From positions 7,254,001 through 7,318,000 of the forward strand of contig NC_043017.1 in NCBI RefSeq assembly GCF_006345805.1: 64,000 nucleotides of DNA, given 5' to 3'. This DNA is from Octopus sinensis (taxonomy: Eukaryota). Below, one piece after another: positions 1-64,000 of the stretch. The notes below the pieces were generated by a model that saw nothing but the letters and a program-made list of their open reading frames with translations, ran no database searches and was not told the DNA's origin. Position 1 is the first letter of the stretch. Each line of letters opens with the position of its first letter. The position numbers and the translations under genes were made by a program.

Positions 1-905
1 TTTTATTCAACGTATTCATCTCTCAGATTCACACACCTATCACAGCAGTTCCTCAGCTTCTCTAAACCCTGAAAAAAGAACTTGGGAGGTTGTAGCAACA
101 ATCACCCCTCAGAGTGAAATTTCATTGTGGAGGCGTTTCTTCAGTTGTGAAAAGAGGTGATAATCAGAAGAGTAAGGTCGGAGGTCTACCAATTCAAAGC
201 CAAAGCTGTGTAGTTTCTGTAGGGTTTCATGTGTTGGTACAACTACCCTACAAAAGCAGGGCATTATGGGTCAGCTTTCCATGGCATCAAAGCTTCATCC
301 AACAGAGACATGTAGTATTCTGCATTGATGGTGCACCCTTTGGCAGGTATTATAAAAGGGGTACTCCCAGAACACTGAAGCCAGAACCTTTCTAGTCATT
401 TTCCGGGTTCAAAACTTCTTGGGATGTGGTGAACAACCGTGACTCCACTCCATTGATTGCTGCTTGGTCCGGGGATGAAGCCTAGTTTCATCCAAGGTGA
501 CTAAACAAGCCATAAAATCAACCTCTCCTGCTGCAGACTGGTCCAAAATCACCTTTGATGCTGTCATCCTGATGTACTTGAGATCTGCATTCAGGCACCC
601 ACCTTGCAGAAAGCTTTCCTATGCCCAGAATGTTGTGGATGATGTGATTAACTCTTTCGCGGGAAATCCTCGGAGTCTCAGCTGAAACCCAGTAGTCCTC
701 GAGAATCATGACATGCACAACGTCCTCTGTAGTTGCAGAAGTTGGCTGTCCTGCCAAAATGATCAGTTAGCCTGATTTTTATTGTGGAGTAAGATGGACA
801 GCCATATTTCAAGACGTTCTTCATCTGGCCATGGATTTCTGCTGGTTGTTTGCCTTGCAGAAAGAGTAATTTCATTACTACTTGTACTTCAATTCTACCA
901 AAATA
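1..905 (-). pseudogene. Decayed mariner (DD34D-type) transposase with frameshifts and stops; the stop codon lies at the window edge
   Basis: Minus-strand translation across frames gives, in order: VMKLLFLQGKQPAEIHGQMKNVLKYGCPSYSTIK (HTH), ISRERVNHIIHNILGIGKLSARWVP, LVTLDET (first catalytic D), TKQQSMEW, KVLASVFW, TINAEYY, an HNA remnant of HDNA, PYS..SDYHLFSQLKK, and the C-terminus DRCVNLRDEYVE*. Confidence 0.9.
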
Positions 906-1268
906 CACTAGGAGCTGCCATCATGCATTAAATCTGCAAAAAAGAGAAAGGTATATTGTATACCATATCATGATATTCTGTATATCTTCTGACCTACCTC
1001 CCAGCTTTAACCTTAAAGCCAGGATCTTTTTTCAACATCACCTTTCTATATTTTCATACATTGTCCACTGTGAAAAAATTAAACCATTTCCTAATCCACC
1101 TTTGAACCTACAATATAAATGTTCTAAGGTAGACAGAGGTAAAGAAGAATATGCAAAGCAAGTCAATCCACATGACAACCAGCCTTAGAATCTTTCGCAT
1201 TATTGGGGTGGAAGGAACCTTGTATCAACATTTAAATTATCTTATCCCACGTATAATATTCAAAAACA

Positions 1269-1341
1269 GTCCTGAGTCAGATAGGGGCGAAGGGAAATCG
1301 TCAGGACATCAGTCGATCCACAAGATCATCATTCTCAGGAC
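1269..1341 (-). ncRNA. Box C/D snoRNA, family A copy 1
   Basis: Minus strand reads GTCCTGAG-A-ATGATGA(C)-TCTTGTGGATCGA-CTGA(D')-TGTC-CTGACGA(C')-TTTCCCTTCGCCCCTAT-CTGA(D)-CTCAGGAC. It has a perfect 8-bp terminal stem, and the D guide is complementary to 28S AUAGGGGCGAA. Confidence 0.9.
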
Positions 1342-1555
1342 AAAAACAAGAGAGAGAGAGAGAGGTTTATTGCAACAACCAGATTGTGAATAATAAAAGA
1401 AGGGAAACTATGTAAGTGAATTTTGTTTGCAAGATTCTATACGTGAGTTTGTATGTTGAAGTATATTCTGTTGTGCCTGGGGAAGTCATTCTATTTTAGT
1501 GCCTTATAATTTAACACACACCAGTAAAATTTCCCCCTATTACCTTTATCTTCCT

Positions 1556-1640
1556 AAAATTTTCGTTGCTTCTTGCAACCTTTTCAATAGTTTTGACTGT
1601 CAAAACTATTGAAAAGGTTGCAAGAAGCAGCGAAAATTTT
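1556..1640. repeat. Near-perfect 42-bp inverted repeat with a 1-nt spacer
   Basis: aaaattttcgttgcttcttgcaaccttttcaatagttttgac-t-gtcaaaactattgaaaaggttgcaagaagcagcgaaaatttt; one mismatch between the arms. Confidence 0.95.
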
Positions 1641-2004
1641 CAGAAAAAGAAAGGGACTCTCCCCAAACACAACAGTATATGTAAGTGAAAACATCAACGA
1701 AATGTCTTAAGTGAGACAAGGGCAAAAAGAATTTCATCAGGGAAATTCTTCAATCCATTGAAACAACCTCTGCATATTTCAAAAGTACCACATTATCTAT
1801 CACCATTTAACGTCCATGCTGGCAAGTTGAGGAGCGGTGCCAGACTCCAGCCTGATTCAGTACGGTTTCTACAGTTAGATGCCCCTTCTGTGAGGCCCAG
1901 TGCTCGAAAGGTGCTCTTTACCGTGATAGTTTCGCAACACCAGCAGCGGATATCACTCTAATACAACATGGCATTATTCTTATCTCACTCATTGCAGCAA
2001 TTAT

Positions 2005-2087
2005 AAACTGTCCCGAGTCAGATAGGGGCGAAGGGAAATCGTCAAGGTATCAGTCGATCCACAAGATCATCATCCTCAGGACAGTTT
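2005..2087 (-). ncRNA. Box C/D snoRNA, family A copy 2
   Basis: Minus strand reads AAACTGTCCTGAG-G-ATGATGA-TCTTGTGGATCGA-CTGA-TACC-TTGACGA-TTTCCCTTCGCCCCTAT-CTGA-CTCGGGACAGTTT. It has a 13-bp terminal stem with one G-U pair, and both guides are identical to copy 1. Confidence 0.9.
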
Positions 2088-2785
2088 TTACCAAATCTCA
2101 TCTCATTCAATGAGAAATCTTTTCTACTTTACCATGGTTGAATAAGGCTGAAGCAACCTAGAGGCATGCCTCCTACTTGCAAGTGTAAAACATTGAGCCA
2201 TCCAACAAGTATATTCAATTAAACGCAATGATACCCCTCTATTTCAAAACCAAACTATAGTAATTAAAAATGAAGTTCTTTTAAATGGCTGCCTATTCTT
2301 TGCAACATTTTTAGTCGCCTACAGGATGCCCCCCCCCCCCACCTCCTACAAAAGTTGCAGAAATTTTATTTTAGTCTGAGCCTGATTTTGCAAAAACACT
2401 GGAGAACAGCAGCCAGAACTTTTAGTACATGATGCACACAAACGAAACAATACATACCTATCTATACGCCCTTAGAAGAGCAACACGAAATCCAACAGAA
2501 GTTATAAACAAATTTTTGGGTCACACCAGTCAGATAATTTAGAACAGAAGGGGGACATGGAAATATCTTTTATTAAACTTTATACAAGGCAGGTTTAAAA
2601 AACCAATTCGCAAAAGGAACCTAAGAGAAACACTAACATTCAAACCGATCATCTTTGGTTTCTCGCACCTATCCAACAATATCATTCTAAAAATAAATCC
2701 CAAAGCTACGGGATAAAACATGACTCAAAACAAGGCTAATAAGTATCACATTTGACCGAATGCTGAAGGGCTATGGAGCTCACAG

Positions 2786-2891
2786 AATTAGTTTCTGATA
2801 CTCAGAAGAAGTGAACGAGTAGAGCTGTCATCACTGCTGAAAATAGCACAGTACTCCGACCTAGTGTTCATCATGATATCAGAAGCTAATT
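2786..2891 (-). ncRNA. Box C/D snoRNA B (unrelated to family A)
   Basis: Minus strand reads AATTAGCTTCTGATA-TC-ATGATGA(C)-ACACTAGGTCGGAGTA-CTGT(D'-like)-GCTATTTTCAGCA-GTGATGA(C')-CAGCTCTACTCGTTCACTTCTT-CTGA(D)-G-TATCAGAAACTAATT. It has a 15-bp terminal inverted repeat with one mismatch. Confidence 0.85.
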
Positions 2892-3395
2892 GGTAATGCT
2901 GACACTATAACAGTATGTCCATAAAACACCTTTACAATTGTTGACCGTCTATTAGCAGTATAAATGGATCAACGTCCTCCACAATTATCAGTCACCCCAT
3001 ACGACACTTTCCATACGTTATACAGTAAGTCCCCTGGACCCGAGTTGGTCTATGAACAAAGGCACACATTGTGCTTTCCCCCTGTTGGGTTATTCTCATT
3101 AAAAGTCAGGGATAAAAATCTTTTGAGACAAACGAAAGTGATCTAAATAACATGCAAAGCTGATATATAACATACAGTAATTTTTTTTCCACGCCACGAT
3201 GGCACTCAAATCTATATCAATCACAGCAAATTACATGTTTATGCTAGCGTGAAAAATAAAACAAGTGACACATCAAATATACAGGAGCGAAAAGAAAGCA
3301 ATCAGATAACGTATTTAATCTACTAAAACACCATATTCTGGTATTTCAGTTGTACCGTTACCACCAGTCACAGAAGACAAAAAAAACATTTACTA

Positions 3396-3477
3396 AAATG
3401 TCCCGAGTCAGATAGGGGCGAAGGGAAATCGTCAAGATAATCAGTCGATCCACAAGGTCATCACTCTCAGGACATTT
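3396..3477 (-). ncRNA. Box C/D snoRNA, family A copy 3
   Basis: Minus strand reads AAATGTCCTGAG-A-GTGATGA-CCTTGTGGATCGA-CTGA-TTATC-TTGACGA-TTTCCCTTCGCCCCTAT-CTGA-CTCGGGACATTT, with a 12-bp terminal stem. Confidence 0.9.
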
Positions 3478-4030
3478 CTATAGAACTACAACTGTACAGC
3501 GATATAGTATTTAGCAAGGGTAACATGTTGACCGTCACAGTAGGGTTGAGGTCAAACTTAGCAGACGGCAGTTACACAGATCACCCACCCAGGAGGAACG
3601 ACGAAATTTAATATCCTCATACCGGACTAATAGGACTTCTGTAAAAATTAAAACTAAGTAGCAAAACATCCCTAATTTAACTGGAGACAAATGAAAGAGC
3701 TACCATTAAAAACGAGCATACACTAAATGGCTACTAATTAATACACTAGTAAATTATGGCTTGATCGACACACGCGGACAGCTTGGGTACAAAAAAATGT
3801 ACGAATCCATCAAGCAGCATTTCTCACTTTAACGAAATCAAAAATTAACCGCAACACATATATTCGAAACTATATAAAATATAGAACTAAAAGGAAAATA
3901 AAACCCTGTACAAAAGCAGATTCTAGCAGTGGTATGGACAGCAGGGTAGGATTAAAAAAAAAAAACCAATTAGGACTGTACTGAATGTAAATTTCTCAGA
4001 CAAATGCCTCTAAGACAGCAATGTAAAAAA

Positions 4031-4110
4031 GTTGTCAGAACTTCGGAAGCACAAAAACTGCACCACGAAGAGAACAACTGATCTTCAGAATCGCGAATGT
4101 CATCACCGAA
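4031..4110 (-). ncRNA. Candidate box C/D snoRNA C
   Basis: GTGATGA (4106-4100), an 11-nt spacer, CTGA (4088-4085), a C'-like GTGGTGC, then CTGA (4038-4035); 72 nt from box C to box D. No clear terminal stem. Supported by sharing strand and spacing with the rest of the cluster. Confidence 0.45.
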
Positions 4111-7100
4111 ATAGAAAAAATCAGTAGCAGAATAAACAGCAAGAGACCACGTGGAGTAAAGTGTGAGAACGGTGAGCAACAGATGAAGCCACGTGGCTGC
4201 AGGTTACCGCCAGTTTCCACTCACGGCAGAACCGTTACAGTTATATCACAGTAAATCTATACACAAAATACTATATATTACATTAAAGCCATGTCTTTTT
4301 TCAAGAGATAAAAGATAAAAAAAAAAAAATTTAGCTTCACCGGAAAAGCGAAAAAAAATAAGTATATATTAATTCTAGTCATAAAATACATATTAATCTA
4401 TGAAGAAAGGGGATTAACGTTAATACATTATGAAAAAAAATAGTTCGATTACTAAAATGGCTAAGTCTTAAACTACGGATTGTCCTCAACATGCTGTATA
4501 TATCTTAATATACGCTACGATTACCCCCGGTCTTGCTGATTGACTTATAAAGCACATACCTCAGCAACAGCCAACAAACTGCTCCGCAAATGACCGAAAC
4601 ACGTACTCACACGCTTTATATACTCGGGATATACATCCGGTTTATATAATTGCAACATTAGACTATATAAAAACTTTGATAAAGACGGAACGAAACCAGT
4701 CCGTCTCCCTTCCCGTCACACTAATAACTATCGGAAGGAAAAAAAAAAGTTGCAAGAAATATTGTTTATTTATATACATGTAAACAATACTTGATTTATA
4801 AACTTTTAAAAGTTATTCTTCGCATGTGAAAACAAAGCAAGTCTATTATTGAGATTATATATTTAAAACACAATTATATATCTGATGAGTTGACAAGATT
4901 TCTATTTCGCTCGTAATCGGTAACACTTGAACAAGAGACAAAAAAAAACCCCAACAACAAAGACCAAGAAATAAACAAATAAAGCTCATGCAACAAGTAT
5001 TTAGCAGAAGTGTGATGTGATGATGAATTATCGATCTTTTAGCAACCATTTCGGGTTTTGTATGAGCACCTGTCAAGGCAGCGAGTTTACAATTAAACGA
5101 AGCGTAGCATGAGTAGATATACTGCTGGGTTCTACTCACTATGGATATGTTATTACCCCATAGGATGGGATTTTACGAATAGAAGAGGAAATAACAGCAG
5201 TCAGCCGTAGGTAAGATTGTTGAGCAGACAACCTTTCTATTCATTTACCTATTTTATCGACTTGTTTCGTATGAAAAAAGGGATTGAGATGTTCATCCCA
5301 GCTTCTCATCTCGTGTTCGACGCACACACAGACACTGTTTCTATGCTTCTCTCTTTCTTTCTCTCTGACGCACACACATTCACACACACAGACAGACACA
5401 GACAAACGGTTTATTCTTCCTTTCTCTTTCTCTCTGTCTCTTTATTATTTACGAGCGACTTTTCCAACTCAAAGATTTGTTTTGTTTCCACAAAGATAAA
5501 CGAAATTTATCATTTTAAAATAGTGTGTAACAACCAATAAGTCTCATCAATGTGTTGTCTTTGTTAATATGTAAACCCTCTTAAAACCTATATCTATTTA
5601 CAATACAGTGAAGTCCGGCAGGCATTATTAACCATCTCACTTATAAATCAATATATTTATCATCTGTTGTGTATAGACTTTCTTTGGCGTCACTTTGTTG
5701 TTTTCTTACTTCTCAATGTCATTCACATGTCTCTTGTTTTCTTCTTTCAATCTCCAATTATTGTATCACAACTGATAAATTAGTGCTAGCTACCCCTACA
5801 TCAGTCAGGTCCAATAACCATATTAATTTTTGTCAATATCTGGTTCTCCTTATCCGTGCCTCATATTTGGAAACCAATGCTGTCATCCTGGCCTTTCTGT
5901 TTTATTGTTACGTGTGTGGTGGGGAAAAGCCCGTAAATGTGTGATTTTTCCTAATCGTACCAACTTGTCTCAGTCAACAGTCTCACCTGAACACTTTTAT
6001 TTTCCATTGTCATTCATGTCCTCCTTGACCGTCACATCTAACTATTTATTATTCGAGAAATTACGACACAACCTGATGATATACAATGCATGTGAGTGCC
6101 TATTCCCTCTGTTAAACTCCAGAAATAGGCAATTATTCTCACACCTACACTGAAATATACATTACAATATATGTATAAATATATCAGACTTAACTGCAAT
6201 GTCATTCGTGTCCTCGCCTAATTAATACATCTTTGATAATCCCAGGTCATTAAAAATCGTACCCTAAACCCAAAACGGCAAATGGTTTTCAACGTCCGAA
6301 GAACGAAGTGCTTTCTTTCATTGTAAGATGTTTTAAAATTATCTCTTTTACTTTCATTTTAACTAGAATATTTTTATACTTTGATGGCCAGGCATCAACA
6401 CCAACTTTATTCATTAATAGAAAATCAATATGTATTTCTCAATTACCAAGAGTAAATGTAAAACCAAAGAATTACGTGTGTGTGTGTTGGTCGAGAACGT
6501 TGTTTAAAGTTTACTGTAACATTCTATTAACATAAATTTCGACACCCACTCCTGGTGCATTTGTTTATAATTTTTTTGTATCATTTTAGATAAACACTTT
6601 CTATAAGTTATAAAGTCTAAAAAAGACGAGTTCTAAATACAAACTACATATTGTGCTTTTGGAAAGGGTATACATTAGTAATCCGTTGTTTTTACTTCAA
6701 TGTTTACGTCCTGATCTAAATTTCAATGTGCTCAGTTGAATAATAACCTCGGTCAACCTGCCTTGGAATAAAATTAAAATAGGTTTTCTGTAAAGTTCCC
6801 TGTATATCCACTTGTAGATGGTTTCTGAAAGAATACCATTTACTGTTTAAAAGAACCAGGATAACTATCATATTCAGTACTATTGTTAATATTTTTTAAT
6901 TGTGAAATTTATACATATATAAAGCTGGGACTGTCTTGTAATAATTGTTATATAGTTGTTTGTGAAAGTTCCCCCGCCCCTCGTTTTTTATTCCAATATA
7001 TGTATAGGCCTGTTATAATTTTATTCATTTTTATTTCAACATATATATTAACTACATTTTACGGAAACCTCCTCATTATACATGCTTTTTGATGTTCAGG

Positions 7101-7605
7101 ATGTTTGGCTCAGTTCCTGATATCTTCAAATATACACTTGGGAAATTTCCGCTGCCTTATTAATTTATCCCTCTTCGCAAATGCCTTCATTTTCATTCTA
7201 TGAGAGGACAACACTACTTTTTTTAGTGGAAAGTTAAGATTATTTCAGTATCGATGAGTCAACGAAGCCTCGTATCGAAACATAATTGTTTAGGGCTTAT
7301 TATGTGGAAAATTACTGCAAAGTATAGGTCCAATGTCGTGTTTAGTTTATAATGACTCAGTTGCATGAGTTATTAGCTTGATGTCTATCTAGCTAATGAT
7401 GATAGGAGCCTGTCGTGGTCGTTCGACCGGCTAAAAAGAAAGAGAAAAACCCCCAAGGCATCTGAATCTCGAATATTTTACTGTCTTGAAAAAGAAAGAG
7501 AAAAGTCAATGGGTGGACGCACTAAAATGTGGTGGGATACCCTTAATTATAGCTCTACTCTATCAGGGCTAACCGAGCGTTAAACAATAGCACGAAAGAC
7601 GTGGC

Positions 7606-7616
7606 CATTATATATA

Positions 7617-7661
<45 letters not shown>

Positions 7662-8010
7662 CATACACGTACATATGTATATATGTATTTATGTAAGTAT
7701 ATATATATATATATATATATATACATACATACACGTATATATGTATTTATGTAAGTATATATATATATATATATAAACACATACATACATATGTATTTAT
7801 GTATGTATGTAAGTATATATATACATACATATATGCACATACACACATACATATGTATTTATGTATGTAAGTATATATATATACATACACACACACACAT
7901 ATATATACATACATATATATATATATATATACACACATACATACATATGTATATATTTATGTATGTAAGTATATATATACATACACATACATACATATAT
8001 ATATATCATT
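7606..8010. repeat. Compound (AT)n/(AC)n microsatellite with internally duplicated blocks
   Basis: Long AT runs and recurring catatgtatttatgtaagtatata blocks; explains the YI/HT-rich ORFs in the track. Confidence 0.95.
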
Positions 8011-8113
8011 TAATATACATAGGATTTAAGATTGATCTACTATAAGTCACTATAAACCCTGTGTATATTCAATATTTACCTCTCGCTGGATAGAGTACTT
8101 ATTTTTGTTATAG

Positions 8114-8185
8114 TGTTCATCCCACCACATAACGGAATATCACACTTTGTATCCATCAATCCAAAATCTCCGACTTACCCGACAG
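8114..8185 (+). CDS. Candidate 72-nt symmetric (phase 1) coding exon, VFIPPHNGISHFVSINPKSPTYPT
   Basis: Acceptor tttttgttatag, donor cag|gttatt, length a multiple of 3 with an open frame. No protein recognised. Confidence 0.25.
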
Positions 8186-9044
8186 GTTATTACGAACCAC
8201 CCGGATTTATATCCTTGGGTGCGGGGAGCCAAACAAAAACGAAACAGAAATAAAATAACAACGTGTGTTTCTATAGTGTAAATAAATGGCAATGTTTTAT
8301 TTATTTATATATATCTTCATACATAATTGGAAATCTGATATCACAAGTTTGCAATAAGGACCTCTAGTGCAGTGCTGTTTGAGATTTTATTCATTGAAAA
8401 ACTGCACCTAACGTCGTTTGTAAAATAATTAATTCATCTCTCAGTAATATTTACTAAAAAGATTTTGAAAATGTTCAGTATGATGTTGGTATTTTTCTTA
8501 TTTAATCTTCTTTAAGAATACTGTTATTTTCTGAGATTGTGTAATGGTTATATGTATAGATATTACACAATCTGACTATATAAATTGTAGTTAACTATAT
8601 ACATGCACATAACAATGCGTAGACATGTGTAAGTATCTGAATGTCTATATTACGTCTGTGCTCGCGCCTATAATTAAATTGTATGATTATCAAAAAGAAT
8701 AATCTGTAAGTTTAAATGCGAACACACTCAGTACATACATACACGTGTGTGTGTGTTGTGTTAGAACAGGAGAAATAAACTGAATGTATGTGTGTGTATT
8801 TTGTTTTACTATTTTTAATTGATTGTAAGTTACAAAATTGACTCGGGGAAGAAAATTTCGTGTACGGCACATTCTACCGATTAAAGCTAATACAGCAAAA
8901 GTTAGAATGCAGTCGGAACCTACACTGTCTGAAAGGTATTTGTAGAAAATATCATTAAAAAAACAAAAAAAAATGTCCATCTTTCTGAAAGTTATGAAGA
9001 AATAAAGTCGTCGTACCTCGTATCACACTTGTGTAGCTATGCCA

Positions 9045-9195
9045 ATGTGTGTGTATAGATAGATAGATAGATAGATATGTAGATAGGTAGATAGATAGAT
9101 AGGTTGGTTGGTAGATAGATAGATAGATAGATATGTAGATAGGTGGGCAAGTAGATAGATAGATAGATAGGTGGGCAGGTAGATAGATAGAGCTG
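9045..9195. repeat. (AGAT)n tetranucleotide microsatellite with variants
   Basis: Direct reading of tandem agat/aggt units. Confidence 0.95.
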
Positions 9196-10576
9196 GATTA
9201 AGACCCATGCAGACCCTATCCACTTAGAAATGTTTGGTGCACTCACAATTCAAAATATAAACAATAATAAACCATAAAATAAAACAAAACTAATAGTAAG
9301 AAAATATTTGTATTTTTTTTATACTTTCACTTTATATTTGAAAAGTTTTCTCCTACTTTGTCTTTGATCAGACCTTCAAAATTAATCTTATGTAACACAT
9401 CTGCTTCTATACTTAGGAGAGAAAAGGAATCCCGAATATTATTTTAGCAAGTTTAAAGTGAATTCTTTTGTGCCGTCAACCATTTACCATTTCTATGGTG
9501 CCTCCCTTCCCTTTGATGTCCTAAGAACATACTTATTTTGTTTAATGGTTAGTCCAGCGCTGTATGTATGTATACACCACGGTGACTCAGCATGATTTCT
9601 TAGGTCATTATCGTTTTATGCAGCCTCGGTTCAACCTTGTCAGTGAAACTGGGCAGACGGCATCTGTTTGGAAACAATTGGAAGGATCGTATCTGTAATC
9701 AAAAGCCTTAGCCTTGTCACACTGATTTCTGCTTGAGAATTACGTTCAAGGTACCCGTATCTGCAGAATAGTCTGCCACTTTAAACATCAATTCAATTAG
9801 CCCAATCGTTCAACTGATCGCATAACTGAAAACACATGGTTGAACATTTTGACTGGGACCCATTGATATTGGTTGAAAATTTTGGCACAAGGCCAGCAAG
9901 TTCGTGGTAAGGGGTAAGTCGATTACATTAGCCCCAACGCTCAACTGATATTTATTTTATCGATCCTGAAAGGCAAAGTCGACCACGGCGGAATTTGAAC
10001 TCAGAAAGTAAAGACGGTCGAAATACCACTAAGCCCGGCATGCTTTAGATTCTGCTAGCCCGAGCCTTAACAGACCCAATTGGAATATAAGGCAAAAATA
10101 TTGTTATTTTTTTGTGCAAAAATTATAGCTGACATGGCTTTGTGGTTAAAAAGTTCGCTTCGCAACTACGTGGTTTCGGATTCAGTCCCACTGCGCGGCA
10201 CTTTGGCATAGATGTCTTCAACTGTAGGATCGGACCGGTCAAATGCCAGGGGAAACTTTGCGGAAGCCCATCCTGTGTCTATTATTATTATTATTGTCAC
10301 TTGGCAATAATCAAAATAATCCTTTCTACTACAGACATAAGGCCTAAAATTTTGGGCTATAGGGGTCTAGCTCGTTATTGCCGTGCAAATAGTTTAGCGG
10401 CATTTCGTCCGTCTTCACGTTCTATCTTCAAATTCCGCCGGGGTCGACTTTGCCTTTCATCCTTTTAAAGTTGAACACTGGGGTCGATGTGATAACTTAA
10501 CCCCTCCCCGAAATTGTTGGCTTTATACTAAAATTTGGGACCACCACCACCACCACCATCATCATTATTATTATTA

Positions 10577-10980
10577 GGCGGTGAGCTGGCAGAAACGTTA
10601 GCACGCCGGGCGAAGTACTTAGCGGTATTTCGTCTGCCGCTACGTTCTGAGTTCAAATTCCGCCGAGGTCGACTTTGCCTTTCATCCTTTCGGGGTCGAT
10701 AAATAAAGTACCAGTTTCCCACTGGGGTCGATGTAATCGACTTAATCCCTTTGTCTGTCTTTGTTTGTCCACTCCATGTTTAGCCCCTTGTGGGTGGTAA
10801 AGAAATAGGTATTTCGCCCGTCTTTACGTTCTGAGTTCAAATTCTCCCGGGGTCGACTTTACCTTTCATTATATCGGGGTCGATAGAATATGTACCTGCC
10901 GAGCACTGGGGTCGATGTAATCGACTCGTCCCCTCCAACTAAATTTCAGGACTAGTGCCTATAATAGAATGGGTTATTAT
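10577..10980 (+). mobile_element. tRNA-derived SINE (Nin-domain-like family): a full copy plus a tandem partial copy
   Basis: Head ggcggtgagctggcagaaacgttagcac, B-box-like gagttcaaattcc, core gtcgactttgcctttcatcctttcggggtcgataa and tail tgtttagccccttgtggg..aaagaaata. More than 20 related copies occur in the window. Confidence 0.85.
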
Positions 10981-11534
10981 TATCGACGTAATCTACTGGC
11001 CGCCTCTTATCAAAATTTCAGCCCTTGTGCCTTTACTAGAAAGAATTATTATTACGAAAAGTTTTTCTTCGGTACTTTTATGCTAGTTGCTGTTGCAGCA
11101 GCTAATACACCTCCGTATCCCTGAGGTATGCGCGGAATTGTATTCTTATTTTTAAGAGGATTGCAGGAATGTAGGCTCTTGTGTGTGTTAGAAAAACTGG
11201 AATTGATTCGACTAGTTTCTAATCTTCTTAGACATTCATCAGAGAAAGAACAACCTATTACTTTCTTCTTTATAAACAAACTTTTCTGGTACAGCTTACA
11301 TTGTGTGCACTGTTTACGTGGTTAATTAAATAATTATGCACTCTCTAGGGGTTTTGGATAATTTCTAATGTTAAGACGTACCTTATTTGAAAATTTAGGC
11401 TAACATTCTGTGTTTATCAAAGTTCGAATTTGTCTCTGCCCTTTTCCCCACACACAAAAAAAAACAAACTGCAAAAAACTCCGAGTAAGGTATGGTTAAT
11501 TAGTGTGTGTGCGCACGCATACATGTCCTCAGCC

Positions 11535-12030
11535 ATTTAGACTACTGTTCCCGACGATGGTCACCACTATAAAATTAAAGGGGGAATTCGAAGTAATCCG
11601 GCGAAACTTCACAAGGAAGATCGTCTCAGTGCGACACATTAGCTACTGGGAGAGACGGAAAAAGTTCATATTCTACTCCCTAGAACGAAAGCGGGAAAGA
11701 TATGTAGTGATATACATTTGGGAAATCCTGGAAGGGTTTGAGTCAAAGTTTGGCATTGAAAGTTACACAAACTGCTGAACGGGGTGCCACTGTATATTGT
11801 CAAAGATCCCAACATTGCCATCAGGATAGAGAACCAGATATTGCAACTGTTTGGGTTTCAAGGGCCCACAGCTCTTCAGTATCTTCCCCCCAAAAGCCTG
11901 AGACACCTACATGGGTTAGATATAGGTGTCTTCAGAACAGAACTGGATTTCCTCCTGTCAAAGAAACACAGATGAGAGCAGCAACATCAAACTCCCTCAA
12001 AATGCCGTATTTTAGAGGAAGTTTCAAATA
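11535..12030 (+). mobile_element. CR1/L2-group LINE, 3' part of ORF2 (decayed)
   Basis: FEVIRRNFTRKIVSVRHISYWERRKKFIFYSLERKRERYVVIYIWEILEG matches the post-RT pattern LERVQRRFTK..LSYWERLK.L.LYSLERRRERY.II..WKIL.G. Confidence 0.8.
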
Positions 12031-12370
12031 GTGAAAGAAAGTATATATTTCTTTACTACCCACAAGGGGCTAAACATAGAGGGGACAAACAAGGACAGAC
12101 AAAGGGATTAAATCGATTACATCGATCCCAGTGCGAATCTGGTACTTTATTTATCGACCCCGAAAGGATGAAAGGTAAAGCTAATGACGGCGCTCCAGCA
12201 TGGCCTCAGCTCTGGAGCTGAAACTACTGAAAGAAAAAAAAAACCCAAAACAACAAAATTTATACATAAATGTGTGTACATGTGTTAATATGTATATATA
12301 TGTGTGCATATGCGATCTGTATATGCATGTGTATGTATAAATAGTTATGCTTATATTTATGTTTTGCTAG

Positions 12371-12411
12371 ATTCCGTCTCTCCCTCTCCGCCTCCGACCT
12401 ATCGTCTTTAA
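12371..12411 (+). CDS. Candidate terminal coding exon (D)SVSPSPPPTYRL*
   Basis: Acceptor gttttgctag; phase 1 is compatible with the 8114-8185 candidate; unique sequence follows, with AATAAA at 12707. No protein recognised. Confidence 0.25.
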
Positions 12412-12823
12412 TATGTTAACCGTTAGGGATCAAAATTACCATATTTCAATCTTCGTTATTGTCACCCACGTTCAGTTTCTCTTTGACGTATTTGACATCT
12501 ATCTTCGTATAACTGTCACAAAAGAGGTGGGGGGGGTGAAGTTTCGTTATTATTTAGTTTTGTTTATTTATATATATTGTGGGAGGTCAAACTGTAAGTT
12601 CAGTGTTTGCGTGACAGCAATTAACTGAATAATTTCGGCTTTGTCATTGCAGTGTATGGAAAAATCCAAAGACACGGTTTTCGTTGACGTGACTGTGTTG
12701 GGTGTAAATAAAATATTCTGTAGATTTCACGTGTGTGTGTGTGTGTGTGTGTATGTATATATATATATGTGTGTGTATGTGTATATATATATATATGATG
12801 AGAAACACGCGTATGCATTCACA

Positions 12824-12874
<51 letters not shown>

Positions 12875-13148
12875 TCACGCTCATACATACATGCAGTCAG
12901 ACATGCGCACACATATATGTATTCACAGTTTCACAAACGCACTCATCGTACACGTACACACGCACTGATCATACACATATACATGCACAATTTCACACAC
13001 TGGTATACACGTACACGTATTCACACACCATTACACACATGCACTGGGTACACACGACATACACTCACACACGCAATAAACAAATTTGCATAATTATTTC
13101 TTCAATTAGGGATAAACAGTAGACTCAAAATAATTAATATTTCGAAAG

Positions 13149-13350
13149 GGCGGCGAGTTGGCAGAATCGTTAGCACGCTGGGCGAAATGCGGAGCCGTAT
13201 TTCGTCTGCCCTTACGTTCTGAGTTCAAATCCCGTCGGGGTCGATAAATTAAGTACCAGTTACGCACTGGGATCGATGTAATCGTCTTAATCCCTTTGTC
13301 TGTCCTTGTTTGTCCTCTCTGTGTTTAGCCCCTTGTGGGTAATAAAGAAA
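13149..13350 (+). mobile_element. Nin-like SINE copy
   Basis: Same head, core and tail as the 10577 copy, with an internal deletion. Confidence 0.85.
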
Positions 13351-13527
13351 CAGTTAATTAATATTTCGACTTTGGAAAATGGAAATTTTGTATATTTTAC
13401 CGGATCAGAAATTACAGTCCCACAGAACTAATTCTATTAGGTTCTTTTCCTCGTCCCCTTTTCTCTTTATCTCTGTTTGTTGGTCTCCTCTTTGAAATAA
13501 CGACCCTCTCTCTTGATGTAGTAATGT

Positions 13528-13755
13528 TTAACCCTTTAGTGTTTGCATTATTCTACCAAAATTAATGCTTTTTCATCCATTTTGTTTTGAACTAATCATG
13601 CATTATCTTGTAGCTATGAGATTTTGATGAGATAGCTGTTATTTTTAAAACGATATTGTAGGGTTGGTGTGAGAGACCAGATCTGGCCAGTTTGAACATA
13701 AAACAGGCAGAATACTTTTGGCCGGATATGGCCAGTTTAAATGCTAAAGAGTTAA
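13528..13755. mobile_element. piggyBac-like MITE
   Basis: Ends TTAA|CCCTTTAG ... CTAAAGAG|TTAA. A related copy lies at 33585-34036. Confidence 0.65.
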
Positions 13756-14158
13756 GGTCATATTTAGAATAGCTCCCTGCAGACTTATACATATTACCGC
13801 CGCCTCTACCCACGTCCTATCCTACTATTGTGTCATCACTATCATAACCATTGACGTCGAGCTTAATAAATCACCTACGCACTTAATGTGGCCGGCGGGA
13901 TAAGTTTAATTAATCAAAGACTAGTTGCATGGAGGAGGAGGACGAGCGGGGAGTTTGACATTGCTGAATTGAACTTAGCGACATATGACGACAAAATAAC
14001 ATTTCTCTTTACATCTCCCTCTCACACACCTCAGACAAACTTTTCTCCACCGAGTTAAAAAAAAAAAAAAAGGACAACAGCGCAATAAGGGAAATAACTA
14101 AATTGGCTCAGTGGCATAAGTATAGATAATCAAATAAAGTGGCATTGAGGGATTTATT

Positions 14159-14370
14159 GTGGCGAGCTGGCAGAAACGTTAGCACGCCGGCAAAATGCTT
14201 TGCCGTATTTCGTCTGCCACTAACGTTCTGAGTTCAAATTTCGTCGAGGTCGATTTTGCCTTTCATCCTTTCAGGGTCAATTGAATAAGTACCAGTTATG
14301 CACTGGGGTCGATATAATTGACTTAATCCCTTTGTCTGTCCTTGTTTGTCCTCTCTGTGTTTAGTAAAGG
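14159..14370 (+). mobile_element. Nin-like SINE copy
   Basis: Matches the family head, core and tail. Confidence 0.85.
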
Positions 14371-14394
14371 AATAGGTATATATTCTGGCATCTA

Positions 14395-15330
14395 GCATTC
14401 TGTGTTCAAATCCATGTATCCAGAGCAGCTGATTTCCACAACGACATATTTTTTCTTGTGATTCCACACAACAATATCTAGCTGGTCTTTTAACTTGGTG
14501 GCTGTTTGAATTTTTAAAGTTCAACCCATATCCTTTTGACCCATTGGTCTCAATACAATCAACTTCGTTAGTATTTTCATTGTACTTATTCTATTCCAGA
14601 CTGTTCTGGCCACTGCATCATACCTCATGGGCAGATAAGACCCAGAAGACATTCTCTCACTGGCTATGATGTAGTTGCTGTCTTCTGTTTTAGTTTTGCA
14701 CAACCTACAATTATTGTTCTTTAGTGGTTTCTGCCTTCTAAACAGCGGCCACTTGGTGGTGACCTCTTGTTCTTCAGTTGCATGGAAGTTGCTTTCAAAG
14801 TGATATGTCATAAACTTGTCAGTCCTTTGTGCCAAGCTTTTGATTTGATTTATTCCCTATAGAGCTTTTGTCTTTTGTGCATTATGTTCTAAGTGAACTT
14901 GTCCATTACTTTTTATTGTTCTGATAAATAGAATTAACCAATGCTTCTTGGGGTGAGATCTACACCGACTCTTACTCTGTGCCTCTTTTCAGGTTTGTCA
15001 CTGATCCTAATGATATTGCTGTTTTCATTCTTGCCAAGTTTGAGCAAGTTTAGTTCCTGGCTTCATTTCCCTTCTGCAGATGTTGCTTAAGCATTACAGT
15101 ATATGCTTCACATGACATCAATGCAGATTTAAGACCACAGACACCATCCTTATGTTGGAGGTATAGCCTCTCTTCATTTCCAGTAACACTAAGCAGCTTT
15201 AGAGTTAGTGTATCTATCTTAGGGAGCTCCTGCAGTAATCAGTTTAAAGCAGTGAGGCTCAAACAAAGTCCATATGTCCCTGTTGGGGTGCCATGCAAGC
15301 AACTTAGTAAATTAGGGATTCACAGTAGTG
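14395..15330 (-). mobile_element. R4/Dong-type (restriction-like endonuclease) non-LTR retrotransposon fragment
   Basis: EERLYLQHKDGVCGL corresponds to the RLYLPRKEGGRGL motif. It is followed by CRLCKTKTEDSNYIIAS..SYLPMRYDAVARTVW, a decayed CCHC knuckle with the RHD motif. Confidence 0.8.
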
Positions 15331-15359
15331 TTTTAAGGGTTTCCCTTTACTCTTTCTCT

Positions 15360-15730
15360 TTAACTTGTTTCAGTCATTTCACTGTGGCCATACTGTAGCA
15401 CCGCCTTTAGTTGAGCAAATTGACCCCAGGACTTATTCTTTGTAAGCCTAGTACTTATTCAATCGGTCTCTTGTGCTGAACCGTTAAGTTACAGGGACTT
15501 AAACACACCAGCATCGGTCATCAAGCGATGTTGGGGAGACAAACACAGAAACAAACGTACACATATACATATATACGATGGGCTTCTTTCAGTTTCCATC
15601 TATCAAATCCACTGACAAGGCTTTGGTCGGCCCGAGGCTATTGTAGAAGACACTTGCCCAAGGTGCCATGCAGTGGTACTGAACCTGGAACCATGTGGTT
15701 CAGAAGCAAGCTACTTACCACACAGCCACT
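15360..15730 (-). mobile_element. tRNA-derived CORE-like SINE
   Basis: Reverse complement of the family seen at 17341. Confidence 0.85.
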
Positions 15731-15789
15731 CCAATGTCTGTGAAAAAAAATTTTGCTTTGGGTGTATTTATTGCAAGAAACAGCTCGGT

Positions 15790-15990
15790 TTTTTTCTTTA
15801 ATGGTTTCCGTAGTTCAACATGTTTCCAGCTACTGAAACATGTTCTGTCAGAGAGATCCGTGGAATATGCTGCCCGATGAGATAGTGAAGATGCCGACGA
15901 CCATTTGTGGTCAAAGTCTCCCTTGACCACAAATGGCCTGAACTCTTTGCATGAACACCACCCTGTACATAACTCCATGTCCTTGCTTTT
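15790..15990 (-). pseudogene. Possible Tc1-like transposase remnant
   Basis: Frameshifted AAYSTDLS + LTEHV resembles PAYSPDLSPIEHVW; upstream GGVHAKSSGHL resembles WG.ISAKG.G.L. Weak. Confidence 0.35.
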
Positions 15991-16304
15991 TGCTTTTTGA
16001 GCCAAAAAATTAACTTAACTTAACTTACACGAGCAAATGGGGGGGTGGGTGACAAAATAAGAAATTTGAAAGTAGTATCTATAGAAGTAGTTTTATCCAT
16101 AGGTAGAAATAGCTGAGAAACGCTGGTTTGGAGGACCAACCGTGGGTGTAAGGATACATAATGCAAAGGGGTTGAGAGCAACATGCTTATTGTAAGCTAG
16201 AGTTCAAACATCCTATTTGTATGCATTTTTGTGTGAATGTGTGTGTTTGTGTTTACTCGACATCATGTGATTGTTATAAATGAATGTCATTCATTTCCCA
16301 TAGT

Positions 16305-16625
16305 GGAGGCACATGGGCTAGTGGTTAGAGCAGCGGACTCACGGTCGAGGGATCGCTGGTTCGAATCTCAGACCGGTCGAGGGATCGCCGGTTCGAATCT
16401 CAGACCAGGTGATGTGTGTGTTTATGAGTGAAACACCTAAGCTCCTCGTGGCTCTAGCAGAATGTAATGGCGAACTTCTGCTGACTCTTTCGCCACAACT
16501 TTCTCTCACTCTCCTCTCCTGTGACGGACCGGTGTCCCATCCAGGTGGGGATCCTATATGCCAAGGAAACCAGGAAACTGGCCCTTATGAGCCAGGCATG
16601 GCTCGAGAAGGAACAGACAACAACA
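16305..16625 (+). mobile_element. tRNA-derived SINE, third family, with a tandem 32-bp duplication of the B-box region
   Basis: Head ggaggcacatgggctagtggttagagcagcggactc; ggtcgagggatcgc.ggttcgaatctcagacc occurs twice; caa tail. Near-identical to the copy at 49993. Confidence 0.85.
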
Positions 16626-17340
16626 ATTCATTTCCAATATTCTGCAAAAACATTTGGCCATGGGGAAATGTTACCTCACTCAGAAACATAAAAGTTGACG
16701 ACAGGAAGGGCACACAACTATAGACAGTCTGCCTCATTAAATTCCATCTGATCCATGCAAGTATAGAAAAGTGAATGTTAAAACAATGATGCTGATTATT
16801 ATTATTATCATTATTATATTTGCCTGTTTTGTTTTATAGGTAGGGTAATTCATCAAAAGGAATTTTTTTCAGGTAACACCTACATAACTTATGAAATGCT
16901 CAAAACTAAATCTTGTAATAGAAGTCTGCTGATGCAGCAACATACCATTCTCAGGTTCTTACTAATATTTCACCAACATTTATTGTAAATAACTTAAAAT
17001 CTGAACAATATAAAAAAAAGCTAAAAATGATTTATTCCTCTCCGTGTTGACCACATAAGTACATCTAAATGCTTAATGTTTGCTCTTCGCTGCTAACGAT
17101 ACTGTGTAATCGAGAAGAGTAACCTAAATTAATGTTTGCTGTCCAAGAAAATGAAATTAGACACCTCAGGTAGTATTGCTTCGTTAGAACACAAGAAATA
17201 AACATTAATTTTAATCATGGGTTTATTAGCTTTCTAAGATAATCTTTCTGTATTGCAACTAACATATATATATATATGTCAAAACAGGAGATTGATATTA
17301 GTTAGTCAACATTACACATGTTTCATTTGCTAATAGGCAC

Positions 17341-17750
17341 AGGAGTGGCTGTGTGGTAAGTAGCTTGCTTACCAACCACATGGTTCCGGGTTCAGTCCCA
17401 CTGTGTGGCACCTTGGGCAAGTGTCTTCTACTATAGCTTCAGGCCGACCAAAGCCTTGTGAGTGAATTTGGTAGATGAAAACTGAAAGAAGCCCGTTGTG
17501 TGTATGTATATATATATGTGTGTGTGTTTGTGTATACGTTTGTGTGTCTGTGTTTGTCTCCCCCCAACATCGCTTGACAACCAATGCTGGTGTGTTTGCA
17601 TCCCTATACTTAGCGATTCGGCAAAAGAGACCGATAGAATAAGTACTAAGCTTACAAAGAATAAGTCCTGGGGTCGATTTGCTCGACTAAAAAGGCAGTG
17701 CTCCGGCATGGCCACGGTCAAATGACTGATAGAAGTAAAAGAGTAATAAG
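17341..17750 (+). mobile_element. tRNA-derived CORE-like SINE (full copy)
   Basis: Head ggagtggctgtgtggtaagtagcttgc..gggttcagtccc, CORE-like ccttgggcaagtgtcttctactatagc, internal (TG)n, and tail aagtaaaagagtaa. Other copies lie at about 18115, 19245, 22490, 24815, 26860, 29365, 45240, 48362, 51130, 53070, 60035 and 63905. Confidence 0.85.
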
Positions 17751-18035
17751 AGTTACAAAACTGTATGTGTGGGATAACGCTCTGAAGAAATCCTACATGT
17801 ATGCTTTTGTATTTCCTATTGGCAAATGAAACATGTGTAATGGTGAATAGATAATACCAAAGAATTCTTCCAGTCTTTTGATTTTATATACAATTACTCT
17901 GCAGATAAATTTCCAGAATTTTCAACTCCTATGTACACCTCACATAAATATGACATTTATATATGGAATTGGAATACTAGAATAAGCAGATATGCTTCAA
18001 GAAGGCACAGCTTGGATTTTTAACCCTACAAACAT

Positions 18036-18102
<67 letters not shown>

Positions 18103-19474
18103 TATATATATATATATTTTGTTTCTGTCATTTGACTGTGGTCATTCTGGAGCACTGCCTTTAGTTGAACAAATGGACCCCAGGACTTATTCTTTGTAAG
18201 CCTAGTACTATTCTATCGGGGTCTTTTGCTGGACTGCTAAGTTACGAAGACGTAAGTTATGGGGTTGTCAAGTGATGGTGGGAGGGCACACACATACACA
18301 CACACACATATACGATGGGCTTCTTTCAGTTTCTGTCTACCAAATCCACTCACAAGTCTTTGGTTGGCTTAAGGCTGTAGCAGAAGAAACTTGCCCAACA
18401 TGCCGTGCAATGGGACTGAACCCAGAACCATGTGGTTAGGAGGCAAGCTTCTTACCACACAGCCTTGATTATGGCAATTTTCTTGATACGTCATGAAGGA
18501 TATACATATGTAATTTTCCACCCAACCAACCAACCAACCAACCATTATTGGACACTGAAGCCAGCAAGGTGAACATTAGTGGGTGTCCTTTATTATGTCC
18601 CACTCCCAACCCCTACTTTGTTTCACCTATGTAGTGATTTGTAGAAGAATTAGCAGCCAGCTGTCCTGGAATGTTCAGTATTTTCTGACTGGCTAAAGGA
18701 AGTCTGGCCTTTTTTTTTTCTTTTTCTTTAAGACCAGACCTCAAGTCTTGGCTATGTCAAGAATGTAAGCTTACACTTGCTGTTGACCCCCAAGGTCATC
18801 TCTTGTGCGGAAAACCCATGATCAAAGGTGTTCCAGCCACAAGCATCTTTTCCGCTTTTGGTGTGAGTGTGGGAGGGAGTGTGTCTAGGACGGGTGAACT
18901 CATGTGCCCTAGTGGTTAGGATGTTACACTCCTGATTGTAAGATTGTGGTTTCAATTCCCACACAGGGCAGTGTGTTATGTGTTCTTGAGCAAAATACTT
19001 CATTTCACATTGCTCCAGTCCACTCACCTATAAACAAAAAATATAGCTGGGAAGTTAACCTTGTAGAAGACTGGCATCCCATTCAGTGAGGATTTTTTTT
19101 TTCTTTTTTGTATGAACTCAGTCTTGGTTATGTGAAAAATACAGGTTTGCACTTGTTGACCCCTAGATCAACACCTGCTTGGAAAACCAATAATCGAAGG
19201 TGTTTGAACCACAAACATCTTACCCTTTTTATCTTATCTTCTGTCTTTTACTTGTTTCAGTCATTAGACTGTGGCCATGCTGGGACACCACCTTGAAGAG
19301 TTTTTATCTCAACGAATCGACCCTGGTACTTATCATTTTTTTGTAAAGCCTGGTACTTATTCTATCAGTCACTTTTGCTGAACTGCTAAGTTACTGGGAC
19401 GTAAACACACCGACATCAGTTGTCAAGCAGTAGTGAGGGATAAACACATACACCAAAGATGCACACACATATGA

Positions 19475-19694
19475 TGAAGAGGTGCTGGAAAGTTCCTGGC
19501 TTTAAGGGGTATTTCAAAAGGCCTGGTTGGAAGCCCAGATTTCTGAGTTCTTTTACAGGGCTTAGAAAAACTGAAGGACTGCTGCAATAAGTGTGTGAAT
19601 CTATGAGGGGAACATGGTGAATAAAACCATAATTAACTGATCCTCCTGTATTTTTTAAACCCCAAAGCCAGGAACTTTTCAGCATATCCTCATA
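19475..19694. mobile_element. Mariner-derived MITE
   Basis: TIRs g(a)ggtgctggaaagttcctggcttt / aaagccaggaacttttcagcatatcctcata. The internal sequence matches the 3' end of the transposase at 1-95. Confidence 0.8.
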
Positions 19695-20452
19695 CATACA
19701 ATGGGCTTCTCCCTACCCCCTCTCCCTCCATCTTTCACTCTCTGTTTCTCACTCACTCACTCACTCCCTCCCTCCTTGCCTCTATTTCTTTTCCCACTTA
19801 AAAGCAGTTGTCCTTCATTTCCAGTCTTCCATGAAAAGCATCTCTGGTCATGGGGAAATATTACCTTACTTGGAAACGAGTGAGGGTTGGTGACAGGAAG
19901 GGCATCCAACTGCAGAAAATTCTGCCTCAACAGATTTTGTTTTGATACATGCAAGCATGGAAACGATGGACATAAAAACGGCGATGATGATGATGATGAT
20001 GATGATATTGAGTTGTTGTAATCCTGTGGCTGACTACTGACCATCCATCCAGCTATCCACCAGTCCATCTTTTTTTTTTGTTTGATTATAATGTCCAGTG
20101 AGAATTGTTGAAATAAATTAAGAGAAATACAGCTGTCAAGTGTGTTATTTAGTTTCATTCACAATGAAATGACTAACAGCGGGGCGGGGGGACTGGGGGG
20201 ATTTTTTATTGTTTCATTCATCACCACCACTACAACCACCAACACTACAACCATCACTGTTTTTGTCCTCTCCCTCCACTCCTCGGGCTCTGCAACCAAT
20301 TGAAATGCATATATAAGGCCTGAAGAAGGAAAGGGGAGAGGGTGTTGTTAAATAAAACCTTTTACTTGCTGGTTTGCACTTAATGTCAGAGATGAATTAT
20401 GGCCAGAGAACACAGGATGGAAGTATCTAGAACTTAAATGATTAAAACACGA

Positions 20453-21115
20453 TTTACTTACTGAAACACTTCGTTTGCTATTGAGTGTTCTAGACCATTG
20501 ACAACTTTTCTCCACTGTTCTCAACTCTTGGCCATCTTTTCTGCTTCTATCCAGTTGGATCCTGCTTTTCCATCTCTGCCTCCAGCTATTTTTAGGGTAT
20601 CCTCTCTCTTGCCTCCCTGGTTGGTTCCAGGTTCCTTGAGAGAAGGCCTTTCTCTCCCGGAGGTCTGTTTGCATTTTTCAAGGCGGAGGTGTTGACCTTA
20701 CACAAACCCATTTGTGTCTCTGGAAAAAGTGGTCCACATTAGTCTGGTCTCAGTCCTTTGACCTGTCCAGCATGGGAGGCCCTTATTTCTTTATTGCCCA
20801 AAAGAGGCTAAACACAGAGGGGACAAACAAGGACAGACAAAGGGATTAAGTCAATTACATCGACCCCAGTGCGTAACTGGCACTTAATTTATCGACCCTG
20901 AAAGGACGAAAGGCAAGTCGACCTTGGCGGAATTTGAGCTCAGAACGTAACGGCAGATGAAATACTGCTAAGCATTTCACCCAGCGTGCTAACGTTTCTG
21001 CCAGCTCGCCACCTCCAGAATGGGAGGCCCTACAAAGTAACTTCTGCTCTTCCAGCAAAGCTCTTGGGGTTAATGAGGCAGTGGGGCATACAAAGTGCCA
21101 CACAGCAACAAGAGC
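20453..21115 (-). mobile_element. Internally deleted RTE-type element (5'-like and 3' ends) interrupted by a SINE
   Basis: The 3' part encodes TWNQPGRQERGYPKNSWR..RKDGQELRTVEKSCQWS (RTE C-terminus) with a tcagtaagtaa tail. The 5' part resembles an RTE 5' UTR from memory. Confidence 0.55.
20784..21014 (-). mobile_element. Nin-like SINE with target-site duplication
   Basis: Flanked by atgggaggccct at 20772-20783 and 21020-21031. Confidence 0.9.
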
Positions 21116-21561
21116 TGGTTCTTGGAGTGGAAAACACAGCTTGATTCTTATTTATTTTGATGTCCAGATTTTTATTTAATTTTTTTTCTTTTAACTTTAA
21201 GATGGTGAACTGGCAGAATTGTTAGCATGATGGGCAAAATGCTTAGTGGCATTTTATCTGTCTTTATGTTCTGAGTGCAAACTCTGTTGAGGTCAACTTT
21301 GTCTTTCATCTTTTCGGAGTCGTTAAAGTAAGTACCAGTTGAACACTGGGAGTGATGCAATCAATTTATTATCACTCCTAAAATTACTGGCTTTGTGCCA
21401 AAATTTGAGACCATTATCTATTAATCGATAGACAAGCAGTCCTAGAAAATGAGTTCTGGGGCCGATTTGTTTGACTAAAACCCTTCAAGGCTGTGCTCCA
21501 GCATGGCCGAAGTCAAACAACTAAAACAAGTAAAAGAATAAAAGAAAACACATACACACAC

Positions 21562-21700
21562 TTGTTACAAGTTGAAATATGTTTGAGGCATACTCAGGCC
21601 TGTGAGAAAGTCATTCATTTTATTTTGTCAGGAGAGAAAATACAGTAACGGCTTTCTTTCAGGTTTGAATAAGCCTCAAGCATATTTCAACTGGTAACAA
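21562..21700. repeat. Long imperfect inverted repeat (MITE-like foldback)
   Basis: 41-nt arms at 21562-21602 and 21660-21700 are 35/41 identical as reverse complements; gagaaagtc/ggctttctt extends the stem inward. Confidence 0.85.
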
Positions 21701-22177
21701 ATTTATATTTATACCCATTACTGCTTTGTGCTTCAATTTCACATACATATATTTATATATGTATTGTATACGTATTTATATTCATTTATGTATACATGCA
21801 TACACACGCGCACACAAATACACCCACAGATATTTCATGGAATTCATTACCATTATCTTTCGACGTCGGTTAGTTTCTGTGACATTGTTTACCTCCGGCT
21901 CATTATCGTTACAAGTTAATGTATTCTAGATAGGCTGGTTTTTATCTTGGAGGAAATTTCATTAATATCCACGATAATGTTGTAGTTGTTGATGTTGCTT
22001 CATGAATTAAGTATAAAAAGACAAAGAACATAAAATTGAAAATTTAAGGTGAAGCATATTATCGCCTCCCATGTTGTGTAAGAATGCTGTTGACAGTGAC
22101 TTCAAAGTTTCAGCCAGCTGAGTCATTGTCAGAGGAATGGAAAATAGTTTTTTATTATAACATAAAAGCAAACATTG

Positions 22178-22233
<56 letters not shown>

Positions 22234-24107
22234 CAATGAATAGCTTTGCAGAAACCATGGTACGCTTTGTTTTCTGATTTTATAATCATCTCAAAATAAT
22301 GACTTTTATGACTACGTCAGTCAATCTAAATGTCTATATTTGTCGTTACCTGTCATAAAAAGCCTTTTTTGATTTACAATGTGCATTTTCATTGATTTTT
22401 CATATTTTACCCTTACATTTCCACGTGTATTTTATATTTTCTTTTTGTAACATATTTCTACTATATATATATATACACACATATATACAATGGGCTTCTT
22501 TCAGTTTCTGTCTACCAAATCCACTTATAAGGCTTTGGTCAGCCTGAGGCTATAGTAGAAGACACTTGCCCAAGATGCCACGCAGTGGGATTGAACCCAT
22601 GACCATGTGGTTGTAAGCAAGCTACTTACCACACAGTCACTCCTGCGCCTGTTTATATTCTCAATGCAAACAGACGTGATTCTAGTGTTTCATTGTTTTA
22701 GATGTTATTTCCCTTTTAGCGCCAGCTTAGTTATAACTAAGTAGATCCTGATGACCAAAGGTATGAGGCATTCTGGCCATAGTAGCTCCCTTGTCTTTCT
22801 CTCCCAGGCTTTGTGTATCCAAAGACTTTGATGGCTGGCAAAGATGTAACATGATGAAGGATTTTAGCTAATGTGATGGACTGGGGAAAAAAAACCGAAA
22901 AGAAATCTTTCTGCAGTAATAAAATACTTAATCTATAAACATTTAGCTAAAACTAAAATACAGTATACATGTAACAGGCTAAAAATAGCTGTCTTCAGTG
23001 AAAATTGCAGGGTGTAATATGAGGGATATTTAGGGCTCTTTCTAATATGTCAGGCAACCACATAATAGTCCTCTTGATAATTCCTTGTTTTAAATTTTAT
23101 TTCCAAGAAGTCTCATTCAAGTCATGATTTTATTTTCTTTGTTTTTTTTTCCTTTGTTACTATTTTAATTAAAAATTTAAAGAAAGGAAAGATATCTGCC
23201 AAAGAATTATTAAATAGTCATCACATATTTATTGTTTTTTTTTATATATATTTATTTTATATCATAATTATTGATGGCCTTTTATGACAGATTTCTAATG
23301 GGACTGATTATTGCTTCATTGCATTTCTGACAACTTAGTGAGCAAAGGGAGTGCCTGTAACTTATTGCAGAATAAATATTGCAAAGCTGACTTTCATTAA
23401 AAGAACAAAAAAAAAAAAAAATCATGAGTTTTCAGTTCTTTTGAGACAATGCTTCCATTCTTCTTTCATACATTTTGCAAAAGATACATTCATACATGTA
23501 TGCATATGCGCACACACACACGCACACACACACGCACACACACACACACACACATTGGGACGGTCCTGCTGTTACATGCAACATGTTTGCGATCTATCGG
23601 CTGTGATTTAGGTTTGTGATTGTCTTTACATTGCTTGCAATGATTTACTGGGTGTTCATAAATCATTTTTACAACTTCCACAATTTATCAACTTCATGAC
23701 AAAATCATCAGAGGCTATAATTTCTATAAAAAATCTGAAGAGATAACATTACCATGTGATGTAATAGCACTGCTAACACAGTAGGACATAGTGTTAACTT
23801 ATAAAAATGTTTAATATATTTTGTTGTATATTATGGTTGCATAACGAAATAGCTTGTTCCTCCAAGTCACTAATATAACTTTATTTGTTTCCTTATATAT
23901 TATCTTTATATTTCATTTTTTCCAGAATTTTTTAAATTGCAAAGCTATTAATTTATGGACACCTTTTATTATCTAATACTAGAGTGATGCTCTTTTCATT
24001 CTAGTTGTCATTAAGGTATAGATTTAACATGCGATAATTTTTATCTGTTTATTCCTCTTGTTTAATTTCGTTTATTAAGCACTGGTTTAATATCTGTTTA
24101 GCCTAGG

Positions 24108-24495
24108 TGACGAGCTGGCAGAATCATTAGCACACCGGGCGAAATGCTTAGCGGTATTTCGTCTGCGTTACGTTGTGACTTCAAATTCCGCCGAGGTCGA
24201 CTTTGCTTTTCATCCTTTCAGGGTCGATAAATTAAGTACCAGTTACGCACTGGGGTCGATGTAATCGACTTAATACCTATGTCTGTCCTTGTTTGTCCCC
24301 TCTGTGTTTAGCCCCTTGTGGGTAATAAAGAAATAGGTATTTCGTCTGTCGCTATGTTCTGAGTTCAAATTCCACCGTGGTCGACTTTGTCTTTCATCCT
24401 TTCGGGGTTGATTAAACAAGTACCAGTTATGCACACTTTCTCTGTCCTTGTTTGTCCCCTATAATGTTTAACCCCTTGTGGGCAATAAAGAAATA
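24108..24495 (+). mobile_element. Nin-like SINE plus a tandem headless second copy
   Basis: Family match; the second unit restarts at gtatttcgtctg after the aaagaaatag tail. Confidence 0.85.
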
Positions 24496-25215
24496 AATAT
24501 TTGTTTAGCCTTCTTTTTATCTTTTATTGAAGTGAGATTTGTCTTAGTATTGGGGGGTTCCAGATAGGTTTTGTACATTTTCTGTGCTAGTCTCAGCAGC
24601 AAATGAAACACACGTGTTTGTTAATTGGTGTAATTATGACTTGTGATTTTATTCTTTACATTGATTTTAATTAGATGGTTATTTAATTAATCCTAGTGTA
24701 AATAACCTGTATTGTTTCATTTAATTCCATTTTCGTGCTCTTTAATAAATAGGTTTTTTGATAAACAAGTATTTATTCCTTTTATACTGTATGTTTAAGC
24801 ATTATCTGTTATCTTTTGTTTGTTTCAGTCATTGGAGTGTGGCCACACTGGGGCAACACATTGAAGGGTTTTAGTTGAATAAATCGAGCCCCAGTCCTTT
24901 ATTTTTTGTTTTTCCTTTTTGAGCTTAGCACTTATTTGCTGAACCACTAAGTTACAGGGACACAAAGAAACCAACACCGAATGTCAGACAGTGGTGGGGA
25001 ACAAACACAATGACACATACACGCACATAATGGGCTTCTTTCAGTTTCCGTCTACCAAGTCCACCCACAAAACTTAGGTTGGCCCAGGGCTGTAGCAAGG
25101 TGCCACACAGTAGTCCTGAACTGAGAACCCTGTAGAGTTGGGTAGCAAAGCTCTTACCACACACACATGCCCCTATGTCTAAGGTTTTGTTTTTTCCCCT
25201 TTTAATTTCAATTAC

Positions 25216-25583
25216 TAGCCAGAGCACTCAGAGAGCGCAAACATCTGGCAAGGCAATACCAACATCCTCTCAATGATTAGCCAGAGATGATTTTAAAAAT
25301 GAGAATATCTGAAATAAACTCAGCTGCTCTCACAAACGAGAATATTAAAAATGAACCTGTCTGCTCTCAAAAATTAAGTAAAAAACAGGAAAAATAATCC
25401 AGAATCCTTGTTCGGTAGCAGATCGATTCCAGAATCTAAGCAGTTTGTGCCAGTCACGAGGCCAAACATCCCTGAAAGTTTCATCCGAATCCATTCAGCG
25501 GTTCTTGAGATATCTTGTCCATGGACAAACTAACAAACATGACTGAAAACAATACCTCTGCCTTCACTTAAGGCAGAGGTAAT
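25216..25583 (+). mobile_element. Non-autonomous Helentron-type element (HINE/DINE-1-like)
   Basis: 3' hairpin tacctctgcctt-cactt-aaggcagaggta, a related subterminal motif near the 5' end (aacatctggcaaggc), and a core aaagtttcatccgaatccattcagcggttcttgagatatc of the kind found in such elements. Confidence 0.6.
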
Positions 25584-26397
25584 AGTAGGGCTTTGGTAGT
25601 ATCCCTTTGGGCTCCATGCAGAATGTATAACTTTACCCCACCTTTTTTTTTTGTGATTGTTGGTTTGGAAGGTGCATGGTTTAATGGTTAGGGATTTTGG
25701 TTCATGACCTTAAGGTCACGAATTCAGTTCCCAGTGGTGTGTTGTCTCCTTGAGCAAGACACTTCATTTCACGTTGCTCCACTCCACTCAGCTGGCAAAA
25801 TTGAGTAGTACCTGTAATTCAAAAGGGCCAGCTTTGTTTTTCAATTCTGTGTCACATTGAATCTCCCTGAGGACTACGTTATGGGTATGCATGTCTGTGG
25901 AGTATTCAGCCACTTGCACGTTAATTTCATGAGCAGGCTGTTCTGCCGATCGAACCAACTGGAACACACTTTATTGTAACTGACGGAGAGCCAGGCCAGG
26001 CTTTTAGTTTGGAACAATTCTTGTGTAATGTTTTGCTTTGGATGCTGTTCTATCACTCCATACAAATCTCTGATGCTTCTTATGTCTTGTAATTCTTGGG
26101 TAGCATTTATTTATTTATTTATTTTTTTGGCACGGTAGGCACCGTTGGATCGAATGCTTCCGCAAGGTGTCAAAAACACGATGAGTTCCAATAGAACAAC
26201 TGATGACAGGATGGCTGTTCTTTTACTCTTTTCTTTTATTTGTTCCAGTCACTTGACTGTGGCCATGCTGGAGCCCACTACTTATTCTGTTGGTCTCTTT
26301 TGCTGAACCGCTAAGTTACAGGGATGTAAACACACCAACACTGGCGTCAAGTGGTCATGGGAGGGACAATCACAAAGTCACGCATAGTTATACACAC

Positions 26398-26457
<60 letters not shown>

Positions 26458-26624
26458 GTTTTGCAAACAAATTGCACATGTAAGTGCTACCAGTCAAGTG
26501 CTCCACATACCAGAAACCAGCAAGTGTATGGGGTCATCAGGTGACAATGTGCACCGTTTCAAGGCCTACCTCTTGATGACACACACACACACACACACAC
26601 ACACATTGGACTTCTCCCAGTTTC

Positions 26625-26842
26625 TTATTTCTTTATTGCCCACAAGGGGCTAAACATAGAGGGGACAAAGGGATTAAGTCGATTACATCGACCCCAGTGC
26701 GTAACTGGTACTTAATTTATCGACTCCAAAAGAATGAAAGGCAAAGTCGACCTTGGCGGAATTTGAACTCAGAACGTAACGTCAGATGAAATACCGCAAA
26801 GCATTTCACCAGGTGTGCTAACGTTTCTGCCAGCTCACTGCC
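26625..26842 (-). mobile_element. Nin-like SINE copy
   Basis: Reverse complement of the family consensus. Confidence 0.85.
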
Positions 26843-27430
26843 TTGGACTTCTTTCAGTTTCTGTCTACCAGCTCCACTCCCAAGGCTTTTGGCCGGCCCA
26901 GAGCTATAACAGAAGACACCTACCCAAGGTGCCGTGCAGTGGGACTGAACCTGGAACCATGTAGATGGGAAGTAAACTTCTTAGTGCACAGCCATACTGA
27001 AATATAACTCATTGTTATCGTAAATCAGAGCTGAAATGTCTTAGATCAAAAGGTCTGTTAGCAAGATCAGTGTGCTGACTTAGGTTTAGACATACAGCAA
27101 TAGCAATGAGAGCAGCAACTGGAGTGATTTAGTGTTAGGTTTTATGGCAATTGTCGAGGTGTAAAGTGGTTTTAAATATTCATAAGTATCGCCAGCTGTA
27201 AACTGGAAAAGTGGCGAGGTTGTGCCATATGTTCTTAGCGAGACGTCACTTAATCATGACTGTGAATAATTTAATAATGATATGCAGATTTACTACTACC
27301 GTCACTAATTCTGACAAAAGCAGTAGAAGCAGTGACACTTCCACCACCACCACTACTGCACTACAGCCATCAGTGTAACTAGCACTACCACCACGGACGG
27401 TGGTCACCACCATTACTAATTCTATTACTA

Positions 27431-27652
27431 TACGAGGGGTGCTGAAAGGTTCCTGGTTTTGGGTAAAAGAAAATACAGGAGGATCAGTTAATTATGATTT
27501 TCAACATATTCCCCTCTCAGATTCACATACTTATTACCGCAGTCCTTCAGTTTTTCTAAGCCCTGTAAAAGAACTTGGGAGGTTGGGGCCTCCAACCAGG
27601 CCTTTCACGATACCCATAAAACCAGGAACTTTTCAGCGCCCCCCGCCCCATA
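27431..27652. mobile_element. Mariner-derived MITE
   Basis: TA|CGAGGGGTGCTGAAAGGTTCCTGG ... CCAGGAACTTTTCAGCGCCCC..TA. The internal ctctcagattcacatac..aagaacttgggaggttg matches positions 1-95. Confidence 0.85.
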
Positions 27653-27829
27653 TACTATCACTGCCATCGCAACCACCACTACTGGTACTACCGCCACCAC
27701 TACTGCTGGCACTATTACCATCATTGCTATTGCCACTGCTGTCATCATCATCATCACCACCACCAACACCATTACTGCTGTGATTATTCTCCATCACTAT
27801 TACCACAAATGATGATATTTCATTCACCT

Positions 27830-27897
<68 letters not shown>

Positions 27898-28180
27898 CGT
27901 GCGTGTGTGTGCCATCATCACTACTACTACTGCTATCTGCCCCCCCCCACTCTCATCTAGCATATGTTCCAGAACTCGAGTTGTTTATGCAACCTTTGAT
28001 GAGTTTTACAGTATCCGCACGCTACACACGCACTCACTTGCTCACACACACACACACACAAGCACATACACATACACACACACATGCATAAGATGAATAG
28101 GTTCTACAGTTTCTGCTTGTTACACACATACACACAGGTATGTGTGTGTATGTGTATATATGTATATTTATATATATATA

Positions 28181-28235
<55 letters not shown>

Positions 28236-28502
28236 CGTGCGTGTGTGTGCCATCATCACTACTACTACTGCTATCTGCCCCCCCCCACTCTCATCTAGCA
28301 TATGTTCCAGAACTCGAGTTGTTTATGCAACCTTTGATGAGTTTTACAGTATCCGCACGCTACACACGCACTCACTTGCTCACACACACACACACAAGCA
28401 CATACACATACACACACACACACATGCATAAGATGAATAGGTTCTACAGTTTCTGCTTGTTACACACACACACAGGTATGTGTGTGTATGTGTATATATG
28501 TA

Positions 28503-28546
<44 letters not shown>

Positions 28547-28732
28547 TACATACATACTAACACACACATATACAAAATGAATTAGTTTCATTGCATTTGT
28601 TTATTACACACACACACACACACACACACAAGCACATACACATACACACACACATGCATAAGATGAATAGGTTCTACAGTTTCTGCTTGTTACACACACA
28701 CACAGGTATGTGTGTGTATGTGTATATATGTA

Positions 28733-28776
<44 letters not shown>

Positions 28777-28831
28777 TACATACATACTAACACACACATA
28801 TACAAAATGAATTAGTTTCATTGCATTTGTT

Positions 28832-28870
<39 letters not shown>
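27830..28870. repeat. Nested tandem duplications of about 300-bp unique-plus-microsatellite blocks
   Basis: gccatcatca..ctcatctagcatatgttccagaactcgag.. occurs twice, catgcataagatgaataggttctacag three times, and caaaatgaattagtttcattgc twice. Confidence 0.9.
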
Positions 28871-28872
<2 letters not shown>

Positions 28873-30135
28873 GACACAGTTTTAAACTATCTGTATGCTA
28901 TACACACACACATCTATGCACATACGCACGTGTAAGGTGAGTCATAGTTTTACACAATCCGTATACTATACACACACACACACACGGAATTGATCGGTTT
29001 TACATTATATACATGCTTCAACACATACGCATAAACACATGCATTTACACTCGCTCACGCACAGATGCTCACACACGCACATGCTCACACACACATACTC
29101 ACATGCACCTACCCGCATTCACATATCCATATGCCCCCCCCCCCCAACACTCACGCACAGATACTTACATACACACACACACCCACCCAGATTCATGAGG
29201 TGACACATATAGAGAAAACTAAAGATAGTCGGGGAGTCTCTCTACATCGTTACTGAACCTGTGAAGAATATTCTTTTATTCATTTCATTCCACTCATTCA
29301 CTGCAGCCATTCTGGGGTACAGCCTCTCGACTACCCTCACACCCAGGATTTGCTTCTATTAGGCGCAGGCATGGCTGTGTGGTTAGGGAGCTTGCTTCCT
29401 AGCTACATGGTTTCGGGTTCAGTCCCATTGCGTGGCACTTTGGGTACGTGTCTTCCACTATAGCCCTGAGCCAACCGAAGCTTTGTGATTGAATTCGGTA
29501 GGCGGGAGTTACTGCCATGTGTGTATAGCTGCTCAGTGCCTCTCCGAAAGAGAGAGAGAGAGAGAGAGAGAGTCTGGTTCTTATTTTAATCACTCTTCGT
29601 TTGTTGAACCGCTAAGTGACAGGACCCGATATACACAGTGGATATCAACACAGACACACATAGGCAATAATAGCAGACAAGTCTCCCTCTTATGAAGCCC
29701 TGCTGTCTTAAAGGTTGTATGATGTAATCCTAGATACACTGTGTGTGAGTAATATTCAGTGTGGTCATGGCTGGAATGCCTCTGAGTATTGGTCGGCTCA
29801 GTCAGGCCTAACCAATTTAGAAATTTAGGACAATGATGATGATGATGATAAAATACTAGTCAAGTACTGGGGCTGATTGATTATATCGACCCCAGTGCAT
29901 AACTGGTACTTATTTAATCGACCCCGAAAGGATGAAAGGCAAAGTCGACCTCGGCGGAACTTGAACTCAGAATGTTGCAGCAGACGAAATACTGCACAGC
30001 ATTTCACTCGGCGTCCTAACGTTTCTGCCAGCTCGCCGTTACCACCGTAACCACCACTATCAACACTACCACTACTGTAGCCACCACTACCACTACTGTA
30101 ACCACCACCATCAACGCCACCACCACCACCACTAC

Positions 30136-30410
30136 TTATTTCCCATTAACAGAAAGTATTACATTGTTTTCTTCACTTCTCATTACCAAAGTGCAACACT
30201 CTTGGAATCTTGTGTAATTTTTTTCTCTAAATCTTAAAATTCTCTTCCAATTCCTCGTTCTCTTTTTAAACATTGATTTCAGTTTTATTGATTCCTCTAA
30301 GATCACTTTATCCTTTGATTTACTCAAAATCCTCGGAGATGAATTTGATCAATGCAATTTGCTTTTGGTTGGTCTATCACCCGTTGTTTTTCCAATGAAG
30401 AGTATAAGCA
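30136..30410 (-). mobile_element. Possible Penelope-like (GIY-YIG) element C-terminal fragment
   Basis: FIGKT...ILSKSKDKVILEESIK loosely resembles the YIG.T...IL..E....LE..I pattern. Weak. Confidence 0.3.
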
Positions 30411-30451
30411 ACCTATTTCTTCTCTCTCTGTCTCTCTCTCTCTAATATATT

Positions 30452-30486
<35 letters not shown>

Positions 30487-30494
30487 CATCATCA

Positions 30495-30810
30495 TCATTG
30501 TTTAACGTCCGTTTTCCACGCTAGCATGGGTTGGACAGTTCGACCAGGGTCTGGGAAGCCAGAAGGCTGCACCAAGCTCCAGTCTGATCTGGCAGAATTT
30601 CTACAGCTGGATACCCTTCCTAACGCCAACCACTCCGTGAGTGTAGTGGGTGCTTTTTACATGCCACCGGCACAGGTGCCAGGGGAGTCTGGCAACAGTC
30701 ACGATCGGATGGTGCTTTTTACGTGCCACCGGCACAGAAGCCAGTCAAGGTGGCGCTGGCATCAGCCACGTTCGGATGGTGCTTTTTATGTGCCACCGGC
30801 ACAGGTATCA
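30495..30810 (-). mobile_element. RTE-associated 3'-end repeat (ATG/GAT tail) with an internal minisatellite of about 60 bp
   Basis: catcatcattgtttaacgtccgttttccacgctagcatggg.. is the same sequence that is joined to RTE coding sequence at 62445-63165. Other copies lie at about 33160, 35700, 44265, 52730 and 55255. Confidence 0.75.
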
Positions 30811-33584
30811 CAACTACTATATATATATATAGTTGCCATACAGTGAGACTGAACCTGGAACCATGCGGTTGGGAAGCAAGCTTCTTACCACACAGCCATG
30901 CCTCTGTGTGTGTGTGTGTGTTGTCATCGTCATCATCGCCGTCCTTTTAATGTGTACTTTTCCATACCTGCATCAATTAGAACTTATTGAGGCAAGTTTT
31001 TCAAAAGCTGAATGCCCTTCTTGTGACTAACCTTCACCTGTTTCCAAGCAAGGTGATATTTCCCATACCTGGCCAGGAATGTTTTATTGGAAAACTGGAA
31101 ATGAAAGACATGACTTGTATGACAGTGCCAGGCAAAATGTTTAGTGGCATTTTACCACTCAGCATTTTGTCTTTCATCCTTTCAGAGGTGATAAAATCAA
31201 TACCCATTGAACACTTGACCACTGGCCCAGACTTGCTGGCATTGTGCCAAGAGTTGAAATCATCATTATTATTGTTATTGTTGTTGTTATCATCTCAGGC
31301 AGCAAGCTAGCAGAATCGTACTTATGCCCTGAGTTCAAATTCTGTCGAGGTTGACTTTACCTTTCATCCTTTCGTGGTCAGTGAAATAAGTACAAGTTGC
31401 ACACTGGGGTGATGTGTAATCAACTAACCCTCTCCCCCAAATTTCAGGCCTTGTGCCTTTAGTAGAAACAATTATTATTATTGTTATTGGGTGAGAGAGC
31501 AGTGCATGCCTTCAAAGTGACACTAGGGTAAAATATACAAAGCCCAGTATACCCATCATGACTACCTGTCTGATAAGGGTGCACCAGGCACATGCATCAC
31601 AACCATATGTGTGCGAATTAGTGATCTCATATCAAGATAAACACCACATGACTTGCAGATGGGGCCCAGTTAGAATTTTCTTCAGGTTGAGTAACCCATC
31701 CTGCTCAAAAGGTCCCTGAATAAGGGTTGTTTAAGGATGTTGAACAAAGCACCCATGTTTCCAGAGGTGAATTATCCAAACCCCAAAGAATACCTCTCAA
31801 TACATGGCTATGATGCTTCCCCTCTACTTCTGCTCGTGATCAGAGATGCACATATCGTCAGCCACTAAGGGACATGGTCAACTGGTTAAGGTCAAACAAC
31901 TGACAAGCAAATCTGTGGTATTGAGCAGAATATTTGCTGTAGCCCATCTTTTATGCCAAGACAAAACAATGTACATAACACTTCCAGTCACTTAAGATCA
32001 GAAGCCATGAGAGCCACTGCCTGGTACTGCATCACGGCATTTATTATTGATTATCATTATTATTTATATTATTATTATTATTATTATTATTATCGCTAGG
32101 CAGAACACTTAGCAGTATTTCATCCATCTTTATGTTCTGAGTTCAAATTCCACAGAGGTCGACTTTGCCTTTCAGGCTCGATGAAATAAGTACCAGTCAC
32201 ACACTGGGGGTCAATGTAATCGCCTATCCTCTCCCCCAAATTTTCAGGCCTTGTGCCTATAACAGAAAGGATTATTATTTTTGTTATCATCATCATCATT
32301 ATTATTATTATTATTAGTTTGTTGCAATTTGTCCTGGTATTGCTAATAAAAGCACCATTAATGTACCTAACTTGCTCAAATCTTGTCACAGTTTTCCTCT
32401 TAGAAATATTAAAACTACTTACTTTGTCAAAAAGAAATCACTAATTGTTTTTTCTTTTATGTACTAATTATTTTTCCCTTCTCGGTGGATTCAAGATGCT
32501 GTGGTTGGGGAAATTAACTCATCAAACATTAACCTTCTTTTTAATCAAGAGCTATTTCTGCCACACCTGATCCCCCCCTCCACTCCATCATCATCATCAC
32601 CACCAATACCTGTGATAACAAAAAAAAAAACCTAGAAAATTTCTGAAATCACACCTTGCCGTCTCATAAAAATGGAAAGCATATATTAGATAATGTAGTG
32701 TTAGTTATCGCAAACAAAGACTGGGTGGCCATGGCTGGTATGCTTTTGATCATAGGTCTTAATGAAGCTTGACCTTGTTCTAATCATCTCCTCCACTACT
32801 ACCACCACCACCATCACCATTACTATTACTACCACTGCTGCTGTTGCTGCTACTACTACTACCACCACCACCCCTTTATATTTATCTGCTCAAGATGACT
32901 TATCACAAACTGGAATTTTGTTTTTCAAATTTAAAGTCCAAAGTTATAATTAGTGTCTTCTAAATTTTCAGTATTTAAGAGAAATATGTCAGAAGTTATT
33001 TTTCTTTACTCCTCTTTCTTTCTTTCTTTCTTTCTCTCTCTCTCCCTCCCTCCCTCCCACTCTCCTCCTAATGTTTAAAGGCAGCTGTAGTAGAAGTCAT
33101 CCCAGATTGGTATGGAACTGTTATAATAAAGGGAGTATTATTCAAGAGTTGTAATGTGCCGCTAGACTGGCTCCTGTGCCAGTGGCACATAAAAAGCACC
33201 ATTCGAGCATGGTCAATGCCAATACTGCCTAACTGGCTCCCATGCTGGTGTCATGTAAAAATCACCATTCAAGCATGGTCGATGCCAGTACCACCTGACT
33301 AGCTCCCATATTGGTGGCACGTAAAAAAAACACCATTCGAGTGTGGTTGATACCAGTGCTGCCTAATGGGTCCCTATGTCTGTGGCATGTAAAAAGCACC
33401 CATTAAACTCTCAGAGTGGTTGGCATTAGGAAAGGTGCCCAGCTGTGGAAACCTTGCCTGATCAGATTGGAGCCTGGTGCAGCTTCCTGGCTTGCCAGTC
33501 CTCAGTCAAACCGTTCAACCCATGCCAGCATGGAAAGCAGACATTAAATGATGATGATAATGATGTAACGTACATACATGCCTG

Positions 33585-34036
33585 GATTAACCTTTAGCAT
33601 TCCTTCCTTCCTTCTTGAGCCATGCCAGGCTCATAAGGGCCGGTTTCCTGGTTTCAATGGCGTAGAAATTCCCCACCTGGACAGGACGCCAGTCCGTCGC
33701 AGGATTTCTCATTTTTGCCAGCTGAGTGGACTGGAGCAACGTGAAATGAAGTGTTTTGCTCCAGACCACAACGCATCACCCAGCCCAGGAATCGAAACCA
33801 CAACCTTACGATCATGAGAGTTCAACACCCTAACCACTAAGCCACGCATCTCCACAACCTTTAACATTCAAATTACTCTGTCTTATTTATTCACATTGTA
33901 TTAAATTAACCATACGTTATCTTGTAGCTTCGAAATTTCAATGATGTGATTGCTTATTTTTAGAATGACATTGTAGGGTAGGTGTGAGAAGCTAGATTTT
34001 GACTGGATATGGCCAGTGTAAATGCTAAAGAGTTAA
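33585..34036. mobile_element. piggyBac-like MITE with a nested minus-strand SINE (about 33602-33855)
   Basis: Starts ttaacctttagcatt and ends gctaaagagttaa; aacctttagcattc/aacctttaacattc flanks the inserted SINE. Confidence 0.6.
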
Positions 34037-34717
34037 TAAAAGCCATCTGTTCCTTTGGTACTTTTTATTAGTTTGGAGGGCACAACTACTTTCAAAATTA
34101 CCAAGTTAACACCATCTCCTGGTCGTTTGGTGTGTTTGGCTTCAGTGTTCGGCCTGACATACTACATGTAGTCTTGTTTATCACTGATTCGTTCATCACT
34201 GATCTGAGTTAACATGATATGTTCAATAGTGAACCGTATTTCACTTATCACTGATTGATCTCTGATAACACAGATTCTGCCTGTATTGCAACAACACATC
34301 CTATTGACTATCCACAGTGTTCGGCTGCTCTCAATGCCCTGACTGTTGCTTGCGTTTACGTGACTGTGCTGCAAGGTTGTGCATTTTTTAACCGGATATG
34401 TGGCAGTGTGGTAAGGAGCTCGCTTCACAATCACGTGGTTCCAGGTTCAGTTACACTGAGTGGCACCTTGAAAAAAAAAAAATGGGAAATAAATAACTAT
34501 ATGAATAATTGTAGTATGGATGTCCATTTTTATAATTGTTATGTGTGTCATTCATTTCAAAAAGTATGGCCTTCCATCAATTCACCACCTATGGATGTGC
34601 AGCATTGCCCATTGTTTCAAAAACATATAACCATTTACCATTTCAGAGGTGTTGAAATGATGGAAGGACAGAGCTTTTGGCTCTGGGCTTAAAAATTCGC
34701 TTCTTTACCATATATAT

Positions 34718-34945
34718 TTCTTTACTACCCACAAGGGGCTAAACACAGAGGGGACAAACAAGGACAGACAAAGGGATTAAGTTGATTACATCGACCCCAG
34801 TGCGTAACTGGTACTTAATTTATCGACCCCAAAAGGATGAAAGGCAAAGTCGACCTTGACGGAATTTGAACTCGGGACGCAATGACAGACGAAACACGGC
34901 TACGAATTTCGCCCGGCATGCTAACGATTCTACCAGCTCGCTGCC
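34718..34945 (-). mobile_element. Nin-like SINE copy
   Basis: Reverse complement of the family consensus. Confidence 0.85.
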
Positions 34946-35435
34946 TTACCATATAGTTCCAGGTTCAGTCCTACTGTGTGATGCCTTAGGCAAGTCTCTT
35001 CTACTATAGCCTGGAGTCAATCAAAGCCTTGTGGATGGATTTGATAGGCAGAAACTGAATGAAGCCCATCATGTGTTTGTGTGTGTGTGTGGGTGGTGGG
35101 TGTTGAGGTTATCATCTTCTTGCCTTGACGTCACATGACAGCTGTAAACGAGTGTCATTGTCATGCAAGCGGTGTTCTTTATTTTCAGTTTTACAAGACA
35201 CGTCTATTCATGGGGAAATATTCACCTTACTTGGACACGGATGAGGGTGGCAACAAGAAAGAAAGGTATCCAGTTGTAGAAAATATGTCTCAACAAATTG
35301 CATCCAACCCATGCCAGCATGAAAAAGTGGACAATAAACAATGATGGTGATGATAATGATGATAACATCTATAACTGTTGCAATGATGGACATCTATACT
35401 ACAATAATTCAATATAGTTTATTTATTGTTTCCTA

Positions 35436-35470
<35 letters not shown>

Positions 35471-35983
35471 GTTATGTGCAGCACTGAGTCACACGCAGAC
35501 GGCTAGTCTATAAGTGTTACTGGAATTCTGCCGACTGAGTCTGGAAGTCTGTTCTAACGTAAATAGGTGTGGGCTATAGATTTCTCTTTCTTCTTAGGGA
35601 AGTATTAAATGGTAAAACACGAGTAAATACAAACAAAACAAAAGTCGGAAATATATATTTTTAGATAAAAATTGGACCTAAGAGACTGGCTATCCAATAC
35701 TTGTGGAACCTCTGCCAAATATTCATCACCCTCATTTAACGTCCACTTTCCCATGCTTGCATGGGTCGGACGGAATCTGTTGAAGCAGATTGTCTGTGGC
35801 TCAGTGTCCCCCTTCTCCTCACCAGCCCTCACTTGTTTCTAAGCAAGGTAATATTTCCACATTGCTAGACATGTTTTTTTTTCTTTTCATGGAAGACTGA
35901 CAACGAGCAGCATTGCTTTCATAATGGTGATACCTCTTTTACAACCATCATGCGATACCTAAACAATGGAACAACGCAAACAC

Positions 35984-36019
<36 letters not shown>

Positions 36020-36029
36020 GACCATCCTC

Positions 36030-36675
36030 AAATACAACATATATATATATATATCATTATATATATATCATATATATATATCATATATATATATATATAT
36101 CATATATATATATATAATATATATCATATATATATATATATCATAATATATATATATATAATCATATATATATATATATATATCATATATATATATATAT
36201 ATATATCATATATATATCATATATCATATATATATATATATATATCATATATATATATATATATATCATATATAATATATATATATAATCATATATATAT
36301 ATCATATATATATATATATATATATCATATATATAATATATATATATATAATCATATATATATATATCATATAATATATATATATATTATATATCATATA
36401 TATATATATCATATATATATATATCATATATATAATATATCATATATATAATATCATATATATATATCATATATATATATATCATATATATATATATATC
36501 ATATAATATATATATCATATATATCATATATATATATCATATATATATATATCAATATATATATATCATATATAATATCATATATATCATATATATCATA
36601 TATATCATATATATCATATATATATCATATATATCATATATATATATATTATATCATATATATATATCATATATC
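36030..36675. repeat. Compound (AT)n/ATATC minisatellite, about 650 bp
   Basis: Direct reading; source of the 161-aa IY-rich ORF. Confidence 0.95.
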
Positions 36676-36676
36676 A

Positions 36677-36904
36677 AAGGCGGCGAGCTGGCAGAACCAT
36701 TAGCATGCTGGGTGAAATGCGTAGCTGTATTTCATCTGCCATTACATTCTGAGTTCAAATTCCGCCAAGGTCGACTTTGCCTTTCATCCTTTCGAGGTCG
36801 ATAAATTAAGTACCAGTTACGCACTGGGGTCAATGTAATCGACTTATTTCATTTGTCTGTCCTTGTTTGTCCCCTCTATGTTTAGCCCCTTGTGGGTAAT
36901 AAAG

Positions 36905-36908
<4 letters not shown>
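36677..36908 (+). mobile_element. Nin-like SINE copy
   Basis: Full family match. Confidence 0.85.
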
Positions 36909-36949
<41 letters not shown>

Positions 36950-37575
36950 GTGTGTGTGTGAGAGATAGAAGGGCTTCCACACAGTTACTGGCTACTAAAT
37001 CTTCTGGAGGTATAATAGAAGACATTGGTCCAAAGTCCCACACTGTGGGGGAACTGAAACCGAAACCACATGCCTGTGTTGCAAAGCAAGCTTCTTAATT
37101 ACTCTGCCAAGCTTTACACATGTGGCATTTTGCATGTGGAGAACATGAAACAAACAGCAATTTAACAGACAATGTGTCCAGAGAACAAACAAACACAGCA
37201 ATGGAATAAAGATAATGACTTTGTTTTTGTTTATATTCAGAAATTATGCCCATTCGGTGGTACATGTATGACATATGGGGGGCATTATGTAAAGGGTAGA
37301 GGTTGGTGACCCTTGAGATCAGAGCAATTAAAGTCTTTTGGTAACCAGATAAATAAACTGATAGAGCTATTAGCCGCTCATTTGAATAAAACACCACTCC
37401 TTGCCCTTATACACATCACACATACCCGGTCACACACCTACCCACTGTTGCTCTATCTGTCTCTCTCTCTTTCACACACACACACACACATTCTCTATTA
37501 CTCAAATGTGGAGATGTAAAAAAAAAGATGCTATCTTTGTATGATCTGTGTTCAGCATGTTGAACAAATTATCAT

Positions 37576-37608
<33 letters not shown>

Positions 37609-37977
37609 GCGTTTACATTAGACAACTTTTTTCCATATGTTTGACATGCACATGAAGCAAGTCTTGTGTGTATGTGTATATATGTGTGTATGTATATATA
37701 TATATATATATATATATCTATATATCCTGCAGGGTGTTAAAGAATTGTGAAGCATTAGTGCGCATGTGTGTGTAGATGTGAGTGTATATATAGATGTGTG
37801 TATGTATGTGCGTGTGCATGTATATATAATATATATATATATATATATTCAGCACAATGCTACAACCATTCTTTGAGTTTCTTTTTTTTTTTTATTTATT
37901 TTTCTTTTGTTTTTTCCCACCAAATTGAGTCTTGCTAATAATGATTTTGTTTGTGTGCGCTTGTGTGTATGTATGTA

Positions 37978-38032
<55 letters not shown>

Positions 38033-38984
38033 ATATATATATATATAATATATATATATATATATTATATATATACACACACACACACACATATACCTAT
38101 ATATATGAAATTCATTTTATCCATGTTTCATCAATGTCAGCTAATAGACTGTGGTGGTACCATCACCATTCTTTCAATATTCAGTAAATAAATAAATAAA
38201 TAAACCAAAAAAAAACAAAACAAAAACAAAAAAACAAACAAACAGCAACATCCCAGCCGAAATCTATCTAGAGAGTTCTACTTATCTATTCATCAAAGAC
38301 TTTAACTGTTTGTGATCTGGAGGTTCTTTACCCCCAACCCCCACACCTACCCTACCCACACTTCTCAGAATTCCGCACAAAAATAAGAAACCAAATCGTA
38401 ATGTTTTGTGACTGAACTTGAAAATGACATTGTATTTTATTCTCTTTCATTTTCATGGTTCTTTTGCCTTTTTTTTTCTTTCTTGCTGTTTTTTTTGTTG
38501 TTGTTTTTCTCTGAAGATATTCTCATATTTAATAGCTGTTTATTTCAAGCTCTGACAAAATACCATTACATACACACAAACACACACATACTCACACACA
38601 TAACATGCATAGGAATGTTATAAACGTTGAGGATACAGGAGAAATGTTTTCACAATGTATTTCGGAAAAAAAAACAAAAAAGAAAAACAAAAAAAAAAGC
38701 AAAAATGTAACCCCCCCCTCCACTTAATCCAAACAAATAAATAAACAAACCCATCTCTTTGAGATATTTATAAGCCTACATACTAAATTAGATGTTGTTT
38801 GAAAGATCAGAGCAGGTTCGCTCCCCCACTTCATTCTCTTTCCCTCTCAAGGTACCCCTGCCTCACCCCTATCTCATCAACACCTTGTTTTACAGGGGAC
38901 GATGTGAGTGAAATGTAAACAAAATGATGAGGTTTAAATCAACAGCAGAAATTGTTGTTGTTGCTGTTGTTGGTGTCAGTGCTA

Positions 38985-39181
38985 TCATCATCAGCATTGG
39001 CATTGTCATTATCTTCATTGTCGTCATCATCATAATTGCCATTGTTATCCTCATCATCACTACTCTTGTTATCATCATCCTGGTCGCTATCATCATCATC
39101 ATCATCACCACCATCATTGTAACCGTCATTATTGCTATCATCATCATCACCACCATCATCATTGTAACCGTCATTATTGCT

Positions 39182-39213
<32 letters not shown>

Positions 39214-39238
39214 TGCTACCATCATCATTATCATCATA
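38985..39238. repeat. (ATC)n-based degenerate trinucleotide repeat
   Basis: Includes caccatc(atc)attgtaaccgtcattattgctatc twice. Confidence 0.9.
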
Positions 39239-39261
39239 ACAGAATTAGAATACTCTCAATG

Positions 39262-39560
39262 ACAGACAATGTGGTCAATTTGTGACCACATCGTTTTTCA
39301 GAGGCCTTTGTGCATGGAAAGTTTGTCATGGTACTTGTGGAAAACTGTGTTTACAGAAAAGAGTGAAATGACTGACAGAAAGTCTGAGAAGCTATCAGAG
39401 ATTCTATTTGGTTTGTCTGAAGATGTCGATGGATTGTGTGGTGAGGTTTGTAGACATGCAGTCCAGTCACTGAGGATTGCTAGAATGGACTTTCATCCAT
39501 TGGTATTGATGACCCACTGTGTGTCATCATAGAAGATATTTACATCATCTTTTGCCATAT
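39262..39560 (-). mobile_element. LINE apurinic endonuclease (APE) domain fragment, RTE/L2-like
   Basis: DDVNIFYDDTQ..ILAILSDWTA..VNTVFHK..WSQIDHIVC matches EEFY..LQ..IVMGDFNA..TNTFFQHK..NQIDYIL. Confidence 0.75.
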
Positions 39561-39596
39561 TAATTGGTGAGTAGCAAATAATTATAATGATAATAA

Positions 39597-40130
39597 TAAT
39601 AATTTATTCTTTTTATTGGCCACAAGGGCTGACACACATGATTGGTAAACATAAAGGGACAAAACAGGACGAAAGGTTACAAAGGGTTTTGTCCGTTTTT
39701 GAAAAAATCCGAGTAAAAACAGTTCAACAACGAAAGATTGTAACAATTAAAAACTCCCAATAGGGGGAGGTGCTTCGAAAGGTTCCTGGTGGAAAAAGAC
39801 CCATAAAAGCCAACGGGAGCCTGGTCAAAAAGGGGGGTAGAGAGTCCCTTTTCTCCTTTTATATTACCTTTTTGAATCACAGGCGAAACCTGAGAACTGG
39901 TCCATTTATACTGGCCATTCTCGCACAATTCACCCACCTTTCATAAAACTTGCTATGGGACAGCACTCTTCTCTCTAACCCCATCTTCCTTTTCAATTGC
40001 TGGTTAAGGCCATGATTTCTGAGATTTCTTATTACAGAAAACCATGGAGATGAGTACCTGTTGAGAGACGGATGTGACAGGTTCAAGGGATGCATAGAAG
40101 GTGGGGATGACTAGGAGACCGACACTGCCA
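39597..40130 (-). mobile_element. Tx1/L1-type LINE 3' end
   Basis: C-terminus QQLKRKMGLERRVLSHSKFYERWVNCARMAS..FRL*, followed by a T-rich UTR and an AATAAAAGAATAAA tail. Confidence 0.7.
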
Positions 40131-40819
40131 TTACCAGCATCATCTGCTGTCAAGTGTATCAGCTTCCAGCCCTTGCCTCTGTCCAGACTTTGAACTTTCT
40201 CCTCACATTTAATTTTGTGTTCTTGAATGCAAATGATTGCTATGGTGTATGCTGGATTTATCTCCTTAATCCCTAAGATTTATCACACTAAATGTATAGG
40301 ATAAATAAACATTTAGCCTATTTTATTTTTAAAAATTATTTATCATATCAAATTCTATGTAATGGGAGTATATGTAAACAAAATGGTATTGAAATATTGC
40401 TAAGTAGTTTAAAGTATTACATTTCATAAGAGATAACACCAGACCAACATGGGGAGTGTTTGAGTAGATTAGAAGCTCTTTTTCCCTAAGATCTCTGCTT
40501 TGTAATGTTGATATTCTTTGATGGCAAAATTTCAGAAATTTCCAACTGAAGGTGTGGTGTAGCCAATCGCATTGACTTGCAGAATTCTCACTGTTGCTCA
40601 TTTTATCAGCACCGAAAAAATATAAGAAAAATTTAAATGTAATGTGAACACTCCAAGATGGGGTTTGAACACAGATCTCAACTAAATATTGCAAGATACT
40701 CAGTCTGAAGTGAAAACCCTTGATGTCTGTAACCCTAGTGTTGTCTAAATATAATAGTTTTTATTTATTTATTTACTTGGCTCTTCATTTCAGTTTATCT
40801 TTCTCCTCACCCCCAGAGC

Positions 40820-42050
40820 ATTGAACAAAATACTTTGCTGTATTTCTTCTAGTTTTCTATATTCTGAGTTCAAATCCTGTCGAGGCCATCTTTGCCTTTT
40901 ACATAGTTTCCAAGGTGTTTAAATTACCAAGATCACAACATTCCACCCCAATCCCACCCACTGAACAGGATATCGGTCTGTTGCAGGGTTGAATTCCAAC
41001 AATATTGATGGGAGCAGGCAAGTCGATTACATCGATCCCAGAACTTGACTGATGCTTTTCTTTATTAACTTTTTTCATTCTAAAGGAAAAAAGCAAAGTT
41101 TATGACTTTGCCAGGATTTGAACTCAAAACGTAAATAGCAGAAAAATGTTGCTAACCATTTTATCTGACAAGCTAATGACTCTACCAGCTTAACCACCTT
41201 TCTTATCCCTCTAGTATAAACTACCAGTCAACTACAGGGATCAGTTTAACAAACCCTTTCACTATAAAATTACTAACTTTGTGCTTAAATTAGAATTGAT
41301 TGTATAATGTGGTGGACCAGCAGAATCATTAGTTTTCTCTTGTTGTGAGTTCAAATCCTACTGAAGTTAAATTTACCTTTCTTCCCTCCGGGGGAAATAA
41401 AATAATGTACAAGTCAAGTGCTGCATTTGATGGTATTGACTAACCTTTCCCCCTAAAATTGCTGGCCTGGTGCCTGAATTGGAAACAGTTATTAAGGTAT
41501 TGAGCTGGCAGAATCGTTAGCATACTATACAAAATGTTTTATAACATTTCTTTTGGCTCTTTACATTCTGAGTTCAAATTCTGCTGGGGTTGATTTTGCC
41601 TTTCATTCTCTCAGGGTCAATAAAATAAGTACCAGTTGAGTCTAGGGGTCAATGTAATTGACTAACCCTCTCCCCTAAAATTTCACACTCTCTATCTGTT
41701 TTAGAAAGGACTGTTTAACTTCGTCAATGTCAACTTTTGCCTTTGACCCTTCCTGGGGTCGATAAAATCATTACCAGTTGAGCACAGGGGTTGATTTAAT
41801 CAACTTAGTTCCTCTTCTAAAATTGCTGGCCTTGTGCTAGAATTTGAAATTATCATTGGCGGCAAGCTGGCAGAATTGTTAGCACGCTGGGCGAAATGCT
41901 TAGAGGTATTTCGTCTGCCACTGTGTTCTGAGTTCAAATTCCATTGAGATCAACTTTGTCTTTCATCCTTTCGGGGTCAATAAAATAAGTATCAGTTGAA
42001 CACTGGGGTCGATGTAATCAACTCATCCCCACCCACCCCCAAGATGTCCT
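40820..42050 (+). mobile_element. Cluster of about six decayed Nin-like SINE copies, mostly plus strand
   Basis: Repeated ctgagttcaaat..ctttgcctttcat..taagtaccagtt..ggggtc units separated by short att-rich linkers; one minus-strand copy near 41020-41190. Confidence 0.75.
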
Positions 42051-42058
42051 TGTGGCAA

Positions 42059-42660
42059 AAATTATTATTATTATCATTATTATTACCATTATCATTATTA
42101 TTATCATTATTATTATTATTATTATCATCATTATTATCATTACCATTATCATTATTATTATCATTATTATTATTATTATTATCATCATTATTATCATTAC
42201 CATTATCATTACCATTATCATTATTATTATCATTATTATTATTATTATTATCATCATTATTATCATTACCATTATCATTATTATTATTATTATTATCATC
42301 ATTATTATCATTACCATTATCATTATTATTATCATTATTATTATCATTATCATTATTATTATTATCATCATTATTATTACCATTATCATTACCATTATCA
42401 TTATTATTATCATTATTATTATTATTATTATCATCATTATTATCATTACCATTATCATTATTATTATCATTATTATTATTATTATTATCATCATTATTAT
42501 CATTACCATTATCATTACCATTATCATTATTATTATCATTATCATTATTATTATTATCATCATTATTATCATTACCATTATCATTACCATTATCATTATT
42601 ATTATCATCATTATTATTATTATTATTATCATCATTATTATCATTACCATTATCATTATC

Positions 42661-42698
<38 letters not shown>

Positions 42699-42820
42699 CA
42701 TCATTATTATCATTACCATTATCATTATCATCATCATTATCATTATTATCATTATCATTATCATTATCATCATTATTATCATTATTATTATCATTATTAT
42801 TATTATCATTATCATCATCT
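42059..42820. repeat. (ATT/ATC/ACC)n trinucleotide array, about 760 bp, with higher-order units
   Basis: Recurring atcatcattattatcattaccattatc blocks; source of the poly-I, poly-L/S and poly-M/I ORFs. Confidence 0.95.
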
Positions 42821-43574
42821 CATAACATGGCTTCAGATTGAAAATGGGAATACATACTTAGGTGCTCTTCATCGTGTACTTTGACCTCAGGCAAAGTATC
42901 TTTCGCAGGATGCTCGTACTTTCATGAAGTGCTCTTTCAACTAACATGCAATGATAGGTTTATATTTAGCCAATTGATGTGCTGTTGTTGTCTTGTTAGG
43001 AATGGAGCCAAGGGCACCAATTACTATTGAAGCAAGAACAATCTGTGAGATATGTAATGTCAAATTATTTGGGTGGTGCTTAAAATGGAGAAGATCTCTT
43101 ATGGCTGAGAAGAAATACTCTGTAGTTTCTTTATTGTTTATCTTTTACTTGTTTACTGTGGCCATGCTGGAGCACTGCTTTAAGAAGTTTTGGTTGAACG
43201 AATTACAAGTAACTGTGGCTGAGAGAGAATATGGTAGAAAGATATCTGCATGTAATTCAAGGAGGCGATGATTTCAAGGATCTTGGGTACTATGTTGCTG
43301 ACAGAAAAGTACACTTTGTGCAGGCAAAGGACATGACCTAAGTACTACTACTTGGGGGTACCATGATTGTAAGATTGTGGTTTCAATTCCTGGACCGGGC
43401 GATGCATTGTGTTCTTGAGCAAAACACTTCATTTCATGTTGCTCCAGTCCACTCAGCTGGCAAAATTGAGTAACGCTGCAATGGACTGGCGTCCCGTCCA
43501 GCTGGGGGGAACACATACGCCATAGAAACTGGGAAACTGGGCCCATGAGCCTGGCTAGGCTTTAAAAGGGCACA

Positions 43575-44100
43575 TTTATTTATTTATTTATACTTGTGAT
43601 AGCATTTACCCAGGATGGGTCAAGCTGGTTCTGACCAATGAGTTTACCATGTCCCTCACAAATGCTGACCACATCCTTCGGTTGGCCCTAACATTCTAGC
43701 AAAGTAATGCTTCTGCCTGTGGCCTCAATAATCCAGTTTGCAAATTTGATGAATGTGCCACTGGGAGAGAAATACGTTGGAAAGTGTGGATACCATAGCC
43801 ATAGATGTCATTCGTTGTTGAGGTGGAGAGTTCATGTTCGGATTGTCATTGGGAATACAAGTTCACATGTGGTCCCTGGTCACATGCATGCACACTTTGG
43901 GACAGTGTGATCCATAGCAACTCATTTTGTCATCGTCAACCATTGTAATGGATTCACTGGCCAAGTCACTGCTAATTAATTATTGGAGCAGATGTAGCCT
44001 GGGTTTGAAGCTGGTGATACAAGTGCTACTTCTCCATGTCTGAGTAGATTTGGGATCAATAGTGGCTAAGAAGGGTGTCACATTCTTCAAATCCCTGGAA
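43575..44100 (-). mobile_element. Decayed RTE-like LINE 3' part
   Basis: Ends WSAFVRDMVNSLVRTSLTHPG*MLSQV with an (AAAT)n tail; upstream HLWLWYPHFP resembles LRLYGHLARFP. Confidence 0.5.
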
Positions 44101-46593
44101 CTTGTGTATCAAGGCCCCACTGTTGGATGCAGCTTAAAGTCTTACCCAGCATAAAGCGCTTGTAACAAGCTTGAAAACATTTGGTAGCCAAGTATTTCAA
44201 AGTCAAGGCTGGGTTTTTATTTAGGGTTTTTAAAAGGAATTTGTCTGTTTGGAGGCAAAACCTTGACTGGCTTCTGTGCCTGTGGCACATAAAAAGCACC
44301 AAGCGATCGTGGTCGTTGCCAGCCTCCTCAGGCCCCTGTGCTGGTGGCACGTAAAAAGCACCTACTACACTCTTGGAGTGGTTGGCTTTAGGAAGGGCAT
44401 CCAGCTGTAGAAGCACTGCCAGATCAGACTGGAACCTGGTGCAGACCCCAGTCAAACCATCCAACCCATGCCAGCATGGAAAACTGACGTTAAACGATGA
44501 TGAAATGAAGCAAAATTTGTATCTTGGGAGGTTCATTATGCCAATAATAAACACATGCATTGGTTCAGTTTCACTTTTTTATGGCTCGTTAGTTGGTTAA
44601 CTATTTAACCAACCAACCAACCAACCAATTGATTGCTTGATTAATCATTCAGTTAATCAATCAGTTGTGTTTGTCAAAGTTCTTTTTGATTAAGCAAATG
44701 AATACTCAAAGAATCAATTAGTTAGTTGGTTAAGTAGTTTGTCAGTTGAGTAGTAGTAGTAGTAGTAGTAGTAGTAATAATAATGATGATAGAACCAGTG
44801 CATGTGCCTGTTGTTGGCATAATGTCCCCACCCCCACCCCACCCCACCCCAAGGTACAACGAAATCTGTTTCAACACTTGTGTTCAAATCAAGAATCTTG
44901 CAAACCAAATACGAAACCGAAATGAAAAAAATTAAATCAATAATTATTTTTCAATTTGATTTCTGATAAAATGATAAATCTTAATAATGACGGATGGAAA
45001 AAAAAAGTCTAAGAAGCAATTCATGTAATTAGTTATTTTAATAATTTACCCTTTTTTGTCATTGCTAATGTGATTGCTATAATAAACCACAATAATTAAT
45101 GTTGGTGCTTAGCTACAATAAAATTCCCTGCCTTTATTGACTGTTTTGTCTTCCTTTTTCTATTTTGAAACAAATATTTGGGGGAATATGTGTATTTAAA
45201 TAATTTAGGTTAATTTGTTTGGCCTGTTTTTCGTCTCTGTGTGCATGCTTGGTTGCGTGGTTAAGAAGTGTGCATTCCAACCCTGTGGTTTCAGGTTCAG
45301 TCTCACTGCATGGCACCAGCAAGTGAGTGACTTCTACTATAGCCCCAGGCCGACCAATGACTTGTGAGTGGATTTAGTAGGCGAAAACTGAAAGAAGCTT
45401 GCAGTGTATGTATATCCCAAGTATGACCTCAAACTTCATCCAGTTTTGAGACCCAGGTAGAGGGGTTCCAGGGTTTTGAAGAGAGTGGAACCACCTCTCT
45501 GCTAGTATTGTTTTCCAGTCTAGTTTGATCCAGAATAGAAGCAACTAGGTGGGCCCCAGCTAAGGGTTAATTAACATGTGAACCAATGGGAGTTAAGGAA
45601 CCCTAGTTCCTGTTAGAACTTCCTTCTAGGAGAAGGTAAACTTGTATAAAAAACAAACAAACCTGAAGTGCAGTTGCTTTCTAGTCATCTGGGCCTCTGT
45701 TGTGGCCCTGATTTCATGGGAAATATGTATAGTACCTGTAATTCAAAGGCCCAGCCTTGTCACATTGTGTCATACTGAATCTGCCTGAGAACTATGTTAA
45801 AGGTGCATGTGTCTGTGGAGTACTCAGCAACTTGCTCGTTAATTTCATGTGCAGGCTGTCCCATTAATCAGGCCAATTGGAACCCTTGTCATCATAACTG
45901 GCAGAGTACCAATTATCACAGGAGTCACTGGTGATGCCAATGCTAAAGTTCACTGTTTATACAGAGTATTAGAACATATGTGGTTAAAAAATTGAAAAAA
46001 ACCCCCCAAAATAACAAAACAAAAAATGGAATTTATAAGAAAATTTAAGTGCTAGTGCAAAAGAAAATGTGGGGCAAAATGGGTCTTATAGGCAAAGTGC
46101 TAAGTACATGTTTTTAGTCCATTCATGTCCAGTTATTAGAGGATTTTCACGAATGTTTGCACTCGCCCCATTTATCTCCTTCCTCTTTGTTCTTCTCATA
46201 TGACAGTGAGAGTCACTGCAGACAGGCGTGTTTTTGTGGTCGCTCAACCGGCTATTGTGTGTCAGAAATTGTGTTGGATTGTCATTAATTGTCATTACTG
46301 GAATGCTTTTGATCAAAGGTCTGCTCAGTCAATGCTGATGTTGAAGTAGATCAGAAGAACGACGATGACAACAACAACAAATACAGTCAGGCGAAGGGTA
46401 CAGGCATGGATGTGTGCTAAGAAGTTTGCTTCCCGGCCTCAGGTTCAATTCCACTGTGCGATACCTCAAGTAAAGATCTTCTGCTATAGCCCTGGTTCAA
46501 CCAAAACCTTGCGAGGATTTGGTAGATGGAAATCAAAAGCATGTTGTGTGTGTGTGTGTGTGTAAGCATTGACTGTATAAAATCCGCCTCAAC

Positions 46594-46718
46594 TATGATT
46601 TCACTCGGCTTGATGAATCTTCTCAAGCACAGCATATCGCCAAGGGATCTTGGTCACTTGACATCGCCTCTGTGAGACCCAATACTCCAATATCATGCTT
46701 TACCACCTCATCCCATAG
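46594..46718 (-). mobile_element. RTE LINE C-terminal fragment
   Basis: WDEVVKHDIGVLGLTEAMSSDQDPWRYAVLEK is homologous to the 62800-62900 copy. Confidence 0.8.
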
Positions 46719-49008
46719 ATTCAAAGAATTAGCGAGGAGAAGGTTTTACAAGTCTGACAGCTGTTTCTGAGGGCTCAGAATTACCTCCTAAAATTGGCAG
46801 ATGTAGTTCATCAATAATTTGCAGCCAGTAATGGAAGCAAATGTGTGTGTGTGTGTGTGTGTGTGTAAGCATTGACTGTATAAAATCCGCCTCAACAAAT
46901 TCTGTCGCACCTACACAATCATGGTACAGTGAGCGTTAAACAATGATAATGATGATAAGCAGAAAATGACCTCTTGACCTCTTATGAATTTTAATTGCAT
47001 AATAATGATGAATTGTTTATAATTTCCTCATCTCCAATGGTGGAGGATTTTGGAAAACACTTGCTCCCATCTCTCCACTCACCCCCTCCCTCTTTGTTGG
47101 TTTCTTATGACACATCAAAACTTGAAATGGGGCCTGTTCGCAGTGGATCTCAAATATATCTTTGCACATTGGTGAGTCATGGTATACCACTGGTATACCG
47201 TGACCTAATAGTGTGCCATAGTGCATTACTTGTGTATTGTGGCACTTTGGTGTATTGTAGGATACCTTTGATTCACTGACACACTAGTGTCACATGGTAC
47301 ATCAATGGTGTACCATGGCACACTGGTGTGCCATGGTGCACTACTTGTGTATTGTGACATGTTAATGTATTGTAGGATACTGCTGGTGTACTGTAGCACA
47401 CTAGTGTATCATGGCACACCGCTAATAATCTTTCTACTATAGGCAGAAGCCCTGAAAATTAGAGGAGGGGTATAGTCAATTACATTGACCCCAGTATGTA
47501 ACTGGTACTTATTTTATCGACCCCTAAAAGGATGAAAGGCAAAGATGACTTTGGCAAAATTTGAACTCGGAACGTAGCGATGGGTGAAATACCGCTAAGC
47601 ATTTTGTTAAGCACGCCAACAATTCTGCAGCTCGCCGCCTTTTTAATAATAATAATAATAATAATAATGATTTCTCATATAGGCACAAGCCTGAAATTTG
47701 GGGAAGAAGATTTATTGATTGCATTGCCCCAGTATTTCACTGGTACTTTATTGTTACCAAAAGGATGAGAGGCAGAATCAATCTATGTAGAATTAGAATT
47801 CAGAACATAAAGACAGATGAAATATTGGTAAGCATGTCATCCAGCTTGCTGGACACTACCATGATGATAATAATAATAATAATAATATTTCAATTGTTTT
47901 TCAAAGCTGGTTGTTCTAAAGTTCCTCTTTCTCCGCCCTCTTTCCTCCCCTTGTCCTTATCTGCAATATAAGTTGATTGAAGGACGTATTTTTAGAATTT
48001 TCGGTTAGTAGCAGCAGCAGCAGCAGCAGCAACGGCGGCAGCAGAATGTTTGTTGAAGTGATCTCTTAATCTGTTATGACTATGGTCAACGTCGCCGATG
48101 ATGTGATTGTCCGCTTCAAATAACAGTCTATAACTAAGAATCGTTATTGATTGTACTTCCCTCTTCTTCATAAGCTAGCTTCTGTTGTCTTTTAACGAAC
48201 TCAGCGACAAATCATAATTGCTTTCTAAATTCAGCATGAGTGAAAGATGAATTTTTTGTTTCTTTTTTTTTTGTTTTCACGTTTTTTTTTTGGTTCTATA
48301 AATTTGGTTTTTTTGTTTTATAATAAATATATTGAGCATTGAAATTAAATTAATGTTTCATAGGTGCAGACATGACTGTGTGGTAAGCAGTTTGTTTCCC
48401 AACCACATGGTTCCGGGTTCAGTCTCACTGCGTGGCACCTTGAGCAAGTGTCTTCTACTATAGCTCTTGACTGACCAATGCCCTATGAGTGGATTAGGCA
48501 GATGGAAACTGAAAGAAGTTTGTTGTGTGCATATATGTGTGTGTGTCCCCCCCCCGCTAATTGACAACTGCTGTTGGTTCATTTACATCTCTATAACTTA
48601 GCAGTGTGCCAAAAGAGATCAGTAGAATAAGTACTGGAGTTGATTTTTCAAGGTGGTGCCCCAGTATGGCCGCTGTTGGATTGACTGAAACAAGTAAAAG
48701 ATGAAACATATAAGAAAATAACACACAAAAGCAAGTTCTTCTCATAACCATATTTTGCTTGGAACACAAATATCGTCTTCATCATCATCATCATCATCAT
48801 CGGACAAAATGCTTAGCAGCTGTTCAACTGGCTCCTTATGTTCTGGGTTCACATTCTGCTGAGGTTGACTTTGCCTTTCATCCAATCAGGGTCAATAATA
48901 TAAGTACCAGTTGAATACTGGGGTTGATGTAACTGTCTATTCCTTTACTCTTAAAATTGCTGCCCGTGTGCCAAAATTTAACACTATCATCATCATCATC
49001 ATCATCAT

Positions 49009-49400
49009 TGGCGGTGAGCTGGCAGAATCATTAGCATGCCAGGCAAAATGCTTAGCGGTATTTCGTCTGCCGTTACGTTCTGGGTTCAAATTCCGCCAAG
49101 GTCGACTTTGCCTTTCATCCTTTTGGGGTCGATAAATTAAGTACCAGTTATGCACTGGGGTCGATATAATCAACTTAATCTGTTTGTCCTTGTTTGTCCT
49201 CTCTGTGTTTAGCCCCTTGTGGGTAGTAAAGAAATAGGTATTTCGTCTGCTGCTATGTTCTGAGTTCAAATTCTGCTGAGGTCAACTTTGCCTTTCATCC
49301 TTTTGGGGTTGATAAATTAATTACCATTTGCATACTGGGGTTGATCTAATTGACCGTCCCCCTCCCCACCAAAAATTTTGGGCCTTGTGCCTAGAGTAGA
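49009..49400 (+). mobile_element. Nin-like SINE plus a tandem partial copy
   Basis: Family match. Confidence 0.85.
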
Positions 49401-49404
49401 AAAG

Positions 49405-49442
<38 letters not shown>

Positions 49443-49992
49443 CATTCCTCGTAGAATTTGTTGTTGTTATTGTTGTTGTAGCCTCTGCTGCTATTTTGCA
49501 AACAATCTCTTGGACTGGATAAATGGTCTGTTAAATTTCAATAAAGAAATTTGTTTAAATTCTGTTTTATTGAATCAAATAATTCAAGCCTGATTGATCT
49601 TTAGTCTTTCTTCTTCTTTTCTTCTCTTTTCTTTCTTTATTTGGTTTTTTTTTTCCCTTCTTTTTTACTGATCTGAATAAAGAAATCTTAAACAGTGTAA
49701 GGGTCAATATAAATGTAAGCAGTGCTTGTTGCTATTGTTGTTGTTTATCCTCATCTTGATCTGCTAGAAATAGAAGTGAAAAGTCTTCTTACATAAATAA
49801 AAAAAGTAAATGCATATTGGATCATTTAATCTTTGATATACAAAATGGTGCGTTGTGATGGTCACAGGTGGACTGTCTTCAAATAAAATGTTAGGTGTGT
49901 TAAATGAGACTAGTAGACCTGGAGCTAAAAAAACAATCCCCCCGCCACTCACTTGCTATATAACTTGTAAAGTTTTGCATATTCCTACTTGT

Positions 49993-50290
49993 GGAGGCAC
50001 ATGGCCTAGTGGTTAGAGCAGCGGACTCGCGGTTGAGGGATCGTGGGTTCGAATCTCAGACCGGGCGATGGGTGTGTTTATGAGCGAAACACCTAAGCTC
50101 CACACAGCTCCGGCAGAAGGTAATGGTGAATTTCTGCTAACTCACCACAACTTTCTCTCTCTCTTTCCTCCTGCATCTGGCAGCTCACCTGCGACGGACC
50201 GGCGTCCCGTCCAGTTGGGGAACCTATACGCCAAGGAAACCGGGAAAATGGCCCTTATGAGAAGGAACATGGCTGGAGAAGGAACAAAAA
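49993..50290 (+). mobile_element. tRNA-derived SINE, third family
   Basis: A-box tggcctagtggttagagc, B-box gggttcgaatctc; the body matches the 16305 copy. Confidence 0.85.
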
Positions 50291-50568
50291 AAAAATTCCA
50301 ACTTGATAAATTTTTCATTACAAACAACAACAACTTTCAACAAGATACAACAATTCAGTATAACCTTTTCTTTTTATCCTCTCTTCATTGTTTTCTTCCC
50401 TCGTTCCTTTCTGTAGAAGGGCATAGGTCTGAAATGTCAATGACTTTTCTATTTTGCCTGAGTCTCAAACTACTACACCTTGTTTGTATATATCCAGGAT
50501 TATATGATCCAATAAGCCAATAGCTTAAAAAAAAACCCTTTTGGAAATTTCATTGCTATTTCTAGCAG

Positions 50569-50617
50569 ATGAAGTCATTGTGTAGAGTCTGCCATGTTCA
50601 CCTGTGAAAGGAGTGGG
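50569..50617 (+). CDS. Candidate exon with a start codon (GCCATG), MFTCERSG, phase-0 donor
   Basis: Acceptor ttgctatttctagcag, donor GGG|GTAAGT, ATG in a good Kozak context. Confidence 0.3.
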
Positions 50618-51070
50618 GTAAGTTAGTACTCTATAGTTTTTAGTTGAACATGGAGACATTTAATGCATTGAAGGATGGGAAGTATTACAAAATAAATAAA
50701 TAAATATATAAATAAATGGAATACTAAAAAAAAAAGCAAAACAAAGTGAAAGCATGTAATTATCTTCTTTCTTCATTCTGTGATTGATTTGTCCCAGTTT
50801 AATCAGTGTAATGTGGTGTGACATAATCTTAAACCTAGACTGAACTATTTATAGCAGCATTGCTTAAAACATCTTCATCAGAGTAGCTTGTCACACATAC
50901 ATGCGTGTGCATGCACAGACATACACATATACACACAGAGACATGCACACTCTGTGTGTGTGTATGTGTGTGTGTGTGTGTGTGAGTAGCTTTTTTTTTT
51001 TATTGAAGCTAAAACAAAGTTTGTCTCACAACTTGAGTTTTATGCCACATGATCTTATATCTGTCTCTCT

Positions 51071-51131
<61 letters not shown>

Positions 51132-51589
51132 CACAGGTATGACTGTGTGGTTGTTAAGAAGCTTGCTTCTCAATCATTTGGTTCTGAGTTCAGTCCCACT
51201 GTGTGGCACCTTGGGCAAGTGTCTTCTACTAGAGTCAAAGCTTTGTGAGTTGATTTGTAACAAATTGAACGAAGTTCATCGTGTGTGTGTGTGTGTGTGT
51301 GTGTTTGCTTGTCTTGACAGTGTGTGATTGTAGTAAACAAGAGTCACTGTCATACAAGCAGTGTCCATCGTTACTAACCTTCTGTGAAAACATGTCTGTC
51401 TGTATGAGGAAACGTTACCTTCCGTGGAAACAGTTAAGAATTGGCAACAGGAAGGGCATCCAACCAAACAAATTTTGCATCTCTCACTCGTTCTCATACT
51501 TTCACTCGCTCTCATACTCACTCGCTCCCACACTCTTAATTGCTCTCACACTCTCGGTCATACACACACACACACACACACACACACAT

Positions 51590-51920
51590 ACTCTGTCTCT
51601 CTCTCACTCTCTGTCTTACTCCCTCTCACACACACACTCATGCATGCACATACACACACACACTCTCCCCCCCTCTCTCTCTCTCTCTCTCCCCCCTCTC
51701 TCTCTCTCCCCCTCTCTCTCTCTCCCCCCTCTCTCTCTCCCCCCCTCTCTCTCCTCCCTCTCTCTCTCTCCCCCCCCCTCTCTCTCTCTCCCCCCTCTCT
51801 CTCTCCCCCCTCTCTCTCTCTCCCTCTCTCTCCCTTACTCTCTCTCCCTTTCTCCCCCTCTCCCTCCCTCCCTCCCTCTCCCTCTCTCCCTCTCCCTCTC
51901 TCCCTCTCTCTCTCTCACAC
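51590..51920. repeat. Polypyrimidine (CT/CCT)n tract, about 330 bp
   Basis: Direct reading. Confidence 0.95.
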
Positions 51921-54555
51921 ACACATACACATACAGGTAATACAGTTGATCCAACACTTAGTACCCATTTGTAGACCATATCCAAAAGGGGTACTCGGTT
52001 ATCCAATTACATATACACAAATGTACAGTTCTCCCCGACACCCACACACTCACACACCTTTATCTATACCCCTACCCCCATTACACAATATGGTAAATGT
52101 GCCATTATTGAATTATTTCTGAAAGATAGTGGGAAAATAATTATGTGTGTGTGTGTATGTGTGTGTATTTTATCTTCTGCTCTTTGATAATTAATAAAGA
52201 TACAGTTAATGGGCAGCAGGTGCTGTTTAGTTGCCATGTTAACTAATTAAACTAAATTGATCTTCTATTAGTACAGCAAGTAAATATAATGAATAAATAA
52301 AAAATTTTTTAAAACGTTTAGTTTTGGCTGTTGGCTTTGTAATTGGTTGGTACCAAACTAAAGAAACAGCACTACACATGCACACACACACACACGTAAT
52401 TGATTTGATGCCATAGAAACTAAAGAAATGATTTAATGTGTGTATGTATATATATATATATATATATTTATATATACATGTAATATATATATATATATAT
52501 GTAATATATGTGTGTGTGTGTCACAATATATGGATTCAAGTAATCTTGTAGTACTCATAAAAAAAGCTCAACGTATCATTTTACAAAACAGAATATATCG
52601 TGCAATACAAGAGAAAACAACAAAGAGTGTAGAAAGTTACAGAAAATATTGTCATGATATTAGAATTTTCTTATTGTTAAATAAAATTTCATCAAACTAT
52701 TTCCCTGTCATTTAATGACTTTATCATCATCATCGTTTAACGTCCGTTCTCCATGCTAGCATGGGTTGGACGGTTCGACCGGGGAATCTGGGAAGCTAGA
52801 AGGCTGCACCAGGCTCCAGTCTTATCTGGCAATGTTTCTACAGCTGGATGCCCTTCCTAACGCCAACCACTCCGTGAGTGTAGTGGGTGCTTTTTACATG
52901 CCACCTGCATAGGTGCCAGGTGAGGCTGGCAACGGCCACGGTCGGATTGGTGCATTTTACGTGCCACTGGCACGGAAGCCAGTCGAGGCGGCACTGGCAT
53001 TGGCCACGATTCGGATGGTGCTTTTTACATGACACCGGCATGGAAGCCAGTTGAGGCGGCGCTATAAATGTGCAGGAATGGTTGTGTGGTAAGAAGCTTG
53101 TTTCAGTTCCACTGCGTGGCACCTTCGCCAAGTGTCTTCTACTATAGCTTTGGGCCGACCAAAGCCTTGTGAGTGGATTTGGTAGGCGGAAACTGAAACT
53201 CATGGTATATATATATATATACGTTTGTGTTTGTGCGTCTGTCCCCCACACCATCGCTTGACAACTGTTGCCAGTGTGTTTATGTCCCCATTACTTAAAG
53301 GTTTGGCAAAAGAGACCAAAAGAATAAGTACCAGGCTTACAAAGAATAAGTCCTGGGGTCGATTTGTTCAACTAAAAAGGCAGTGCTCCAGCATGGCTGC
53401 AGTAAAATGACTGAAAGAAATAGAGATGACTGTGCTGGTATGGTCATGTGATGTGTATGAATGAGGACAGGTGTGTAAAGAAGTGCCGATCTCTAGCTGG
53501 AAGGAACCTATGGTAAAGGTGGACCCAGAAAGACATGGGATGAAGTGGTGAAGCACAATCTCTGAACTTTTAGCTTCACAGAGGCAATGACAAGTGAATG
53601 AGACCAACTCATGCCAGCATGGAACATGGACATTAAATTGTTATATATATTATAAATATTAAAAACAATACATTCAAAAGAGATATCTCAAGAGTTCAAT
53701 CACTACTACCATCCACAAGTCACTTTCAGGGCACTTGACCATTTAACATCCTACTACTATCATACCACTTCTGCATTCTCCTTCTCCACCTCTGCCAAGA
53801 ATTTACAATGACCTCGAACCCACAAGAGAGACGGAGACAGGCAGAAACAAGGAAAATGCCTCTTGTCTTTGAATACCATTCAAATATTCTTTTAAAAAAC
53901 TTTTCATTTAATTTTTCCAAAATTTAATTGTTTTCCATACTTAGAGTTGAAAAAGTCTCAACGACTGAAACCTGTACTAAAATGTTTTTTATGATAAAAT
54001 TATTTTAGCATTTTCTACTTTGACTTTTTTTCCTTATATATTTATATATATATATATATATTGTTTGTTTTTATGTTCAGGTATAATAAAAACTATTTTA
54101 CATTAGGAGAGTATTATAGTTTTCTGGAAGCATTGTGTATTGTTTGTGAAATATAATGTGTCTTGAATGGCACAACAATGCAGAATGGACTATAATAGCT
54201 GTCATAGTTTAATTATAGTCTGATACGATATTTTGGAATATAAAAATTCCTTCTTCAGATATTGCTAGGAATTGATTGAGTCATTGCTATAATTGGTTTT
54301 CCAACAGTTGCTGAAATTTTACATTAATCTGATGGGTTACTAATTCATTTGTAGAGTACAAATTTACTATTCTTATACAAAAATTGTTGATTGTAACTTC
54401 GAAGTTTCTGCCAGCTAAGCCATCAGATAATGCCGAAGAGTGCATGCTCAAAATGTAAAAAGACTTTCTTACTTCCTGAGCATTAAACTAATACATCTGT
54501 TTGTTGTCCACACACCCATCTTCATCTTTTTTTTTTTGTAAATTCCCACTATACA

Positions 54556-54629
<74 letters not shown>

Positions 54630-55500
54630 CACACACATATATGTGTGTGTGTGTTTCTTTCTCTCTGCACTTTATTATTTGAAATTAATGCCCCAAATTT
54701 GTTTTTGACTTTTACATTGCCTCTTTAATCCCGGGATCTATATTAAGCAGTTTTAGATAATCACTAAAACCATCACTTCTCCCCCCTCTTCCACACCACC
54801 ACTACCATCCATATATGTTTTAAAAGATGACCTACATAATAACGAGGAGGGATAAGTTGATAGAGTCCACTAAAGACTAATGTACTGGAAAGCCTCCATA
54901 TACCCCGGTGTACATGTGTTCAGTGTAAAGATTATGACATATGTTGAATACAAGTATTGAACATGTGATCAATATATCTGTTGGACATGTGTTCGATATA
55001 AGTAGATATATGTTGAATATACATTCATTATATCTGTTGATTGCGTGTTCAAGACAATTCAAGGGAGCACCTATTCAATATATTCATTGAGTTTGCATTC
55101 GATATGCCTACTTATCACCATTGAGTAGATAGATGTTCAATATAACTATGGTGGACATATGTTTATTATAATTATTTAGTATGTTAGTATTTATTGTATT
55201 TTCATATGTACAGGAGTGGCTGTGTGGTAAGAAGTATATACATATACATACATATAGGTCTGGAGAGCCAGTGGCTGCACCAGACTCCAATCTGATCTGG
55301 CAATGTTTCTACAGTTGGATGCCCTTCATAATGCCAACCACTCCGAGACTGTAGTGGGTGCTATTTATGTGCCACCAGCATGAGGGCCAGTCGGGAGTTA
55401 CTGGCATCGGTCATGTTCAGATGGTGATTTTTAAGTGCCACTGGCACAAGAGCCAGTCAGGGGGAACTGGCCACAGCAATGATATTGGTTTTACTTGACC

Positions 55501-55532
<32 letters not shown>

Positions 55533-56384
55533 TATATACATACACATACATACATATATATATATATACACACACACACATATACATATGTATCTGTGTG
55601 TGTATGTGTCTTTTTGTCAGTGTTTGCTCCCCCAACACTGCTTGACCACCTGTGTTGCTGTGTTCATGTCCCCATAACTTAGCAGTCCAGCAAAAGAGAC
55701 TGATAGAATAAGCACCAGGCTTAGAATAATTTATCAGTTCTGGGGGTTGATTTCGTTTGACTAAAATCCTTCAACACAGTGCCCCAGCATGGTTGCAATC
55801 TAATGACGGAAACAAGTAAACGAACAAAAGCAAATAAAGAAAGAGAGAGAGAGAGAGAGAAAGAACAGCTACATCCTCTTGGTTTTCTGCTAAACAGTCA
55901 AGCATCCAGCTTCCGGGAACAATCGAGGCTGCAGGCCACAATGAAAATGTCTGATTGGTTGCATTTGTGTCATAAAATCTCATTCAACAATTTCACTGGG
56001 AGTGTCCATCAGCATAAGCAGACATGAGCAGTATCATCATTACCATCATCTTCACCATCACCATCATCACGAACAGATGAGCAGCCATTTTTATTTCTAT
56101 GACGAAGGCAACATGGGTTGGGCACGATGATGCTTTGTACGTATGCATGTATATCTTTCCAGATGGTATTTCAGATAATGTCGACTTCTACTAATTTGAA
56201 CCTGAAGCAATACTAGACACTGTTTGAGAACTTTATTCATATTTATTCATTCATTTGCATTTTCTGGTGGGGCGGGAAATGCAGAAAATCATATTCACAA
56301 TATTTTCTTCTTCTTCTCCTCCTCCTACTTCTCCTCTTTCCTTTTCTCATTCTCTCCTTTGTTCCCATCCCTCTCATAATCTAC

Positions 56385-56385
56385 T

Positions 56386-56422
<37 letters not shown>

Positions 56423-56578
56423 TCTTCTTCCTCTTCTTCTTCTTCTTCCTCTTCTTCTTCTTCCTCTTCTTCTTCTTCCTCTTCTTCCTCTTCTTCTTCC
56501 GCCCCCCCCTCCTTTTTCTTCTTCTCCCTCCTCCTCCTCCTCCTCCTCATCATCATCATCATCATCATTATTATTATT
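56385..56578. repeat. (CTT/CCT)n followed by (CAT/TAT)n trinucleotide arrays
   Basis: Direct reading; source of the poly-S and poly-E ORFs. Confidence 0.95.
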
Positions 56579-56932
56579 AAGGTGGTGAGCTGGCAGAACC
56601 ATTAGCACAATGGACAAAATGCTTATCGGAATTTCGTCCGTCTTTACAGTCTCCTCAGTTGAAATTCTGCCAAGTTCAACTTTGCCTTTTGTCCTTTTTA
56701 GGGTCGATTAAAATAGTACCAGTTACACACTGGGTTCAATGTAATCGACTTGACTCCTTCCCACAAATTTTGGGCCTTGTGCTTCCAGTAGGAAGGATTA
56801 TTATTAATAAGGTGTCAAACTGGCAGAATCGTTCGCACGCTGGACGAAATGCTTAGTGGTATTTAGCCCGTTGCTACGTTTTGAGTTCAAATTCTGCCAA
56901 GGTAGATTTTGGCTTTCATCATTTCAGGATAG

Positions 56933-57160
56933 ACAAATGTTTGAGGTGGTTTGGCCACATGGAGAGGATAGATGTGGAGCAGATGGTTAGGAAGGTGACG
57001 AAGGCAGAAATGGTAGGTAGCAGAACCAGAGGCAGACCTCGGTTTGTGTTGATGGCTGGAGTGAGGAAAGCTTTGGTGGTTGGAGGTATTGGAGTGAGAG
57101 GGGCAAGAGAGTTTATAAATGATAGGAAAGCTTGGAGAGTGTTTGTGGACGGATGAATGA
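56933..57160 (+). mobile_element. RTE LINE 3' coding end
   Basis: LRWFGHMERID...RTRGRPR...DRKAWRVFV* is the typical RTE C-terminus. Confidence 0.85.
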
Positions 57161-57354
57161 ATTTGATGTTGCTCAAAGGGGTACAGAACCAGTATGATGG
57201 GACAGAGGTAAACTAGTATATGCTGTCAAGCCCTGCTGCTGATATTGGGGGTTGCGTTGACCCAGGCTTAGGATAGGGCTCGCCTCTTTGAGCTGAGAAA
57301 TGAATGGAATACCTAGTGTGTGTTTTGTTGTGGTTACCTATGCCTAAGGACGGT

Positions 57355-57612
57355 GATACTGAGGATGAGCACGATGAGGATGAGCACGATGATGATGAGC
57401 ACGATGATGATGAGCACGATGATGATGATGAAGAGGATGATGATGATAAGGATGATGATGATAAGATGATGAAGAGGATGAAGATGATAAGAAGATGAAG
57501 AGGATGAAGATGAGAATGATGAGGATTAGAAGGATGATGATGAAGAGGATGATGAGGATGTTGAGGTGGTGATGATGCTGATGAGGATGAGAAGGATGAT
57601 GATAATGATGTG
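57355..57612. repeat. (GAT/GAG)n array with four gatga(g/t)gagcac units
   Basis: Direct reading. Confidence 0.9.
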
Positions 57613-57709
57613 GACGGGCAAAATGCCTGATTCACTGCTCGGAAAATGTCTATTACATTTGTGATATTGGTTGTTGTTCAAGTGCTCTTGACCCCTTGCT
57701 ACTAATCTA

Positions 57710-57747
<38 letters not shown>

Positions 57748-59256
57748 TTTCCTGTTGCCGAATCTTCCTTCAGCCATTGCTTGATGTCTATCTTTCTTAC
57801 CAGGCTCTTTTCAAAGCCTTTATGAATTGTTCACTTATTCATTTAGTGTCAACAATTGTACTCTTTGATAAAATATACAACAACAACAACAACAACAAAC
57901 TCTGCTTCTTACGTACTTACTTACTGAGTTCTTTACTTCTCCACTCCTTGTTTTAATCCTCTCCAGATATGACCTCATCCCGGATGGTGCTATTAAATAA
58001 GCTACCGGTCTACCTTCCTCTTCCTATTTCATTTCATTTTTGTTTTTAACGATTTAGATACTATCTCTTGTTTCCAAATGATGGGTTCTTTGTTGATTAA
58101 TTAACCAAAGGAACAAAATTGCTAATTAACTGAAGAACGAATCAAAGATGATGAAAGGAATTTTCTTTATATATCTATCATACGTATATATGTATATGTG
58201 TATATGTATATGTGTATATGTATGTATGTATATATGTGTATGTATATATATGTATGCATATATGTATATGTGTATGTATGTATATGTATGTATATGTGTA
58301 TATATGTATATGTATATATATATATGTATATTCTTTTCAATTAACGAGTGATACAAAAGACCATTATTCTTGCTGTTTTTTCCCTTTTTTTTTTTGTTAG
58401 ATCTCATATGATTAATGGTTTTGATGATTTAATGTCTGAAAATTAGGTTTCTTCATTAATTCAGACTGTTTATTCTGTGTCCGTTACAATAGTGGTTCTG
58501 ATGGCCTAGTGCCCTACTAACTACGATGCTGGACTAATGACCCAGAGGTCAAAAGGTCAAAGTATACATGTAACTTACTTGTTTTTTCCCAAGTTGGGCT
58601 TTAGTTGACGTTTTAGCCATGACCATCCCCACTTTCAATCATGCTGTTTATCTAAGATTACATTATCAAATGTGTTCGTCTTTATTTCTTACTTGAAGAT
58701 GTGTTGTATGATTTGGCTGCTATTTCCATCAGTTTTATCAACCACTTAGAGGCTCCTGTTGTTTGGTGCCAGATAATGCTGTTGTTGTTGTCTTACCTCA
58801 GGTCATCCCTGTTGGGGCATGTGGCTTAGTGGTTAGGGGTGTTGGACTCCTAATCGGAAGATTGTGGTTTCGATTTCTGGCCCGAGCAACGAATTGTGTT
58901 CTTGAACAAGACACTTCACTTCATGTTGACTAGTGGTGTATAGCAACATCCAATAGTCTGGTCAATACAGTAATAGATCAAAGCATTTTTGCCATGACCA
59001 TCAATCATAGTTTATCTAAGATTTCATAATCAAATGTGTTCATCCTTGTTTTTTAAATATAGTGAGGCATGATTTTGCTGTTGTTTCTAACAGTGTTAGC
59101 GACCACTTAACATCTTCCCCTTCAGTTTGTATCCAGTACACTCTGTAAAGTGGTTGGCATTAGGAAAGGCATTCAGCAGGAAGCAACCATGCCAAAGCTG
59201 GCACTAGAGGCCATCACATCCCTTGGGTTCATTGGATACTGTTGAACCATCCAACC

Positions 59257-59499
59257 TGGTGTTTACCAACCATTTTTAGCTGTGGACCCTTTTGGCTTAT
59301 ATTTTACTCGGGTGGAGCCTCCTAACCATTTCATGCTAAAAAAAAATCTTATATTTTTATCATTAAATATTAAAAATTGTATGAAAATAATTGTAGCAAT
59401 ATTTTGTGTATTTTAGAAGTATAATCGATTTATAAATTTAAACTGCAAAATCTTATATGGACCCTGAAGGGCCATATCGACCCCGGTTGAGAACCACTG
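59257..59499. mobile_element. hAT-family MITE with an 8-bp TSD
   Basis: Right TIR ggttgagaaccactg, decayed left TIR tggtgtttaccaacc, and TSD atccaacc at 59249-59256 and 59500-59507. Confidence 0.75.
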
Positions 59500-59891
59500 A
59501 TCCAACCAATTCTAGCATGGAACCCAGAGATTTAGCGATGATGATGATGACGATGATGGTGATGTGTACAAACAAAACGAGCAATTTGCATTTAACATAT
59601 TCATATATCCATTATATCAATTGGCAGCAATTTATTCTCTTGTTTGCCTTCAGGAATTATAACTATATCTTCTTTCTTTCTCTCATATTTTCTTCGTTTT
59701 GTCCTTTTCTTTTCTTTGACTATTTTCAGGAAATATTCAAGTCAATCAGCTTGAAATTGTCTCAGTATTTTATTTTTTGTGTTCCAGATTTATTGAAATG
59801 GACATAGAATAAAGAGGAATTTCTTTCTGGAGCAGTGTTAGATTATGAATGGAATCCATCCATTCTTGCATGGTACTCTTGGATCAATATA

Positions 59892-59926
<35 letters not shown>

Positions 59927-60233
59927 CTGTATTTATGTGCATGTATGTTTAAATGAGTGTTTCCATTTCTAAGTACATGCATTAGTTTAAGCATGTGTGT
60001 TTGTGTACACTTGCAGGCAGAGGCATATATACTCTTTTACTTGTTTCAGTCATTTGACTGTGGTCATGCTGGAGCACCACCTTTAGTTGAGCAAATTGAC
60101 CCCAGGACTTATTCTTTGTAAGCCTAGTACTTATTCTATCGGTCTCTTTTGCCGAACTGCTAAGTTACGGGGACGTAAACACACCAGCATTGGTTGTCAA
60201 GCGATGTTGGGGGAACAAACACACACATGCACG

Positions 60234-60292
<59 letters not shown>

Positions 60293-61003
60293 GATAGGCT
60301 TCTTTCATTCTCTGTCTACGAAATCCACTCACAAGGCTTTGGTCGGCCCGAAGCTATAGTAGAAGACACTTACCCAAGGTGCCACACAGTGGGACTGAAC
60401 CTGGAACCATGTAGTTTGTGAGCAAGCTACTTACCACACATCCACTCCTATGCCTATATGTATATATGTTTATGTGTGTGTATGTGTGTGTGCATTTCAG
60501 TGTGCATAATGTTTTTATGTTTTCTTTTACTCCAAAGCCCTGTCCCTGCACATACACAAATATAAAGTAAAGGGGCAAATGTCTTCAATCACTCTGCCTG
60601 TCTCCCCACTCTTTCTGTCTCAATTCATATATAGTAGTATTATATGTATATATCTATGTATCTATACATATGTGTGTGTGTGGTATATATATATATATAT
60701 ATAAGGTATGAAATATATTTTTTGACTGCTGATTATTGATATGCTAAGTGAACATGAAGCAAAAAGCTTACCAAGATAACTTAAGCTGATAATTTCATTA
60801 GCATTTTTATCCTGGTTGGTTTTAGCTAGCGAGTTTTTCTTTCCTTCTATGTAATGGAAAGTAAAGGATTGATGTCGTTAAAGACAGACCTTTATGCATG
60901 TGTATGTGTGCATGAGAGAGAGGGAGAGGTGGAGAGGCAGGCAGACAGACAGTGTCTTGTGACCCAGATGTTGATCATGTACTCTTTGACTAATGTATTT
61001 CAG

Positions 61004-61056
61004 TGTTTCACCAAAGAATTAGGAAATGCATTCCATAATTTTAATGACAGCCAAGG
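61004..61056 (+). CDS. Candidate internal coding exon, CFTKELGNAFHNFNDSQ(G)
   Basis: Branch-like GACTAAT, acceptor tatttcag, donor AGG|GTAAGG; only the phase-0 frame is open. Confidence 0.4.
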
Positions 61057-61264
61057 GTAAGGAACTGGCTTGTGTGAATGGAGAAGTTTTTTTTTGGTTT
61101 TGTTTAATTTTTTTGTAAGTTTTTTTTTTGTTTGTGTGTGAGTGTGTGTTAAACAACAGAAAGTGAGGGAGAGAGGAGAGGGCAAAAATACATCAGTAAC
61201 AACAACAACAATAATAATAATAATTCTTTCTGCTAAAGGCACAAAGACTATATAATAATAATAA

Positions 61265-62050
61265 TCCTTTCTACTGGAAGCATAAGGCCTGAAATTTGGA
61301 GAAAGGGGTTAAATCGATTACATCGACTCCAGTACATAACTGGTACTCATTTTATCGACCCTGAAAGGATGAAAATAATGATAGTAATAATAATAATAAT
61401 AATTTTAGTCTTTTTTATAATGATAAAATGATAATCCTTTCTACTATAGGCACAAGGCCTGAAATTTTGGGAGAGAGGGTAGTTGTTAATATCGACCCCA
61501 GTGTTCAACTGGTATTTATTTGATCAACCCTGAAAGGATGAAAGGCAAAGTTGACTTTAGTGACATTTGGACTTAGAATGTAAAGTTGGAAAAAATATCT
61601 CTAATAATAATAATAATAATGGTTTCAAATTTTGCCACAAGGGCACGAGGTGAATTGATTACATTGACCCCAGTGTTTCACTGGTGCTTAATTTATTGAC
61701 CCAGAAAGGATGAAAGGCAAAGTTGACCCTCGCAGAACTTGAACTCAGAATGTAGCAATAGGCGAAATACCATTAAGCATTTCGTCCAGCGTGCTAATGA
61801 TTCTGCCAGCTCACCACCTTAATAATAATAATTCATTCTACTATAGGCATGAGGCCTGAAATTTGTGGAGGTGGGGAGCAAGTTGATTACATTGAGCCCC
61901 AGTGCTTGACTGGTACTTAATTTATCGACCCCGAAAGGATGAAAGGCAAAGTCGACCTCTGCAGGATTTGAACTCAGAACATAAGGACACACAAAATACC
62001 GCTAAGCATTTTGCCCTGCATGCTAATGATTCTGCCAGCTCACCACCTTA
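61265..62050 (-). mobile_element. Array of four Nin-like SINE copies separated by (AAT)n
   Basis: Repeated ctttctact..ggc..aaggcctgaaatt..tcgattacat.gacccc..gaaaggatgaaa units. Confidence 0.8.
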
Positions 62051-62371
62051 ACTACTACTACTACTGTGAGTTGAAGATTATTAGACATATATGATTATAT
62101 TACACTGGGGTTGATGGTATATGTACCAGCAATAAACTGGGATTGATGTTCCATTAGTTATACCCACTCCCTTGTAAAAGTTGAATGTGTACAGAAATGT
62201 TTAATTTGGCAGACTTTCAAATCAATTATTACTAATTCTTTGAACAATCATTTACTCTGTGTGTGTGTGTATACATTACATGCATGTATATACATCTATA
62301 CATGCATGGACACATGTAAATACATGCACTCACACACATGAATATAACACACACACACACACACATATATG

Positions 62372-62423
<52 letters not shown>

Positions 62424-62444
62424 TGAGTATAATATCATCATCAT

Positions 62445-63165
62445 CATCGTTTAACGTCCGCTTTCCGCGCTAGCACGGGTTGGACGGTTCGACCGGGTCT
62501 GGGAAGCCAGGGCCGCTCCAGGCTCCAGTCTGAATCTGGCAGAGTTTCTACGGCTGGATGCCCTTCCTAACGCCAACCACTCCGTGAGTGGATTGGGTGC
62601 TTTTTACGTTCCACCTGCACAGGGCCGGAGGGTCCGGCATCGGTCACGATCGGTTCGAGCATTTTAACGTGTCAGCGGCACGGGGGCAACGAGGTCCGGG
62701 GTACTTTGGGGATCGGGTACTTTGGGGATCCAGGGTACTTTGGGGATCCGGGGTACTTAGAATGGGTAGGGGGTATGTGGAATTGCTGCAGAAAGCAGCC
62801 CGGGTCTTTGTAGTCACAGCATATCTCCAGAGATCTCGGTCCTTCGCCATTGCCTCAGTGAGGCTCAATGCTCTGAGGTCATGCTTGACCACCTCATCCA
62901 TGTCTTCCTGGGTCTACCTCTCCCCCTGATACCTTCAACTGTTTGGGAGTGGCACACCATCTCTCTCATCCATCCGCAGCACATGACCATACCATCGCAA
63001 GCGTCGCTCTTGCACACCACATCTGATGCTTCTTATATCCAGCATTTCTCTCAGGATGCTTACACTCTGTCTTGCGTGCACACTGACACTACACATCCAG
63101 CGGATCATGCTAGCTTCATTTCTTTCAAGTCTACGCATGTCTTCTGCAGTCACAGCCCAAGTGTA
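62445..63165 (-). mobile_element. RTE LINE 3' fragment (coding end, 3' UTR and GAT tail)
   Basis: TWAVTAEDMRRLERNEASMIRWMC..RRLRWYGHVLRMD, then DEVVKHDLRALSLTEAMAKDRDLWRYAV. The UTR carries three 17-nt gggtactttggggatc(c) repeats and a fourth partial one. Confidence 0.9.
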
Positions 63166-64000
63166 TATTAATGTCTGTGATGTCTGTGTATGATGTTTAT
63201 ATATGTGTGTGTGTGTATGTGTGTATGCATGCATCTATGTATGTGTGAGTTTGTATATGCCAGCATGGACAATGAACGCTAAATGATGATATATATATCT
63301 ACATACATACATATATATAATATAATATATGTATTTCTCTTCTGCTGAATTTGCCCCTCCCATCCCACCAAAGTTGACCAGTACTCTAATTACTCCGTCG
63401 GTCAGTGTTTTGTATCGCAACACCACCGTTGCTGTTGGTGCACTGCACTGAGTCACCGTGCAAAGACTCCCAACTCTACCCATCTTAGTGCACCTGGCTT
63501 TTTAATTGATACCTTCAGTTAGATGTAATTATCAGGTGTAGAATTTGGTGGGGCACTGTTTAACAAGTGCTTCTTGGCCTGAGCTGAAATCCTCCCATGG
63601 CCCACGCCGGAAATGAAATAGACACTACCTGTGTTCGCTGCCTTCGACTCTTCTTCTGCTTTCTCTTCCTCCTCCCATTTCTTGTGCTTCTTCTCCTCCT
63701 CCTTCTTCCTCTGTCTCTCCACCACTACATCCTTCTCCTCCTACTTCCCCTCCATTTTTTGTAATTCTTCTTCATCTAATTATCATTGTATCTTACTTAT
63801 TAAAACATTTAAGCGTATATAAAAATACCATTATTATTATTTACAAGATTGTAAAATACGGCACCGTATAATAAAGCAATTCGCTCCGAAAGCATATATA
63901 TATATACTCTTTTTACTCTTTTACTCTTTTACTTGTTTCAGTCATTTGACTGCGGCCATGCTGGAGCACCACCTTTAGTCGAGCACTAAAGCCCAGTACT

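What the first reader, a model, noticed from the sequence alone, without database searches (positions are those of the whole stretch)
1269..3477. Triplicated box C/D snoRNA predicted to methylate a possibly unrecorded 28S rRNA guanosine
Three dispersed minus-strand copies of about 75 nt (1269-1341, 2005-2087, 3396-3477) keep boxes C, D', C' and D and both guides, while the sequence between copies is unrelated. The terminal stems have copy-specific but still complementary extensions (AAACT/AGTTT, AAAT/ATTT), which argues for selection on structure. The D guide TTCGCCCCTAT is the exact complement of AUAGGGGCGAA in the conserved LSU motif GGGUAUAGGGGCGAAAGACUAAUCG. By the D+5 rule the target is the second G of AUAGGGG, the yeast G811 equivalent. 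The yeast sites I recall in this segment are Gm805, Am807 and Am817, so this may be a lineage-specific modification. The novelty is inference.
Basis: partly seen in the sequence, partly recalled or inferred. Interest (0 to 1): 0.8.

Follow-up and report, generated by a model that had tools for sequence, protein, structure and literature searches.

The report
Three-copy SNORD80-type methylation guide snoRNA
The three repeats are real copies of a small nucleolar RNA, but its predicted ribosomal RNA target is the well-known conserved site yeast Gm908 / human Gm1612, not a new one, so the finding is ordinary.

Summary
Three minus-strand copies (1269-1341, 2010-2082, 3400-3473) share an exact 48-49 nt core. 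They have perfect C, D', C' and D boxes, identical guides and 8-13 bp terminal stems. The bodies are 92-93% identical, while the flanks are at random-level identity.

The novelty claim fails on a numbering error. That G is yeast 25S G908, not "G811". Four Rfam consensus sequences carry the same guide directly before box D: snR60/Z15, nematode ceN111, Tetrahymena TtnuCD13 and fly Me28S-Gm1083. snR60 guides Am817 and Gm908. In 120 eukaryotic LSU loci the two snR60-type target nucleotides lie exactly 91 nt apart (908-817). In fungal-type loci the G sits 905-906 nt from the LSU 5' end. The site equals human Gm1612 (SNORD80) and fly G1083, which is also guided by three paralogues.

The copies sit in what looks like a multi-snoRNA host gene, together with a SNORD15-like snoRNA and one orphan C/D snoRNA.

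Only the strictly conserved D' guide (CTTGTGGATCGA) remains unexplained. It no longer fits the ancestral A817 site, and no target was found.

Verdict: a new member of a known kind, of low interest.

The parts
1269..1341 (-). snoRNA copy 1 (73 nt). Stem 1341-1334 / 1276-1269; box C 1332-1326; D' guide 1325-1313; D' 1312-1309; C' 1303-1298; D guide 1297-1281; box D 1280-1277.
   Evidence: weak Rfam hits RF00309 21.2 bits and RF01615 17.6 bits
2005..2087 (-). snoRNA copy 2 (body 2010-2082; extended 13-bp stem 2087-2075 / 2017-2005). Box C 2073-2067; D' guide 2066-2054; D' 2053-2050; C' 2044-2039; D guide 2038-2022; box D 2021-2018.
3395..3478 (-). snoRNA copy 3 (body 3400-3473; extended stem 3478-3466 / 3407-3395). 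Box C 3463-3458; D' guide 3457-3445; D' 3444-3441; C' 3434-3429; D guide 3428-3412; box D 3411-3408.
3991..4111 (-). SNORD15-like box C/D snoRNA in the same putative host gene. Its D guide GAGGCATTTGT pairs with LSU CCAAAUGCCUC.
   Evidence: Rfam RF00067 47.5 bits, E 1.3e-9 on the 151-nt stretch, below gathering score 75; 10-bp match to LSU loci
2795..2882 (-). Further box C/D snoRNA candidate 'X': ATGATGA ... TGATGA ... CTGA with a 9-bp terminal stem. No target found.
4560..4625 (-). Putative host-gene start: TATAAAG box about 4620 and a first mini-exon ending at the 5' splice site GCTGAG|GTATGT about 4561/4560. Inferred from sequence only.
   Evidence: read; no expression data
1922..1957 (-). 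Putative 36-nt host-gene mini-exon: ...ttgtattag|AGTGATATCC...ATCACG|gtaaag. It lies about 52 nt downstream of copy 2. Inferred.
   Evidence: read

Best explanation
These are three paralogous genes for a canonical box C/D snoRNA. They most likely lie in successive introns of a multi-snoRNA host gene on the minus strand.

The RNA would assemble with fibrillarin, Nop56, Nop58 and Snu13. Its D guide (TTCGCCCCTAT, directly before box D) forms an 11-bp duplex with LSU rRNA 5'-AUAGGGGCGAA-3'. This places the second G at the D+5 position for 2'-O-methylation.

That nucleotide is the conserved site yeast 25S Gm908 = human 28S Gm1612 = Drosophila 28S G1083 (G1108 in the revised numbering). The snoRNA is therefore the functional orthologue of snR60, SNORD80, Me28S-G1083 and ceN111.

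Shown: the anatomy, the triplication, conservation of the body but not the flanks, guide-target complementarity, and the identity of the site.

Inferred: expression, intronic processing, and actual methylation.

The D' guide (CTTGTGGATCGA) is equally conserved, but it has lost the ancestral fit to the A817 site. Its target is unknown.
For: - The exact triplicate is not expected by chance.
- Boxes are canonical and terminal stems are 8-13 bp. The fold z-scores are -2.1 to -3.2.
- All substitutions between copies fall outside the boxes and guides. Flanks are at random identity.
- The D guide gives 11/11 Watson-Crick pairs with ATAGGGGCGAA in the fetched LSU loci.
- The Rfam consensus of RF00309 (snR60/Z15) ends ...GUCUUUCGCUCCUAU-CUGA. 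That of ceN111 ends ...UUUCGCCCCUAU-CaGA, and that of TtnuCD13 ends UUCGCUCCUAUCUGA. This is the same guide in the same position.
- snR60 guides 25S Am817 and Gm908.
- The A opposite position 5 of the RF00309 D' guide and the G opposite position 5 of its D guide are 91 nt apart in 120 of 121 LSU matches. The bases at offsets corresponding to G805, A807, G867 and A876 also fit.
- The G lies 905-906 nt from the LSU 5' end in fungal-type loci, and never less than 905 in any locus.
- SNORD80 guides human G1612. Fly Me28S-G1083 has copies a, b and c in one host gene, Nop60B.
- A SNORD15-like snoRNA and another C/D candidate lie on the same strand between and upstream of the copies.
Against: - Rfam scores are well below the gathering thresholds: 21.2 vs 41, 17.6 vs 43, 13.4 vs 48. 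The gathering-mode scan of the window finds nothing.
- Outside the D guide and the boxes there is little sequence similarity to the known families, so common descent as opposed to convergence of the guide is inferred.
- There are no expression or methylation data.
- This species' own rRNA was not available.
- The D' guide does not match the second target of snR60/SNORD80.
- The host-gene exons are read by eye.
Confidence: 0.85

Rival explanations
1. One reading: the snoRNA guides a lineage-specific 28S methylation, previously unrecorded, at a G equivalent to 'yeast G811'.
For: The D+5 logic and the complementarity are correct. No Rfam family reaches its gathering score.
Against: The numbering is wrong. 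The targeted G is G908-equivalent by three tests. The first is the guide of the snR60 family. The second is the 91-nt spacing to the A817-equivalent. The third is absolute position 905-906 in fungal-type LSU. The site is known to be methylated in yeast, human and fly.
Confidence: 0.02
2. The copies are dead snoRNA-derived retrocopies or repeat fragments, neither expressed nor functional.
For: There are no expression data. The region is repeat-rich, with a Mos1 mariner remnant at 1-900, a palindrome at 1559-1637 and microsatellites.
Against: All boxes, both guides and the stem are intact in all three copies, while the flanks have drifted to random identity. There are no poly-A tails or target-site duplications. 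The copies share orientation with two other snoRNA candidates and lie 50-75 nt upstream of plausible 3' splice sites. There are only three copies in 64 kb, all within 2.2 kb.
Confidence: 0.05
3. The snoRNA acts mainly through its D' element, either on a lineage-specific target or as an rRNA-folding chaperone. Gm908-type guidance would then be redundant.
For: The D' guide has no change over 12 nt in three paralogues, although the adjacent 5-6 nt spacer differs at most positions. snR60 has been proposed to help fold the hairpin between its two targets.
Against: No target with at least 10 bp was found in 415 kb of eukaryotic rDNA. The best matches are at chance level. The D guide is just as conserved and has a perfect canonical target.
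Confidence: 0.08

Closest known systems
SNORD80 (human U80) / yeast snR60 / Rfam RF00309 snosnR60_Z15 (clan CL00070)
   Same: It is a box C/D snoRNA with a D guide ...UUCGC(C/U)CCUAU directly before box D. That guide targets the second G of LSU AUAGGGGCGAAAG (yeast Gm908, human Gm1612). It appears to be intron-encoded in a multi-snoRNA host gene, as SNORD80 is in GAS5 (GAS5 is my own knowledge, not tested here).
   Different: The score is only 19-21 bits against a gathering score of 41. The complementarity is 11 bp rather than about 15 bp. The D' guide does not fit the A817/A1521 site, because it has an A.A mismatch at position 5 and several G.U pairs. The RNA is shorter (73 nt against a 98-position model).
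Drosophila snoRNA:Me28S-G1083a/b/c (Rfam RF00528; renamed snoCD11 / CD28 series)
   Same: The methylation site is the same, and there are three paralogues in the introns of one host gene. The second guide is not the A817-type guide.
   Different: The Rfam score is 13.4 bits against 48. The fly host is Nop60B. The fly D' guide targets A1117, 9 nt downstream of the G, and the D' guide here does not fit that site.
Nematode ceN111 (RF01615) and Tetrahymena TtnuCD13 (RF02289)
   Same: The guide core UUCGC(C/U)CCUAU is identical and sits next to box D. ceN111 is of similar size (about 70 nt).
   Different: Scores are below threshold (16-17.6 bits against 43; 13.1 against 75). The D' guides differ.

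Membership tests
Box C/D snoRNA (general class) | Box C RUGAUGA near the 5' end and box D CUGA near the 3' end, brought together by a terminal stem (kink-turn) | tested here: met
   All three copies have (R)TGATGA and CTGA flanked by an 8-13 bp stem.
Box C/D snoRNA (general class) | Internal D' and C' boxes, and a guide of at least 10 nt directly upstream of D or D' that is complementary to a target RNA, with the target at position 5 | tested here: met
   D' is CTGA and C' is TGACGA. The D guide forms 11 contiguous Watson-Crick pairs with LSU ATAGGGGCGAA starting at position 1, and position 5 is a G.
Box C/D snoRNA (general class) | Stable 60-100 nt RNA bound by fibrillarin, Nop56, Nop58 and Snu13 | not testable with these tools
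   No expression or CLIP data are available.
SNORD80 / snR60 / Me28S-G1083 / ceN111 group (guides for LSU Gm908 = Gm1612) | A guide that places the second G of LSU AUAGGGGCGAAAG at D+5 | tested here: met
   The identity of the site with yeast G908 rests.
SNORD80 / snR60 / Me28S-G1083 / ceN111 group (guides for LSU Gm908 = Gm1612) | Covariance-model score at or above the Rfam gathering threshold | tested here: not met
   RF00309 19-21 bits (gathering 41); RF01615 16-17.6 (43); RF00528 13.4 (48); nothing in gathering mode.
SNORD80 / snR60 (two-target members) | D' guide complementary to GGUGAACUAUGCC, with the second A (yeast A817, human A1521) at D'+5 | tested here: not met
   CTTGTGGATCGA against GUGAACUAUG gives an A.A mismatch at position 5 and three G.U pairs. 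This is a hand alignment of the consensus against the sequence. No such hit appeared in the scan, which required position 5 to pair.
SNORD80 / snR60 / Me28S-G1083 / ceN111 group (guides for LSU Gm908 = Gm1612) | 2'-O-methylation present at the predicted G in this organism | not testable with these tools
   Needs RiboMeth-seq or a low-dNTP primer extension.

The most novel reading that the evidence does not exclude
The D' guide (5'-CTTGTGGATCGA-3') is invariant in three paralogues whose flanks and inner spacer have fully diverged. It may direct a lineage-specific 2'-O-methylation of a U in an RNA carrying 5'-UCGAU*CCACAAG-3'. That RNA could be a variable rRNA segment, a spacer, an snRNA or a tRNA of this animal, and the site would have no counterpart in yeast, human or fly. 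This would be a retargeted second guide in an otherwise ancient snoRNA.
Probability: 0.2. Interest if true: 0.3.

Novelty: new member of a known kind. Interest (0 to 1): 0.12.

Why it matters
It matters little beyond annotation. The result adds a probably molluscan or other invertebrate orthologue to one of the most widely conserved methylation guides, found in yeast, plants, ciliates, nematodes, flies and mammals. It also shows a multi-snoRNA host gene with local triplication, parallel to the three fly copies.

The case is useful as a caution. An apparently new modification site arose only from a 97-nt numbering slip, and Rfam gathering thresholds miss short, diverged snoRNAs whose guide nevertheless identifies them. 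The retargeted D' guide is the one open point.

Tried and rejected
- **Rfam in gathering mode on the whole window:** no hit. Only E-value mode on short stretches exposed the family resemblance.
- **LSU motif scan of viral contigs:** nothing. The metagenome scan gave 120 LSU loci.
- **D' guide target search:** I ran a snoscan-like scan of 415 kb of eukaryotic rDNA on both strands. No site gave at least 10 bp.
  - The best sense-strand hits share only UCGAUCC (7 bp), with LSU GUCAGUCGAUCCUAAG and GGCCUAUCGAUCCUUU.
  - Mapping the latter to yeast Um2724 gave mixed support, so I dropped it.
- **Best 12/13 'hit' of the D' guide:** it lies on the antisense strand of 5.8S in a few protists, so the guide resembles 5.8S in sense. 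About 2 such hits are expected by chance in that search space, so I rejected it.
- **D' pairing with UCGAACCAU, 14 nt downstream of the D target:** 8 of 9 pairs with an A.A mismatch at position 5. My estimate of the chance probability is about 0.3 within +/-40 nt, so I rejected it.
- **Literature on ceN111 and on cephalopod or mollusc snoRNAs:** nothing useful.
- **Targets for snoRNA candidate 'X' (2802-2874):** none convincing.
- **Species identification:** not attempted, because it does not bear on the verdict and would cost a large protein search.

Full report
**Observation**

Reading 1100-3700 on the minus strand shows three near-identical units of about 73 nt.

- A 48-49 nt pattern spanning D' guide, D', spacer, C', D guide and D matches exactly three times (1277-1324, 2018-2065, 3408-3456). 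Zero matches are expected from shuffles.
- The 15-mer TTCGCCCCTATCTGA, with up to two mismatches, occurs nowhere else in the 64 kb.
- Each unit reads GTCCTGAG-(RR)TGATGA-(Y)CTTGTGGATCGA-CTGA-spacer-TGACGA-TTTCCCTTCGCCCCTAT-CTGA-CTCRGGAC.
- A simple C/D scanner recovers the three units with terminal stems of 8, 13 and 13 bp.
- Single-sequence folds give the terminal stem in all three, with z-scores of -2.4, -3.2 and -2.1.
- The consensus fold keeps the stem. One pair changes on both sides (C-G in copy 2, A-U in copy 3), and the U-A / U.G change in the core stem is tolerated. Copy 1 lacks the outer extension.

Body identity between copies is 92-93%. Sixty- and 140-nt flanks on either side are 0.43-0.58 identical, against 0.47 +/- 0.05 for random window segments. 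Every substitution lies in one of four places. These are the two bases 5' of TGATGA, the base 3' of box C, the D'-C' spacer, or a stem position that still pairs. This is the signature of purifying selection on boxes, guides and stem.

**What it is**

Rfam at gathering thresholds finds nothing in the window. With permissive thresholds on short stretches, each copy gives its best match to RF00309 (snR60/Z15/Z230/Z193/J17; 19-21 bits, gathering 41). Weaker matches go to nematode ceN111 (16-17.6 bits), Tetrahymena TtnuCD13 and fly Me28S-Gm1083.

The scores are weak, but the printed alignments are informative. The RF00309 consensus ends ...GUCUUUCGCUCCUAU-CUGA. The ceN111 consensus ends ...AUUUCGCCCCUAU-CaGA, and the TtnuCD13 consensus ends UUCGCUCCUAUCUGA. 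The guide of the window's snoRNA, in the same place directly before box D, is thus already present in described families from fungi, plants, nematodes, ciliates and insects.

**Which nucleotide is targeted**

Four lines of evidence show that this is a numbering slip.

- **Known targets of snR60.** The yeast modification table lists snR60 as the guide for 25S Am817 and Gm908. It lists no site between 817 and 867.
- **Guide geometry of the family.** In the RF00309 consensus, the D' guide GCAUAGUUCAA|CUGA puts the second A of GUGAACUAUGC at position 5. The D guide puts the second G of AUAGG(G/A)GCGAAAGAC at position 5.
- **Spacing in real LSU sequences.** I fetched 120 eukaryotic LSU stretches from metagenomes with a pattern spanning both motifs.
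  - In 120 of 121 matches the two target nucleotides are exactly 91 nt apart, which equals 908-817.
  - With the A taken as 817, the bases at the offsets of G805, A807, G867 and A876 are G, A, G and A in 116-121 of 121 matches. U898 is U in 75.
- **Absolute position.** Here I assume that yeast 25S starts GUUUGACCUC, which is my own knowledge. The G then lies at 905-906 in two fungal-type loci and at 905 or more in all 14 loci that include the LSU 5' end.

The target is therefore the yeast Gm908 equivalent. Its human counterpart is 28S Gm1612, guided by SNORD80. The fly counterpart is G1083 (G1108 in the revised reference), guided by Me28S-G1083a, b and c in the host gene Nop60B.

The D guide of the window's snoRNA forms 11 contiguous Watson-Crick pairs with ATAGGGGCGAA in the fetched loci.

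**Mechanism**

Shown:
- canonical C/D architecture
- a guide of adequate length abutting box D
- the target G at D+5
- selective conservation of the body

Inferred:
- the RNA is excised from introns
- it assembles into a fibrillarin snoRNP
- it methylates the 2'-OH of the G908-equivalent during early pre-60S assembly

**The D' guide**

In snR60 and SNORD80 the D' guide targets A817/A1521. Here CTTGTGGATCGA aligns to that position in the model. Against GUGAACUAUG, however, it has an A.A mismatch exactly at position 5 and three G.U pairs, so it is unlikely to serve that site.

A scan of 415 kb of rDNA from diverse eukaryotes found no site of 10 bp or more. Only 7-bp cores (UCGAUCC) occur in two conserved LSU segments. 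An attempt to equate one of them with yeast Um2724 was inconclusive.

The guide is nevertheless invariant across three copies whose adjoining spacer differs at most positions. It is probably constrained, and its target may lie in a lineage-specific sequence that I could not access. The fly homologue also uses a second guide that differs from the A817 guide.

**Genomic setting**

- Upstream on the same strand lies a SNORD15-like snoRNA at 3991-4111 (47.5 bits, E 1.3e-9 on the stretch, gathering 75). Its D guide pairs over 10 bp with LSU CCAAAUGCCUC.
- Between copies 3 and 2 lies another well-formed C/D candidate at 2802-2874, with a 9-bp stem and no target found.
- A TATAAAG box and a GCTGAG|GTATGT donor at about 4620-4560, together with short AG...GT-bounded segments 50-75 nt downstream of the copies, suggest a host gene with mini-exons and one snoRNA per intron. 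An example is 1957-1922, ttgtattag|...ATCACG|gtaaag. This is read by eye and has not been tested.
- Downstream, at 1-900, is a decayed Mos1-type mariner remnant.

**Verdict**

The feature is real and almost certainly functional. It is a new member of an old, widely conserved guide family for a known modification. The claim of an unrecorded methylation site is not supported.

Noticed in passing
window 3991-4111 (-): A SNORD15-like box C/D snoRNA (Rfam RF00067, 47.5 bits, E 1.3e-9 locally, below gathering 75). Its D guide GAGGCATTTGT pairs with LSU CCAAAUGCCUC. An internal CTGA preceded by CTTCCGAAGTT also pairs over 10 bp with LSU AACUUCGGGA.
   Followed up: partly
window 2795-2882 (-): A well-formed box C/D candidate with a 9-bp terminal stem, boxes ATGATGA, TGATGA and CTGA, and guides ACACTAGGTCGGAGTA and CAGCTCTACTCGTTCACTTCTT. 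There is no convincing Rfam family and no rRNA target in 120 eukaryotic rDNA loci.
   Followed up: partly
window 1559-1637 (both strands): A near-perfect 78-nt palindrome with 38-nt arms, in the putative intron between copies 2 and 1. It scores 40-57 bits against several unrelated miRNA hairpin models on both strands, which is a generic hairpin effect. It is a single copy in the window. It may be a foldback or MITE-like element, or a hairpin RNA.
   Followed up: partly
window 1-900 (-): A decayed Mos1/mariner-type transposase remnant, broken by stops and frameshifts. One piece matches Pfam HTH_48 (E 2e-4, just below the cut-off).
   Followed up: partly
window 12600-13100, 28100-28550, 35950-36450, 42000-42850, 51300-52100, 57200-57650: There is abundant microsatellite and low-complexity DNA (CA/TG, TA-rich, CTC-type). 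It produces all the long 'ORFs' in the window, and no convincing protein-coding exon was seen among ORFs of 120 aa or more.
   Followed up: no
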